Source of the DNA: Candidatus Poribacteria bacterium
Lineage (GTDB): Bacteria > Poribacteria > WGA-4E > PCPOR2b
Length of the DNA stretch: 64,000 nucleotides
Direction: 5' to 3'
NCBI GenBank assembly: GCA_965215015.1
Contig: OZ244042.1
Span: forward strand, 3,200,001 to 3,264,000
Part shown: one piece after another, positions 1-64,000 of the stretch
How positions within the stretch are numbered: the stretch's first letter is position 1
Layout of the letters: each line of letters starts with the position of its first letter
The notes under the pieces: model-generated
What the model was told of the DNA's origin: nothing
Databases searched by the model: none
What the model saw: the letters and a program-made list of their open reading frames with translations, nothing else
Translations under genes and position numbers: made by a program

Positions 1-216
1 ATCCCACCGCTCTTCGAGTCCTTCGACGATATCGCCACCGATGCCTTTATTGACATATTCGATTCGACGTTCCGGGCACTTTGCAGTGATTAGCTCCGTT
101 ATCTTTTTAACATAGCCGTTCCCAAGCGGCGCGTGGTCGCCGCGGCGCCCGCAATCGGTGATACTATCGCCGATGAAAAGTACCTTTTCGCCCGATTGAA
201 ACAGTAAGTTGCTCAT
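1..216 (-). CDS. SGNH/GDSL hydrolase family protein (N-terminal part, runs off window)
   Basis: Manual translation from ATG at 216: MSNLLFQSGEKVLFIGDSITDCGRR...NKGIGG; GDS(I) block I and N.GIGG block II; GAGG SD upstream. Confidence 0.85.
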   Translation of the reverse strand, partial: MSNLLFQSGEKVLFIGDSITDCGRRGDHAPLGNGYVKKITELITAKCPERRIEYVNKGIGGDIVEGLEERWD

Positions 217-284
217 AGATTTCCTCTCAATTTGATTTCACTCGCCTCTAGTCGAAACTGTGGTTTAGCAGGGGAATTGCTGCG

Positions 285-341
285 GTAGGGACAGGTCTTG
301 TGCCCGATTCAATCGGGAGCAACCGCAAGGGTTGCCCCTAC
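285..341. repeat. GTAG...CTAC REP-like doublet
   Basis: Starts GTAGGG, ends CCCCTAC; contains hairpins cccgatt-c-aatcggg and gcaacc-gcaa-gggttgc. Confidence 0.5.
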
Positions 342-489
342 TATACAATTTTAGGGGATAGAGCACGGTCTGTCAAGATCAAACTTCAAGCCAATAAAAA
401 AATGTCAATATCTGTCACGTTTTTGCCTTGTTGTCCGTTTGGTTTAGTATTATGTCATTGGGAGGAATTGTAGTTACCATCTTCACGTT

Positions 490-1630
490 TAGGGTCATTT
501 AGTTTTCGGTATTTTTTATATTTAGTGCAAGTGCGACGTGCCTTTTCACGCCGCACCTGTTATACTTCCCCTTAAAAACCTACCATAATTTTTGAGGTGA
601 AATATGACCCAAACCCAGTGTGATCACTCGATGGACATTTTAGCAGAAGTGCCGAATCCACGCAACGCCCAAGGGAAACGGCCCTCCTGCGTGCGATTCT
701 CGCACTTTCAGTGATTGAGATATTAAGGCACTGGGCTTTACGCACGCCAAAACGCCTGGTGCTGCGACGTTACATAACTGCTTTAAACAATTGGACATTG
801 CCAAGTTGGAAAACGTGCTGCCCCAATGAGGAGTCGAGGCACTTCAAAGCTACCTGGTAGCCTCCTCTCCAATGGTGGTGGCCATTGATGGCAAGAAACT
901 TAACGTCAGTAGGCAAGCAAAAGGCATCTGCTCTCGGTATGACGCTTGCCCAAAAGACCGTGGATACATAGACTAATGAAATCCCCATCTCCACCGAGAT
1001 ACTTTCTGCCTTTGACATCAAAGGCATGATTTTACTTAGACAGCGTCCATTTTGCGCGCCCGTGTGTACTTTGGACGGAGATTATGTGGTGCCTGTGGGA
1101 TTGAATCACAACTAATTCCATCAAGATATTCACTGTTTGTTTTCCCCGGCACCAGAGATAAGCCCCCCTCAACAGCCTTTCAATGCACTTCAACAGATGC
1201 ACCAAGAGTTAGACCAAACGCTGGATACCTGAAAAAGGACACGGCAGCATTGAAGTACGACGCTTGACTGCCAGCCAGCATGGCATTGAACGATTATATT
1301 GAGTGGCCGGGGGGTGAACTAGTAGTTGAGTAGAGTTACGAACGAGTTTAAGTCCGAACGAAGTTTCAGCAGCGGACTTGCTTTCCTTGCAACGGGAACA
1401 TTGGACCATTGAGAATCAGTCCCACTGGGTGCGGGAGGTGGTTTTGGGGGAAGATGCGTCCCAAGTGCGGTGTCATTCCGCAGGTGATGGCTGCTTTGCG
1501 GAATACGACACTGGCAGTATTCCGCTTTGCTGGCTATCACAGTATATCCCAAGCCATGCGGTATGCCGCCGCACACCCACTACACACTTTTAGCATGATC
1601 AACCGAAAATGCGAAAACTAAATGACCCTA
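490..1630 (+). mobile_element. Decayed ISAs1-family insertion sequence
   Basis: Perfect 19-bp terminal inverted repeats TAGGGTCATTTAGTTTTCG (490-508) and CGAAAACTAAATGACCCTA (1612-1630) enclosing transposase fragments. Confidence 0.85.
604..1621 (+). pseudogene. ISAs1-family transposase, multiply frameshifted and deleted
   Basis: Fragments in several frames: LAEVPNPRNAQGKR, VVAIDGK, REHWTIENQSHWVREVVLGEDASQVR, PQVMAALRN. Confidence 0.85.
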
Positions 1631-1646
1631 CCTAGGGGGTCTGATT

Positions 1647-2983
1647 TCATTTACCCCCATTTTTTTTTGGTTATAGATTTGAGATATTTTTATGATTTAG
1701 GATAGTGAGAATACCTGTCATTAAGGGTGTTTGCATGTATCTCCCCTGCACAGTGGGAGTGTGAACCATGGATTGAGACACCACCCGCTCCACGCCTCAG
1801 CCACCACTCGCTTTATCACGGTAATGAGTGAGTATATTTTAGTCCGTGTGTTGAATGTTTTTGCCCATCGATCGCCTGACTTTTGATAGGTGATAAACAG
1901 TAAGCCATAACTGATACAAGCTAAGAGCCATAACAGGTTGATGCGGGCTTTTGACGGTTTTTTGAGTCTCAAGCTGCCAAAGCCAAAACCGGTCTTGATG
2001 TCCCGAAAGCCGTGTTCAATCTGCATTCTTCGCTTATAATAGTGGTATATTTGACGCCCCGTCAGATGACTTGAAATCAGATACATCGGTTCAGCCAACC
2101 GCGCCTCTCTGACGACATACAGGTTGAGTCGAATCGGCTCGGTTAAGTGATAGAGAATCTGTGGATAGAACCCCGTTTCCTGCAACTGTTCTGCCTTTTT
2201 AACAGTGCCCCAGACGGTCATGCGCGCGTTACGACACACGCGGATGATAAACGGAATCCGTTGTGTCTTGAGAAACTTTATCACATATTTAGCACGCGCG
2301 AAGCCTCTATCGAATATCAACGTGGCTTCACACGGGGGCGGTAAAATCGCTTCTGTCTTTTGATACAGTGTGAGACAAAAGCGTTGGATAATCTCATTAT
2401 GGCTGGTATAGGTCAACTGTTGAATCTCAGCATCGGTGTAGAGGTGCCAGTAGATAGGAACCGCCCGGCGGCGGAACGGCACCGCGGCAACAATCGCTTT
2501 GAAATGGCCAAACACCTGGGTTTCATCCACTAAAATCAACCGGCGTCCGGCGTGACGTTCACAGACCCGGCGGAGCACAAAGCCCAACCAGCACCCCATC
2601 ACCGCGTCAATAGGAAAGCGACGAGCTAAGAATCGAAGCAGGCGTTTCTGTTTCGTCTTTTGATGTTTGACGGCTACTGGCAAGCGTAAAGCAATTTCGT
2701 TTATCCGAAACTTCTGGGCCAACACAATGGCTAGGATCGTGAGTATCAGGTTTTTTAACGCCGGTTTTTTCAATACGGGGTTGAAAATCTCGGTCAGAGT
2801 GGTTATCATAGAACTGGGATTCACCCGCTTATGGCGGTGGGTGCCTTTCATAATACCTCCTTGTTTAAAACAATGGTTATTTTATACAGGGAGGTATTTT
2901 ACCATATTTGATAACCCTTTCTCACATCTAGACCTCGCAAAAACAACCAACATTACAACTCTAAAAAAAATGGGGGTAAGTGA
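1647..2983 (-). mobile_element. IS4-like insertion sequence
   Basis: Imperfect TIRs TCATTTACCCCCATTTTTTTT (from 1647) and AAAAAAAATGGGGGTAAGTGA (to 2983) around an intact DDE transposase. Confidence 0.75.
1721..2851 (-). CDS. IS4-family DDE transposase
   Basis: LILVDET, LIFDRGF and the YREK motif YKRRMQIEHGFRDIK; GGAGG SD. Confidence 0.85.
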   Translation of the reverse strand: MKGTHRHKRVNPSSMITTLTEIFNPVLKKPALKNLILTILAIVLAQKFRINEIALRLPVAVKHQKTKQKRLLRFLARRFPIDAVMGCWLGFVLRRVCERHAGRRLILVDETQVFGHFKAIVAAVPFRRRAVPIYWHLYTDAEIQQLTYTSHNEIIQRFCLTLYQKTEAILPPPCEATLIFDRGFARAKYVIKFLKTQRIPFIIRVCRNARMTVWGTVKKAEQLQETGFYPQILYHLTEPIRLNLYVVREARLAEPMYLISSHLTGRQIYHYYKRRMQIEHGFRDIKTGFGFGSLRLKKPSKARINLLWLLACISYGLLFITYQKSGDRWAKTFNTRTKIYSLITVIKRVVAEAWSGWCLNPWFTLPLCRGDTCKHP

Positions 2984-3191
2984 GAGCACCTTTAGTTCTT
3001 GCATTTCCATTAAGAGCTAAGTATAATATAGATGCAACTGTACAATGGATTCAAGAAAGCTTTACAAGTTGTGTGAAGGGCAAAACTGAAGCGTTTTCCC
3101 AGATTTGCTGTCATTTTGTACCTCTATGCTTCTTTCGGCTTCATGAGACGTTTGCAGTTAGATATTCCGAAGTGAAAGGAGGTGCGAAACA

Positions 3192-3392
3192 ATGGCAACA
3201 GGTCGTGTCAAATGGTTTAGCGACCAGAAGGGTTACGGATTCATTACCACGGATTCAGGGGAAGATGTGTTTATACATTATTCCGCTATTGAAGGGGTTG
3301 GCTTCAAATCTCTCGATGAGGGACAAGAGGTTGAATTTGAAATTGTACAAGGTCCCAAAGGTTATCAGGCAGAAAATGTTGTGAAACTTTAA
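3192..3392 (+). CDS. cspA: Cold-shock protein
   Basis: GRVKWF, KGYGFI (RNP1), VFIHYS (RNP2); AAGGAGG SD. Confidence 0.95.
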
Positions 3393-3428
3393 GGTTGGCA
3401 AATTGAAACTGGTTGAGTCTCCGGTTAT

Positions 3429-3702
3429 ATAAACGCAAGTTGCTAGACAGCCTGTCGGTTGAGCTTTTCATATCCCATACCTATCAGAAATCACCGAACA
3501 ACATGATGCAAGAGAATACCAGACACTGTTGCGCCCCCCGGTTGGCTCAATCCACCCGGGACATTACGCGAGAATCCGGGGGGTGTCGAGATATGAATCT
3601 GGACCGACAGGCTGAGCCTGTTCACATTTGACAGATTGGGCTTATAGCGTTTACCGGATTGACGGCAGCAAAATGTCAACACGCCCTAGCAACTTTGGTT
3701 AT
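3429..3702. repeat. Composite of two MITE-like units inside a CTAG-centred palindrome
   Basis: Outer AAGTTGCTAG (3437-3446) / CTAGCAACTT (3686-3695); inner IR CAGCCTGTCGGT (3448-3459) / ACCGACAGGCTG (3603-3614); second unit ends AAATGTCAACACGCCCTAG. Confidence 0.6.
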
Positions 3703-3709
3703 TTAAACT

Positions 3710-3743
3710 AAAAAAGGCTCCCAAACTTGTGGGAGCCTTTTTT
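3710..3743. terminator. Bidirectional intrinsic terminator between cspA and nadA
   Basis: AAAAAAGGCTCCCA-loop-TGGGAGCCTTTTTT. Confidence 0.85.
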
Positions 3744-3814
3744 ATTGCTCTGATTTCAGCGTTTGAATGGTTGGAACCTGCGGGGAAGGTGGGCATGAAC
3801 CTGTGTTTTATGTT

Positions 3815-4924
3815 TTACGCACTCAACTCAAGCATCCGCTCAATTGGCGTTCTAGCCCGTTCGATGACCTCCGGCGTGAGTATGACTTCGTGAGGACTCA
3901 AATCATCGCCCTTATCCAGGGCTTGCAGGACATTAAGTACCTTACCAAGCGTGACTTTCGCCATGTGCGAACACCTTACAGAACAAGCGGTCGAGAATTG
4001 TACGGTCGGGAACTCCTGCGCTAAATTGGAGGTCAGTTCACACTCCGAAGCAACAAAAGCACGTTCCAATCGATTTTCCTCTACCCTCTTTGCGATGTCC
4101 TTCCCAATCTGACTGGTACTGCCGTAAAAATCGGCTTCCTGAAGCACCTCAGGCCTACACTCCCAGTGTGCATAAAGTATTCTCGTGGGGTGCCGTTTAG
4201 GGATGTCAAACGACTCCCTTATCGCCAAAAGGTCTGAAAGCAGGAATTTTTCATGCACCTCACACACCGCGCCTCTCTCCTGATTTCCTTTGCCAGGATA
4301 GATAACCCTCTTTGTCCCTCTAAGCTCTTCCGCTAAATTCTCCGCGAAGAAAATATCGGGAACAAAAAGGATTTCATTACCCGGCATTTCTCGGGCTATT
4401 TGGGCGGCATTTGCGGACGTGCAACAGATGTCTGATTCCGCTTTCGCATCGGCGTAGCTATTGATGTAAATCATGACAGGTACCCCCGGATATAGTGCCT
4501 TCAACTTCCTTACCTCTTCAGCTCCAAAATTATCTGCCAAAGAGCAGCCTGCTGTTTTATCCGCGGCGAGGACCGTTTTTGAAGGGTTGAGAATTTTCGC
4601 GGTTTCTGCCATGAATGGCACGCCGTTAAAGAGGATGTACGGCGCGTCGGTTTTTGCGGCGTGCATGCTCAACCCGAGCGAATCGCCCTGTTCACTTTTG
4701 GTTGATAGGCCAAATACAAGGGGCTCCATGTAGTTGTGACCGAGCATTACCACATTGTGTTTTTTCTTCAGTTTCAATATTTGGTACACTGTTTCTGCGT
4801 GAGCTTCTATGTCAATCGGCGTTAAACTGGGATGGTTCCTCTTATAGAGTTCCCGCTTTACACCTTCAACACTCAGTGCTGCTTTATCTATATTGTCTTG
4901 GGATATTGTTGGTTGGGAATTCAT
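3815..4924 (-). CDS. nadA: Quinolinate synthase
   Basis: LGHNYM, GDSL, FMAETAKILNP, AGCSLA, YINS, CCTSANA, CEVH, AHWEC, CSHM (three Fe-S cysteines). Confidence 0.93.
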   Translation of the reverse strand: MNSQPTISQDNIDKAALSVEGVKRELYKRNHPSLTPIDIEAHAETVYQILKLKKKHNVVMLGHNYMEPLVFGLSTKSEQGDSLGLSMHAAKTDAPYILFNGVPFMAETAKILNPSKTVLAADKTAGCSLADNFGAEEVRKLKALYPGVPVMIYINSYADAKAESDICCTSANAAQIAREMPGNEILFVPDIFFAENLAEELRGTKRVIYPGKGNQERGAVCEVHEKFLLSDLLAIRESFDIPKRHPTRILYAHWECRPEVLQEADFYGSTSQIGKDIAKRVEENRLERAFVASECELTSNLAQEFPTVQFSTACSVRCSHMAKVTLGKVLNVLQALDKGDDLSPHEVILTPEVIERARTPIERMLELSA

Positions 4925-5046
4925 GTCCTCTCACCCCTGAATCTATCGGAGCATCTTTCGCCTCGAATTTCTGATTTGCGTTCCTAGTTCATAAGACATA
5001 CGGTCAAAAATAGGAGAAATCTTTGTTGTTTGTTAGGCTACCCTAG

Positions 5047-5075
5047 AGTTTACACCGATTAGAAATCTTTGTCAA
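5047..5075 (-). promoter_or_regulatory. Sigma70-type promoter for nadA
   Basis: Minus strand TTGACA-17 nt-TAAACT about 120 nt upstream of the ATG. Confidence 0.6.
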
Positions 5076-5225
5076 GTATGATTACGATGAATCGTTAAAA
5101 TTTATTGCCGAAGAAGATGAATATGGCTAAAAAGCTATGGTAAGGTGTCTACAAAGATAGAGGCGAACCAACGGTGCGCTGTCTTGGATATGGCGACCTT
5201 ACAGATGGTGCCATCAAAGTGTTTG

Positions 5226-5610
5226 GTATCCTCAGGATTCAAAGCCATCTGAATCAGGATTTTCAGAATTTAAGGATTCACAGGATTATATGACTCACAA
5301 TTCACATCTAAACGACGAGATAGGTCTGAGGCAGGTGCCTCCTTATTGTCTGAATTATGGATTAAACGGAGGACACGGATTCTTACCCTGAAAATACCCT
5401 ATATGTTGCGCTACGCGCCGGGCTCATTGAGCCTAAAACTCTAGTGCAATGGTGTTAGTATCCTCAGGATTCAAAGCCATCTGAATCAGGATTTTCAGAA
5501 TTTAAGGATTCACAGGATTATATGACTCACATTCACATCTAAACGACGAGATAGGTCTGAGGCAGGTGCCTCCTTATTGTCTGAATTATGGATTAAACGG
5601 AGGACACGGA
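5226..5610 (+). repeat. Direct repeat pair of about 154 bp (5226-5379, 5458-5610)
   Basis: Near-identical copies GTATCCTCAGGATTC...GGAGGACACGGA differing by a 1-nt indel; contains TCTGAAT..GGATT motifs found elsewhere in the window. Confidence 0.9.
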
Positions 5611-5915
5611 AAACACGGATTCGGAACCCTCCGGGCCATCCAAGAATCGGTATGAATCTGCGATACAAAGACCTTCCAACCTCTGAGAAATGTGCCTTTA
5701 TTTTAGCTTTCCAATCTTCCATCCTTTTTAATGCGTGTTTATCTGCGGATTTCCTCGAAAATATGCTCACCGCAATCAACGGTATCTATCAAGCGCGATC
5801 TAAAGAGACGGTATATTGTTCCAGGTTGCAGACATTCTAAAATTTGCTGCAATCAAATTGTTGCGCTGTTAAGCCCGGTCTACCACACAGGACGGATCTT
5901 TACACTTTTCGCATT

Positions 5916-8441
5916 TTATACCGATCCATCGTCCAAAATTGAGACAATCCCCTGAGTTCCATCAACGTGCAAACGTTGCCCCGATTGGATGCGTTGTGTC
6001 GCGGCGGTAACATTCACCACCGCCGGAATGCCGTATTCCCGTGCGACGATAGCACCGTGTGACAACATACCACCATACTCCATCACTAATGCAGCGGCGT
6101 GGAGAAAGAGCGGCGTCCACCCCGGATCTGTTGAAGGGCAGACCAAGATATAATTTTTACCGGCAATCTGTGCATCGGCTGCATCCAGGAGGACATATGC
6201 CTCGCTGGTAGCAACGCCGCCTGACACCCCAAGCCCTTGAATTTCATCTTTTGCTTCAACCGCTTGAGGCTCGCCGATACGGTTGAGGATATCGCTGTAG
6301 ATGACGCCCGGCAGTTCAATCTTTAATAATCGCGATCGGGTTGTTTTTCGCTCCGCAATCACCGACTGGAGGTCTTCTCCTTGGGTGAGTTGATTCAACT
6401 CATCGGGTACAAGGTAGAAGATATTCCCGTCAAGTTGATAGCGTCGATCCAGTTCCAGTAAAGCTTTTCGGATTAACTCGTAGCCGAGCATGAGATAGAA
6501 TTTCGCTGTTTCTCGGAACGGCATGTACCGTTGTGTCAGGTCAAGGACTTTATTGATCTGTTTCCCAAGTGCGGCGGCTTTACCTGCTGGGAGCTGTGCC
6601 AATCTCCTTTTTGCTTTTTCTCGATTTGTCTTTTGGGCTTCAAGATGCGTTGCCGGATTCGCATCAGGATTGATGCGGAACGATGTAACAATCTGTTCAA
6701 CATAGGACGGTTCTTCACGCCAGCGAGGCTGCGCCAACTCAAATTCACCGACCGAGCGATGTCCGTATTGTTCCAAGAAATCGTCCAGCGCGCACTCGCC
6801 CTGTGCGACTTCCCACATTTTCATATTAGCATCAACGGTCAGATCGCTGTCCGACCCGGTGATTAGCAATCTAGCGAGATCTTTTGCCTCACTTTCGCTA
6901 AAACATTTTTGAAGGGTAATTTCCAACTGCTGATAGGAAAAGTTTGCAAACACCGTCGCCTTGAGCGCGTCCTTAGCAAACTTATTGAGTGTTTTATCGC
7001 ACCATTCGTGGAATTTATCAATCACCTGTTGATCTGACAGTTCTTCAAGCGAAATTTGTCTTTGCGTCTGGACATACTGTTCAAACGCGGGAAAGATTTT
7101 TTCGGAGAGAATTCTATCGAGATTTTTACGAATTTTACTATGTTTGAGTTCAGCGGTAATTGCCTTGACGATATAGTAAGGAAACTTGATCCAAAACAGA
7201 GGGTTACTACGTTTGATGTTTGGAGTCGGTTGTGGATAGACTGCCTTATGTGGGTCGCGTTTGAGTTGCTGAAAATCGTGTTCAAACAGAAATCCATGGA
7301 AATTAAATTCTACTTCTCGACTCAAGTTGAAGTAGAGGCGTCCACAGATTAGATCTAGCATTCCCTCCTCATCGAACCTACGGCTGGGTAGAAAACCCAA
7401 CTCCCGGCAGGTCAGTCCAAACCCACCTCGCCCCGACATAAATTCCCGCATGATTGCCCATGTCATGGGAAGGGGGTGGGGTAGGACTTCGGAGAGATTG
7501 TATCGACTCCAAACCGTTCCGCCTTCATCGGCTTTCTGCTGGAGGGCTTCAATTTCCTGATGGCGCAGCTGCTCAATCTCGGCTGCGTCCGTGAGCGTTG
7601 TTATGGGGCGTGCCTGAAGCAAATAGAACTGTCCGTTGACGTGTCCCCATTCGATGTCTTGGGGAGTGCCATAGAACGCTTCCACTCGCATACCAATCTG
7701 GCTGAGTTCAGTAACCTGTCCACGTTGCAGGCTCGGAATCTCCCGTTGACCAATTGGCACGGCTTGCACTCCCTCACGTGCAATCATTTTCCGTTTAGTT
7801 ACTACGGTCTCCCGGATGAGTTCACCGGTTGCTCGTGAGACCATAAAGTGATCGGGTGTAACGTCTCCGGAAACAACGGACTCTCCCAAGCCCCAGTTTG
7901 ACTCGATGACCAGTTCATCACTCCCTGTCGGACTGCGGGTAAACATAACCCCGGAAACTTCAGCGTCGATCATTGCCTGTACCACAACAGCCATCGCCAA
8001 CGGTGTTTCCTCAATTCCGTGGTCCCGGCGATAGGCAACCGCACGCTCTGACCATAGGGACGCCCAACATAACTTAATCTTCTCCAAAAGTTCAGATGCT
8101 CCATAGACATTTAGGAACGTATCCTGTTGTCCAGCAAAACTGGCGTTGGGAAGATCTTCTGCGGTCGCAGACGAGCGTACCGCAACTCTATCTGCACCTA
8201 ATTCGTGATAAGCCGTTAAAATCGCCGACTGGAGCGCACTCGGTAGTGTAATGGCTTGGACGGCTTCACGGCTCCACATATCAACCCCTTCAACGGTGGT
8301 AGGATATGCGTCGGTCGTAACACAGAAGCCGGGTGGCACAAGAAATCCCGCCGCCGTCAACTTGCCAAGATTCAACCCTTTTCCACCGACAAGTGGGAGG
8401 GCAGCGTCATCAATTTCTGTTAGATGTTTGATCAATGTCAT
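5916..8441 (-). CDS. PEP-utilizing enzyme (PPDK_N ATP-grasp + substrate domain + C-terminal phospho-His swivel), rifampin-phosphotransferase-like architecture
   Basis: VGGKGLNL, VAVRSSATAEDL, SFAGQQDTFLN, QDIEW, LQARPIT; C-terminal TDPGWTPLF and GGMLSHGAIVAREYGIPAV. Confidence 0.85.
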   Translation of the reverse strand: MTLIKHLTEIDDAALPLVGGKGLNLGKLTAAGFLVPPGFCVTTDAYPTTVEGVDMWSREAVQAITLPSALQSAILTAYHELGADRVAVRSSATAEDLPNASFAGQQDTFLNVYGASELLEKIKLCWASLWSERAVAYRRDHGIEETPLAMAVVVQAMIDAEVSGVMFTRSPTGSDELVIESNWGLGESVVSGDVTPDHFMVSRATGELIRETVVTKRKMIAREGVQAVPIGQREIPSLQRGQVTELSQIGMRVEAFYGTPQDIEWGHVNGQFYLLQARPITTLTDAAEIEQLRHQEIEALQQKADEGGTVWSRYNLSEVLPHPLPMTWAIMREFMSGRGGFGLTCRELGFLPSRRFDEEGMLDLICGRLYFNLSREVEFNFHGFLFEHDFQQLKRDPHKAVYPQPTPNIKRSNPLFWIKFPYYIVKAITAELKHSKIRKNLDRILSEKIFPAFEQYVQTQRQISLEELSDQQVIDKFHEWCDKTLNKFAKDALKATVFANFSYQQLEITLQKCFSESEAKDLARLLITGSDSDLTVDANMKMWEVAQGECALDDFLEQYGHRSVGEFELAQPRWREEPSYVEQIVTSFRINPDANPATHLEAQKTNREKAKRRLAQLPAGKAAALGKQINKVLDLTQRYMPFRETAKFYLMLGYELIRKALLELDRRYQLDGNIFYLVPDELNQLTQGEDLQSVIAERKTTRSRLLKIELPGVIYSDILNRIGEPQAVEAKDEIQGLGVSGGVATSEAYVLLDAADAQIAGKNYILVCPSTDPGWTPLFLHAAALVMEYGGMLSHGAIVAREYGIPAVVNVTAATQRIQSGQRLHVDGTQGIVSILDDGSV

Positions 8442-8526
8442 AGGCGTGATGCGTAATGGGAAGACAAAACACTCGCCCCCTCAATATACCGTTTGCATTC
8501 CGGCTTCCAATGAACGCTTACAACGT

Positions 8527-9579
8527 TCAATCCGACTGTTGCTCTGGAAATGGAGCGCGGATATCGTAACGTCCCTCTACAAATACAGGTAGCATGCCCC
8601 CTTCAACCATCAAATCCAATGGGTTAGGACGTGTAGTTAGCGGAAACTTGACAACATCCTTAATTCGTAAAGATTCATAAATCGCCATCAGAATTGCCAT
8701 CGTCGTAGCGGCGTGTCTGCCTGCGTTGCGATGTTCCTCAATTTCTTCATCAAGCCACGCAACCATTTCTTCAAACTGATTCGGTTCACTCTGACGCGGC
8801 GTGATGGTCTGCCAACCCGCGCCCTTGCTATTGAGCAACTCAATTGTTCCATCTGCACCGCGCCTGAGTTGACCGTCGCTCCCGTAAACAGCATCGCCCC
8901 GCAGACTGGGTTCAGGCAAATCGCTCTCATAGATTCCGCGGATGCCGCCTTCAAAGCAGATTTCGCCCATGCAAACGTCTTCACAACGTACCCGGCGCTC
9001 CCACTTATCTGTCCGCCGAGAGACTTGTCCAATTAACCACAACGGTTCCGGATCGCCGAGGATGTAGCGCATTTCGTCAATCTCATGTGTGCCTCGATTG
9101 AGTAAACCATACCCATCGCGCCGCAACATCGCCTGCGGTTCGCCGATCGCGCCTTCCTGAATGAGTCGTCGTGCCTCACAATTCTGGGGCATAAAACGTC
9201 GTTGATGCCCGATGACGAGCTTGGTCCCACTCTTTCCACAAGCGTCCATCATATCCTGCGCTTCACCATAGGAGGCACTCATCGGTTTCTCACCGAGGAT
9301 TCCCAACATCCCTGCCTCTGCAGCAATCAACGTAAGTTCGGCGCGCACACTTTGCCATGTTGTAATACTCACAACGTCCAGTGTCTCTTTTTCAAACATT
9401 TCGTGGACATCAGTATAATGCGTTGGTAGTGAAAATTCCGTTGCTAGCCTAGCAGCGGCATCTGGATTCATATCCGCTGCGGTCACTACCTCCGCGCGCC
9501 CGGTGGTTGGCCAAGCGTTAGCATGAGATCTTCCCATCCCACCACAACCAATAATTCCAACTCGGTATGTTTTAGCCAT
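8527..9579 (-). CDS. Gfo/Idh/MocA family oxidoreductase
   Basis: VGIIGCGGMG, EKPM, GHQRRF; start moved to the ATG at 9579 behind AAGGAG. Confidence 0.9.
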   Translation of the reverse strand: MAKTYRVGIIGCGGMGRSHANAWPTTGRAEVVTAADMNPDAAARLATEFSLPTHYTDVHEMFEKETLDVVSITTWQSVRAELTLIAAEAGMLGILGEKPMSASYGEAQDMMDACGKSGTKLVIGHQRRFMPQNCEARRLIQEGAIGEPQAMLRRDGYGLLNRGTHEIDEMRYILGDPEPLWLIGQVSRRTDKWERRVRCEDVCMGEICFEGGIRGIYESDLPEPSLRGDAVYGSDGQLRRGADGTIELLNSKGAGWQTITPRQSEPNQFEEMVAWLDEEIEEHRNAGRHAATTMAILMAIYESLRIKDVVKFPLTTRPNPLDLMVEGGMLPVFVEGRYDIRAPFPEQQSD

Positions 9580-9767
9580 AAATTTTATCTCCTTAAAAGT
9601 CCGGGGCAAATTAGATTCAATACTCCAAGTTGAAGAACCAACACTCTGATAATAGTGCCCATTATATCAAATTCCCCAATTTTAATCAATTGGAAACCGT
9701 TTTTTGAGAGTGTTTATCATCATTGGTTTTGTGAATCATAGGTGTGAGAAGGGTTGTCAGATGACCG

Positions 9768-9845
9768 ATGCAGCTTGAATAGGGTTTTGGGGACATCAAG
9801 AGTTATCTTGGCTTTGAGGTCCTCATTTTGAAAAAACTGACCTGA
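9768..9845 (+). pseudogene. Relic of IS4-like transposase related to 1721-2851
   Basis: Manual translation MQLE*GFGDIKSYLGFEVLILKKLT aligns with MQIEHGFRDIKTGFGFGSLRLKKPS. Confidence 0.6.
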
Positions 9846-9895
9846 CTCCATGCAAGCGAAGGGCGGAAAGAGAAGCGGGATAGCGTCAATTATTA

Positions 9896-10205
9896 GAGGG
9901 GTGCTCATACTAATTGTCTGAATCTCGGATTAAACAGATGACGCGGATTGCACGGATAGGAACAAACGCGCAATGAATTGCGCTACTACGAACAGGGTTA
10001 TCTATGTGAGGGGTGCTCATACTAATGACATGGATACAGATATGGGTCTCAGGCGAGAGATGGGGCAAGATGCCCCACCCGCGGGGTTGGGGTGCTTTGT
10101 TTTTCCCCATTCGGGTTGGGAATTTAATGACAGTTGGGTGTTAGCCAAGCCATATGCGGTAACGATTATGTGGTTTACGGTACGCGGAGCGTGCCTACTC
10201 CTTTA
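9896..10205 (+). repeat. Truncated copy of the GAGGGGTGCTCATA-ended MITE, with an embedded GTAG-type REP
   Basis: Homologous to 31401-31630; left end present twice (about 9896 and 10008); right TIR missing. Confidence 0.7.
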
Positions 10206-10214
10206 AATTATTAA

Positions 10215-10388
10215 AGTGGATTGGGGGCAATCCTAACATTTCATAAGCCCCAAGAGGCAATTGTCCATCTCAAAAGGGCAATCGCCCTGGAACCGGAAAA
10301 TGCGGGCTTATACCTTGAGCTTGGAAGAAATTATAGCGCATTAGGCAAGGCAAATCTTGCCTTGGCTGCATACAAAAAATCGAATTAA
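10215..10388 (+). pseudogene. Orphan TPR gene fragment
   Basis: Manual translation LGAILTFHKPQEAIVHLKRAIALEPENAGLYLELGRNYSALGKANLALAAYKKS; no convincing start or SD. Confidence 0.65.
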
Positions 10389-10549
10389 CTCACCCCAAAC
10401 GGATTGGCTGAGGTTAGTCTCCAAATCTATGAAGGGGCAAAACAATGAACCTACGACTGGGCATGACCCCCAATTCACGACAGGTCATCCTTTCAGGGTT
10501 TAGTGATAGGACCTCCCTACGTCCAAGTATATCTGAATCGTCGAAGAAC

Positions 10550-11383
10550 CTACCAACCTCGTTTAATCTCTCCCCAAGTTGTAGCAAGTTTGCCTGATGC
10601 GGAAACTGCGAACAGTACATTCCCTATCCCTGTCTTGAGTTGTATAATCTCAGCTTCATCTAAGGCAACGTTGAATATGACCAATTCGTCGATCACACTT
10701 TCACTGAAAGAATCAAACCTTTCCGGAAGCAATGCACCAATATGTAGACTCCTCTTAGAATCCGGAAACAAGGTTATTCTTTTTTCACCATCCCGGAGCG
10801 CAATCTCCCGCGAGATGCCATCAATATACATCACAGGGTCAGCCTCATCGTCTTTAGCAACAGCGACATAATGATGCCACTGATTGTCAGGGATACCCTC
10901 TACCCCCCGGAATCCACCTTTAAAAAAGAAAAAAAACATATTTTTAAGAATCTTGTGGAGTGCTATCCCATAATTCGTCTGCCCCTGTTGACCGTGCGCC
11001 CAGTTCCCTCCTTTTTCAAGAATATAGAAAGGTGCGGCAACAATATCGTTTGCATCCTGTCGGAGCGGTCTTTTTACCCATACAGACATGGTGATTACAT
11101 CATCAATCTGTAACTTTCTATGGTGTGGCACTTCCAGATATTTGCCCTTCCCAAAGGCAAATGCCTTTCCAAATTTTCCCTCCACCAACTCCGGATTATT
11201 CACCACTTTCGCATGGTGCAGGTTGCCGGACAAATCTTTCGTAACTTCGTTCTCGACTTCATCAAAGAGCCACAGCGCAACAATATCCTCTGGCTGAATT
11301 CGAGCATCACTTATGTGCGTCAACATCAAACTCGTGACCATTACGATGACACTTACACCTAATTTTGTTAAGGCACTTTTCAT
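10550..11383 (-). CDS. Secreted LamG-like jellyroll protein with C-terminal GKLATTWGEIK motif
   Basis: Signal peptide; VALWLFDE, DLSGN, GKFGKA, QWHHYV, IDELVIFNVALD; ends AVSASGKLATTWGEIKRGW. Confidence 0.85.
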   Translation of the reverse strand: MKSALTKLGVSVIVMVTSLMLTHISDARIQPEDIVALWLFDEVENEVTKDLSGNLHHAKVVNNPELVEGKFGKAFAFGKGKYLEVPHHRKLQIDDVITMSVWVKRPLRQDANDIVAAPFYILEKGGNWAHGQQGQTNYGIALHKILKNMFFFFFKGGFRGVEGIPDNQWHHYVAVAKDDEADPVMYIDGISREIALRDGEKRITLFPDSKRSLHIGALLPERFDSFSESVIDELVIFNVALDEAEIIQLKTGIGNVLFAVSASGKLATTWGEIKRGW

Positions 11384-11401
11384 TTTTTATGCTCTCCTAT
11401 C

Positions 11402-12301
11402 TTAGTCCGACGTCTTCTGCACAATGATTTCCTCCGACGTTTCCAATTTTAGCTGCTTAGCAAGATTTCCTTGGTTGATGGCTACCTCAAAAACGCCACC
11501 ACTCCCAAACAACCCAACATAATCGCCTACTGGCACATCCCCATAAGCCTTGACATATTTGCAGCGGATTTTCTGCTGGGGGCTAAACTCAACTTCGATG
11601 GTTTGCTCACCCTGTATACCCAATCTCTCGAACAGATCTGGACGTATATTGGTGATGGCATTTCCATATTCGTCAATTACATCAATCTGTCCAACAATTG
11701 CGCCATCGACCAATTTTGCAAACGAAATTGGCAGCTGCACATGCTCTTTCAAAACGGGACCGACCTTTTCAAACGCAAATCCTTTGGCAAGATGTGCAGC
11801 AGTCGGTCCAAAAATATCGCGACCATGAAAGGTGCTCGACTGAGCTGCTCCCCGCATGACATCAGGGTTTGTGATTTCCCGCACCTCCGCAACACCCATC
11901 GTCTTACCGATTAGTGTTAAGAGTCCGTTATCCGGCGCAACAAAATAATTCCCATTCTTTGTTTTCATTACGATAGGTTTACGTTGTGTGCCAACTCCCG
12001 GATCAATAACGCCAACGAAAACGGTACCCGGCGGGAACTCTGGAGCCGCTTTGGCAAGTGTGTATGCCCCCTCTTTAACATCAAACTTTGAAACTGCGTG
12101 AGAAATCTCGTCAATTTTCGCTTGCGGGAAAACCTTATACATTGCACCCTTCATCGCACCGACGTAAAAATCCTTAAAACCAAAATCGGTTATCATGATG
12201 ACTAAGCCGTTGGTCTCGGCTCCCATTGTAAGCGGCGTCAAGCTGGCAACAATCAGAAACAAAAGTAGCAGCCGGACGCCGTAGCAAAAGCATTTTCTCA
12301 T
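11402..12301 (-). CDS. SAM hydroxide adenosyltransferase (DUF62; chlorinase/fluorinase superfamily) with predicted signal peptide
   Basis: ITDFG, VIDPGVGTQR, APDNGLL, STFHGRDIF, DEYGNAITN, EVAINQG. Confidence 0.88.
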   Translation of the reverse strand: MRKCFCYGVRLLLLFLIVASLTPLTMGAETNGLVIMITDFGFKDFYVGAMKGAMYKVFPQAKIDEISHAVSKFDVKEGAYTLAKAAPEFPPGTVFVGVIDPGVGTQRKPIVMKTKNGNYFVAPDNGLLTLIGKTMGVAEVREITNPDVMRGAAQSSTFHGRDIFGPTAAHLAKGFAFEKVGPVLKEHVQLPISFAKLVDGAIVGQIDVIDEYGNAITNIRPDLFERLGIQGEQTIEVEFSPQQKIRCKYVKAYGDVPVGDYVGLFGSGGVFEVAINQGNLAKQLKLETSEEIIVQKTSD

Positions 12302-12350
12302 CGTATCACAACCTCTTTCTTTTAATGGTTAAACAATTTATCGAGAATTT

Positions 12351-12890
12351 TTAGCAAGCTTTGGATTTGGCATTTGTATCATATACACGGTCAATGCACA
12401 GATTAATTGTCCCAAGGTTAGAAAGTTGAAAAACGTAGGCATCTTCACGATTGTCCATATAATATTGCTTCCGAATAGAAATAATCCGAAACCCAAATTG
12501 TCTGTAGAGATGCTGTGCTGGTATATTGCTCACTCGCACCTCCAAAGAGACACAATCGCCTCCCAATGCTCGGATGTGTGCAAGCGATTCAGCAAACAAG
12601 TATTTACCAATACCTCGATTTCGATAGTCGGGAGAGGCCGCAAAGTTTGCAATATAGGCATCGTCTTCCACAACCCAGAAATTAATAAACGCAATCGGAA
12701 TTTGATGGTGACGGGTGACGAGGAAGTAAACATGACGATTCCTCTGCCTCAATCCCTCACGAAACGTAGCTTCATCCCACGGAGAGGAAAATGAACTACG
12801 TTCAATCTCCATTACCACCGGCAGATCGCTTTCTTGCATGTAATCAATCTGAACCTCTGGGAATGGCAGCTTTACCTTGATGCTTTTCAA
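12351..12890 (-). CDS. rimI: Ribosomal protein S18 N-acetyltransferase
   Basis: IERSSFSSPW, YRNRGIG, LEVRVSN, AQHLYRQFGF, RKQYY..NREDA. Confidence 0.85.
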   Translation of the reverse strand: MKSIKVKLPFPEVQIDYMQESDLPVVMEIERSSFSSPWDEATFREGLRQRNRHVYFLVTRHHQIPIAFINFWVVEDDAYIANFAASPDYRNRGIGKYLFAESLAHIRALGGDCVSLEVRVSNIPAQHLYRQFGFRIISIRKQYYMDNREDAYVFQLSNLGTINLCIDRVYDTNAKSKAC

Positions 12891-12998
12891 CCCTTATTTT
12901 TCCTATTTTTACAGATGCTTTCCCTACTCGCTCTGGATTTTATTCGCTTGTTCCATTCTTGGTCCACCGGCGACCATCTGTTATAATAACCTAAGTTG

Positions 12999-13223
12999 CT
13001 AGGGCGTGTTGACATTTTGCTGGTGCCAATTCCACAAATGCTGTAAGTCGATCAAGGTTCATATCTCGACAAAACCCCCTGACTATAACGCAATCTAGGA
13101 ACCCCCACTCCCGCAAGCAGGGGGAGAGCAACCGTGTGGGTATTCGGGATTAGAGGGGGGTCTGCCATTGAAAATCCTCGGAGCGGAGATGGATTCAATT
13201 TGTCAAATGTCAACAGAACCTAG
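12999..13223. mobile_element. MITE flanked by CTAG
   Basis: Ends CTAGGGCGTGTTGACATTT / AAATGTCAACAGAACCTAG; related ends at 3671-3689, 17769-17781, 25073-25088 and 35661-35680. Confidence 0.7.
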
Positions 13224-13236
13224 ATATAGTTTCCTT

Positions 13237-13274
13237 TACAGGATGTTAATAGCGATACAGGATGTTAATAGCGA
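13237..13274. repeat. 19-bp tandem duplication
   Basis: TACAGGATGTTAATAGCGA x2. Confidence 0.9.
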
Positions 13275-14120
13275 TTAGCCACTCTGCGTAAATTGCTGAT
13301 ACTCATTTACTAGGTTAGATGCTGCTTCATGGATGAAAGCTAGTTCATCTGCTGTCTCGAAAAACTGTGCTCCACGCCCCACCCATTCTCGCGCTGCATT
13401 TGCGTTGGATGCGGTTGTACCAAAGTAAACGCCATGCTTCTTGCAGATTTGGAGAATTTCTCCCATTGGACCCGTCACCTCAGGATGATCATAGTCCCCG
13501 GGGTGTCCCATCTCAATAGAGAAATCGCCGGGACCGACGTAGACCATATCTACCCCCGGCGTACTGATGATTTCTTCGGCATTTTCGTAAGCGCGTCGAG
13601 TTTCGATATGAACGACTAGCGTTGTTTCTTCATCCTGCTCAGCCATCCACGTTTTCCAGTCAGCTGGCTGAAGGTAGCTGCTATTTCCATATCCGGGCGC
13701 GACCGCCCGCGTGCCGGCTGGGGGAAACTTGAGGTAGCTGCGCAGCGTTTCGACCTCCGCTCGTGTTTCGGTGCGGGGCAGCTGTATTCCAACAACGCCA
13801 CACTCCAGCAGCTTTGCTACTTCGGCACGTTCCAATTGCGGTGTTTTGGCAATAACCGGGAGATTGTTGTCCCGGGCGCATAGGACCGAATCCGCAAATG
13901 TGGTCATCTCGAAGAAGCCGTGCTCGTACTCGATGTACATAAAATCGAACCCCGCCTGCACATACAATTTCACCAGCGATGGACGGAGATGCTCGGCGAC
14001 CATACCGCCGACAAGAACATCGCCGTTTCGCAATCGACACTTTAAGAACCGTCCCGGTCCCTCTGCCGATCCGGGGGTGTTCATCGTATTGTTTAATTTT
14101 CCCATAGTTATGTCTTCCAT
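13275..14120 (-). CDS. HpcH/HpaI aldolase family protein
   Basis: GFDFMYIEYEHG, KFPPAGTR, HIET, GVDMVYVGPGDFS; true start may be 14105. Confidence 0.88.
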   Translation of the reverse strand: MEDITMGKLNNTMNTPGSAEGPGRFLKCRLRNGDVLVGGMVAEHLRPSLVKLYVQAGFDFMYIEYEHGFFEMTTFADSVLCARDNNLPVIAKTPQLERAEVAKLLECGVVGIQLPRTETRAEVETLRSYLKFPPAGTRAVAPGYGNSSYLQPADWKTWMAEQDEETTLVVHIETRRAYENAEEIISTPGVDMVYVGPGDFSIEMGHPGDYDHPEVTGPMGEILQICKKHGVYFGTTASNANAAREWVGRGAQFFETADELAFIHEAASNLVNEYQQFTQSG

Positions 14121-14274
14121 AAAAAGATTTCAAAGATTCGACTTATGGATCAGGGTTAAAACAGGCGGCAGACAGTGGGCACCCTCGACTGATCCGAATA
14201 GACCTTACAAATGTACAGAAATTTTATCCAGGTGCGTATTTCCCTCTCTATCAAAAGGATTTCAAAAAACGGAA

Positions 14275-15213
14275 TTAGGGCGTCCATGTTTTAGCAAGTT
14301 CAGCGTATTGGCGCGCTTGGGCGGGGATGTTCACGCCAACCTCCTTTGACCAAGCATCAAGCAGTCGCAGATAAATGGATCCGGGCTTTCCGTCGCCGAT
14401 TGGCTGAAAGTTGAAACGGGTAACAGGCATCATGCAAATGGTGGTACTGGTCCACCAAGCTTCATCCGCCTCTCGCACATCGTAGGGTTCAATGTCAGCT
14501 TCGTGGACAGGGATGCCGAGTGTGGAGGCGAGGTCCATACAGGCGTGCCGAGATACACCACGCAAAATATCGTTGGGTTTTGAGGTCAAAATCTCACCCT
14601 CCCGAGCTATGAAGAAGTTGTTACCTGTTCCCTCGGTGATGAAGCCGTGCTCGTCGGTCAGCAGTGCCATCGCGCCCTCCTCTAGCCTGCTCGCGTGAAG
14701 TTGAGCGATTTTGTAGAAGATGCGACTCCGGTTTTTCGCTTTGGGATCAATATAGCGTGAGGGCACCGATTGCTGCGGTGTGATGACAAAGTGGGAGCCG
14801 GTTTCATATTTGTCAGCCTGATTACCGATGTGACGGATGAGCGGGAGGACATTGATGGACACGATAGGGGAATCACCTTCTTTGATGAGAGTATCATAAA
14901 GTGGCAGACCGCCTCGGGTCACATCGTGCATAATCTGGAAGTCGAAGCCATTGAGAGCGGGTAAGTTCTTCTCAATGGTCTCATAGGTAGCGGCTTCCAT
15001 TTCGTCTATGGTAAGACCACAATCAATTTCCGCATAGCGTATCGATCCGTAGAGTCGATCCAAGTGTTCGCGTAGGCGGAAGGGTTTCTGATTAAAAGAA
15101 CGGGTCACCTCAAAGACCATATCGCCGAACATTAGCGCAGAGTCAAAGATAGAGATGCGTGCTTCGCGTTCGGGGATAAATTCCCCGTTGAAATAGACCA
15201 GACGTTGAGCCAT
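14275..15213 (-). CDS. Aminotransferase class IV (branched-chain/D-amino acid type)
   Basis: YFNGEF, FGDMVFE, EHLDRL, TEGTGNNFF, ILRGVSR, ADEAW; ATG at 15213 behind AAGGAG. Confidence 0.88.
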   Translation of the reverse strand: MAQRLVYFNGEFIPEREARISIFDSALMFGDMVFEVTRSFNQKPFRLREHLDRLYGSIRYAEIDCGLTIDEMEAATYETIEKNLPALNGFDFQIMHDVTRGGLPLYDTLIKEGDSPIVSINVLPLIRHIGNQADKYETGSHFVITPQQSVPSRYIDPKAKNRSRIFYKIAQLHASRLEEGAMALLTDEHGFITEGTGNNFFIAREGEILTSKPNDILRGVSRHACMDLASTLGIPVHEADIEPYDVREADEAWWTSTTICMMPVTRFNFQPIGDGKPGSIYLRLLDAWSKEVGVNIPAQARQYAELAKTWTP

Positions 15214-15339
15214 GATGTGCTCCTTTACTAAATTTATATCCATCCTAAACAGCCTACCAAGCTCCTGACAGCTATCAATTCAACTACGCGCAATAAATTG
15301 CGCTACTACAAACTGATTCCTCCAATTGGCTGATGGCTA

Positions 15340-16464
15340 TTAATTCCAACTAGCGATAAAGTCGTCAACACCAAAATCTTGAGGCATGTCGTAAAAGAAG
15401 TACTTCATCGGACCGCTCTGAAACAGCGGTTCGTACTGCTTTGTCTCCGATTGGAGCTTGCGATCGAGGACAGCGAATCGCTGCCAGAGTTGTTCCAATT
15501 CGTCGACAGTAAAATGGTCTGCCATGCGTTGGATGCAGGGCCCATTGGTATATTCCTCTGCATCAGAATCTTTATATTTGCGAATCAAGTAAGCAATCTT
15601 TGACAGGACAACTAAGGTAGTTATCCGGGCGTGTTCACTGCGGTGAATCCGGTGCAATCCTTCTGTAAAGGCATGTATATCTTTCTTAAGGATGGCGCGG
15701 AGTGTAAATGCGACGTCGTCGTGCCTTTTAGCGTGGAGCGTCTCAAAGTGGTGGCATCTCTCGGCTGCCCACGGTGACAAATGTTCCACAAATTCCACGC
15801 CCATTGTAGCGGGGAGGAAGAAATGTGTAAATCCTTCGGCACCAAAGGCTTGGTATCCAAAGTGAAGCGTCCGCCGTTTGTTATCGCCGTTTGGTGTGGC
15901 ACTATGCAGGATGGTGTTGATGTAGACGACGCCATCGCCGGGTTTGAGATTTACGGTAGTCTCTCCCGGCAGCGGAACAACTCCCATACGACGCTCCATT
16001 TTGCTTTCCGCTTCGGAATTGCGTCGAAGGTGGCTGCGGGGAATTACGTGTAAGTAGCTATCATCATAGAGCGCAAGATTCCACTGAAGATAAGGCGGGC
16101 CATTGAGCCGAATGTCTTCTTGTAATCCATCAAGTGGTGCCATATCAATTGGATGGATGTCACGGTGCCAACCTGTTCCTGAATGACACAACACCCACAT
16201 CCCTAACGGGGCAACATCAGGGGCGTCCATCAGTTTACGGCTGAAGTCTAGAGTGCGGCCATCAAAATAGAACTCCACAGCGTTGGCGGTTTGCTTATCA
16301 ACCCACTCGGTCACTGTTATCCGGCTCGAAGAGGGGGCTTTATCGATAATGGTGTCAACACTTTCACGTAATTGTTCTAATTCATCGGGCGGGATCATGT
16401 TGTGCACAATGACGTATCCTTCCCGCATGAGTTGCTCTCTTTGTTTTTCAAGGTTTGTTTCCAT
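15340..16464 (-). CDS. Phytanoyl-CoA dioxygenase (PhyH) family protein
   Basis: EGYVIV, WHRD, QWNLALYDD, IPRSH, LKPGD, ILH, RRTLH (HxD...H triad). Confidence 0.85.
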   Translation of the reverse strand: METNLEKQREQLMREGYVIVHNMIPPDELEQLRESVDTIIDKAPSSSRITVTEWVDKQTANAVEFYFDGRTLDFSRKLMDAPDVAPLGMWVLCHSGTGWHRDIHPIDMAPLDGLQEDIRLNGPPYLQWNLALYDDSYLHVIPRSHLRRNSEAESKMERRMGVVPLPGETTVNLKPGDGVVYINTILHSATPNGDNKRRTLHFGYQAFGAEGFTHFFLPATMGVEFVEHLSPWAAERCHHFETLHAKRHDDVAFTLRAILKKDIHAFTEGLHRIHRSEHARITTLVVLSKIAYLIRKYKDSDAEEYTNGPCIQRMADHFTVDELEQLWQRFAVLDRKLQSETKQYEPLFQSGPMKYFFYDMPQDFGVDDFIASWN

Positions 16465-16588
16465 TGGTTCACTCCATTCTGACTAGCCACTTTCAGCAGG
16501 CAGGGTTTTTAGGGGAAGATGCGCCACATCGGAGTAGGCGATATTATAGCACGATTCTATCAAGAAATCTATACATAAGCGTACAACC

Positions 16589-17488
16589 TTAGCCCATGAG
16601 ATCTCCCGCAAATGTCTCCCAAAGTTCTTCAACAAAATCCACCTGAATGGAATCAGGCATTTTGACGATGTGGTGCCGGATGCGAATCGAAAAGGATTCG
16701 CCGCTCTCAAAAATCCCCGTCCCCGGATAGGCAATGTAGTCCATTGCGATGCCACCCATTCCGGATGCGAGTCCGGCTGTCACGGCCGGCTCGGTGAAAA
16801 CGATGTGACGCCAACCTTTTGGACTAGGCTGCCCAACTAACACCGGTTGATACCAAGTATCCGCGACTTTGCCCCCGCCCCTGAGTGCGTGCGGGATCGA
16901 CCCGAGGCGTTCAAAGGTTGATTCAGGGGCAACGATATAAGCGTCCAAATGTCTGCCGCCGAGGCTTTCAAAAGTCTTGAACTGTTTATCCGCAGACCAA
17001 TAGAATTGGCTTTTTTCCCTGTTGGTTTCGGTATAGCAGGCAAAAAATTGGGCATACTCAACGAAATTGATGGGGCTACAATTCCGGATTGTTTGCCGGC
17101 AGTTGTATGTGAGCAAGTCCTCACGGTCTTGAGGTTGGAAGAACCATTCTTGGTGGGTCTGGATGTTGTCGCATGTATACTCACTTGTAACGCAGATTTC
17201 GCTCCCCTGTTCTTTGTAGCCGGAGGTTGCTGGTACAAGCCGTGGCCACTTCTCATCTCCGCGACCGTGGTCCTTCCACCACTGCCACTCTCGACAGTCC
17301 CATGATCCATCATCGTAAACCAACTCAAGTCCTTCAGCCGCAACGGAAAAACTAGCGACACCTGTGTGGGTGTGTCCCGCTGTCCGCATCCGAACCGATC
17401 CCAACGCCCGCCCATCTTGATGACGCAGCGTGATGTCGGCAAACGAAATACCTTCGCCATCCTGATATATTCCTCGCCTTGATTCCAT
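16589..17488 (-). CDS. Hypothetical protein (beta-rich, possibly mutarotase-like fold)
   Basis: 299-aa ORF with AAGGAA SD, co-oriented with neighbours; no motif recognised. Confidence 0.6.
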   Translation of the reverse strand: MESRRGIYQDGEGISFADITLRHQDGRALGSVRMRTAGHTHTGVASFSVAAEGLELVYDDGSWDCREWQWWKDHGRGDEKWPRLVPATSGYKEQGSEICVTSEYTCDNIQTHQEWFFQPQDREDLLTYNCRQTIRNCSPINFVEYAQFFACYTETNREKSQFYWSADKQFKTFESLGGRHLDAYIVAPESTFERLGSIPHALRGGGKVADTWYQPVLVGQPSPKGWRHIVFTEPAVTAGLASGMGGIAMDYIAYPGTGIFESGESFSIRIRHHIVKMPDSIQVDFVEELWETFAGDLMG

Positions 17489-17553
17489 CGGTATTCCTTT
17501 CCCTACTTTTACCTGACGCGACGCTTTATTTTTAGTGATGGTATATTGTCTTT

Positions 17554-17770
17554 TTGACGTACTCCCAAAGATAAATGTTTGGGATTCTTATGATAGATTG
17601 ACCAGTAGCAGTTGCTCTATGCCATCTTCTTAGTTCGATAATTCTTACATCGATGACTGAGGTCTTACGGACCTCCACAAGCCTTTAGCCGCTCCGTGTG
17701 TCCCACGGCGAGGGTTCTCAGATTTATTGCAGCATTAAGGTCCCTGTCTTGTGTGCCCACACGCACTGCA
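17554..17770 (-). mobile_element. IS200/IS605 relic: tnpB 3' end, omegaRNA region and right end
   Basis: Minus strand CSACGHT/frameshift/DRDLNAAINLRTLAVGHTERLKACGGP* (stop at 17665-17667), then GAATCCCAAA...TTTGGGAG hairpin ending GTCAA. Confidence 0.8.
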
Positions 17771-17790
17771 ACAGAACCTAGCAACTTGAG

Positions 17791-18813
17791 TTATTCTACC
17801 CAAACCTCCCGAAAAAGCCGGACCCAGTTTCCGCCAAGGATTTTGGTAACCTCGTCCGGTTTGTAGCCTCGTTTTAAGAGCGCGGTGCCCAAGTCTGGAA
17901 ACTTGTCGGGTGTGTCAAAGCCCTTGGGAGACATCGGTAACTGGTCGTAGCGCACAGCTGGATTCACAAAGGTAGACGGGTATTTTGTCCCCTGCTGCGC
18001 GCCAATATACTCCCAGAAAGAGACTGGTTGATCCTGTGTAAAGTCGGTACCAACGCCCACATGGTCGATCCCTACCCGTTCCACCATGTCTTCAATCGCA
18101 TCCACATAGTCCTCCAGTGTGGATTCAAATTGGGTCGGCAAGAATGAGGTAATAGAAGTTGCACCGATAACGCCCTTCCGCTCCGCCAACAATTTCAGCG
18201 CATCGTCGGTCTTATTTCGAGGATGGTTGAAATAGGAACGGGCGTTCGCGTGGGTAATCGCAACAGGTTTTTCCGACAGTCCTATTGCCTCCAGTGTGGT
18301 GCGATCGCCGACATGGGAAAGGTCAATCAGAATCCCCAGCGCATTCATCTCCCGTATCGCGTCAAGGCCAAAGTTGCTCAAACCTTCGTCTCTACGCTCC
18401 CAACACCCATTTCCCAACAGATTCCGCTCATGGTAGGTCAACTGGATGACCCGCATCCCCAACGCATGAAACAGCGCGAGTCGGTCCAGATCATTCTCGA
18501 TAGGAGAGGCATTCTGGGAACCGAGAATTATACCAACTTTTCCGTTCTGCTTGGCTTGGAGGAGTTCGCCTACAGTCTTCACCTGTACCAGAATGTCGTT
18601 GTATTCCCTAAATCGGCGAAACCAAGCGGCGATATTATCCAAAGTCTCCTGATAGTTTTCCCACGTTGCGACAGTAGCGTTGATAGTTGTAACACCCCCA
18701 GCGTGCAAGCTCTGGAACACAGCGGGGCTCTCCCAATTACTCACATTCAAGCAATCTATCACCACAGCTTCTTCGTAAAGTTGCCTTGCAGCGTCTGCCT
18801 CCGGCGTTGTCAT
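17791..18813 (-). CDS. Membrane dipeptidase (peptidase M19) family protein
   Basis: QLTYHERN, GLSNFG, IDLSHVG, THAN, HPRNKTDD, GIDHVGVGTDF, KILGGNW. Confidence 0.9.
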   Translation of the reverse strand: MTTPEADAARQLYEEAVVIDCLNVSNWESPAVFQSLHAGGVTTINATVATWENYQETLDNIAAWFRRFREYNDILVQVKTVGELLQAKQNGKVGIILGSQNASPIENDLDRLALFHALGMRVIQLTYHERNLLGNGCWERRDEGLSNFGLDAIREMNALGILIDLSHVGDRTTLEAIGLSEKPVAITHANARSYFNHPRNKTDDALKLLAERKGVIGATSITSFLPTQFESTLEDYVDAIEDMVERVGIDHVGVGTDFTQDQPVSFWEYIGAQQGTKYPSTFVNPAVRYDQLPMSPKGFDTPDKFPDLGTALLKRGYKPDEVTKILGGNWVRLFREVWVE

Positions 18814-18837
18814 TTCAGTCTCCCTTCAGGGTTGATA

Positions 18838-19586
18838 TCAGGCGTGTTTTTTACGGAGCAGCTCTGCTGCCTGACACATTACTTTTAGCTTCAGGTACGC
18901 TTCGTCTAAATTCATAGGGTTCTGAACCGATGGTGAAAAGCCGCAATCCGGATGCAGCGTAATGCGTTCTTTGTCCACATAGCGCATGGCTGTCTCCACC
19001 CGGGCTATTATATCTTCTGGTGTCTCTACCTGCGGGTTACAATGGTCAATGCAGCTAAGCCCCAATTGGGCATTCTCAGGAAATTGAGCCAGCGACGCCA
19101 AACCGCCTGCGACTGGAATAGCATACTCCATCGAAATTGTGCCGGACCTTTGTCAGTCCTGGCATGATTAGGTCGTAAGGTCCTTCTGTGCCATGTTCAC
19201 GGTCAAAGTGCGCGTGGCACAGGTGCATCCCTGTATCAACGCCCTCAATTCCGTCCAGTGTTTGGTTAATCAAATCCACACACTGGTCCATCTCATACTG
19301 AACATCAGAGACGTCCTCTCGTTCTCGAAAGGCGGGATCAACCATGGCACTCAGCCACGGCTCATCAAGTTGCACGGTGTCCGCCCCCGCTTCACGGAGA
19401 AGCTCAATTTCCTGCCGCAAAATCGGCACACAATCGATCATCAATTTCTCACGGATAGGATAGGCAGCTTTTGAATGTTCAGGATGCCACATCCGCCCCC
19501 TCCTTTCGATCAAGGATCAGCTCCCGCACCCATGCGGGTCGAGGTAGGCTGCCGATGACGGTTGTGGGAAATAGTATGTTTGACAT
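18838..19586 (-). pseudogene. Cobalamin-independent methionine synthase II family, internally deleted and frameshifted
   Basis: MSNILFPTTVIGSLPRPAWVRELI (ATG 19586) jumps to VQLDEP...MHLCHAH (19076-19513), then to MEYA...ETPE...PDCGFSP (18838-19131). Confidence 0.8.
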
Positions 19587-19858
19587 GATTATTTTCTGCG
19601 CCTAGCAATCTCTGTTTTGAATGTGCCCTCTTGACAATCCTCTCTTATTAAATATAGGAAATATTATAGCATGATTCGACCAAAAGATGCTATTATGATT
19701 CGTCGGAAAATAAACGGGAATCAATTGACACCCTTTTGGAACGGGTGCTATAATTTTTGAGAGTGTAAATTTGTAGATAGATTTACGTGAATATTCTCTG
19801 AGTTTCTCATGGTTCTGTGATATACTTTGAGCACAAATAACAGATAATGAAATGGGGA

Positions 19859-19993
19859 TAAGTCGTTACTGGCTTCTAATAAAACGCAAAGCCGCACCCC
19901 CCTCAGTCCCCCCGCAAGCGTTGGGGAATTTGCAAGCAGGGGGTAAGGGGTGTGACTTTGCGTTAAATTCAGAGAAAAGCCAATAACTACTCA
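19859..19993. repeat. Long palindromic MITE-like element carrying CCCCGCAAGC.GGGG hairpins
   Basis: TAAGTCGTTACTGGCTT / AAGCCAATAACTACTCA and AACGCAAAGCCGCACCCC / GGGGTGTGACTTTGCGTT arms. Confidence 0.65.
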
Positions 19994-20020
19994 TTGCGTT
20001 ACGTTTTGTGCAATGGACTC

Positions 20021-21472
20021 ATGAACCAATCCCGGTCGGAAAGGACACACGTTGCATTGCAAGGACAAAGACAAGTGACCAAAGACTTACCACGGATTCG
20101 CGTCCGCTCCCGTTTCTCAGAAACAGGGGTACAAAAGCAAGAAATCAGATACTTACCAGCATTCAATATGCGGTATAATGTGCGTCGAACCGTACATCGG
20201 GGATGGAACGTACGGGCATTGACTATCACTCTCATATTGCATTTGATTGTGGCGTTTTTTGTGATGCAGTCGATCCAAGAGCACATCGTAGAATACGACG
20301 GTATCTACATAGAGTGGGTTGAATTGCCGCCCCAATCTCGTACATTGATAAAAACTCGCCAGGTTCAACGGGTCAAAGTCCGTAACGACACTGCCTCTCG
20401 AGCAAAGGTAGTGGTACCGGTACTGTCAGCAACTAATACCCAAGAACTGCCTACGCTAAAGGTTGCAGAATTGGATATGCAGATACGTGGGGACACAGAA
20501 AGACGCCTCCCCGATTCCCCCAAAGAGCCCAGAATCGATAGGGGGAGTTATACCCGGTCTGGTCATGGAAGAAATGCGAGGGATTCGATCATTGGAGAGG
20601 CCTACGGAGAAAATGACGAGAGCACCTCCTCAAGATCAGATTTAGCACTTGCCCCAGATGAGGCACTTGAGTTGGCGGATGAAAACCTAGTCCCTGAAGA
20701 TCGCTTGGGAGCAGTCCTAGAGGGAGAAGGTATCGAGATTCGTGGACATATTCGCCTGATTCGACTTAAGCACTCCCTTTCCGACTGGTGGCAAGATCCA
20801 AGCGCGATACCGAGTTTTGCAAAGTGGCTCGAAGAGAACACTGAGCTCCGCGCCGACATGAATTATGCGGGAGGTGCGCTTCGGATGACTGATCCACGCA
20901 TTCTTAATGCTCCGATGGTTATCATGACGGGGCACGACAAGGACATGACTGTTGGACGCAATCTTGCCACACCGGATCGCAAAGATGCACCATTGGCGGC
21001 ACATTTTTCCTCAGAAGAACGCGCAGCACTGCGGAAGTATATCGTTGAACGAGGCGGGATGCTATTTTTCGATGACTGTGGGTTCAACGGCTTGTTCGCC
21101 GCAACGGTTGCTAATGAGTTATACAGAATCTTTCCTGAATATCCACTGAAGAGCCTGATGCACACCCATAAAATCTATAGTATCTACTATGATCTCCCCC
21201 GACCGCCGACAGGTGGTGATGTTTTCTGGAGATCTGAAAACCATCCCAAACCGTCACAGTTCAAATACCAAAAAGGTATCACTATTAACAATCGGCTTGG
21301 GGTTGTCTATAATCGCAAAGACTATTTGTGTGCAATGGAGACGGTGGAGATTCAAAGCCGCACTATGTTGCGGATGCGTCGCTCGAAAGATGTCCATCGC
21401 TTTATGACAAACTTACTGATTTATACGATGAAGTACGGAGGGAATACGGATCGATCGGGGTATAGACCGTAG
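20021..21472 (+). CDS. DUF4159 domain membrane-anchored protein
   Basis: One TM helix, TonB-like linker, then DWWQDPSAI, MTGH, ERAALRKY, GGMLFFDDCG, THKIYSIYY; start codon uncertain. Confidence 0.75.
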   Translation: MNQSRSERTHVALQGQRQVTKDLPRIRVRSRFSETGVQKQEIRYLPAFNMRYNVRRTVHRGWNVRALTITLILHLIVAFFVMQSIQEHIVEYDGIYIEWVELPPQSRTLIKTRQVQRVKVRNDTASRAKVVVPVLSATNTQELPTLKVAELDMQIRGDTERRLPDSPKEPRIDRGSYTRSGHGRNARDSIIGEAYGENDESTSSRSDLALAPDEALELADENLVPEDRLGAVLEGEGIEIRGHIRLIRLKHSLSDWWQDPSAIPSFAKWLEENTELRADMNYAGGALRMTDPRILNAPMVIMTGHDKDMTVGRNLATPDRKDAPLAAHFSSEERAALRKYIVERGGMLFFDDCGFNGLFAATVANELYRIFPEYPLKSLMHTHKIYSIYYDLPRPPTGGDVFWRSENHPKPSQFKYQKGITINNRLGVVYNRKDYLCAMETVEIQSRTMLRMRRSKDVHRFMTNLLIYTMKYGGNTDRSGYRP

Positions 21473-21481
21473 GCATTACCG

Positions 21482-21700
21482 CTAAAAGATTTCAACCTCC
21501 AACCCGACCGCGAGCGTTACCAGTGATTTTAGGTGAGTTGGATGCAGTGGGATGCCGCTACGCAAAATATCCTACATAGTGCAGTCACTCGAGCTCACCG
21601 GGGAGATAAATTCGTTCGATGCCTTCAGCGCGTGGAGTGTTGCGGACAGTACGGATTTCAGCATCCACTGCTTCCGTAAAGTGATTGAGGGATAAATTAA
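21482..21700 (-). pseudogene. C-terminal relic of Ldh_2 (AllD/malate-lactate dehydrogenase type 2) oxidoreductase
   Basis: Manual translation FTEAVDAEIRTVRNTPRAEGIERIYLPGELE* then frameshift to LRSGIPLHPTHLKSLVTLAVGLEV. Confidence 0.65.
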
Positions 21701-21792
21701 GAAACGGAGCAACCCCTTTCAACAGGTGTTATCTAAACGCGCCATCTACTTCTCCATAACACCAAATCTCATTTAGCAAAGGAGAATTAGGT

Positions 21793-22212
21793 ATGGTTAG
21801 ATTGGTTATAATTGTCGCCATTGCTATCGTCATTGTTACTACTGGTCTAATTATTTTTATAATATCTTGGAGCGAGGATTCCTCGCGAATATCTCAGGAG
21901 GGGGAGCCTGCTCCAATAGGTCCGGGCAGGGCAACACCTGTAACTGTACCTATCTCTATTAACGCTATACCATGGGCAAGAGTTTTCATAAAGCTACCTG
22001 AAAACGGTTATTTCATGGAGCCACGGGCACGAGATTTCACAATACCCCCTGAACCCTACGGAAGAAATTCTAACATTACTCCGATACCAGGCGATCTGAA
22101 AGTCCCGATTGGGACAGCAATCAAGTTAATGTATCGTGGGAAAGAAAAAATCTTCTCTTACGAGGCATGGAAAGATGAAAAGGCAATTTCACACGATTTT
22201 TTAAATCAATGA
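21793..22212 (+). CDS. Membrane-anchored hypothetical protein (PEGA-like beta domain)
   Basis: AAGGAG SD, N-terminal TM, INAIPWARVFI and NITP motifs. Confidence 0.7.
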   Translation: MVRLVIIVAIAIVIVTTGLIIFIISWSEDSSRISQEGEPAPIGPGRATPVTVPISINAIPWARVFIKLPENGYFMEPRARDFTIPPEPYGRNSNITPIPGDLKVPIGTAIKLMYRGKEKIFSYEAWKDEKAISHDFLNQ

Positions 22213-22252
22213 TGGTATTTAAGAGCGTACTTCTGTAAAAGGATACAATTTT

Positions 22253-24940
22253 ATGCAACGTCAGCAAAAATTATTACTGAGTTTTATAGTTGGGGGACTT
22301 ATGCTGTTCTACGGAATAGCTGTGGCAGCTGCCCTGACTCCCCAAGAGATTGCTAAAATCGCTTTAGGTTCTACGGTACACCTGTATATCATAAATACTG
22401 AGGGCGGGAGCATTGGTCGTGGTAGCGGATTTTTCGTTGGCTCCAACCGGGTTGCAACTAACTATCACGTTATCGAACCTATCTTAAATGAGGGTGCACT
22501 CGGAGGCGCGAAGTTGGTTGGAAAGGACGAAATATACGCCATTGAGGATATCGTTAGCTCTGATAAGGAGAAAGATCTGGCAATAATAAAAGTCAGAGAC
22601 GTAAAAGGTACAGGGATCGACGTACCTGCGCTCCCCCTTGGTGACAGTGATGCGGTTCAAATTGGTGAGCAGATCTATGTGGCGGGCAATCCACAGGGAT
22701 TGGAAGGTACATTCTCGAATGGTATTATCAGTGCAATTCGACCAGTAGTTCGAGGCAAAATACTCCAGATGACAGCCCCGATTTCGCCGGGGAGCAGTGG
22801 CGGTCCCGTCCTAAACGAAAGCGGTGAAGTCATTGGTATCTCTGTCAGTTCTCGTGGAGATGCACAAAATCTCAATTTCGCTATTCCCGTAAATGATCTC
22901 AAGCGACTGGCTAATATACCAATCACTCCGACCCCCGTTAAGCCGACACCCGTCAAACCCAAGGTCGGATCTCCGCCTATCAAGCCAAAACCGGTCAAAC
23001 CCAAGGTCAATCCACCACTTGTCGAACCGAAACCGGTCAAGCCCCAAGGCGATCCATCACCCGTCAAACCGAAACCGGTTAAACCTCCAAAGGATCCACC
23101 AAAGCTGGAGCCACCGAAACCCCGTGCCCGTCATGACGGGCTTAAAAAAGGAATCAAATTATATGAACAGGCAAAATACAATGAGGCAATCAAAGTCTTA
23201 AGCTCAACCATACGAGAGCTTGAAGATTCGGAACAGCAAGCACTAGCCTATCTTTACTTAGGCTGCTCAAAACGGGGATCCGGTGAAGGCTATGACAAAG
23301 TGAGAGAGCAATTCCGAGAATCAATTCGCCACAATCCAAATCAAAAATTGCCGCCAAGGGTAGGGAAAGATCACCCAATTTTTGCTGAGGTGCTCGACGA
23401 AGTACGCAAAGAATTAACAGGTGAATTGACCGTAATCTCTTTGCTACCCCAAACGGAGATCTGGATTTATGGCACGGGAACTGATAGGAAACTGTTAGGC
23501 ACTGGAATCGTCAGCAGCAGGTTACTTAGGGGCAACTATATTGTAGAAGGCATTTATGGAGAGAAATCCCAAAGGAAAACGATTGCAATCGAACCCAATC
23601 GCCCTGAGGTACTATATCTTGAGATACCACCCATTGTGGAGCATGATTCTCCTTCAAGAATATCCGTCGGCGAAAGAATCCCACTTACATTGAATCTAAT
23701 CAGCTCTAAAGGTCCCCAACAGGTTACGATCAACTACAAGACCTATGATAGAGACGGCAATGAATTAGAACAGAACAATCAAGATATGCGTTTGTGGGAT
23801 CAGCAATCCGAATCATCGACGTGGATCTACAAGGTGGGTTTACCTTCACAAAAATACGTTGGTTCGATTGGGTACTACATTGAGGTCGTATATGAGAACC
23901 GTTTGATGTTTAGGCAGCCGGCCACCCAAAACCGTCATTATCAAATCTCTATTTTTGATGATAAGCCTCCAAGTATTGATCTACTAAATCCACCTGAACG
24001 TGCCCAATTCAGAGTCAATCAACAAACCACCGTCAGAGCAGAGGTGATAGATAACAGCGTTGTAGAGGAAGTTCGTATTTATTTTTTAGCACCCAATGAC
24101 CAAATCCAAAAACTGTTCAAAGAAGGATCCTCGGATATGTACATTAAAAATATTACATTCACGCAAGCTGGATCCGTAGAGTATTATTTAACCGCAACTG
24201 ATGAAGCGGGAAACGAAAGCCAATCGGAATCGAGACATATAGACATTAGACTGGAAGCGGTTCCGCAAAAACCAGTGGAAGAGCCGCAAGAAGATAAAGA
24301 AACTCTTGAAGATGAAGAGTGGGTTACTCCAATTGAACCGGGTACCCCTGGAAAGCCCGGTGCAGGGGGGCCGCCTCCTTTTCCTCTAGTCAAACCGGTC
24401 TCCCCAAATATATCAAGGAATCTGGTATATCAAGGAATCTGGGCAAGTGTCGCTGCTAACGACGCTTCTACTTCTGATTGGGATGGGGGTAATATGTTCA
24501 GGCTCGCTTACCTACGTGAGGGTAAAACGCATCCAACGCTAGGTGCACGACTAGATTTGTCTCATCCAGATCGAACGAACTTGAGTGCAATTGTTCAGTG
24601 GGGGCCCACTTTAGAAAATAGCAATATTGGATTGACGTTTCTGGGTGGCATTGCAGAGTACGAGAATTTTTTTGCTAAAGGCCCCGCGGCGAGATCAGCT
24701 CACGTGACACCTATTCTTGGTGCAGGTTTGAAGTTCTATCCGCATGAAAAAATTGTAATTGATGCCACAAGTTCAATTAAATTACGGTCAGATTATGACA
24801 CGACAGATCTCTATCACTATGAAATAGGAGCCCGTGTTTACATAATCCGCGAATTGAATCTGAGGATTGGATATGGCAAATTGTACTTAGGCAATCGAAA
24901 CTTCACCACTATGCAGGTTGGACTTGGATATACCTTTTGA
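22253..24940 (+). CDS. Secreted trypsin-like (S1C) serine protease with Pro/Lys linker, TPR, Ig-like domains and a C-terminal beta-barrel-like domain
   Basis: Signal peptide; triad TNYHV / DLAII / PGSSGGP; PVKP repeats; ends in alternating strands ...MQVGLGYTF. Confidence 0.85.
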   Translation: MQRQQKLLLSFIVGGLMLFYGIAVAAALTPQEIAKIALGSTVHLYIINTEGGSIGRGSGFFVGSNRVATNYHVIEPILNEGALGGAKLVGKDEIYAIEDIVSSDKEKDLAIIKVRDVKGTGIDVPALPLGDSDAVQIGEQIYVAGNPQGLEGTFSNGIISAIRPVVRGKILQMTAPISPGSSGGPVLNESGEVIGISVSSRGDAQNLNFAIPVNDLKRLANIPITPTPVKPTPVKPKVGSPPIKPKPVKPKVNPPLVEPKPVKPQGDPSPVKPKPVKPPKDPPKLEPPKPRARHDGLKKGIKLYEQAKYNEAIKVLSSTIRELEDSEQQALAYLYLGCSKRGSGEGYDKVREQFRESIRHNPNQKLPPRVGKDHPIFAEVLDEVRKELTGELTVISLLPQTEIWIYGTGTDRKLLGTGIVSSRLLRGNYIVEGIYGEKSQRKTIAIEPNRPEVLYLEIPPIVEHDSPSRISVGERIPLTLNLISSKGPQQVTINYKTYDRDGNELEQNNQDMRLWDQQSESSTWIYKVGLPSQKYVGSIGYYIEVVYENRLMFRQPATQNRHYQISIFDDKPPSIDLLNPPERAQFRVNQQTTVRAEVIDNSVVEEVRIYFLAPNDQIQKLFKEGSSDMYIKNITFTQAGSVEYYLTATDEAGNESQSESRHIDIRLEAVPQKPVEEPQEDKETLEDEEWVTPIEPGTPGKPGAGGPPPFPLVKPVSPNISRNLVYQGIWASVAANDASTSDWDGGNMFRLAYLREGKTHPTLGARLDLSHPDRTNLSAIVQWGPTLENSNIGLTFLGGIAEYENFFAKGPAARSAHVTPILGAGLKFYPHEKIVIDATSSIKLRSDYDTTDLYHYEIGARVYIIRELNLRIGYGKLYLGNRNFTTMQVGLGYTF

Positions 24941-24984
24941 ATTACCCTACCAAGGGCACCCCTTGGGGTTACCGCTACAGACCC

Positions 24985-25088
24985 AAGCCACCCCCTAACC
25001 CCCCCGCAAGCAGGGGGAAGAGAACCGAGTGGGTATTCGGGATTAGAGGGGGCTGCCCAAAATGCTGTCAAGTGTCAACAGAACCTGG
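24985..25088. repeat. Partial copy of the CTAG-MITE family overlapping the purB stop
   Basis: Shares CCCGCAAGCAGGGGGA...GTGGGTATTCGGGATTAGAGGGGG...TGTCAACAGAACCT with 13100-13223. Confidence 0.75.
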
Positions 25089-26484
25089 TCAAGATGTGCT
25101 GCACTCGTTTTTCCCATTCGTCACAGGTCGCATGTGTTCGCTGCACGGAGGTGCCAATGTATTTCTTTGGGTCACGGAGGGCTTCTTGTTGTATGGGAGT
25201 CAGATTTTCGAGGAACGGCTGCAGTGTCTCATCCGTCCATAGGAGGTCCGTCAACTGTTGTCCTGTCTGATGCACTTGAGCGACAAGTTTGCGGGTGTGG
25301 TCGTAAGCATCAGGGAATCCGTAATATGCCATTAAAAGATAGATCGGTTCAGCCACTGTGTCGCCGGCACTCTCTTCAAGATTGCGTTGCATGTTACCCA
25401 CCTTCACATCCATCTCCCCTAACGCGCGAATTAAACGATAAATCGAATAATCAAACGCCGTAAAAAGTTCCGTCAGGAAGCGGCTCGACGCGGAGTTAGT
25501 AAGATCGCGTTGATGCTCCAGAATCTGATCCATAAACACCGTCGTCATGCGCGGCACAAATGCTTTCCAGAGCCCCTTCACTGTCTCAAACGTTTCGGGA
25601 TTGATCTTGTGTGGCATCGTTGATGAGCCAACCAACTGGGGATCGTACTGCTTGCTGATCTCGGCGATTTCTGTGCGATAGAGATGGCGGATGTCATCTG
25701 CAAAGTTTGCGAGGATGGTGTACGCAGAGGTAATTGCATAGGCAAGGTCAGTGATAAACTCGGGCTCAACGCACTGCGTCGAAGTGTGTGTATCCGATGG
25801 CCTCAATCCTAGTTCCGCGAGTAGGGCCGCCTCCAGCTGCTCTGGTTGCGCCACAATGAGCGAAAGTCCATTGAACGCTCCCACTGCACCTGAGAATTGT
25901 CCGCGTAGATTTTGGCTTGCCCGTTCTATCAGTTCAATCCGATTCCCGATTCGACTGACGTAAAGTGCGATGGCGTAACCAAAGGTAATCGGTTCTGCAT
26001 GTTGACCATGCGTCCGTCCAATCTGCACCGTTTCTGCGTGTTCCCGCGCAAGGTCTATGAGCTTATTCTCAAGTTCAATGAGGTCCGGAAGAACCACCTT
26101 CTGCGTCAGGTCTTTGAAGCGTAACGCTGTAGCGGTATCAAGAATGTCCGCTGACGTTGCGAACAGGTGAACATACGGACGCGCTTCAGGAGAAATCTTC
26201 CGTCGAATCACATTTACAAGCGAACGGATGTTGTGTCGAATGCGTGACTGTTCTTCGTACACCTCTGCCGCTGTAATTTCTTCGGATGCCCGTTCAACTT
26301 CATCTGCAATCTCATGGGAGCAGATGTCGTGCTTGGCAAGTGTTCGCACCAATGCAGCCTCGACTTTAGCTTGATATTTGACGTAGGCGGCTTCCGAGAC
26401 GTAGGGCAGTAGTTTTTTCATAACGGCTTCACTGCCCCCGTAGTATCTGAAATCAAGTGGACTAACCGCTTCGTAAAGTTCCAT
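25075..26484 (-). CDS. purB: Adenylosuccinate lyase
   Basis: SPLDFRY, HLFATSADI, GRTHGQHAEP, GAVG, GSSTMPHKINP, HQRDLTNS. Confidence 0.92.
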   Translation of the reverse strand: MELYEAVSPLDFRYYGGSEAVMKKLLPYVSEAAYVKYQAKVEAALVRTLAKHDICSHEIADEVERASEEITAAEVYEEQSRIRHNIRSLVNVIRRKISPEARPYVHLFATSADILDTATALRFKDLTQKVVLPDLIELENKLIDLAREHAETVQIGRTHGQHAEPITFGYAIALYVSRIGNRIELIERASQNLRGQFSGAVGAFNGLSLIVAQPEQLEAALLAELGLRPSDTHTSTQCVEPEFITDLAYAITSAYTILANFADDIRHLYRTEIAEISKQYDPQLVGSSTMPHKINPETFETVKGLWKAFVPRMTTVFMDQILEHQRDLTNSASSRFLTELFTAFDYSIYRLIRALGEMDVKVGNMQRNLEESAGDTVAEPIYLLMAYYGFPDAYDHTRKLVAQVHQTGQQLTDLLWTDETLQPFLENLTPIQQEALRDPKKYIGTSVQRTHATCDEWEKRVQHILTRFC

Positions 26485-26703
26485 AATAGTATGTGTCTCC
26501 CTTTGCCAATTTTTGCTATAATATGTTAAATTATACCACTTGGTTAAGTGGATGTAAATCCTGATCGAATCAGGAAACGAATCTTTTTCTACCTATAATA
26601 GGTAAGTTCTTTCGGTGGGAAATATCGCACTCCAATTTTTCGCAGATTAACAGGGAAATATGCAATTAAGGCAGTAGGCATACTCCGTATGTCGTTAATT
26701 AGT

Positions 26704-29700
26704 ATGCAAGGAAAGATTTTTGTGAACGAAAAATTTGATAGAACTTCACGTCGGCTTTGGTGGATAATTCCGACTTTGCTACAGACCTTATTACTGCTTT
26801 CCCTATCAACAGCCATCGGCCCATGGAACGCGTTTTCCCTCCCAAGCTCCGACAGCTCGCAATTCACGCCCGGGGAGCTTCTGATTCGCGTGACGCCCAA
26901 AGCGCACGCTGAATTGGAACGCCTTCATGCCAAAGCACCGTTACAAAAACTCCACAATCAGATGGGAGTTCGGTCGGTCTACCGTCTCTTTCCGCACATC
27001 GCCCACTCGGAATCCAACCCAAACCTTGAACGCATCTATCTACTGCGCTTCCAGATCCCCGCCGATCTACATACCCTCAAAGCGGCCTACGCTGCACACT
27101 CGTTGATTGAGGCAGTCGAATTCAATTACATTCGCCAGACACAGGCTTCCGAAATTATCCCTAACGATCCACTCTATGAGGAACAGTGGAGTCTATCGCT
27201 AATCGATATGCCGGAGGCGTGGGCAATTGAGAAGGGCGATCCGGAAGTCATAATCGCAATTGTGGACACAGGCTTCGATTATACCCACGAAGATCTTGCC
27301 TCACAAACCTGGATCAACGTTGGCGAAATCCCCGACAACGGAGTTGACGACGACAATAATGGGTACATCGACGATGTACACGGTTGGGATTTTTCGGAGC
27401 CATCAAATAGCAATGGAAGCAAAGGTTCCCAAAATGGCGATAATGATCCAATTGACGAATCGGGACATGGGACACATGTCGCTGGAATCGTGGGGGCGAC
27501 GGTAGATAACGATGTAGGGATTGCTGGTATCGCGTGGAATTGCACATTGATGCCGATTCGAGGTGCCGGCGTAGCGGGAATACGAGACGATCGTTCAGCA
27601 GCTGCGATTATTTATGCCGTGGACAACGGTGCACGGGTTATCAACATGAGTTGGGGCGGCCATGAGCGTTCCTTTGTGCTTCGTGATGCTGTGGATTACG
27701 CTTACGCGAGGGGAGTCCTCATGGTCGCCGCAGCGGGAAACGCGTCTGAAGATGAGTCCATTTTCCCTGCCGGCTATCGCAAGGTGATTTCTGTTGCCAC
27801 AACTCAGCAACACAAGCAGAGGTTTTACCAATCCAATTTTGGTGCATCTATTGACATCGGTGCACCGGGCAATGTGATTTTAAGTACACATATCAATAAT
27901 CGATATCGCCCCCTCTCTGGCACATCAATGGCAACTGCACATGTATCCGGGGTTGCTGCGCTGATTATATCGAAGCGTCCCAGTCTGACGCATGAGGAGG
28001 TCCGGCAGATTCTACTTTCGACCACCGACCCAATTACGGAAAGCCCGGAACTCGTTGATGCGGGCAATCTGAACGCAGCGCGGGCTTTGATGGCGAGTGG
28101 CTCCTTACAAGCCCGCATTCTTTCACCAGAAACTCACACCGGCGGCTCAAACCAGATCGAAATTGTTGGCACCGCCGGCGGATTCAAATTTGATAGATGG
28201 CAGTTATTGTACGGTCTATCAACTGTCCCAACAGTGTTTCAACCCATCAATGCACCTTCTCAGCGACAGAAGACCAACGAGACCCTGCTCTTCTGGGAAA
28301 CCTCCGCCATAGCAGAAGGCATCTACACTGTTCGCCTTGAAGTCAGTGACATCGAAGGAAAAGTTCTGCGGGACGAGGTTGTCGTCTCCGTAGACCGAAC
28401 GCCGCCTCAAGTGCGGAATGTAAGGGTGCAGAATCAGATGACAAAGGGCAACTATGCCACCGTCGTCTCTTGGTCAACGGATGATTTCACAATCAATACA
28501 TTGAGCCAACGTGCTCGTGAAGCCACTGCTCCGTTTAGACCAATCGAGGAGAATTCTGCAAGCAGGGAACATTTCTTTTCACTCTCGCTTGATACAGGCA
28601 GTTACGATTTATTCATCACCTCTCGTAACGATGCGGGCTTGGAATCAGTAGACGACAACGACGGAAAATTTTATCGTGCGGAGATTATCAGCGGATCTGT
28701 TTCGCCAAACGGATTTATCGGAACCTCAACCACACTCCCTCCAATGCACCTAGGCGGTGTCACTGCGGATTTCGATCGGGATGGCCTGCTTGAAATTGTC
28801 GGACTGCCAATCACGGCCGACGCTGCTGCTGGAATCCAAATCCATGAACGGACTAGTGCCGGCGTTTATCAACTTCGACATACTGGTGTAATCAATTCTA
28901 AGCCATTTGCTTTTGACGATACCGATGGCGACGGACTGTTAGAGATATTGTCCGGCACGAAGGAACAGCTCTTCCTTGTCGAAAGCGTGACACAAAACGG
29001 CTATCCGGAAAAGATTATTTGGGAAACCCCTTATCTCTCATCAGGACAGATTGCAGATTTAGATGGCGATGGCAGGCAAGAGATTGTCGGGGCAGACAAT
29101 GCTAACGACAGTATCCGCATCTTTGAAAACCGCGGGAACGATAGCTATGATGAGGTGCTCGTCATCAAGAATGAGACAGCGGGTTCCAACGTTTTCGGAG
29201 AACAGTTCGCAATCGGCGATTTCGATGCGAACGGGATCCCGGAGTTAATCGTAGGAGATAGCGAGGGCGAACTCTTCATCTACGAATCCGTTGGGGACAA
29301 TCTGCTGGCTGAAACGTGGCGGATGAAAATTGATGTCGAAAACGCTTATCAACTTGCGGCAGGCGATCTCACTGGAGATGGCATTCCTGAGTTCGTCATC
29401 GGGGGAACCGTATTGGAAGAAGATTTGCCTTCGATGTTGCCGCGTTGGCAATATCATGTATTCACCGCTTTCCCGCCTGCTGGCACTACCCTCCAAACCG
29501 GGGGTAGTCACGTTTCGCGCTATCAATCAATATGGTCACAGGTAATCGCTCCGTTCCACTTGAAAGGAAACAGTGTCGCAATCGGCGATGTTGACGGTGA
29601 CTCACACAATGAACTGGTGATACTTGCAAATCCAAGCGTTTATGTGTTCAAATGGAGGAATGGTTTAAATGGGGATCAGGTCCCGTCAAGCTTCGTCCCA

Positions 29701-30735
29701 ATCTGGCATCACGAAATTTGGGAAACGCCCCGCTTATTCCTTGCCGATCTGAATAGGGACAACTTCAACGAACTTTATCTTAACAACACAGAAAACCTAC
29801 TTACATTCGCACACGTCCACGCCAGTAATCCAAATAGCGTTGTGAACATTCAACCGTATGGGCTATCTGCCACGCCGCTCAGTGTACGTGCAGTTCGGAT
29901 TGATTGGGAAACGCCAGAGGGAGCGGTATCTTATACTGTTTATAAAGCAATTGGTGAATCAGATGAAGTGCCCTCCCACTTTGAAACCATCGCCAAAGAC
30001 CTAGATTTTGTGGGCTTTCTTGACCGGAAAGTGCAGAAGGATGTAACCTACTGGTACACTGTCTCCGCAAAGGATGAAACTGGGACTGAATCCGCCCAAT
30101 CCGAGCCGGTCTCTGTCACTCCTCGCACCCCACCCGAACTGGTTGCGGCAGCGTACATCCAACACAGCCAAGTCGCCGTTACTTATGACAAACAGATGGG
30201 ACCTTCCGCGGGTAATCGACGCCTCTATCTCTTGCGGGAACCAAAGCAACTTACTGGCACTAACCCTGTATCCGTAATTCGAGATCACATGGGAAAGCGA
30301 GCTATCCTCACCTTCCGAGCAGTGGATCTGGTTCCCGGGCACACCTATGAAATTACCGTTTCAAACGTTCGAGATACAGATCGGAACCCTATAAACCCCC
30401 TAGAGGCAACCCAGACATTTGAGGTGCCTCCTGAAACGGATTTCAACGATTTTAAGGATTTTTCACGAGCAAGAGTATACCCCAATCCTGTGCGCCCCGG
30501 CGAATCTCACAAGAGTGCTGTCACGTTTGATCGCCTCCCCACCGGGACAACGATTGAAATTTATAATACGAATGGAGAGCACCTTGATAGATTGACTGTC
30601 ACCGCTTCCGATGCTGGTCGTAGGGAATGGTTACTTCTCAATTATATTGCAACGGAGATAACCAGCGGAATTTATATCTATGTGATGGAATTTGAAGATC
30701 TGAAAAAGACTGGCAAAATTGCGGTGATTAAGTGA
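26704..30735 (+). CDS. Secreted S8 subtilase with FG-GAP/VCBS repeats, FN3/Ig domains and a T9SS-type-A-like C-terminal domain
   Basis: AIVDTG, HGTHVAG, AAAGN, SGTSMA; DxDGDG repeats; C-terminal VYPNP...IEIYN..G...SGIYIY...GKIAVIK; start uncertain (26689 overlaps a REP). Confidence 0.88.
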   Translation: MQGKIFVNEKFDRTSRRLWWIIPTLLQTLLLLSLSTAIGPWNAFSLPSSDSSQFTPGELLIRVTPKAHAELERLHAKAPLQKLHNQMGVRSVYRLFPHIAHSESNPNLERIYLLRFQIPADLHTLKAAYAAHSLIEAVEFNYIRQTQASEIIPNDPLYEEQWSLSLIDMPEAWAIEKGDPEVIIAIVDTGFDYTHEDLASQTWINVGEIPDNGVDDDNNGYIDDVHGWDFSEPSNSNGSKGSQNGDNDPIDESGHGTHVAGIVGATVDNDVGIAGIAWNCTLMPIRGAGVAGIRDDRSAAAIIYAVDNGARVINMSWGGHERSFVLRDAVDYAYARGVLMVAAAGNASEDESIFPAGYRKVISVATTQQHKQRFYQSNFGASIDIGAPGNVILSTHINNRYRPLSGTSMATAHVSGVAALIISKRPSLTHEEVRQILLSTTDPITESPELVDAGNLNAARALMASGSLQARILSPETHTGGSNQIEIVGTAGGFKFDRWQLLYGLSTVPTVFQPINAPSQRQKTNETLLFWETSAIAEGIYTVRLEVSDIEGKVLRDEVVVSVDRTPPQVRNVRVQNQMTKGNYATVVSWSTDDFTINTLSQRAREATAPFRPIEENSASREHFFSLSLDTGSYDLFITSRNDAGLESVDDNDGKFYRAEIISGSVSPNGFIGTSTTLPPMHLGGVTADFDRDGLLEIVGLPITADAAAGIQIHERTSAGVYQLRHTGVINSKPFAFDDTDGDGLLEILSGTKEQLFLVESVTQNGYPEKIIWETPYLSSGQIADLDGDGRQEIVGADNANDSIRIFENRGNDSYDEVLVIKNETAGSNVFGEQFAIGDFDANGIPELIVGDSEGELFIYESVGDNLLAETWRMKIDVENAYQLAAGDLTGDGIPEFVIGGTVLEEDLPSMLPRWQYHVFTAFPPAGTTLQTGGSHVSRYQSIWSQVIAPFHLKGNSVAIGDVDGDSHNELVILANPSVYVFKWRNGLNGDQVPSSFVPIWHHEIWETPRLFLADLNRDNFNELYLNNTENLLTFAHVHASNPNSVVNIQPYGLSATPLSVRAVRIDWETPEGAVSYTVYKAIGESDEVPSHFETIAKDLDFVGFLDRKVQKDVTYWYTVSAKDETGTESAQSEPVSVTPRTPPELVAAAYIQHSQVAVTYDKQMGPSAGNRRLYLLREPKQLTGTNPVSVIRDHMGKRAILTFRAVDLVPGHTYEITVSNVRDTDRNPINPLEATQTFEVPPETDFNDFKDFSRARVYPNPVRPGESHKSAVTFDRLPTGTTIEIYNTNGEHLDRLTVTASDAGRREWLLLNYIATEITSGIYIYVMEFEDLKKTGKIAVIK

Positions 30736-31214
30736 AGGTGGGCTACTAACATGGAATATCTTGCGTGTTGCGTAAGATACGACGGGTAAATTTAATCAAC
30801 CCTTTAAGTTCGGGAGTATATTACGTTCTCTACTTAGGACAGCGTCGGTCTAAACCGTATTGACCTGTCAATTCGGCTTCAATTGGGTTAGCCAATCCCA
30901 GTGATACCCTGGGGGCATTTAGTTTTGAGTGGTGCCCATAAAGTAGGAGGCACACTCCGCGTGCCGTGCAATCTGCGTCATCTGCTGAATCCGCGATTCA
31001 GACGCCTATCAGTGGATTGAGATTTGGCAATCCAGACGGAGCGAAGCGAAAAACTTGTACCCCCTATCGTTTCTTTTAATTTCACTTGCGGATCATTGAG
31101 ATTCCTGTTATAATCAATCGGTTTCTGATGGCAATTTTTCTGAACGCACAAAGCACCGATCAACCACTTCCACATCGCAGTGATCTAAGTTTTGACCTGT
31201 ACGAGTTTCTGATA

Positions 31215-31734
31215 TAGGACTTACGCATTTCAGTTTGTAGTAGCGCGTTCATTGCGCGTCCCAACGGGTGATAAATCACCCTACTACATACCTGAGGGGT
31301 GCTCATAATAATAGTCTGAATCGCGGATTCAGCAGATGATGCGGGCAGCAGGGGTACAGAACGCGTCCCAACGGGTGATAAATCACCCTACTACATACCT
31401 GAGGGGTGCTCATAATAATAGTCTGAATTGCGGATTAAACAGATGATGCGGATTGCACGGGTACGGATAGGGGGCTCAGGCGGGAGATGAGGCAAGAGGC
31501 CCTACCTACGGGGTTGGGAGTGCTTTGTTTTTTCAGTTATGTTTGGTATTTTAATGGCAGTTGGGTGTTAGGCCAGCCATATTGGTTTACGGCAGGACGG
31601 AGTGTGCCTGCTCCTTTATGAGCACTACTCACATACCTAAGGCCTGACTGTAGCTGCCCGCTTCATCGGGCGTCGGTGTGCGATCATAAATCGTCGAACT
31701 ACGAGGCTTTGGGCGTTCGGCTGCGTAGGTCCTA
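31215..31734. mobile_element. Composite MITE with TAGGACTTACGCA ends containing REP doublets and a nested MITE
   Basis: TIR TAGGACTTACGCA / TGCGTAGGTCCTA; 5-bp flanking duplication TGATA (31210-31214, 31735-31739). Confidence 0.75.
31401..31630. mobile_element. Nested MITE with 14-bp TIR and 8-bp target duplication
   Basis: GAGGGGTGCTCATA / TATGAGCACTACTC flanked by ACATACCT (31393-31400, 31631-31638). Confidence 0.8.
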
Positions 31735-31862
31735 TGATATAAGTTGTTTATTGAGTCCTAGCAATTATCTTCCTCTAGTTCATAGAGGTATTGTGGATTA
31801 GTTTTTGATCTTGCGGTGCTAGAGGGGATACGCTATAATGTAGCCCTCTTCGGGATAAACTA

Positions 31863-32600
31863 ATGCGATACTTTATTTTCAGCGATGTTCATGCAAATCT
31901 TGAAGCATTTGATGCCGTTTTATCGGCAATTGCTGAGGAGCAAGTTGATAAGATTATTTTTCTCGGTGATATCGTTGGCTACGGTGCCCAACCAAATGAA
32001 GCTGTTGACCGATTGAAACACCTCAAGCCCGACGCGATGATTCGAGGGAATCACGATAAGGTTATTGCTCGCATCGAAGATGGCAGCAATTTCCAACACC
32101 TTGCTTACACTAGTGCGATGTGGTCGCGTCTGCAGATACGGCCAGATAACGAAGCGTATTTGGGGTGTATGCCTCAGGGACCGATAACGCTAGAACAGGG
32201 GATTCAAATATCACACGGCAGCCCTCACGATGAGGATTTTTACATCCTAACCCATTGGGACGCACGATCAATCCTGCATCAAAGCGAAAGTTGGATCGTA
32301 TTTTATGGACACACCCATCTTCCGATGATCTATTCGACGGGATCAAAATTCTCTCAGTATTGTCCAGAAGAGGATGAATCTTACTACAGACTTTCAAAAG
32401 ATAAGCAGTATCTAATTAATCCCGGATCCGTTGGCCAACCACGCGATCTCAATCCCAAGGCAAGTTTTGGTCTCCTTGATACCGACGAAAACACCATTTG
32501 TATAAAGCGGGTTGGATACGATATTCAAGCCACACAGTGCAAAATCCGCGAAGCTGGGCTGCCCACATGGCACGCTGACCGATTGGCAGCTGGACGCTAA
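31863..32600 (+). CDS. Metallophosphoesterase family protein
   Basis: SDVHAN, LGDIVGYG, RGNHD, HGSP, GHTH, NPGSVGQPRD. Confidence 0.92.
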   Translation: MRYFIFSDVHANLEAFDAVLSAIAEEQVDKIIFLGDIVGYGAQPNEAVDRLKHLKPDAMIRGNHDKVIARIEDGSNFQHLAYTSAMWSRLQIRPDNEAYLGCMPQGPITLEQGIQISHGSPHDEDFYILTHWDARSILHQSESWIVFYGHTHLPMIYSTGSKFSQYCPEEDESYYRLSKDKQYLINPGSVGQPRDLNPKASFGLLDTDENTICIKRVGYDIQATQCKIREAGLPTWHADRLAAGR

Positions 32601-32656
32601 TTAATATTTAGACTTACCCTCAGCTCCTGACCACTAAGCCCTGACCCTGATTCCCA

Positions 32657-33328
32657 ATGACCATCACCCAAACCGATAAAGCTGTCATTATTGCAAGTAT
32701 CACCACTTTTTTGACATTTCTGATAAATGCTAAGCTCGGTTCAACCTGGTTGCTTTATCTGAACGTGCTCGTGGTGGTGGGGCTGTTTGGTTATGCGAGT
32801 CGCCCATGGAACCCGCTCTCGTATCTATCACGTAGCGCGATTTTTGGTGCAATTGCAGCAATTACCTATATTCCACTGGATTGGTTGTTCTCTCAAAATG
32901 TTAAGCTGCTCTCCTATTTAAGCTTGCGCGATATTCGGATAGCCGCCGTGCCCTTAAGTTTACTCCTAACTTGGATGATTGCCATAACTATAATCATCTA
33001 CATCTATCATCGTCTCAATGCAAGTTGGGAAAAGCCCTATATCCCCGCGGTGGTTATTGGCAGCGTTGCGTTTGTGGGCAGCACTGTTTTCGACCAATTT
33101 GGCTCTGCACGCTTATGGAACTGGAATGCAATCCGCTTTTCCTATGTTCCCTATATCGGCTCCGTTCCGGTTTGTGTTCCGATAGCACTTGCTCTGACCT
33201 TTTTGCTTTCCCCTTACTACTTCCGTAGACACCATGTCGTTGTGGGAGGTATCCGGTGCGGCCTTTTTATCGGGATAATGCAGCTTCTCTGTTTTATGTT
33301 GTTTCGCTTCATTGGAATATCACATTGA
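32657..33328 (+). CDS. Integral membrane protein of unknown function
   Basis: About 7 hydrophobic segments; two internally similar halves (IAAVPL / IGSVPV). Confidence 0.75.
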   Translation: MTITQTDKAVIIASITTFLTFLINAKLGSTWLLYLNVLVVVGLFGYASRPWNPLSYLSRSAIFGAIAAITYIPLDWLFSQNVKLLSYLSLRDIRIAAVPLSLLLTWMIAITIIIYIYHRLNASWEKPYIPAVVIGSVAFVGSTVFDQFGSARLWNWNAIRFSYVPYIGSVPVCVPIALALTFLLSPYYFRRHHVVVGGIRCGLFIGIMQLLCFMLFRFIGISH

Positions 33329-33377
33329 AGGAAACCGTTGTTGTGTTTGCCGCACGCTTTAGGCCTAAGGAGTTATA

Positions 33378-33911
33378 ATGATTAAATCGACAACAATTCT
33401 TACAGTACGGCGGAACAATCAAATCGCCATCGGTGGCGATGGACAAGTTACTTTAGGAGATACCGCAATTAAACATAGAGCGAAGAAAATTCGTCGTGCT
33501 TATAACGGTCAGGTACTGTTAGGCTTTGCCGGTTCAGCGGCGGACGCGCTCACTCTGTTTGAGAATCTTGAAAAAAAATTGGATCAGTATCGCGGTAATC
33601 TTCAAAGAGCGGCTGTTGAGTTTGCAAGAGATTGGCGAGGCGATCGCGTCCTCCGTCGGACAGAAGCGTTGTTGGTCGCAGTAGATGCCAAAAGGGGCTA
33701 TCTCCTCTCCGGGAGCGGCGACGTGCTTGAGCCAGATGATGGGGTCTTAGGTATTGGATCCGGCGGTTCTATCGCTCTATCTGCCGCCAGAGCACTTTTG
33801 AAGCACTCTTCGCTCACCGCCAAAGAAATTGTTGAAGAAGCGTTACAAATAACCAGCGACATTTGCGTTTATACCAATAGCAGCATTGAAATTGAAACAC
33901 TTGAGGTTTAA
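33378..33911 (+). CDS. hslV: ATP-dependent protease subunit HslV
   Basis: [31 protein letters not shown]. Confidence 0.96.
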
Positions 33912-33961
33912 TTTTAGAATTATTGCTATTCAATAACAGATGTAAAAAACGGAGGTACACA

Positions 33962-35455
33962 TTGGCAACCCTCAATTCTTCATCAAATCCAAAAACATTA
34001 GCAGATGCCCTGACCCCCAAACAGATTGTTGAAGAACTCGATAAATATATTATTGGTCAAGCGGAGGCGAAACGTTCAGTCGCCATTGCGCTTCGCAATC
34101 GAGCCCGCCGACAGATGCTTGAGGATGACATGCGGGATGAAGTCGCACCTAAAAATATCATCATGATTGGAACAACAGGGGTCGGAAAAACCGAAATTGC
34201 GAGGCGATTGGCGCGTTTAGTAGAAGCACCATTTATTAAAGTAGAAGCCTCAAAATATACGGAAGTTGGCTATGTTGGGCGCGATGTAGAAGCGATGATT
34301 CGGGATCTTGCAGACCTTGCAGTCAATATGGTGAAGGCGGAACAGGCGGAGGTAGTCAGGGAAAAAGCCCTTGAACTCACCGAAGAACGGCTCTTAGATT
34401 TTTTGATACCGCCGCCGCGGTCAAAGATGAGCCCTGAGTCTGCTGAAAAAAATGTCGAGATTAGTGATGAGGATAAAGCGGACGCAGGTTCGGACGGGAT
34501 GGAGCAATTATTAGCAGGCCAGCAGCTTGATGTAACTGAACGGTCAGAAGTCAGTGAACAGGAGCAGGAAAGATATCTACGGACGCGGGAAAAGTTTCGT
34601 CAACGACTGAGAGATGGAAAGCTGGAAGATAAGCCTATCGAAATTAATGTAAGCAACCGAACGGTTCCTTTTGTTGAAATCTTCTCTCCAAGTGGCATTG
34701 AGGAGATGGATATCAATTTGAAGGATATGTTTGGGAGTATTCTGCCTAAACAGGAGAAGAAGCGCCGTGTAGCTATCTCTGAAGCCCGTCAGATCCTTGT
34801 GCAAGAAGAGGCGGAGCGGCTGATCGATATGGACCATGTCGTCAGTGAGGCTATTGCGCGCGTGGAAAACTCAGGTATCGTTTTTCTGGATGAAATCGAT
34901 AAGATTGCCGGACGTGAATCCAAGTCAGGCCCCGATGTTTCGCGAGAAGGTGTTCAGCGCGACATCCTACCGATTATCGAAGGAAGTACGGTGATGACAA
35001 AGCACGGTATGGTTCGTACCGATCACATTTTATTTATCGCCTCCGGTGCGTTTCATGTCTCCAAGCCCTCGGATCTCATTCCAGAGTTGCAGGGACGTTT
35101 CCCAATTCGTGTCGAACTGACAAGCTTGAATGAAGGGGACTTCAAACGTATTCTCACCGAACCGAAGAACGCGCTAGAGAAGCAGTATATCGCCATGTTG
35201 AAAACGGAAGGTATCGACGTGACCATTACTAATGATGCGATTGACGAAATTGCTGCCTTGGCTTTTCAGGTGAATGAATCGGTGGAAGATATTGGGGCAC
35301 GCCGGCTCCATACCATCATGGAGAAGCTCTTTGATGAACTCTCCTTCAATGCTCCAGACCTAGGGGAGGAATCGATCACAATCAATGCCGATTACGTCAC
35401 AGAGCAGTTATCTGAAATTGTGAAGGACGAGGATATCAGCAAATATATTCTCTAG
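33962..35455 (+). CDS. hslU: ATP-dependent protease ATPase subunit HslU
   Basis: [53 protein letters not shown]; TTG at 33962 behind GGAGG. Confidence 0.96.
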
Positions 35456-35694
35456 GGTCAGGCGAGGAACGGGATGAGGAATAGTAAAGGGGTGGGTGTA
35501 TTCGGCGGGCGGTGACAGTTAACTCCAAGTATGCCTGCTACTGTTGAGCGATTTATGGTCTATGGTGACGCGGGTTGAATTGCGGTATTACAAACTCAAG
35601 TACGTAACTCCTAAAATTGAACCCATCTCCGTTAAAGATTTCTATCTAATTGGCAATAGCAAAATGTCAACACGCCCTGGGCACTCCATGCTTA

Positions 35695-36621
35695 TTAGCT
35701 ATCCATTATAGGAAACGTTTCCAAGAATTGATGAACCTCTTCCACTGTTGGTAAACCGGTGCGCCCACCGAGTTGACAGCAGTTGAGCGACGCGACCGCC
35801 GAAGCGAACCGGACTATTTCCTCAACGCTCCAATCCTGCAAGACGCCATAGATAAACCCACCGTGAAACGCATCCCCTGCCCCGGTGGTATCTACCACAT
35901 CAACGGGGAAGGCTGGAAACGTAAGGAGCCCCGCTTCCCATTTTGCAACACAACCCCGCTCGCCAAGCGTCACGACCGCGATACGCGCGCCAAATTCGCA
36001 AAGTCGCTGCACGATTGCTTCGGGCGACGCACCGGGCATCCATCCCTGTGCAAAAGCTTCTGATACGATGGGGACATCGACCAACGGCAATAGTGACTTG
36101 GTAAGCACTTCACTGTGCCATGTGCCATCTAACACCACAGTAACGCCCGCTGCTTTCGCCCATTTCGCCGCTTGGACCGAGGCTTCATCCGCATTGTCAA
36201 GGTGCAGGACCTTAGCAGATGCAATCTCTTGGCGATCCAGATCTGATAGGGCCAAGGGGGTGTTGGTCTCCCGACGGGAGGTGAAGCAACGTTCACCGGT
36301 GGTCTGATCAACGAGAACGAGCACAGCGCGGGAGAAGACGTTCGGTTCAAGCATCAATCGGCTGACATCTACGCCTTCCTTCCGAAATTCTTCGCGGATG
36401 AACATACCTTCAGGATCATCACCGACTCTTCCAACAAAACGGGTGGAAACACCCAGCCGGGCAAGGGTGACGAGTGCCGTTGCAACAGGACCACCGGATT
36501 GGCGAAGGTATTGAGAAGCACGCCACGATCTACCAAATGCCGGCAGTTGGGGAACGACAAACAGCATATCGGCTGTGCATGCGCCAATTCCAATAACATC
36601 TGGGAAATTGTCTTGATTCAT
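35695..36621 (-). CDS. PfkB family carbohydrate kinase
   Basis: GGPVATA, VGDDPEG, VTLGERG, DTTGAGDAF. Confidence 0.92.
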   Translation of the reverse strand: MNQDNFPDVIGIGACTADMLFVVPQLPAFGRSWRASQYLRQSGGPVATALVTLARLGVSTRFVGRVGDDPEGMFIREEFRKEGVDVSRLMLEPNVFSRAVLVLVDQTTGERCFTSRRETNTPLALSDLDRQEIASAKVLHLDNADEASVQAAKWAKAAGVTVVLDGTWHSEVLTKSLLPLVDVPIVSEAFAQGWMPGASPEAIVQRLCEFGARIAVVTLGERGCVAKWEAGLLTFPAFPVDVVDTTGAGDAFHGGFIYGVLQDWSVEEIVRFASAVASLNCCQLGGRTGLPTVEEVHQFLETFPIMDS

Positions 36622-36752
36622 GATAATTCCTGATTATCGAGTTCGGAACAAGAGTGAAACGTGAAAACAGTTAGCTTATAGGTTCATTGGGGTGGAAACG
36701 ACCTCCTCACCTACTCACACCAAAGGTTATTATCTTGTGTAAGCCTTACATG

Positions 36753-37595
36753 CTATTTCAGCCCCCAAATCTCCGCCGCGGTGCCGCCTAAAATGCGTTC
36801 GCGCTGGGTATTCGTCAGGAAAGGCAGACCTTCCCGGACAAGCCGCAACTCCTGATCCAGGGTTGGCCAATTGTGCTTGAGACGGTGATGACCTGGGTAT
36901 CCCGTCCCCCACACCATCCGCTCGGCTCCAAAGGCACCTACGAGTCTCTCGATGAATGGATGCACGTCTGTGTAAGGAAAATCCTGGCTAGAGCGACCGG
37001 CCACATCAGATAGTTTCAAATACATATTGTCGTACCGGGCAAGATTAACGATTGGCTGAAACTCCGCTTCGCCCGCATTAATCTGAGGGTAGCCCATGTG
37101 GTCAAGAATCAGTTTTAGGGAAGGATATCGATCTGCAATCGCTGCGACCTGATCGGCAAACTCTGCCCGCAGATGAAATTGAATAACCGCATTCAGCGAA
37201 GCAATCTCTTCCCACATCGGTTCATTCTGACGGGTCAACAAAATCTTTTCGTCGGGATAGTACATCGGGTGAAAGCGAAAGCCTACCAACCCCCGTTCAT
37301 TTATCCAGTAGCGCACTTGTTCCGCATTGTTCGGGTCCTGCGGATCGATCAGACCGTGCCCAACGAAGCGGTTTGGGAAGCGTTCTACCGAATCAGCGAT
37401 GTAGCCGTTGTCCCAAGTGGACCAACTGGTCTGCACCAGCACCGTCCAGTCCACCCCATGCACGTCCATCTCTGCCAATAACTCGTCGACGGTGCCTGGC
37501 TCGTCCGGATAGGAGTTCCAGCTAGGCGAAGTTGGACCGATAGGATATTTGGGTGGGTCAATTTCCCAAACGTGGACGTGGGTATCAACAATCAT
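36753..37595 (-). CDS. Amidohydrolase_2 family protein (sugar-lactonase-like)
   Basis: DTHVH, LVQ, GFRFHP, LDHMG, LKLS, WGTGYP. Confidence 0.88.
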   Translation of the reverse strand: MIVDTHVHVWEIDPPKYPIGPTSPSWNSYPDEPGTVDELLAEMDVHGVDWTVLVQTSWSTWDNGYIADSVERFPNRFVGHGLIDPQDPNNAEQVRYWINERGLVGFRFHPMYYPDEKILLTRQNEPMWEEIASLNAVIQFHLRAEFADQVAAIADRYPSLKLILDHMGYPQINAGEAEFQPIVNLARYDNMYLKLSDVAGRSSQDFPYTDVHPFIERLVGAFGAERMVWGTGYPGHHRLKHNWPTLDQELRLVREGLPFLTNTQRERILGGTAAEIWGLK

Positions 37596-37606
37596 AAAAG
37601 CTCCCT

Positions 37607-38530
37607 TCAGTCGCTTACTCGCAATGCGGTTTCTTCCTTCATCAATGTCTCCATCATAGCGTGAACTCGCGGCAAATCCTGCGGTCCCACATCCTCAGCA
37701 AAAGGAATGACTGGGCCACCGGACAATCCCGCGTAATCCATAGCGGCATGTAGTGCTGAACCACTGTACCGCCCCCCATCTTCACCTCGAAAATCCTCGA
37801 ACGGCACCATCAGCGCACGGAGGCGTTCCGCTTCTGCCTTATCGCCTGTTGCAAATTTTTGATGCAGCGTCAGGCTCATTCGCGGCACGAAATTCGCCAT
37901 GCCCGAACTGAAACCTACCGCACCGTGCGCCATGTAATCGATGCAAGGATCTTCTGCCATGCCACAGACCATTGCCGCGCGATCTCCCGCCTTCTCTACA
38001 ATTCGATCAAAGGCGTCTAAATCCTCCACCGCATACTTTAGACCAATCACCTCATCCAGCTGACAGAGGCTGATCACATCGTCCACCGGCATAATGTCCA
38101 ACCGTCGCTGGTAAAGGACTGTAGGCAACTGCACCACTTTTGCTATCTCCCTGAGTCCGTTGTAAACGCCGTTGGCAGAGGCGGGACCAACGATTGGCAT
38201 AATCATTACACCCGCAACGCCCAGGGATCGGGCGATATGTCCCATCTCCAAAGCTCTCCCAAATCCTGGACCGATACCCGGCACGATATACGCCGCATCT
38301 CCAGCTTCGTCAAGGAATGTGCCCACCACCGCTTCGTACTCCTCCAGACTGGCATCGTAGACCATGCCGGTGCCGCACTCCGGCATAATGAAATCCACAC
38401 CGTGCTGGATGAGGTAACGGACATTTTTCCGTACTCCTTCCAGATCCACTCGCCGGTCTTCCTTGCGCGGCGTAATGGCAACTACCAAGACGTTGCGGCA
38501 CGCTTCTCGATCCAAGCACTGCTTACCCAT
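37607..38530 (-). CDS. Dihydrodipicolinate synthase family protein (KDG dehydratase-like)
   Basis: ITP, CGTG, VLYQR, IGLKYA, GFSSGMANFVP. Confidence 0.82.
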   Translation of the reverse strand: MGKQCLDREACRNVLVVAITPRKEDRRVDLEGVRKNVRYLIQHGVDFIMPECGTGMVYDASLEEYEAVVGTFLDEAGDAAYIVPGIGPGFGRALEMGHIARSLGVAGVMIMPIVGPASANGVYNGLREIAKVVQLPTVLYQRRLDIMPVDDVISLCQLDEVIGLKYAVEDLDAFDRIVEKAGDRAAMVCGMAEDPCIDYMAHGAVGFSSGMANFVPRMSLTLHQKFATGDKAEAERLRALMVPFEDFRGEDGGRYSGSALHAAMDYAGLSGGPVIPFAEDVGPQDLPRVHAMMETLMKEETALRVSD

Positions 38531-38531
38531 T

Positions 38532-39572
38532 TTACGCTCCTTCCCGATATCTCGCTAGTTTCTTCTGAAAAGACTTCCGTTCAAGAACCTCACGATTCAC
38601 CACATTCTCTGGGATTTCGCCCTGCGATACCTGAATCGCTTTCTGACAGTTTAACCTGCCGATGTCTCGGTAGCATTCCTCCGTCAAAGCAATAGCGTGA
38701 GGGGACACAATCACGTTATCCAATTTTAACAACGGTTCATTGGGATCCACCGGCTCTTCTTCAAAGACATCAATACCTGCGGCCCGGATGCGTTTTTCCT
38801 GTAAAACTTGCGTCAAGACACGCTGATCAACTATAGGACCACGGGCGGTGTTGATAAAAAACGCTGTCGGCTTCATGAGTGTGAACTCTCTTTCGCCGAT
38901 CAATCCCCGCGTTTCATCGGTCAGTGGACAGGTGACACACACGTAATCGGATTCGCGCATCACGGTGGGTAGATCAACAATCTCCACGTTCAGGGATTTG
39001 GCAACCTCCGGCGAAACATACGGATCAAATGTCAGGAATCGCATACCGAAAGGTTGTAACAAACGAAACAATTCGGTGGAGATGTTTCCAAGCCCGACCG
39101 ACCCCAGTGTGCGTCCTATTAGGTCAACACCGGTTTCCAACCCTTCTCGCCAAGTGCCCGCGCGTGTTGCACGGTCATACGCAAAAAGGTTTTTTGAGAG
39201 GGCAAACATCAGTCCAATAATGCCTTCCGCCACGGGACGACGCACCCCGCTTGGCGCGATAGCAACCATCACATCTGCTTCTGTCGCCGCTTGGAGATCG
39301 ATATTATCGTAACCGACCCCGTGCCTTGCTATCAGAGTCAATCGATCCGCCCCATCAAATGTCTCGCGGGGATATTTCCCTCCAAGTGCGATGAAGGCGT
39401 CCAATCCGCGTATCTCATCCGGCGGCACAAATGGACGCTCGTGTGCAATAAATGTGTATTCGATGTGCGGCTCCTTGTCTAAGAGATCTAGCCCAACATC
39501 CTTGAATCGAACTTTGCCATCCTCTCCAAGGAAACCGGGGGTCAATCCAACACGGAATTTTTCCTGCGCCAT
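38532..39572 (-). CDS. D-isomer-specific 2-hydroxyacid dehydrogenase
   Basis: HGVGYDNID, GLGNIS, NTARGPIVD, DVFEEEP, SPH; start moved to the ATG at 39572. Confidence 0.9.
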   Translation of the reverse strand: MAQEKFRVGLTPGFLGEDGKVRFKDVGLDLLDKEPHIEYTFIAHERPFVPPDEIRGLDAFIALGGKYPRETFDGADRLTLIARHGVGYDNIDLQAATEADVMVAIAPSGVRRPVAEGIIGLMFALSKNLFAYDRATRAGTWREGLETGVDLIGRTLGSVGLGNISTELFRLLQPFGMRFLTFDPYVSPEVAKSLNVEIVDLPTVMRESDYVCVTCPLTDETRGLIGEREFTLMKPTAFFINTARGPIVDQRVLTQVLQEKRIRAAGIDVFEEEPVDPNEPLLKLDNVIVSPHAIALTEECYRDIGRLNCQKAIQVSQGEIPENVVNREVLERKSFQKKLARYREGA

Positions 39573-39712
39573 AAAGTTCTCTCTTTCTGTTATTGAGTAA
39601 TCTAAGTTTGAACCTGTATAGAATGGATCAAAATCGTTTTGGGGTTTGCTTCGTTTTTTTTCAGCATGAAACGTAAGACAAAAGAACCCGTGAAACATGG
39701 AGCCCCAACCCC

Positions 39713-40096
39713 TCATTTCCAAATTCCGTAAGCGAGCACGTGACCAAGCCAAGCCGCACCCAAACCAAGCACCACATGCACAGCAACGTTGGCAATGGCA
39801 GCATCACTATCGCCCGCTTGCCACAAATTCATCGTTTCATTACCAAATGTCGAGAACGTTGTGAATCCACCTAACAGTCCCATAAAAATAAATAAGCGAG
39901 CCTCCGGACTCAAGAGTCCACGCATCTCTACCCATTGGAAAAGGAATCCGATGAACAAGCAGCCTGTTAAATTGACTGCCAATGTCCCGTAGGGAAATCC
40001 GGTGCCTCTCATCAGATGTTGGATATACCCGCTTAAGAGGTATCGCCCTATTGAGCCAAGGAAGCCTCCCAATCCGACCCAGAGTATTTTCCCCAC
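39713..40096 (-). CDS. crcB: Fluoride efflux channel Fluc/CrcB
   Basis: GGFLGSIGRY, FPYGTLAVN, GLLGGFTTFSTF. Confidence 0.95.
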   Translation of the reverse strand: MGKILWVGLGGFLGSIGRYLLSGYIQHLMRGTGFPYGTLAVNLTGCLFIGFLFQWVEMRGLLSPEARLFIFMGLLGGFTTFSTFGNETMNLWQAGDSDAAIANVAVHVVLGLGAAWLGHVLAYGIWK

Positions 40097-40140
40097 ACTA
40101 ATGAACTCCCTTTTTCTTCTACTACCAGTTGGAGTCTACC

Positions 40141-41436
<1,296 letters not shown>

Positions 41437-41459
41437 TCAAAATCTCCTCTTTGTTACGC

Positions 41460-42248
41460 TTATTCGGTCCACAGTTTGCTGTTATCGGTCAGAATCTCCG
41501 GTCCGTCAGAAAGGATAACAACGGTATGCTCGAAAAGCGCGGAGAGGCTGCGATCTGTGGTAACGGCAGTCCAGCCATCGTCAAGCACACGTGCTTCGGA
41601 GTTGCCCATGTTGACCATCGCCTCAATGGCAAGTGTCATGCCTGCCATCAGCCGTACACCCCTGCCCGCATCCCCGTAAGTGGGGATTTGAGGCTCTTCG
41701 TGCAGTTGCCGACCAATTCCGTGCCCGGAGAAATCCCGAACTACCGAGAATCCGTGCGATTCGGCACCGTTCTGTAGCGCAAAGCAGACATCACCTAGTC
41801 GGTTGCCGGATTTTGCTGCCTCAATGGCATGATAGAGAGACGCTCTTGTGACATCAAGCAATTTTTGAGCTTCCGGGGCGATCTCCCCAACCGGAAATGT
41901 GAAAGCGTTATCGCCGTGATAACCGTCCAAAAAGATTGCCGTGTCAATCCCAACAATGTCTCCCTCATTTAGCAGCACATCCTTGCTTGGAATGCCGTGA
42001 ACAATTTGCTCGTTGAGCGACACGCAGATTGTCGCCGGATAAGGATTATGTCCCGGGAATTGATAGCCGAGGAACGATGAGATTCCGCCCAACTCGTTGA
42101 TGGTTTGACGCGAGATCTGATCTAATTCGTAAGTTGAAACGCCGGATTTAATTGCCTCTCCGATTCGCTGCAATATGGTTGATGCGGCTTTACCGCTCCG
42201 TCGCATCGCTTCGATTTCGGATCGGGACTTGATTCTAATTTTTGTCAT
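41460..42248 (-). CDS. map: Methionine aminopeptidase type I
   Basis: VHGIP, DIVGID, HGDNA, GHGIG..LHEEP, AIE, EHTV. Confidence 0.95.
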   Translation of the reverse strand: MTKIRIKSRSEIEAMRRSGKAASTILQRIGEAIKSGVSTYELDQISRQTINELGGISSFLGYQFPGHNPYPATICVSLNEQIVHGIPSKDVLLNEGDIVGIDTAIFLDGYHGDNAFTFPVGEIAPEAQKLLDVTRASLYHAIEAAKSGNRLGDVCFALQNGAESHGFSVVRDFSGHGIGRQLHEEPQIPTYGDAGRGVRLMAGMTLAIEAMVNMGNSEARVLDDGWTAVTTDRSLSALFEHTVVILSDGPEILTDNSKLWTE

Positions 42249-42280
42249 AATTTGTAGCTTGTAATGCGTAAAGAAGCCCC

Positions 42281-43021
42281 TTACGTATTACGCATTATTT
42301 TTCTATCACTGATAATTTTTATGAGAGCGGATTGTGCGGCGTCCGCTGCCCCCGGAATGTCCCACCGGGCGGGCTGGCGATCTTCGGCCAGATTGCTGAT
42401 ACCGCGCACTTCCAGAAATGGGACGTTGTATAGCGTACAAATATGGGCGGCGGCAGCACCTTCCATACTTTCACACAGCGCATCGAAGCGAGCGTGGAGG
42501 GCATCTCCGACCGCCTGAACGCCGCTGCACTGCGAAACGGTTACAAATGTGCCGCACTTCAGTCCACAAATTTCGGCAGCAGTTGAAACCAGTTGCGAAT
42601 CGAGTGGGAAACGATTGAAGTAAGGCGGGGTCCCGCGCACCAAGGGAATCCCAATCTCGTCCGCAGGTTTCCAACCTTCGGGCGTTACCACGCCGACATC
42701 GCCGTAAATCTCCTCCGTCGCCAGCACAACAGATCGGATCGGCAAATCTGCTGGCACATAAGCGCCGCCGATCCCAAATTGGATAACTAAGTCAGGCAGT
42801 TGCCCCTCAAGTTGACAAGTCAGCGCGTGTGCTGCGTTGACAGTACCGATACCGGTGTGAAGCAGCGTGCATCGCCAGCCGCATAAATTCCCGACAATTA
42901 CTGTTTTGCCTGCGTGTTGGGCGGTTTCGGCGTCTCCGAGAGCACTTTGGATAGCACCGGATTCGAGCTCCGTTGCGCTAACCAGCAGCAGATTCGGCTT
43001 AGCCATCTGGTTCATCCTCAA
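42281..43021 (-). CDS. mqnB: Futalosine hydrolase
   Basis: SATELE, GIGTVNAA, GIGGAY, EEIYGDVG, TVSQCSG, ESMEGAAAA, EVRGISN. Confidence 0.85.
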   Translation of the reverse strand: MRMNQMAKPNLLLVSATELESGAIQSALGDAETAQHAGKTVIVGNLCGWRCTLLHTGIGTVNAAHALTCQLEGQLPDLVIQFGIGGAYVPADLPIRSVVLATEEIYGDVGVVTPEGWKPADEIGIPLVRGTPPYFNRFPLDSQLVSTAAEICGLKCGTFVTVSQCSGVQAVGDALHARFDALCESMEGAAAAHICTLYNVPFLEVRGISNLAEDRQPARWDIPGAADAAQSALIKIISDRKIMRNT

Positions 43022-43083
43022 TGATATAACCTATTACAATTCATTTTGGCTCATGTCAAAAGGAAGTGCAATATGCTAAGAGC

Positions 43084-43111
43084 AACCGAGTTTTTTCGGC
43101 AAAACTCGGTT
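43084..43111. repeat. Hairpin (terminator-like or REP) between miaB and mqnB
   Basis: AACCGAGTTTT-TTCGGC-AAAACTCGGTT. Confidence 0.5.
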
Positions 43112-43145
43112 TTTGCTGCACGATTTCTTAATATGAGCCTTCATT

Positions 43146-44537
43146 TTATAGTGGCGCAGCAACAAGCGATCCAATCAATGTATGTGCTGTTACAGACTCG
43201 ACTTTCACACGCACAAGATTGCCAACCTGAGCACTCTCCTTCGGAAACACAGCTGTTTTGAACCCATCCGTCTTTCCTTGGTATCTGTCCGAATCCCGCC
43301 GCGATTCTCCTTCGACCAAAACCGCTACGGTTTCACCGATCAATCCTTGATTGATTTCATGGGAGATGCCCTCTTGCAACGCAATAATCTCCTTCAAACG
43401 ACGCCCTTTCTCTTCCGGGCTCACATCGTCGTCGAGGGTTTTGTGAGCAAGTGTGCCTTCGCGAGACGAATACTTGAACATGAACGCCGAGTCGTAGCGA
43501 ATTTCAGCCATTAGATTGTAAGTCTCCATGAAGTCAATCTCTGTCTCCCCACAGAAGCCGACAATCACGTCTGTGGAGATTGAGAGATTCGGGATGCGCG
43601 CTCGCATTTTGGCGACAAGTTCTCGGTACGCTTCCGCTGTATAAGTACGTCGCATTGTCTCCAGCACCCTTGTTGAACCGGATTGCAGCGGCAGATGGAT
43701 GTAGTTGCAGACCTTATCGCAGCTCGCCATCGCGTCAATTAAGTCATCGGTCGCATCACTCGGATGTGGCGAAGTGAAGCGTATCCGTTCAATCCCCTCA
43801 ACTTCGCTCATTGCGAACAGGAGGTCTCCGAAATTATGCGTTCCATCGTTATACGAGTTCACCGTCTGACCGAGGAGGACAACCTCTTTGAAACCTTCAT
43901 CAACAAGCCGTTTCACATCATCAACTAGCAGGTGTATCGGGATGCTTCGCTCGCGTCCACGTACAAACGGCACAATGCAGAAGGTGCACATCTTGTCACA
44001 CCCACGTTGGATGGTCAACCAGGCGCGAACGCCATCTTTGCGAATGGGAGCAATGTCCGCATAATCCTCGCCTTTATCTAGCTTCAAACCCAGAAATGGG
44101 TCACCTGTCGTCACGGAGTTGATTGCCATCGGTAGATTCCGGTAGGCGTCGGGTCCCAATACGAAATCCACATAAGGTGCAGCATCAATCAGTTTTGTCT
44201 TCATGTGTTGCGCCATGCAACCGCACACACCAAGCACCAAATCGGATTGCCTCCGTTTTCGATGATGTAGGTGTATGAGGCGATTGAGCACCTTCTCTTC
44301 AGCATTTTCGCGGATGGCACAGGTATTAAGAAGCACAACGTTGGCATTTTCTAGCCGATGTGCCATTTCATAGCCATTTCGGGTTAAGATACCCGACATC
44401 AACTCGCTATCGCTCACATTCATTTGACAGCCGTAGGTTTCGATATAGACCCGCCGACCGACCTGTGCCTGAGGTATGCTGACAGGCTCCAACGTTGGAA
44501 CCGCTTTGTATAATGGTAATTGTGTTTTGGGATTCAT
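43146..44537 (-). CDS. miaB: tRNA-i6A37 methylthiotransferase
   Basis: TYGCQMN, NTCAIRE, GCMAQ, CDKMCTFC, LGQTVNSY, RFTSPHP, TRAM domain. Confidence 0.95.
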   Translation of the reverse strand: MNPKTQLPLYKAVPTLEPVSIPQAQVGRRVYIETYGCQMNVSDSELMSGILTRNGYEMAHRLENANVVLLNTCAIRENAEEKVLNRLIHLHHRKRRQSDLVLGVCGCMAQHMKTKLIDAAPYVDFVLGPDAYRNLPMAINSVTTGDPFLGLKLDKGEDYADIAPIRKDGVRAWLTIQRGCDKMCTFCIVPFVRGRERSIPIHLLVDDVKRLVDEGFKEVVLLGQTVNSYNDGTHNFGDLLFAMSEVEGIERIRFTSPHPSDATDDLIDAMASCDKVCNYIHLPLQSGSTRVLETMRRTYTAEAYRELVAKMRARIPNLSISTDVIVGFCGETEIDFMETYNLMAEIRYDSAFMFKYSSREGTLAHKTLDDDVSPEEKGRRLKEIIALQEGISHEINQGLIGETVAVLVEGESRRDSDRYQGKTDGFKTAVFPKESAQVGNLVRVKVESVTAHTLIGSLVAAPL

Positions 44538-44618
44538 TGCTGTATTAACCTTTATTGAGCTATGCTTTCAGCGTTTTTTTATCGGTATCATTTCCCTCCG
44601 AAACTGTCGAGGACCGGG

Positions 44619-45443
44619 TCACGAAAACCAGAGTTTCATCGCAGTTTCGCCTAAGATGGCAGCTTTTTCCGATTCGCTTAACCCCAAATGTTCCTGAAAG
44701 ATTGCGAGGTGCTGTTGGTACGTTACCTTGGGAATCCAAAGTGATGTCGGAAAGTCGCTACCCCATATACATCTCTCCGGCGTGTAAGTGTCGATGATCT
44801 GCCGGACCCCCTCAAACATATCGCGGCAAGGAAATTCCTCCTCAGATCCGGTGACAATAAATGACAGTTTGGCGTATAGATTCTCGAATTGCGCGAGCTC
44901 CAGAACCGTTTTCAGATTATCAGAATCTGGAAAATCAGCGGCGTTCAAATTGGCACAGTGGTCTAGAACAACAGGAACCTCAGGAAATGCTTTAAGCAGA
45001 TTCGCCAATGAGCGGCAGTTGGGCAGATTAAGTAAAGCGCAGAGTACTACACCCAACCGCTGCGCTGCTTCCCATAGCTGTCGATGTTCCGAGAGGATAG
45101 AGTCATCCGTGGGCCAGCTGGCGGAGACCCGATTTCCGCGGACCCCTATTGCGAGAGCCTCCTCCATCAGACTTACCGATCCTTCGTCAAAGGGATCAAG
45201 GTTCAAAACGCCGGTTGTCCATTCTTGGTTTTCCCGCACAGTATCAATCGTGAGCCGGTTATCATGTTGGTAAACCGTGAAGGTCTGAACGATGACAACG
45301 CGATCGATACTGTTTGCCTCAACCTCGTTTTTCAGGTCTGCTATTGTTCCGCGACCGGGCGGCGGCAGGTAGGGTTCAGGGATTTGCGAATACGTTTCGG
45401 TGTCTTCGGAATAGATATGTGCATGTGTATCGATGATAGCCAT
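44619..45443 (-). CDS. Amidohydrolase_2 family protein
   Basis: IIDTHAH, VIVQ, LDHC, AKLS, WGSDFP; start at ATG 45443 behind AAGGAG. Confidence 0.88.
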   Translation of the reverse strand: MAIIDTHAHIYSEDTETYSQIPEPYLPPPGRGTIADLKNEVEANSIDRVVIVQTFTVYQHDNRLTIDTVRENQEWTTGVLNLDPFDEGSVSLMEEALAIGVRGNRVSASWPTDDSILSEHRQLWEAAQRLGVVLCALLNLPNCRSLANLLKAFPEVPVVLDHCANLNAADFPDSDNLKTVLELAQFENLYAKLSFIVTGSEEEFPCRDMFEGVRQIIDTYTPERCIWGSDFPTSLWIPKVTYQQHLAIFQEHLGLSESEKAAILGETAMKLWFS

Positions 45444-45551
45444 TACTGCTCTCCTTAACGTAAAACGTGATGCGCGAGACATCAAGCGCGGCTCGAAGAG
45501 CCTAGTCATTCGGAAGTGGAATGAACGAATGAGCCCATGACTCCATTGTAT

Positions 45552-46829
45552 TTACTTACCTACTTCTTCGCCTCCATCCATGAAACTCATTTCCTGATTG
45601 CGTTTTCCCAGATTCTGGTATTGCTTTGTCAAGTTCAACACAATCCCTGACCAGAGGATTGCCATCACCATCGCGGTGATAGAATATGCTGCCCCCGGAA
45701 TTGCTAGGACAAAGCCGATCAAGGTAATCACACCGGCACTGCCGCCTTTAGCCAATCGATAACCGAAGGAATCAATGACCTGTTTCGCTCGATAGCGGGC
45801 ATCGAACGACAAAGGGATATAAAAAATCTCTTTCGCGGCTCGAAAAAGAGAGTAATCCAATGCCTTGAAAAGCAGAAATGCGGTCGCCCCACTCCGCAGG
45901 GAAGGTGCTAGAGTCAGCACCGCACCCGCAATCAGATGAATCAGCGGAATGCCCGGATGTAGGATGCGAATCGGTATAAATCGCAATACAAAACCCGCAC
46001 AGAGTTGCAGAACAAAAGCAGAGATACCAAGCCACTGCCCATAAAATCGCCCGTAGAAAGCGGTTCGCATATCTTTGTCAGCAATATCAGTTTCGACCAA
46101 TCCATTAAATCGTAAATCTAACACCGTCGAAACGACCTGCGTCGTCAGAATGAGCAGAAATAGGAAAACGAGATAGCGGGAACGTGCGAGCACCTTCAAC
46201 CCGGTATGTCCCTGTCGGCCGCCCCGCTCTGTGGCTGCGGGTTGTGGCTCACCTGCGGCAGTATAAGCGAACATTGCGAATAGTGCCGCGGGCAGTAACG
46301 AACCTGCTGCGAATAGCAGCAACACTTCAGACCCCAAAGACGGAGCGAGATGCGCGACCAGCGAGCCGCCGGTAACTGAACCGATTGTTGCAATGGCGCA
46401 GAAAGGTCCATTGATCCAACGCGCCTGCTTAGGGTTTAACGTACTATTAACGAGCGACCAATACTGTTCGATGATTAACACAATGTATGCTTCACGGAAG
46501 AGGTAAATCACCGCTGTCGAGATAGCGTAGCCCATCAGAATCAGATTGTAGCAGCTTCCAATCAGGCCCGCGGACAAGATTGACGTCAACAGCAACGCGC
46601 GTTTTGCACCCAACCACGACAGCAGCCTGCCGTAGAGATAAAGCAGCAAGAAGACGCTAGGCGGCACCGCTACCATCACCCGAGGCAAGTTCTTCGCACC
46701 GTAGGCATCGATGAACAAGGAAGTTGATACTGCCCGAATAAACTCGTAGCCGCAGAGCAAAAAGCTGCCTGCCACGGCGATTGAAAGTGCTGCGAGGAGT
46801 GTTCGTTTCGGGAAAATCTGTGTTATCAC
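45552..46829 (-). CDS. NTT/TLC-like (nucleotide exchange transporter family) MFS protein
   Basis: About 12 TM; GYEFIR, QYWSLVN, KALDYSLFRAAKEIFYIPL, YRAKQVIDSFGYRLAKGG. Confidence 0.75.
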   Translation of the reverse strand: MITQIFPKRTLLAALSIAVAGSFLLCGYEFIRAVSTSLFIDAYGAKNLPRVMVAVPPSVFLLLYLYGRLLSWLGAKRALLLTSILSAGLIGSCYNLILMGYAISTAVIYLFREAYIVLIIEQYWSLVNSTLNPKQARWINGPFCAIATIGSVTGGSLVAHLAPSLGSEVLLLFAAGSLLPAALFAMFAYTAAGEPQPAATERGGRQGHTGLKVLARSRYLVFLFLLILTTQVVSTVLDLRFNGLVETDIADKDMRTAFYGRFYGQWLGISAFVLQLCAGFVLRFIPIRILHPGIPLIHLIAGAVLTLAPSLRSGATAFLLFKALDYSLFRAAKEIFYIPLSFDARYRAKQVIDSFGYRLAKGGSAGVITLIGFVLAIPGAAYSITAMVMAILWSGIVLNLTKQYQNLGKRNQEMSFMDGGEEVGK

Positions 46830-47142
46830 TGTACCAATTCCAATTTTTTGAGCGGTGAGTTCCTATTGTAGCTTACAGACTCGAATCTTGTTCTACTGCT
46901 TGGGCTCGCCTATGGACCTCCTCAAACCGGACGTGGGCGAGGCATCCAAAAAGTGGTTGTCTTGACAGACCAATCCGCGTTAATCGTGGATATGTAGGAC
47001 AGCTTAGTAATATTATTCGTTCAAACCTATACCATAGTATTTACCCTATCGAGCCGCATGTGTAAATATAACCCATTCGTTCCCAAAAGGCAAGCCTCTT
47101 TTTCAAGATGAGAATCTTCCCTACAATGCGTGATATTTGTGC

Positions 47143-47355
47143 AGGGCAATTGCATATAAATTATTGTGTGGCCTGGTATACGACAATCGAAATCGAATCG
47201 TAGCTATAGAGCATACCCTCAATCTGATCGGAGCTTCCTAACCTGTAATCGTGCCGTAACCAATGCACCAACGCACGAATGAACACATCGGTAGTCCGCA
47301 TATAGTAGTCGGTATACTCCGTATGCCGTAACCCCCTTACAAATGCAATTCCCCT
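47143..47355. repeat. MITE-like element with internal REP hairpins
   Basis: AGGGCAATTGCAT / ATGCAATTCCCCT inverted ends; similar end AGGGGAATTGC at 270. Confidence 0.5.
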
Positions 47356-47425
47356 ACTTTAGATGTGGACACGGTTGATAGAATTTGATATAATGAGATA
47401 ATGTCAAAACAGAGAGGGTGTTATT

Positions 47426-47827
47426 GTGCAACAACAGAACCAACCTGCTAAAAGTGATAAAGGCCTTCGAGGATTCCTTCCTTGGATTATTCTCGGTATA
47501 GGTCTGCTAATCGTGCTTGTGGGGATTATTGTCAGCTCCACGCTAAAAGATAAGTCTCCGCCACGACCTGTGGGACAAGTAGCACGCATCCCGAAAGTCA
47601 ATCTTATTATTCATTCCAACGTTAGTGGGGCGGAAGTCTACCTGAACGATCAACAAAAAGCACTAACTTCTGATACACACCACAAAGCAATGCTATTCAA
47701 CCTAGCACCGAAGACATATCAGATTACGGTGAAGAAACAGGGGTATGCCGATCGGACGGAGACAGTAGAAATCACAGGACAAACCATCTCCCAAACTGTG
47801 GAGATCAATTTGCAACCTGGGGAATAA
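47426..47827 (+). CDS. PEGA domain membrane-anchored protein
   Basis: TM helix, then IHSNVSGAEVYLND...YQITVKKQGY. Confidence 0.8.
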   Translation: MQQQNQPAKSDKGLRGFLPWIILGIGLLIVLVGIIVSSTLKDKSPPRPVGQVARIPKVNLIIHSNVSGAEVYLNDQQKALTSDTHHKAMLFNLAPKTYQITVKKQGYADRTETVEITGQTISQTVEINLQPGE

Positions 47828-47836
47828 TCAAGTGGT

Positions 47837-48877
47837 ATGGACTGGATACGTTTCGGGCACCCCCACTTCCTATATCTGCTATGGGGCACGCCGTTCTTTA
47901 TCTTACTCTACATCTACGCATTTCGGCAAAAGCGAAAGGCGTTCCAACGCTTCAGCAGCCACCATTTTTTCCAAAAGCTCACAGAATCCGTCCACTTTGG
48001 GAAACAGAAGGCAAAAGCGATATTAATGTCCCTCAGCTACACTTTTCTTGTGCTTGCCCTTTCGCGCCCCCAAATTGGAACGACCCTCGAAATAGTCAAG
48101 CGGAGTGGGTTGGATATTATGATCGGATTAGACATTTCCGCGAGTATGTTGGCGGAGGACATCAAACCGAATCGGCTGCTCAAGGCGAAGCACGCCATCT
48201 CTTCGTTTATTGACCGGCTAGAGGGTGATCGGGTGGGCCTGATTGCGTTTGCGGGGGAGAGCTTCGTCCAATGCCCATTGACCATCGACTACGCTGCGGC
48301 GAAACTCTTACTTGATGCCCTCAATGTGGATACTATCTCACAAAGTGGCACCGAGATTAGTCAAGCCATCAAGATCGCGGCATCCAGCTTCAACCAGGAG
48401 GAAGGTAAGTACAAAGTCCTGCTCTTTTTCACAGATGGTGAAGACCACGGAAAGCAGGCAATTGAAGCAACAGAAGCAGCAGCTAACCAGGGGATACACA
48501 TCTACTGTGTTGGTGTCGGTTTGCCCAATCAGGGAACGCCAATTCCGCTTCGCCAGTCGAATGGTGAATTCCGGGGGTATAAGCACGATCGAAATGGCAA
48601 GCCTATCGTGACGAAGCTAGAAGATACGCTGTTACGAGAAATTGCACAACTGACAAACGGAAATTATTACCAAGCCACAGTGGGCGAAGCAGAAATAGAT
48701 CGGCTGATCGCAGAACTGGCGGCAATTGAAAAACGCGAGATTGAGGAACGACAATTTACGCAATATGAGGATCGGTTTCAGTATTTCTTGGCATTCGCCC
48801 TATTATTTTTGGTGTGGGAGTTTCTGCTGTCTGAGTCTCGCCCCAACAAGTCAACCGCTATTAGGGAGGAGATCTAA
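47837..48877 (+). CDS. VWA domain protein (BatB-like)
   Basis: BatA_N-like N-terminus, LDISASMLAEDIKPNRL, GDRVGLIAFAG, PLTIDY, FTDGEDH, C-terminal TM. Confidence 0.88.
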   Translation: MDWIRFGHPHFLYLLWGTPFFILLYIYAFRQKRKAFQRFSSHHFFQKLTESVHFGKQKAKAILMSLSYTFLVLALSRPQIGTTLEIVKRSGLDIMIGLDISASMLAEDIKPNRLLKAKHAISSFIDRLEGDRVGLIAFAGESFVQCPLTIDYAAAKLLLDALNVDTISQSGTEISQAIKIAASSFNQEEGKYKVLLFFTDGEDHGKQAIEATEAAANQGIHIYCVGVGLPNQGTPIPLRQSNGEFRGYKHDRNGKPIVTKLEDTLLREIAQLTNGNYYQATVGEAEIDRLIAELAAIEKREIEERQFTQYEDRFQYFLAFALLFLVWEFLLSESRPNKSTAIREEI

Positions 48878-48891
48878 CCCCAGTTGCCATT

Positions 48892-49608
48892 TTAAGTGAA
48901 GAACTCCTCATCATGTGGACGCAAATCCAACTCAAACGTCCATGCGCTCGCAGGTTGTTGTACCAAGCTCCAGTACGCTTCAGCGATGTCATCAGGCAAC
49001 AACAACGGTTCATCTTCCGACAACTGGTAACGCTCACGGACGCTCGGTGTGTTGATAACCCCATCAATGATAACATGGGCGACATGAATCCCTTTCGGTC
49101 CCATTTCCCGTGCTAATGCCCATGCCAACCCACGTACCGCAAATTTCGCACTGGAAAAAGCAATCGCCCCCGCTCTGCCGCGGATAGCAGAGGTGGCTCC
49201 TGTGAAGATAATCGCCCCGCTCCTCTTTTCGACCATATCTGGCACCGCCTGTTGGGTGCAGAGGAACGATCCGAAAGCGCAGACCTCCCATGAGCGATGA
49301 AAATCTTCGGCAGTCAATTCGTCAAACTCACCCCACGCTGCGTTACCCGCGTGATTGATGAGAATGTCCACCCCTCCCAATTCCTCGCGGATTGTGTTGA
49401 AGCTAGTTTCAACCATTTGAAAATCGGTGATGTCGGTCGGTAGTGCGAGTGCCTTTGTGCCTGATGCCTCTAGTTCAGCTGCTAGGGTTTGGACATAACC
49501 TGATGAGCGGGCAAGTAACCCTACCTGATACCCTTCAGATGCGAATTTCCGCACGAGCGACGCGCCAAGTCCGGGCCCAACACCTGAAATTACAGCGGTT
49601 TTTTGCAT
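48892..49608 (-). CDS. Short-chain dehydrogenase/reductase
   Basis: GVGPGLG, NHAG, TGATSA, FSSAKF, HVAHVIIDG, TFELDLRP. Confidence 0.9.
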   Translation of the reverse strand: MQKTAVISGVGPGLGASLVRKFASEGYQVGLLARSSGYVQTLAAELEASGTKALALPTDITDFQMVETSFNTIREELGGVDILINHAGNAAWGEFDELTAEDFHRSWEVCAFGSFLCTQQAVPDMVEKRSGAIIFTGATSAIRGRAGAIAFSSAKFAVRGLAWALAREMGPKGIHVAHVIIDGVINTPSVRERYQLSEDEPLLLPDDIAEAYWSLVQQPASAWTFELDLRPHDEEFFT

Positions 49609-49732
49609 TTTAATTTCTCCCATTTCTGTTTAGATATTTTTCTAGAACTTACCCGGTTGAGCCCTCGACGCCAACGCCAGAAAAGGTCCGCAATGTTCAT
49701 CGTTGGTTCAGCCGTGACTCGGGCGGCTGCTA

Positions 49733-49852
49733 CCCCCCCCTAACCCCCCCGCAAGCGGGGAGGAAATCGGCTCAGTCCCCCCCGCAAGCGGAGGGGAAGG
49801 AGCGCAAGCGGGGGGATTAGAGGAGGGTGCCCCGCACGGGGGGAGGGGGGGA
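49733..49852. repeat. Cluster of CCCCCGCAAGCGGGG hairpin repeats
   Basis: Three to four C-run/GCAA/G-run units of the same family as 54631-54975. Confidence 0.7.
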
Positions 49853-50332
49853 CGACATATGGGGTATGCCGACTCCCTTAAAGACGCGGGTTGAATTGCG
49901 CTACTACAAACTCAAGTGGGTAACTCCTATTTTCAATAGATTCAGTACTTTAACCATACTATCATTACCCCCAATTGATGTCCAGTCCAAAAAATACTGC
50001 AAGTCACACCCCGTAGGTGGGGCCTCTTGCTTCACTCACGCCCGACTTGATACATTTTTCTAAAAAACTTGCATTTAATTTGAGGGATGTGCATAATTAT
50101 TGTCTGAATCACGGATAAGCGAACGAAGCAGCCACCGCGCTGTCATGCCTTCAGCAAGCCAAATATACAAAAGCCCAACAACCCGACAGAAATCCTCGCT
50201 ACAGCAGAGCGATATGTCTATAGAATCACGATACCAACAATTCCCGCGCTCCAGCGGAGCGCAATGTATATAGCGGGTGATAGGTTTAATCTACATAAAG
50301 ATAAATTCCATATTACGCATTCGGAGGATTAC

Positions 50333-51466
50333 ATGCACGATTCACGATTGGAGAAACTTGCAGATGTACTCACAACCCACTCAACCAAGGTACAGCCCGG
50401 TGAGTATGTTCTGATTGAAGGGTTTGATATTCCACAAGAGATGGTTATTGCCTTAATCCGCGCGGTGCGTGGGGCTGGCGGTATACCGCTCGTCGAGATT
50501 AAGCAGAATCGCATCCAACGCGAGCTGCTCCGAGACGCCGACGAGGAAGGGCTCAAGCTGATGGGTGAATGTGAAGGTTACCGGATGAAACAGGTACAGG
50601 CGTATATCGGCATTCGTGGCAGCCAAAACATCGCCGAGATGTCTGACGTGCCAACAGAGGGGATGCGGGCTTACGAAAAGCACTGGCTGACCCCCGTTCA
50701 CTTCGATATTCGTGTCTCCAAGACAAAGTGGGTAGTGCTACGTTGGCCTTCACCATCAATGGCGCAAAGTGCAAAGATGAGTACCGAAGCATTCGAGGAT
50801 TTCTATTTTGACGTGTGCACACTCGACTACAATCATATGGAAAAGGCAATCTCACCGCTCAAAACCTTGATGGAGGCAACGGACGAAGTTCATATCACTG
50901 GACAAGGAACGGATCTGAAATTCAGCATCAAGGACATCCCCGTCATCCCCTGCACCGGTGAAAGGAATATCCCCGATGGCGAATGCTTTACCGCCCCCGT
51001 CCGTGAATCGGTCAACGGTGTTATCCGCTTTAATACGCCGACGCTCTATCAAGGGACAGTGTTTAACGATATTTGCCTCTACTTTGAGAACGGTAAAATT
51101 GTGGAGGCATCTGCAAATAACAGCGAAAAACTTAACAACATCTTCGATACAGATCCGGGCGCACGATATATCGGTGAGTTTGCTATCGGATTTAATCCGT
51201 ACATCAACGACCCGATGCTTGATATTTTATTCGACGAGAAGATTGCGGGATCTTTTCACTTCACCCCCGGACAGGCATATGAGGACGCAGACAATGGCGT
51301 TCGCTCAAGTGTCCATTGGGACATGGTGATGATTCAAACACCTGAACATGGTGGCGGGGAGATCTCCTTTGATGGGAAATTGATTCGGAAAGATGGCCGG
51401 TTTGTTCTCCCTGAGTTGGATGGACTTAACCCTGAAAATTTGCTGTCGGCATCGGGAGCGGATTGA
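50333..51466 (+). CDS. Aminopeptidase (M29 thermophilic metalloprotease family)
   Basis: GTDL, NIPDGECFTAP, IGEFAIG, LFDEKI, HFTPGQAY, SVHWDMV; ATG at 50333 behind GGAGG. Confidence 0.92.
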   Translation: MHDSRLEKLADVLTTHSTKVQPGEYVLIEGFDIPQEMVIALIRAVRGAGGIPLVEIKQNRIQRELLRDADEEGLKLMGECEGYRMKQVQAYIGIRGSQNIAEMSDVPTEGMRAYEKHWLTPVHFDIRVSKTKWVVLRWPSPSMAQSAKMSTEAFEDFYFDVCTLDYNHMEKAISPLKTLMEATDEVHITGQGTDLKFSIKDIPVIPCTGERNIPDGECFTAPVRESVNGVIRFNTPTLYQGTVFNDICLYFENGKIVEASANNSEKLNNIFDTDPGARYIGEFAIGFNPYINDPMLDILFDEKIAGSFHFTPGQAYEDADNGVRSSVHWDMVMIQTPEHGGGEISFDGKLIRKDGRFVLPELDGLNPENLLSASGAD

Positions 51467-51470
51467 ACCG

Positions 51471-53561
51471 CTATTTGGTGTCCATCTCTTCAAGACGCCG
51501 GTCAATCTGGCGAAACTGCCAGCCCCACCGGACATTGTAAAGGAACTGCCGAAGATCGAATCGGTTATCGTCGGGCGAATAGGACTCCGCGTGATACGAC
51601 GGTGTCAGTGTCGTCATCTTATGTCGGTTCACAGAATAGTAGTAAAAGAAGCGTTTGACCTTGTCGGCAACCTCTTGAGGTGGGAGATGATTCCACTCAT
51701 GGACTAGCTTCTCAAACATGCTTACAGGGCCGCATCGATCAATCTTCCGCAGCCTGCCGAAGCGACTCAGTTCCTCGTAGGTCATTCCCATATCCACTTC
51801 ATCCTCTTGGGTATATGTCTCAGTGATGGGTTCTAATTCCGCTGTCGGCGGGGCTTCGACGACCTCCATGAGAGCGGGATATCCCAGATGTTCCGCCGCC
51901 CAGCGCAAAAACCGTCGGATGTCCGTCTTACTAATCCCGCCGATTGGGTTCAGATCGGCACTGCTGCAGTCGTATTTTGTCACATATCCTCGAAGGCTCT
52001 CATCCACGTTGGCACTGCCTAAAACCAGCAACGCCCCACGTTTGCCCCGAGTCCACGGCAACAGTTGTGCCATCAGATAAGCCAGGGTCATGCGAATGCG
52101 TGCCTGAATATTCTGCAAGGCGTTATTTTCTGCCTCCGTTCCCCCCTCTATCTTAAACTTCGGGGTTTTCCCAGTGATACTTACAAAAAGAGAGTAGAGT
52201 GCGGCAACGACTGAGTCAATATTCACATTCAGGTGGTAGGAGCCGATTTGGTCAGTCAGTCTTTTTGCGCGATCCCGCGTCGCTTTTGAACTATTTCGCG
52301 TTGCCATGTAGCAGGTGTAAAAGACCCTATTAGCAAATTCACGCGCATCGGTTGGGAGGTAGACACTATCCTCACTTTCACCAGTAATCCGCCGGGCATC
52401 TTGGAGGACCTGTTGGTTGCCCGCCTGCGCCGCCTTTGCAACCATCTGACACATCGAGCCAACGATGGTTGCTACCGACGAGCTATCCGCGCCGCCGGAG
52501 ATTGGCAAGAAATATCCCGCGCCTCCAGAACGTCTCAGGTAGTCCCAGAGCCAGCAGGCGGGACCATAAGCAATCTCTTCTTCCGGTTTATGATAGGTCA
52601 CATCAATTGGGATGGAGGGAGCATGAGAAGAATCTTCGGCGGTTAGGTCAAAATCCGCGCTGATTCGAGGCACCGGATCCGATTGGCTGGCTTGGACCAT
52701 TCGGCTGATAATTGCACCACGTTTAGAGCGCACATCCTCTAGATTAACAGTCGCTGTCACCACTTCGACCTCGTTCAGCGAGAATTGCGACCCCTGCGCC
52801 ACAACCTCTCCATTGATAGCAATCAATGCACATCCATCGAAATAGAGTCGTCCGCCATCGCATCCCTGCTGATTCGCGTAGAGGTAGACACCGCCGCTTT
52901 TCGATGTCGCATTCCGGATGAGATCCACCCGTGTATTTAGTTTGCGAAGTTCGTGATGCGATCCCGACCCATTTGTGATAATTTCGATTCCGTTCAAGCC
53001 AAGATAGATATGTGGGCTATTCGGCGCAAAAAGCTCCTCACAGGTTTCAGCGGCTAGGGCCGTATCACGCGTGGCAATCGCTGCATCACCGAAGGGAACT
53101 GTTTCTTGTCCTGTTATCTCTCGGAGCATACGCGGTAGGTAGTATTCTTCCAACTGCCGTGGACGCTGCCACGCTGCAAACCACCGGGTTTCCCGATAGT
53201 TTCCATCGGCAGCCAGAATCAGCTTGGGACGGATGAGGAGAATCTTTTCATTTAGTGCGAAGATTCGACAGTTGTACCGTACATTCTTGTGCATGACCGG
53301 CATCCCGATGTCGCACAAAATATCGGTCGTCAGATTGCCGTTGAGGATTTCGGCAAGGCACTCCCACGAGTGGAGAAAGGTATCTCCCTCCAAGAAATGG
53401 TCTTCACAACCGTAGCCCGGTATTTCGAGTTCAGGCCCAAGTCGATAGCGCGCCCCGTTTTCCTTGGCTATCTGAATTGACTCGATAATCCGCCCCAGAT
53501 TCCCCTCAAAATCGAGTGCCCATTGGGTGAGGTTGCATGTTGCCAAGGTCGTGAGTTTCAT
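51471..53561 (-). CDS. nadE: Glutamine-dependent NAD+ synthetase, eukaryotic NADSYN1/QNS1-like
   Basis: Nitrilase domain (GPELE, RPK, CEE) fused to synthetase ([35 protein letters not shown]). Confidence 0.93.
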
Positions 53562-53582
53562 GAGTTTGAACCTACTACGGTT

Positions 53583-54599
53583 TTACTCCCATGGTTTCAG
53601 GATCATCTTACTGTTCTGATGAGACGACGAAATCTCAAAAGCCCTCTGGATCTCGCTCATCGGGATAACGTGACTAACAAGCAGGTCAATTAACGGTGAT
53701 TCTTGGATGACTTTCATGATGCCCGGAAAATCGCTGAGGTTGTAGTGCCAATTGCCAATGATGGTGAGCCCCTTGCGGATAAGATCCGGACTGACGCGGA
53801 TCGGCAAATCTTGCCCACATTCTCCGACATAAGCGACCTTCCCTTTGCGCCGTGCTGCATCGATACAGAGTCGTTCCGCTTGAACGGTTCCGGAGCAGTC
53901 CAACGCGCAATCCACACCGATCCCATCTGTTAAATCCTTAATTTTCTGAACGATTTCGGGATCGCTTGGATCGAGAACTTCCGCGGCCCCCATCTGCTTC
54001 ACCCGATCAACACGCCACGGTACAGACTCCACAGCGATGACCCGCGCCCCGCGAAACCGCGCATTGACAACCGCACCAAATCCAACCGGACCGATGCCAG
54101 TAATCAGCACGGTATCATAAGCACTCAAGCCCATCGTCTGGAATGCGCCGAATGAGGGCCCCAGCGCACAGCAGGCAAGACCGGCATGTTCATAGGGCAC
54201 CCCTTCTGGAATTTTCGGCAGAATCCAAGAAGGCTTCAGGAGATATTGCGCCATCGTTGCCCGTCCTTCAGGGGCCCCGGTGAACGTTGCAAAATCGTAC
54301 GCGTTTTCGCAGTGAATGTAGTCCCCGTTGACGCACAGGTGACATTTGCCACAGGGGTACTGCGGCATCACGACCACCCGATCTCCCGCTTTGACCTTCC
54401 CCGGCTGTGCTACCTCAACGACCTCTCCTGCTGCTTCGTGTCCGAGAAATTCCGATTTGCCCCCTGACGCATAACCCTTGTATTCGGTACACATCGGTGC
54501 CGCATGAACTTTGACAACAACCCAATCCTCTTTGGGTTGCGGATCTGGAACCTCAGCAAGGCCCGCTTGGCGTTCTCCAAGTATAACTGCTTTTTTCAT
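53583..54599 (-). CDS. Zinc-binding alcohol dehydrogenase (MDR) family protein
   Basis: CTE, GHEAAGEV, CGKCHLC...C, GIGPVG. Confidence 0.92.
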   Translation of the reverse strand: MKKAVILGERQAGLAEVPDPQPKEDWVVVKVHAAPMCTEYKGYASGGKSEFLGHEAAGEVVEVAQPGKVKAGDRVVVMPQYPCGKCHLCVNGDYIHCENAYDFATFTGAPEGRATMAQYLLKPSWILPKIPEGVPYEHAGLACCALGPSFGAFQTMGLSAYDTVLITGIGPVGFGAVVNARFRGARVIAVESVPWRVDRVKQMGAAEVLDPSDPEIVQKIKDLTDGIGVDCALDCSGTVQAERLCIDAARRKGKVAYVGECGQDLPIRVSPDLIRKGLTIIGNWHYNLSDFPGIMKVIQESPLIDLLVSHVIPMSEIQRAFEISSSHQNSKMILKPWE

Positions 54600-54630
54600 T
54601 TATGGTCTCCTGAGTGTGATTATAATCACG

Positions 54631-54975
54631 ACCCCCCTCGGTCCCCCCGCAAGCAGGGGGAGGCACCTACCCCCCTCGGTCCCCTCGCAAGCAGGGGGAG
54701 AGGCACCTACCCCCCCGGTCCCCCCGCAAGCAGGGGGAGAGGCAATTACCCCCCTCGGGCCTCCCGCAAGCAGGGGGAGGCAATTACCCCCCCGGGCCTC
54801 CCGCAAGCAGGGGGAGGCAATTACCCCCCTCAGTCCCCCCGCAAGCAGGGGGAGAGGTGCCTACCTCCCTCAGTCCCTCCGCAAGCAGGGGGAGAGGTGC
54901 CTACCCCCCTCGGTCCTCCCGCAAGCAAGGGAGAGACAACTACCCCCCTCAGTCTCCCCGCGAGCAGGGGAGAGG
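54631..54975. repeat. Tandem array of nine ~38-40-bp hairpin units
   Basis: Consensus ACCCCCCTCRGTCCCCCCGCAAGCAGGGGGAGAGGCAMYT, head to tail without unique spacers. Confidence 0.9.
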
Positions 54976-55076
54976 CAGGGCCCTATGGCTTCTGTTGCAC
55001 TCATTCTTTACATAAGCGTTGGCATTATAGCAAAATTGGGGTGTCATTGCAAGCGTAAAGAAAAAACAAAAAAATC

Positions 55077-55105
55077 TTGACATCCCTTCAAACGTCTGTT
55101 ACCAT
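55077..55105 (+). promoter_or_regulatory. Sigma70 promoter of the ileS leader
   Basis: TTGACA-17 nt-TACCAT with TGn extension and an A-rich UP element. Confidence 0.75.
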
Positions 55106-55202
55106 ACTGTATTATACTCATCAACCCCTATATCAATATGTGAGACTATTTCAATCATTGACCCGATGAAAAGGGGCCTGAAAGAACGAGGAGATTCACA
55201 CT

Positions 55203-55334
55203 GTGTCATACTCACCATCAACCCCTATATCAATATGCAAGACTGAAAGCCGGAATATACGCCTTTCTATTGGAATTATTTCTATTATCATTATTATTCC
55301 GTCTTGCGATGGTGGGCTGATGCAAACGACGTAA
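55203..55334 (+). CDS. Ile-rich attenuator leader peptide (43 aa)
   Basis: GAGGAG SD, GTG start: MSYSPSTPISICKTESRNIRLSIGIISIIIIIPSCDGGLMQTT*; 8 Ile in codons 23-32. Confidence 0.8.
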   Translation: MSYSPSTPISICKTESRNIRLSIGIISIIIIIPSCDGGLMQTT

Positions 55335-55361
55335 ACTCGATTACAGCAGTCATAAAAATAT

Positions 55362-55407
55362 AAACGCCCATCATCGAAAACGATTTCGGTGGTGGGCGTT
55401 TTTGTTT
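55362..55407 (+). terminator. Attenuator terminator upstream of ileS
   Basis: AAACGCCCATCATCGAAA-ACGA-TTTCGGTGGTGGGCGTTT followed by a T-rich tail, 40 nt before the ileS ATG. Confidence 0.85.
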
Positions 55408-55447
55408 GCAGGGAAGTTTATACACGTTTCACGCATAGGAGAAAAGC

Positions 55448-58400
55448 ATGTTCAAAGCTGTAGCCAATACAGTAGACTTTATCGGCCAAGAACATCAAAT
55501 CTTAGATTTCTGGCGCGACAGCGAGGTTTTTCACAAACTCAAGAACCTGCGGCAGGATGGGCCTCGCTGGAGTTTCGTTGACGGACCAATTACTGCCAAT
55601 AACCCAATGGGTGTCCACCACGCATGGGGTCGTACGTACAAAGATCTCTTTCAGCGATTCAAAGCCATGCAAGGCTATCAGACCCGATACCAGAACGGGT
55701 TTGATTGCCAAGGACTCTGGATTGAGGTCAATGTCGAGCGCGATATGGGTTTCAAAGCCAAAAAGGACATTGAAGCCTATGGACTGGATAAATTTGTCAA
55801 CGCCTGCAAGCGGCAAGTACTCCGCCATGCAGCCACGCAGACAGAGCAATCCATACGGCTCGGCTACTGGATGAATTGGAACGATCCGGGTCTCTTGCGC
55901 GAACTAGAGAGGGAAATGGCACAGGATCCCTCACAGACCCTCACTGTGGAGGGGCCGAATGGTCCCATTACGGATACGGTTGAGCAACTTGTGGGAAGAC
56001 TCGGATTACCGGAGTTGGGGGGATCTTACTTCACGTTCTCCAATGAGAACAACTACACCATCTGGACGATGTTGAAGAAATGTTTCGACCGCGGTTGGAT
56101 CTATAAAGGTACCGATGTCATGCCGTGGTGTTCGCGGTGCGATACTGGCATCAGCCAGCATGAGATTGTCACCGACGGATACCGGGAACTCACGCATACC
56201 AGCATCTTCCTTCACTTCCCGCTGCGTAACCGCCCCGGCGAGAGCCTACTGGTCTGGACGACGACACCGTGGACGCTGACGAGCAATGTTGCAGCGGCGG
56301 TGCACCCAGATCTAATCTATGTTTTGGTGGAACAAGGCGAGCATCGTTTCTGGTTGAGCAAGGGGGCGTTAGAGAATGCCATCCGAGGGGGTTATCAGAT
56401 TCTTGCGGAGAAATCGGGCGGCGAATTGGAAGGCTGGACCTATGACGGTCCCTTCGATGAACTGCCAGCCCAACAGGCCTCTGGGGCAGTTGAGGGGCAC
56501 CGCGTTATCCTGTGGGATGAGGTTGGTGAAGCGGAGGGTACAGGGATTGTCCACACCGCACCGGGTTGTGGTGCTGAGGACTTTGAATTGAGTAAAGAAC
56601 ACAGTATCCCTGTCATCGCGCCGTTGGGAGCAGAGGGGATTTATCTCGACGGATTTGACTGGCTGACCGGACGCCAGGTTCACACGGTCGCGGAGGACAT
56701 CTTTGAAAACCTGAAACAGAAAGGGATTGTCTATCGCCTCGAAGACTACACCCACCGCTATCCGGTGTGTTGGCGCTGTGAAGAGGAGCTGGTCTTCCGC
56801 CTTGTGGACGAATGGTTCATCTCAATGGGCGACCAACTCGATAAACCGTATGAGCAGGTGACGGAGGCAGAGAAGGAACAGAATCTGCGCTACCAGATGA
56901 TGGAGGTTGTCCTCAACGAAACTAGGTGGTATCCTGCCTTTGGACTCGCTCGCGAACTCGACTGGCTGCGCAATATGCACGATTGGATGATTTCTAAGAA
57001 ACGCTACTGGGGACTGGCACTACCTATCTACGAATGCGAGGACTGCAACCATTTCCATGTGGTTGGAAGCTTGAAGGAATTGAAGAAACTTGCCGTTGAA
57101 GGTTGGGATGAATTTGAGGGACATACACCACATCGCCCTTGGATTGACGCGGTGAAGATTGCCTGCCCAGGTTGTGGGGCTGCTGTTTCCCGTATCCCGG
57201 ACGTTGGGAATCCTTGGCTGGATGCCGGTATCGTCAGCTTCAGCACGATGCAATATCGCACCGACCGCGACTACTGGCGTCAATGGTTCCCCGCTGATCT
57301 AATCAGCGAGAGTTTTCCGGGACAATTTCGGAACTGGTTCTATTCGCTGATTGCAATGAGTACGGTGATGGAACGGCGTGCCCCGTTTAAGCAAAATTTC
57401 AGTTATGCGACGTTGTTTGCAGAAGACGGACGCGCAATGCACAAATCCTGGGGAAATGCCATCTGGTTTGATGACGCCGCCGAGACGATGGGTGTGGACG
57501 TGATGCGCTGGATGTACTGCGCTGCCAAACCGGAGCAGAATCTGCTCTTTGGCTACAAGCACTCCGATGAGGTTCGTCGCCAAGTTCTCATTCCGTTCTG
57601 GAATGTGTATAGCTTTCTTGTCACTTATGCCAACGTTGATGGCTGGAAACCGGACGCGAATCTGTGGAAGGATACACCACAAAGGTCTGAAAATCTGCTT
57701 GACCGTTGGATTCTCTCCCGCCTGCAAAACACAGTCCGCTCGGTTACGGAGCGTCTGGAAGAATATTCCCCGGATGGTGCCTGCCGTGTCGTTGAATATT
57801 TTCTGGATGATCTGTCAAACTGGTATCTGCGTCGAAGTCGGCGCCGTTTCTGGAAGTCGGAAGCGGATATAGATAAGGAAGCCGCCTATCAGACGCTGTA
57901 CCAGGTTATGGTGACGACCAGTCGGCTGTTAGCACCGTTTGTCCCCTTTGTTACCGAGTCAATTTTCCAAAACTTGGTGTGTTCAGTTGATTCAGATGCC
58001 CCTGAAAGCGTCCACCTCTCCGATTACCCCGCCCTAGAGGAGGCACTGGTCGATACATCGTTGGAAGATGACATGAGGCTTGCCCGGGACTTAATCGGTT
58101 TGGGACGTGCCGCTCGGAATCATTCAGGGATCAAGACACGGCAACCGATTGGACGCATTGCGATCGGTGGAATCTCTGAGAAGCAACAAGCTGCCATCAA
58201 TCGGTTGTCCGCGCTTGTATTGGACGAGTTGAACGTCAAAGAGATCTCTTTCCACGGGGGGATTGACGAGTTCGCGACTTATACAATCAAGCCGAATTTT
58301 AAGCTGCTGGGCCCGAAATATGGGAAGAATGTCCAAGCGATTGCGAAAGCAATGTCAACGGCAAATGCACTCGATCTCAAACGGGAACTCGATGGAAACG

Positions 58401-58807
58401 GTGAATTGGAGATTCAGGCGGACGGTGTGAGTTACAGGCTAGACAGAGCGGAGGTTGATGTGCAATCGGAGAACCGGGCGGGTTACGCTGTCGAGGCAGA
58501 CGCTCACAAGTTTGTCGCCCTCTCGACGGAGTTGACACACGAACTTATCCTCGAAGGTTTCGCACGGGAGTTGGTCAACAAGATTCAGCAGATTCGGAAG
58601 GAAGCCGACTTCAATGTCTCTGACCGGATCGCGCTCAGTTTGGAATCGACGCCAATTGTCCACGAAGCGTTTGACTGTCACCGGGACTACATCACACATG
58701 AGACCTTGACGCTCCACGTCGTTGAGTCGTCAAGTGCAAATGCCTGTCTGAAATCACAGAAGGTCAACGGCGAGGATGCAACAATTGGTGTGGAGCAGGT
58801 GATTTAA
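55448..58807 (+). CDS. ileS: Isoleucine--tRNA ligase, type 2
   Basis: DGPITAN..MGVHH, WTTTPWTL, GTGIVHTAPG, DWMISKKRYWG, AMHKSWGN, type-2 C-terminus (EGFARELVNKIQQIRK) without Zn finger. Confidence 0.95.
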   Translation: MFKAVANTVDFIGQEHQILDFWRDSEVFHKLKNLRQDGPRWSFVDGPITANNPMGVHHAWGRTYKDLFQRFKAMQGYQTRYQNGFDCQGLWIEVNVERDMGFKAKKDIEAYGLDKFVNACKRQVLRHAATQTEQSIRLGYWMNWNDPGLLRELEREMAQDPSQTLTVEGPNGPITDTVEQLVGRLGLPELGGSYFTFSNENNYTIWTMLKKCFDRGWIYKGTDVMPWCSRCDTGISQHEIVTDGYRELTHTSIFLHFPLRNRPGESLLVWTTTPWTLTSNVAAAVHPDLIYVLVEQGEHRFWLSKGALENAIRGGYQILAEKSGGELEGWTYDGPFDELPAQQASGAVEGHRVILWDEVGEAEGTGIVHTAPGCGAEDFELSKEHSIPVIAPLGAEGIYLDGFDWLTGRQVHTVAEDIFENLKQKGIVYRLEDYTHRYPVCWRCEEELVFRLVDEWFISMGDQLDKPYEQVTEAEKEQNLRYQMMEVVLNETRWYPAFGLARELDWLRNMHDWMISKKRYWGLALPIYECEDCNHFHVVGSLKELKKLAVEGWDEFEGHTPHRPWIDAVKIACPGCGAAVSRIPDVGNPWLDAGIVSFSTMQYRTDRDYWRQWFPADLISESFPGQFRNWFYSLIAMSTVMERRAPFKQNFSYATLFAEDGRAMHKSWGNAIWFDDAAETMGVDVMRWMYCAAKPEQNLLFGYKHSDEVRRQVLIPFWNVYSFLVTYANVDGWKPDANLWKDTPQRSENLLDRWILSRLQNTVRSVTERLEEYSPDGACRVVEYFLDDLSNWYLRRSRRRFWKSEADIDKEAAYQTLYQVMVTTSRLLAPFVPFVTESIFQNLVCSVDSDAPESVHLSDYPALEEALVDTSLEDDMRLARDLIGLGRAARNHSGIKTRQPIGRIAIGGISEKQQAAINRLSALVLDELNVKEISFHGGIDEFATYTIKPNFKLLGPKYGKNVQAIAKAMSTANALDLKRELDGNGELEIQADGVSYRLDRAEVDVQSENRAGYAVEADAHKFVALSTELTHELILEGFARELVNKIQQIRKEADFNVSDRIALSLESTPIVHEAFDCHRDYITHETLTLHVVESSSANACLKSQKVNGEDATIGVEQVI

Positions 58808-58937
58808 GGCATCATCTTGAACGGTTACACTTTGGGCTTCAATAAGAGCAATAACTACCCGCTATATCGGTGCGCCCCATGTAACACCTTTTTGCTGTGT
58901 AGGTTGTCAATTTACCTTCCACGCAACAGGTTTATTC

Positions 58938-60581
58938 TCACTCAAGCTTTTGAAGCGACTCCTCAATATCGGCTTTGAGACTTTCATTCCCGTTCTGTTT
59001 CGCAAGTTTCAAGGCAGTTCTGAGGTCTTGCTTCCCCTCCCAAAGACGTTTCAACCCCACCTTCGCATCTCCCCGACAGTAGTATAAATAGGCATCATCG
59101 GGTTCGAGACGGATAGCTGTGTCATAATCGGTAATAGCGGCGGCATATTGCCCTAATTCCTCCTTCGCATATCCCCGGCTGTAGTAAGCATAGACATAAT
59201 CAGGTTTGAGACGGATAGCCGTGTCATAATCGGTAATAGCGGCGGCATATTGCCCTAAGTCTGTTTTTGCATATCCCCGACAGCAATAGGCATAGGCATA
59301 ATCGGGTTCGAGGCGGATAGCCGTGTCATAATCGGTAATAGCGGCGGCATATTGCCCTAAGTCTGTTTTTGCATATCCCCGACAGCAATAGGCATAGGCA
59401 TAATCGGGTTCGAGACGGATAGCTGTGTCATAATCGGTAATAGCGGCGGCATATTGCCCTAAGTACCTCTTCGCATAGCCCCGAAAGGAGTAGGCAATGG
59501 CATAATCGGGTTCGAGGCGGATAGCCGTGTCATAATCGGTAATAGCGGCGGAATGTTGACCTAAATCTGTTTTTGCATTTCCCCGGCTGTAGTAAGCCTC
59601 GGCAAAATCGGGTTTGAGGCGGATAGCCGTGTCATAATCGGTGATAGCGGCGGCATATTGCCCTAAGCTCTCCTTCGCACCCCCCCGGCTGTAGTAAGCC
59701 TCGGCAAAATCGGGTTCGAGGCGGATAGCCGTGTCATAATCGGTAATAGCGGCGGCATATTGCCCTAATTCCTCCTTCGCATCTCCCCGGCTGTAGTAAG
59801 CCTTGGCATAATCGGGTTTGAGACGGATAGCCGTGTCATAATCGGTAATAGCGGCGGCATATTGCCCTAATTCTGCTTTTGCAGCTCCCCGAAGGCAGTA
59901 GACATAGACATAGACATAATCAGGTTTGAGACGGATAGCCGTGTCATAATCGGTAATAGCGGCGGCATATTGCCCTAAGTCTGTTTTTGCATATCCCCGA
60001 CAGCAATAGGCATAGGCATAATCGGGTTTGAGACGGATTGCTGTGTCATAATCAGAGATAGCGGCGGCATATTGCCCTAAGTCTGTTTTTGCATATCCCC
60101 GACAGCAATAGGCATAGGCATAATCGGGTTTGAGACGGATTGCTGTGTCATAATCGGAGATGGCGGCGGCATATTGCCCTAATTCCTTCTTCGCATCTCC
60201 CCGGCTGTAGTAAGCCTTGGCATAATCGGGTTTGAGACGGATAGCCGTGTCATAATCAGAGATAGAGGCGGCACATTGCCCTAACTTCCCCTTCGCATAT
60301 CCCCGACAGCAGTAGGCCTCGGCATAATCGGGCTTGAGGCGGATAGCCGTGTCATAATCGGTAATAGCGGCGGAATGTTGCTCTAACCTTTCCTTCGCAA
60401 AACCCCGAGAGACATAAACATCGGCATAATCGGAGTTGAGGCGGATAGCCGTGTCATAATCAGAGATGGCGGCGGAATATTGCCCTAAGCTCTCCTTCGC
60501 ATCTCCCCGACAGCAGTAGGCCTCGGCAAAATCGGGTTTGAGACGGATTGCGATGTTCATAATCAGTATTGCGATTTTCAT
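58938..60581 (-). CDS. TPR-repeat protein, 15 intact 34-aa repeats (3' part of a frameshifted gene)
   Basis: A.AY..RG.AK..LGQ..AAI.DYDTAIRL.PD repeats; 102-bp DNA periodicity. Confidence 0.85.
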   Translation of the reverse strand: MKIAILIMNIAIRLKPDFAEAYCCRGDAKESLGQYSAAISDYDTAIRLNSDYADVYVSRGFAKERLEQHSAAITDYDTAIRLKPDYAEAYCCRGYAKGKLGQCAASISDYDTAIRLKPDYAKAYYSRGDAKKELGQYAAAISDYDTAIRLKPDYAYAYCCRGYAKTDLGQYAAAISDYDTAIRLKPDYAYAYCCRGYAKTDLGQYAAAITDYDTAIRLKPDYVYVYVYCLRGAAKAELGQYAAAITDYDTAIRLKPDYAKAYYSRGDAKEELGQYAAAITDYDTAIRLEPDFAEAYYSRGGAKESLGQYAAAITDYDTAIRLKPDFAEAYYSRGNAKTDLGQHSAAITDYDTAIRLEPDYAIAYSFRGYAKRYLGQYAAAITDYDTAIRLEPDYAYAYCCRGYAKTDLGQYAAAITDYDTAIRLEPDYAYAYCCRGYAKTDLGQYAAAITDYDTAIRLKPDYVYAYYSRGYAKEELGQYAAAITDYDTAIRLEPDDAYLYYCRGDAKVGLKRLWEGKQDLRTALKLAKQNGNESLKADIEESLQKLE

Positions 60582-60796
60582 AATCGTTGATAGCGGCGGA
60601 ATGTTGCCCTAATCCCTCCTTCGCATATCCCCCGACTAACGTAAGCATAGGCATAATCGGGTTTGAGACGGATTGCTGTGTCATAATCGGAAATTGCCCC
60701 CTGATAGTCCCCCAACCTTGATTTGTCAGTACCTCGAAGGAGGTGGGTCTTAGCAGATATGGATTGACTCTGTTGCAAAAGCTGTAATCCCTTCAA
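60460..60796 (-). pseudogene. Frameshifted 5' TPR repeats of cassette 1
   Basis: G5 instead of G4 at 60629-60633 and a short imperfect duplication at 60547-60585 break the frame. Confidence 0.8.
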
Positions 60797-61076
60797 TGGT
60801 GTATGTTATGTTCTTACCCGCCAACTTTGGGGTGCCTTGTGCTGCACCTTCGATGACGTGGTAGTTGGTAGCGATCAGGTGCTGCCGGACAAAAAAGCCG
60901 CTGCCCCGTCCGAGGGGTATACCGTTTCTATCCTGTATCTCTAAAGATACGGTAGCCGCTAGTGCTTTTTCTGCAATCTGTGGTGCGGTTTGCGCGTTGC
61001 TTGTGGGGCAGTATAGCAGCACGATCACAAGTGAAACTAGATGCAGCTGCTCTAATAATTTTTTCTGATGTTTCAT
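60750..61076 (-). pseudogene. Signal peptide plus truncated trypsin-like domain (cassette 1)
   Basis: Signal peptide, GSGFFV, ATNYHVIE; lacks the Asp and Ser motifs seen in the intact paralogue 22253-24940. Confidence 0.8.
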
Positions 61077-61142
61077 TGCATCTCCCCTTCGTAAATTCAC
61101 CTGTGTCTAAAAGATTATGTTTCTGTTTTGGATATTAATTTC

Positions 61143-61312
61143 GCATTTCAGTTTGTAGTAGGGTAATTCATTGCGCTTTCGGACGGGCGATCAATCGCCC
61201 TACTACAAACCTACGCCCTTGCTGTAGTTGCCCGATTCATTGGGCGTTGGCAATGGTGTCAGCGATGAATCGCTGAACGACAAAACTTTGAACGTTCAAC
61301 TGCGTGAGTCCT
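61143..61312. repeat. Copy of the 31215-31734 element lacking the nested MITE
   Basis: CGCATTTCAGTTTGTAGTAG...CTACTACAAACCT...GTAGTTGCCCG...TGCGTGAGTCCTA. Confidence 0.75.
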
Positions 61313-61669
61313 ACTGGTTTTCTTTTGTACGCTATTATACCCTATCCTCTAAAAGTGTTGCAACATTCTGTCTAAATCTGTATTTTAAGATTAACAGGGT
61401 TGATTCTATTCGCCCCTATTTATTATCCTGAAAATCGTTCCATCCTGAGCATCCTGATTCTGACAATTTATACCACCCTCCCTGATACCATCATTCATCC
61501 CGTTCGACAGCGACTGGTGTGGAGCAGGTGATTTAAGGCATCATCTTGAACTGTTACGCTTTGGGCTTCAATAAGAGCGGTAACTACCCGCTATATCGGT
61601 GCGAGCCACGTAACACCTTTTTGCTGTGTAGGTTGTCAATTCACCTCCCGCGCAACGGGTTTATTCTCA

Positions 61670-63703
61670 CTAGTCCACTGCTTGAAGGTGTGCCTCAATT
61701 AAGGCTTTGAGAATTTCATCCCCATTCTGTTGTGCAAGTTTCAAGGCGGTTCTGAGGTCTTGCTTCCCCTCCCAAAGACGTTCCAGCATCATCTTCGCAC
61801 GTCCTCGGTCGTAGTAAGCCCTGGCAAAATCAAGTTTGAGATGGATTGCGATGTCATAATCGGCGATGACAGCGGAATATTGCTCTAAGTGCCACTTCGC
61901 ATTTCCCCGGCCGTAGTAAGCCTCGGCATCATCGGGTTTGAGACGGATAGCCTCGTCATAATCGGCGATAGCGGTGGAATCTTGCCCTAAGTGCCACTTC
62001 GCATTTCCCCGACTGACGTAAGCCCTGGCAAAATCAAGTTCGAGATGGATTGCGATGTCATAATCAGCGATAGCGGCGGAATATTGCCTTAAGTCTGCTT
62101 TTGCATCTCCCCGACTGACGTAAGCATAGGCATCATCAGGTTTGAGACGGATAGCCTCGTCATAATCAGCGATAGCGGCGAAATGTTGTCCTAAGTTTGC
62201 TTTTGCCCTTCCCCGAAAGTAGTAAGCATAGGCATCATCAGGTTTGAGACGGATAACCATGTCATAATCGGCGATGGCGGCGGAATGTTGTCCTAAGTTT
62301 GCTTTTGCCCTTCCCCGATTGGCGTAAGCATAGGCATCATCAGGTTTGAGACGGATAGCCTCGTCATAATCGGCGATGGCGGCGAAATGTTGTCCTAAAT
62401 TCCTCTTCGCATTTCCCCGAAAGTAGTAAGCATCGGCAAAATCGGGCTTGAGACGGATAACCATGTCATAATCGGCGATGGCGGCGGCATATTGTCCTAA
62501 GTGCCACTTCGCATTTCCCCGATTGGCGTAAGCATAGGCATCATCAGGTTTGAGACGGATAGCCTCGTCATAATCAGCGATAGCGGCGGAATGTTGCCCT
62601 AAGTTTGCTTTTGCCCTTCCCCGAAAGTAGTAAGCATCGGCATCATCGGGTTTGAGACGGATAGCCTCGTCATAATCGGCGATGGCGGCGAAATGTTGTC
62701 CTAAATTCCTCTTCGCATTTCCCCGAAAGTAGTAAGCATCGGCAAAATCGGGCTTGAGACGGATAACCATGTCATAATCGGCGATGGCGGCGGAATGTTG
62801 CCCTAAGTTTGCTTTTGCCCTTCCCCGAAAGTAGTAAGCATCGGCATCATCAGGTTTGAGACGGATAGCCTCGTCATAATCAGCGATAGCGGCGAAATGT
62901 TGTCCTAAGTTTGCTTTTGCCCTTCCCCGAAAGTAGTAAGCATCGGCATCATCAGGTTTGAGACGGATAGCCTCGTCATAATCAGCGATAGCGGCGAAAT
63001 GTTGTCCTAAGTTTGCTTTTGCCCTTCCCCGATTGGCGTAAGCATAGGCATCATCTGGGTTGAGGCGGATAGCCGTGTCATAATCAGAGATGGCAGCGGC
63101 ATATTGCCCTAAGTTTGCTTTTGCCCTTCCCCGGCTGTAGTAAGCATAGGCATGATCGGGTTCGAGGCGGATAGCCGTGTCATAATCAGAGATGGCAGCG
63201 GCATATTGCCCTAAGTTTGCTTTTGCCCTTCCCCGGCTGTAGTAAGCATAGGCATGATCGGGTTCGAGGCGGATAGCCGTGTCATAATCAGAGATGGCAG
63301 CGGCATATTGCCGTAATTCCTCTTTCGCCAATCCCCGAAGGACGTAAGCCTCGGCAAAATCGGGTTCGAGGCAGATAGCCGTGTCATAATCAGAGATGGC
63401 GGCGGCATATTGCCCTAAAACCACCTTCACAATTCCCCGGCTGTAGTAAGTATGGACATAATCGGGTTTTAGACGGATAGCCGTGTCATAATCGGTGATA
63501 GCGGCGGCATATTGCCCTAAGTCTACTTTTGCCCTTCCCCGATTGGCGTAAGCCTCGACATAATCTGGGTTGAGGCGGATAGCCTGCATATAGTCCGCAA
63601 TCGCCCCCTGATAGTCCCCCAACCTTGATTTGTCATTACCTCGAAGGAGGTAAGTATCAGCAGATATGGATTGACTCTGTTGCAAAAGCTGTAATCCCTT
63701 CAA
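61670..63703 (-). CDS. TPR-repeat protein, 19 34-aa repeats
   Basis: Open 677-codon frame of TPR repeats; TTG start lacks a clear SD and overlaps the upstream protease fragment. Confidence 0.85.
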   Translation of the reverse strand: MKGLQLLQQSQSISADTYLLRGNDKSRLGDYQGAIADYMQAIRLNPDYVEAYANRGRAKVDLGQYAAAITDYDTAIRLKPDYVHTYYSRGIVKVVLGQYAAAISDYDTAICLEPDFAEAYVLRGLAKEELRQYAAAISDYDTAIRLEPDHAYAYYSRGRAKANLGQYAAAISDYDTAIRLEPDHAYAYYSRGRAKANLGQYAAAISDYDTAIRLNPDDAYAYANRGRAKANLGQHFAAIADYDEAIRLKPDDADAYYFRGRAKANLGQHFAAIADYDEAIRLKPDDADAYYFRGRAKANLGQHSAAIADYDMVIRLKPDFADAYYFRGNAKRNLGQHFAAIADYDEAIRLKPDDADAYYFRGRAKANLGQHSAAIADYDEAIRLKPDDAYAYANRGNAKWHLGQYAAAIADYDMVIRLKPDFADAYYFRGNAKRNLGQHFAAIADYDEAIRLKPDDAYAYANRGRAKANLGQHSAAIADYDMVIRLKPDDAYAYYFRGRAKANLGQHFAAIADYDEAIRLKPDDAYAYVSRGDAKADLRQYSAAIADYDIAIHLELDFARAYVSRGNAKWHLGQDSTAIADYDEAIRLKPDDAEAYYGRGNAKWHLEQYSAVIADYDIAIHLKLDFARAYYDRGRAKMMLERLWEGKQDLRTALKLAQQNGDEILKALIEAHLQAVD

Positions 63704-63983
63704 TGGTGTATGTCATGTTCTGACCCGCCAGTTTTGCGGTGCCTTGTGCTGCACCTTCGATGACGTGGTAGTTGGTAGCGATCAGGTGCTGCCGGACAAA
63801 AAAGCCGCTGCCCCGTCCGAGTCGTATACCGTTTCTATCCTGTATCTCTAAAGATACGGTAGCCGCTAATGCCTTTTCTGCAATCTGTGGTACGGTTTGC
63901 GCGTTGCTTGTGGGGCATTGTAGCAGTGCGATCATAAGTGTAACTAGATGCAGCTGCTCTAACAATTTTTTCTTATGTTTCAT
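63657..63983 (-). pseudogene. Signal peptide plus truncated trypsin-like domain (cassette 2)
   Basis: AAGGGGAG SD; same truncation and same out-of-frame junction as cassette 1. Confidence 0.8.
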
Positions 63984-64000
63984 CGGATCTCCCCTTCGTA

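Follow-up and report, generated by a model that had tools for sequence, protein, structure and literature searches.

Among TPR proteins in general, the most variable positions of the repeat are 2, 5, 9, 12, 13, 33 and 34, and HOP binds its ligands through positions 2, 5, 6, 9, 12 and 13, as given in the accessible part of Magliery & Regan 2005 (PMC1261162). TPR Pfam families (PF13414, PF00515, PF07719 and others) are the commonest repeat domains in poribacterial genomes, and some of the proteins carry signal peptides, according to the available text of Kamke et al. 2014 (PMC3909097). In that text, supplementary tables aside, the word 'peptidase' does not occur and a protease-TPR fusion is not described. 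Residue variation focused on binding-surface codons is also a feature of DGRs, whose variable regions in cyanobacteria lie in CLec domains (PMC7517822, in the portion available).

We analysed a window of 64,000 nucleotides from a Candidatus Poribacteria genome (contig OZ244042.1). Its minus strand carries 102-bp (34-codon) repeats, for which TRF reported 14.7 copies at 59060-60568 and 17.4 copies at 61811-63585. TPR array A (58938-60581, minus strand) is a 547-residue ORF starting from ATG, with 14 in-phase 34-residue units, caps and a conserved C-terminal tail (...RLWEGKQDLRTALKLAKQNG...). TPR array B (61670-63703, minus strand) is a 677-residue ORF with a TTG start; besides its 17 in-phase units, it has a first unit, a cap and the C-terminal tail found in A. 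A third array, that of copy C, lies just past the end of the window and contributes 4 in-phase units. The 35 in-phase units of the three arrays were analysed together; they were caught by a 'DYD' anchor, leaving out the end caps, the first B unit and the frameshifted units. The ORFs of arrays A and B matched TPR_1/TPR_11 at E values of 1e-101 to 1e-133, with 432 and 409.6 bits for TPR_11 and 326.3 and 359.8 bits for TPR_1 (Pfam cut-offs 26.8 and 27.8). Hence, the arrays are tetratricopeptide repeats, their 34-residue units exceeding the Pfam gathering scores, and the 102-bp repeat arrays that the initial annotation had placed at 58938-63703 are borne out by periodicity, in-phase units and domain matches.

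The remaining parts of these genes were found to be broken. The copy B remnant ORF (63657-63983, minus strand; 108 residues) holds a signal peptide and an N-terminal fragment of the protease, whose Trypsin_2 match (E 4.6e-4, 21.4 bits) lies under the cut-off of 27.6. The copy A remnant ORF (60750-61100, minus strand) holds a signal peptide and ~100 residues from the start of the Trypsin_2 protease, with the region of the catalytic His only, and stops just past a deletion junction at ~60778-60780. In copy B, the junction lies at 63685-63687 and the TPR frame is off by one base. Residues 1-101 of relatives aligned at 72-73% identity to 63983-63687 and 61076-60780, and residues 232 onward aligned in a different frame; for residues 102-231, the GSSGG serine motif among them, neither window copy had a counterpart. 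Clearly, both copies carry an out-of-frame deletion of ~130 residues, the catalytic Asp and Ser included. The leading TPR units of copy A (60599-60778, minus strand), located by three-frame translation and by tblastn of the relatives' residues 232-343 (frame -3), are readable only in frames other than that of array A. The same frameshift pattern occurs in copy C, the start region of which is gone.

Copies B and A are separated by a spacer (61101-61669, no strand assigned) with short dispersed repeats at ~61130-61310 and 61378-61475. These have ~40 matches genome-wide, and a depth spike is seen at the spacer, most of which was duplicated together with the gene module. Copies A, B and C end in tails matching the ones seen in four relatives (L002, L004, L009 and L010) and in an intact paralog, with the shared pattern ...W.[AG]K.DL.TA.KLA...G...LK..IE... 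It may be noted that the protease-deleted, frameshifted nature of the window genes had been missed in the initial annotation.

The window copies are members of a family with signal peptide, Trypsin_2 protease and TPR array: the leader and the start of the protease are homologous, the array and tail are kept, and the full protease domain is missing. Candidatus Poribacteria, a group of sponge symbionts, have many genes of this family; the nearest named relatives of the genome analysed belong to that group, and its bearer is probably a sponge symbiont as well. The window's own genome has an intact paralog of 604 residues (Trypsin_2 E 5.6e-30) at 5.64 Mb, and the syntenic genome G003 has four intact genes (648, 625, 558 and 471 residues) beside IleRS. 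The protease domain of the intact paralog matched DegP/HhoA structures (S1C) at E 2e-21 to 6e-20. Assignment to the HtrA/DegP family proper was considered and rejected, as the paralog reached 110.7 bits against TIGR02037, far under the cut-off of 416.2, and showed TPR families and no Pfam PDZ match; HtrA has PDZ domains, in place of which this family has TPR repeats. Of the HtrA/DegP triad, Asp and Ser are deleted in the window copies. Secreted fusions of a trypsin-like protease with TPRs form a large family associated with Poribacteria, which in the searches made carried names from automatic annotation only. Its tandem clusters gain, lose and break copies between species, which bears on the evolution of eukaryote-like repeat proteins in sponge symbionts.

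Taken together, a secreted protease-TPR gene is very probably present as three degenerate paralogs in tandem, two of them inside the window, with variation that is the ordinary TPR pattern and involves no RT, template or adenine mutagenesis. The ancestral gene would have encoded a signal peptide, a trypsin-like (Trypsin_2, HtrA-related) protease, a TPR array and the conserved tail. One out-of-frame deletion of ~130 residues, including the catalytic Asp and Ser, would have preceded the duplication of copies A and B, with further frameshifts common to copies A and C. Purifying selection would hold the scaffold residues, and the concave-face, ligand-contacting residues (2, 5, 6, 9, 12, 13, 34) would be free to change, selection on them being relaxed to moderately diversifying. 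The groove changes would be ordinary point substitutions, units and blocks being copied by unequal recombination or conversion. In the intact family, the groove presumably binds substrates or partners for the protease; the window copies are probably non-functional or reduced to TPR-only products.

Among the 35 units, residue variation was concentrated at TPR positions 2, 5, 6, 9, 12, 13 and 34, just as the initial annotation had it, with lesser variation at positions 17, 18, 22, 26 and 31. These seven are generic hypervariable concave-face TPR positions. They lie on the concave face as in the grooves of HOP TPR1/TPR2A, and the arrays also conserve the general TPR scaffold residues Y4, G8, A20, Y24, A27 and P32, so far as the accessible part of PMC1261162 allows comparison. 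Unlike in Magliery & Regan 2005, the contrast between groove and scaffold is seen here within one recently expanded array family, not across all TPR proteins, and the ligand is only putative. When the intact paralog (not the window arrays) was used as query, the best solved-structure matches of the TPR part were designed consensus TPR proteins (CTPR; PDB 8bu0 and 9qhb, E 7e-29 and 1.5e-49). Like CTPR, the window arrays are long runs of near-consensus 34-residue units; they differ in being natural, in having variable groove residues and in carrying a family-specific C-terminal tail.

Pairwise pN was 0.479 at the 7 groove codons versus 0.029 at 22 scaffold codons, a difference far beyond chance. 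Pairwise pS was 0.278 for scaffold codons and 0.374 for groove codons. The scaffold codons had been described as nearly fixed, which is contradicted by this scaffold pS and by a median unit identity of 82/102 nt. Similarly, variation had been placed mainly at codon bases 1-2, but mean nucleotide diversity was greatest at third codon positions (0.233, versus 0.196 and 0.148), and groove third bases vary too: position 9 is AGG in 9 units, position 2 mixes T/G, position 12 A/G and position 13 C/A/T/G. All position 5 codons are NNC and all position 6 codons NNY. Parsimony placed 7.79 changes per site on bases 1-2 of the groove codons versus 2.63 on other third positions. In near-identical units, 7 scaffold differences were synonymous versus 1 non-synonymous. 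Together with the long open frames, this 7:1 ratio speaks against prolonged neutral decay, and TPR-only proteins may still be functional.

The ratio of groove dN to overall dS was 1.6-2.3, scaffold dN/dS was 0.06-0.15, and groove dN/dS was above 1 in array B. The excess of groove dN is soft, as the 7 codons were picked for being variable and the unit pairs are non-independent. An excess of dN over dS may indicate a force beyond neutrality at the groove codons, and selection presumably acted on ligand binding. A groove dN/dS of ~1-2 is in line with selection that is relaxed to moderately diversifying, units being duplicated by recombination. The initial annotation had offered intense diversifying selection plus conversion as its fallback; groove selection with conversion or recombination fits the data, but a ratio of this size does not show the selection to be intense.

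Its leading proposal was DGR-type adenine mutagenesis from an AAC AAT CGG GGA AAT template, with a search for A-enriched substitutions and for a DGR-class RT with a template repeat as the checks. Both checks were negative, which makes two of the three observations it had named as refuting the proposal, and adenine mutagenesis failed every test that could be run. Adenine occupies as many as 13 of the 42 invariant columns (CAA codon 16; GAT TAT GAC 23-25; ATC 28; GAT 33; AAR 11), and variable columns were no more frequent with an A consensus (16/29) than with a non-A consensus (44/73). Of 271 parsimony changes, 86 arose from ancestral A, and G, T and C were the source of 65, 61 and 59. Pointing the other way, ancestral A was the most frequent source of changes at bases 1-2 of the groove codons (50 of 109), in columns where ~40% of the bases are A as counted from the unit table. 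When each unit was tried as template, none of 1172 ordered pairs with at least 5 mismatches had 80% or more of its mismatches at A (median 0.235; per-unit maximum 0.403). Contigs from four runs, which drop rare variants, differed from the locus at 9 A, 8 C, 9 G and 9 T, with no A/T bias; these differences were bunched in single short contigs, pointing to cross-mapped repeat units.

No match to PF00078, the reverse transcriptase family, was obtained in the window's own genome, which is a single contig at 98% completeness; the family was matched in 12 of 19 other genomes of the genus and in 3 of 14 control genomes. Likewise, tblastn of a congeneric DGR RT and four group-II-type RT ORFs returned nothing from this genome at E <= 0.1. 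The unit-profile search of the genome gave 56 matches, of which 40 were in the locus; the other 16 fell in TPR coding regions or one decayed TPR remnant (42 bits, the sole non-ORF match), and no TR-like copy was seen outside the coding TPR arrays. As a positive control, the DGR of congener G004 (locus L026) showed mismatches exclusively at TR adenines in two VRs (23/23 and 21/21). That DGR has a 352-residue RT, a 114-nt TR and VRs in the '...GGSW...FRCA' C-termini of CLec-like proteins, none of which is found for the TPR arrays.

It is therefore highly improbable that the groove codons owe their diversity to a DGR, current or since lost, acting from an A-rich template through adenine-specific mutagenic retrohoming. 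DGRs do occur in the genus, and in several groove codons, as at positions 5 and 6, the third base is shared while the first two take many forms. Against this stand the lack of A-specific variability, the many invariant adenines, the plentiful synonymous and non-A changes, and the absence of both RT and template repeat. Moreover, the units of G003, a genome without RT, vary at the same TPR positions, and the genuine DGR of the genus targets C-type-lectin-like C-termini of ~114 nt rather than arrays of 1.5-2 kb, in keeping with the cyanobacterial variable regions. The result is mainly of value as a negative one: repeat arrays with a striking 'NNY-like' pattern can pass for the work of a DGR. TPR-type and DGR variation were cleanly told apart by the invariant adenines, the share of mismatches falling on template A, the divergence at synonymous sites, the searches for RT and TR, and the comparison with a DGR from the same genus as positive control.

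A different reading of the protease-less arrays is that they are working genes for TPR-only binders, cytoplasmic or otherwise exported, which diversifying selection keeps as a repertoire; their translation would begin at the internal TTG/ATG or continue from the signal-peptide ORF by +1 frameshifting. We regard it as possible, if clearly the less probable. In its favour, the ORFs run for 547 and 677 codons without a stop, scaffold dN/dS is low, scaffold differences in near-identical units are mostly synonymous, groove dN/dS exceeds 1 in array B, and the junction and array pieces were reproduced without differences in independent runs. However, the deletion junction is out of frame in copies A and B, further frameshifts are common to A and C, and C has lost its start region. 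The protease fragments of A and B differ in a manner that looks unconstrained (5 nt in synonymous versus 13 nt in non-synonymous codons). Most of the scaffold conservation could, besides, predate the deletion, because the divergence of the units (dS ~0.35) is older than the A/B split (~6% nt). A more novel reading, which we hold to be improbable, is that the fast-turnover tandem protease-TPR clusters of Poribacteria serve as a repertoire of variable binders that is driven by recombination and needs no retroelement, with the shuffling of units and positive groove selection retargeting the protease to changing sponge-host or phage ligands; protease-deleted arrays would then be still-used TPR-only decoys or a unit reservoir for shuffling.

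Silent arrays could also be donor cassettes for gene conversion into the intact 5.64 Mb paralog, as in antigenic variation of the pilS/vlsE type. Tandem promoter-proximal-defective copies with diverse groove residues, and an intact, expressed-looking paralog elsewhere, would suit such a scheme, but it is very unlikely. The units of the intact paralog are distant from those of the locus (29-70 bits versus a locus median of 100; tblastn identity <=58%), so there are no recent conversion tracts; no mosaic tracts common to locus and paralog occur in this genome, and the syntenic G003 copies are intact genes, not cassettes. Equally, there is scarcely any chance that misassembly of a long-read MAG produced the arrays or their variation and frameshifts. 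Assembly is difficult for repeat arrays, and the short-read contigs are interrupted all along these. Nevertheless, four runs from three studies yielded contigs that agree with many pieces of the locus at 0 differences; such records cover 60696-61483 and 63603-63868 and include both deletion junctions and the spacer, and the same junction is present in copies A and B.

The repeat locus at 58938–63703 belongs to a repeat-protein family typical of the lineage; it is an ordinary member that has partly decayed, and not a new diversification system. It comprises array A (58938–60581, minus strand; ORF of 547 aa, 14.7 copies of a 102-bp unit) and array B (61670–63703, minus strand; ORF of 677 aa, 17.4 copies), as delimited by ORF listing and TRF. 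When the genome sequence was read onward past the window end, a third, shorter array, C, was found at window-equivalent positions 64420–65064. In Pfam searches, both ORFs in the window matched TPR families at very high scores. Array B also passed the NCBIfam cut-off for MamA (298.5 against 200 bits), but this identity was discarded as an artefact of summing over seven repeat stretches. Using the invariant D-Y-D anchor, 35 in-phase units of 34 codons were extracted, of which array A supplied 14, B 17 and C 4; this set excludes the end caps, units with a frameshift and the first unit of B. The median identity between units was 82 of 102 nt (range 70–102). A 306-bp higher-order period reported by TRF was no better supported than the 102-bp period and was rejected. 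Lag analysis revealed local block duplications only, namely A4–A5 with A11–A12, and B6 and B8 with B9 and B11.

Across the 35 units, amino-acid variation was focused on TPR positions 2, 5, 6, 9, 12, 13 and 34, exactly as the initial annotation had observed. Lesser variation was seen at positions 17, 18, 22, 26 and 31, while positions 4, 7, 8, 11, 16, 21, 23–25, 28, 30 and 33 were fixed or almost so. The codons behaved differently from what had been described. Scaffold codons had been called nearly fixed, but only 42 of the 102 nucleotide columns were invariant, and pS at the 22 scaffold codons was 0.278 against a pN of 0.029 (Nei–Gojobori, all unit pairs). Given these values and the column diversity, the scaffold is kept as protein and not as codons. 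For the seven groove codons (the variable positions named first), the corresponding pS and pN were 0.374 and 0.479. Nor did the changes lie mainly at codon bases 1 and 2: third positions were the most diverse (mean 0.233, compared with 0.196 and 0.148). The third bases of groove codons were as variable as the others, with AGG at position 9 in 9 of 35 units and mixed third bases at positions 2, 12 and 13.

One of the explanations first offered for this pattern was adenine-directed mutagenesis by a diversity-generating retroelement (DGR), but variability was not tied to A. Adenine made up 13 of the 42 invariant columns, including those of CAA at codon 16, GAT TAT GAC at 23–25, ATC at 28 and GAT at 33, and codons with invariant A stood directly beside variable ones. 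Columns with an A consensus were variable in 16 of 29 cases, and those with another consensus in 44 of 73. In a FastTree/Fitch reconstruction, the source base of 271 changes was A in 86, G in 65, T in 61 and C in 59, corresponding to per-site rates of 2.97, 2.71, 2.90 and 2.11, respectively. At positions 1 and 2 of groove codons, A was the source in 50 of 109 changes, and A also accounts for about 40% of the bases of those columns. The published criterion for DGRs requires over 80% of the mismatches to lie at adenines of the template (PMC7517822). When each unit in turn was taken as template and ordered pairs with at least five mismatches were scored, none of the 1172 pairs reached 80%, and the median fraction (0.235) equalled the base composition. 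The best single unit gave 0.403 of mismatches at A; the value for T was 0.46. Part of the window was present in 14 of the 15 sequencing runs listed, none of which is recorded as RNA. The differences listed in run contigs (Logan, four runs), which are blind to rare variants, fell on A, C, G and T in 9, 8, 9 and 9 cases, with no A/T bias. They were bunched within individual short contigs, as would be expected of cross-mapped units.

A positive control was available in a genome of the same genus, G004, where locus L026 (G004:C1:2841500–2854500) is a genuine DGR. It encodes a reverse transcriptase (RT) of 352 aa (locus coordinates 6076–7152, minus strand), an adjoining template repeat (TR) of 114 nt downstream of the RT (5876–5989, minus strand) and four candidate variable regions (VRs; 1225–1338, 4068–4181, 7634–7747 and 9412–9525) at the C-termini of CLec-like proteins, which read '...RVLRGGSW...GFRCAR.Q'. 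For two VRs, all mismatches were at TR adenines (23/23 and 21/21), and for two more diverged paralogs 16 of 25 and 16 of 24 were. No TR was found in the spacer upstream of this RT, and the second candidate RT locus of the genome, L025, showed no direct repeats of at least 60 nt. The target of this DGR is the canonical C-type-lectin-like domain, unlike the TPRs of the window. One of the VR proteins carries about 16 WD40-like repeats of 126 nt. Homologues of the CLec-like target are numerous in the window's own genome, where RT is absent (e.g., C1:565740–566480 and C1:1497941–1498666), with at most 67% identity to the G004 target.

No TR-like copy occurred among 56 matches of the own genome to a nucleotide profile of the unit. 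Forty of these lay in the locus itself (median 100 bits). Of the other 16 (28–70 bits), most were in the intact paralog at 5.64 Mb, and the rest fell in further TPR-coding regions or in a single decayed TPR remnant interrupted by an in-frame stop. An isolated remnant of the family (C1:5782378–5782478, minus strand) retains the conserved tail and two TPR units and also contains a stop in frame. PF00078 had no match in the genome, a single contig of 98% completeness; among the other genomes of the genus, the same search detected it in 12 of 19, and among control genomes in 3 of 14. Likewise, tblastn returned nothing at E ≤ 0.1 for the RT of the congeneric DGR or for four further RT ORFs used as queries. 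Array B was matched strongly in each of seven other genomes of the genus that lack an RT (G003, G005, G007, G008, G015, G017 and G018). No description of a TPR-targeting DGR, or of the protease–TPR fusion family itself, was found in the literature searches made.

The variable positions of the window are the generic ones of TPRs: positions 2, 5, 9, 12, 13, 33 and 34, all on the concave face, are reported as the most variable across TPRs, and HOP holds its peptides with positions 2, 5, 6, 9, 12 and 13 (Magliery & Regan, PMC1261162). The units diverged long ago (dS about 0.35), and their scaffold has been under strong purifying selection (dN/dS 0.06–0.15). At the groove, dN was 1.6–2.3 times the overall dS, and parsimony gave a similar result; this excess is soft, since the groove codons were picked for their variability and unit pairs are non-independent. 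The values fit a relaxed constraint grading into moderate diversifying selection. Units and blocks have also been copied recently: A5 is identical to A12, and the sets A4/A11, B6/B9/B13 and B8/B11 differ by 1–7 nt. Near-twins often differed at groove positions by the exchange of two bases within a codon, a pattern suggestive of mosaicism through conversion. Of the other explanation offered initially, intense diversifying selection plus conversion, groove selection together with unit copying fits the data, but the intensity does not follow from so modest and soft an excess.

Ahead of each array lies an ORF of about 108 aa, in which a leader resembling a signal peptide is followed by the first part of a Trypsin_2 domain, as far as the catalytic His region; the ORF then stops, and the TPRs carry on in another frame. 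The break was mapped by aligning two intact relatives to the locus. Their residues 1–101 matched 63983–63687 (B) and 61076–60780 (A), and residues from about 232 onward matched from 63685 (B) and 60778 (A), in a different frame. Therefore, a stretch of about 130 residues that included the catalytic Asp and Ser has been deleted, out of frame and identically in A and B. Copy A has two further frameshifts in its leading units, in common with copy C, which is also without the leader. The fragment ORFs of A and B are separated by 19 differences over 327 nt, 5 of which fall in synonymous codons and 13 in non-synonymous ones; on these small numbers, the differences look unconstrained. The arrays may still make protein, a possibility kept alive by the long open frames and by the scaffold codons of near-twin units, where synonymous differences exceed non-synonymous ones by 7:1.

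A short-read contig of run X5 joins 59016, in the tail region of array A, to 61749, in that of array B, skipping 2732 nt, with 34 nt fitting either side. The joint would merge A and B, but in view of the 34 shared letters and the presence of A-specific pieces in X5 it was set aside as evidence; it may represent a strain in which a copy is missing, or a route taken by the assembly through the repeat. The 569-nt spacer between B and A contains dispersed repeats of about 100 nt (61130–61310 and 61378–61475; about 80–85% identity). It gave 121 BLAST rows in total, up to about 40 of them stacked on the two repeat parts, where contig depth spikes about 10-fold. These may be MITE- or REP-like elements.

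In intact relatives in the genus (568–884 aa), the leader is followed by a full protease domain, in which the serine motif GSSGG is present, and then by 7–16 TPRs and a conserved tail. The syntenic locus of the congener G003, beside IleRS as in the window, holds four intact tandem genes (648, 625, 558 and 471 aa), in whose 30 units the variable positions are those of the window units and 10 columns are invariant A. In the own genome, a single intact paralog remains, at 5.64 Mb (5644719–5646533, minus strand; 604 aa; Trypsin_2, E = 5.6e-30), which matched DegP-like structures at E = 2e-21. The family is large: when 8000 candidates were scored against the N-terminal 260 residues, 5266 proteins gave a match at E ≤ 0.001, and most of the 120 matches listed combine PF13365 with TPR families. 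Two of those listed are named, both 'trypsin-like peptidase domain-containing protein [Candidatus Poribacteria bacterium]', and the closest genome contigs that carry a name likewise come from Candidatus Poribacteria. TPR proteins are reported to be the commonest eukaryote-like repeat proteins in Poribacteria (PMC3909097).

A paralog of 905 aa within the window (22223–24940, plus strand) shares the leader and has a complete trypsin-like protease domain, but continues through a linker rich in Pro and Lys into a long C-terminal part without TPRs; it is the same protease head fused to a different tail. Directly downstream of the intact paralog lies a 405-aa ORF (C1:5643501–5644718, minus strand) with C-terminal TPRs and an N-terminal domain without assignment. 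The same pairing was observed in the congener G007 (locus L005), and the two may form a conserved gene pair.
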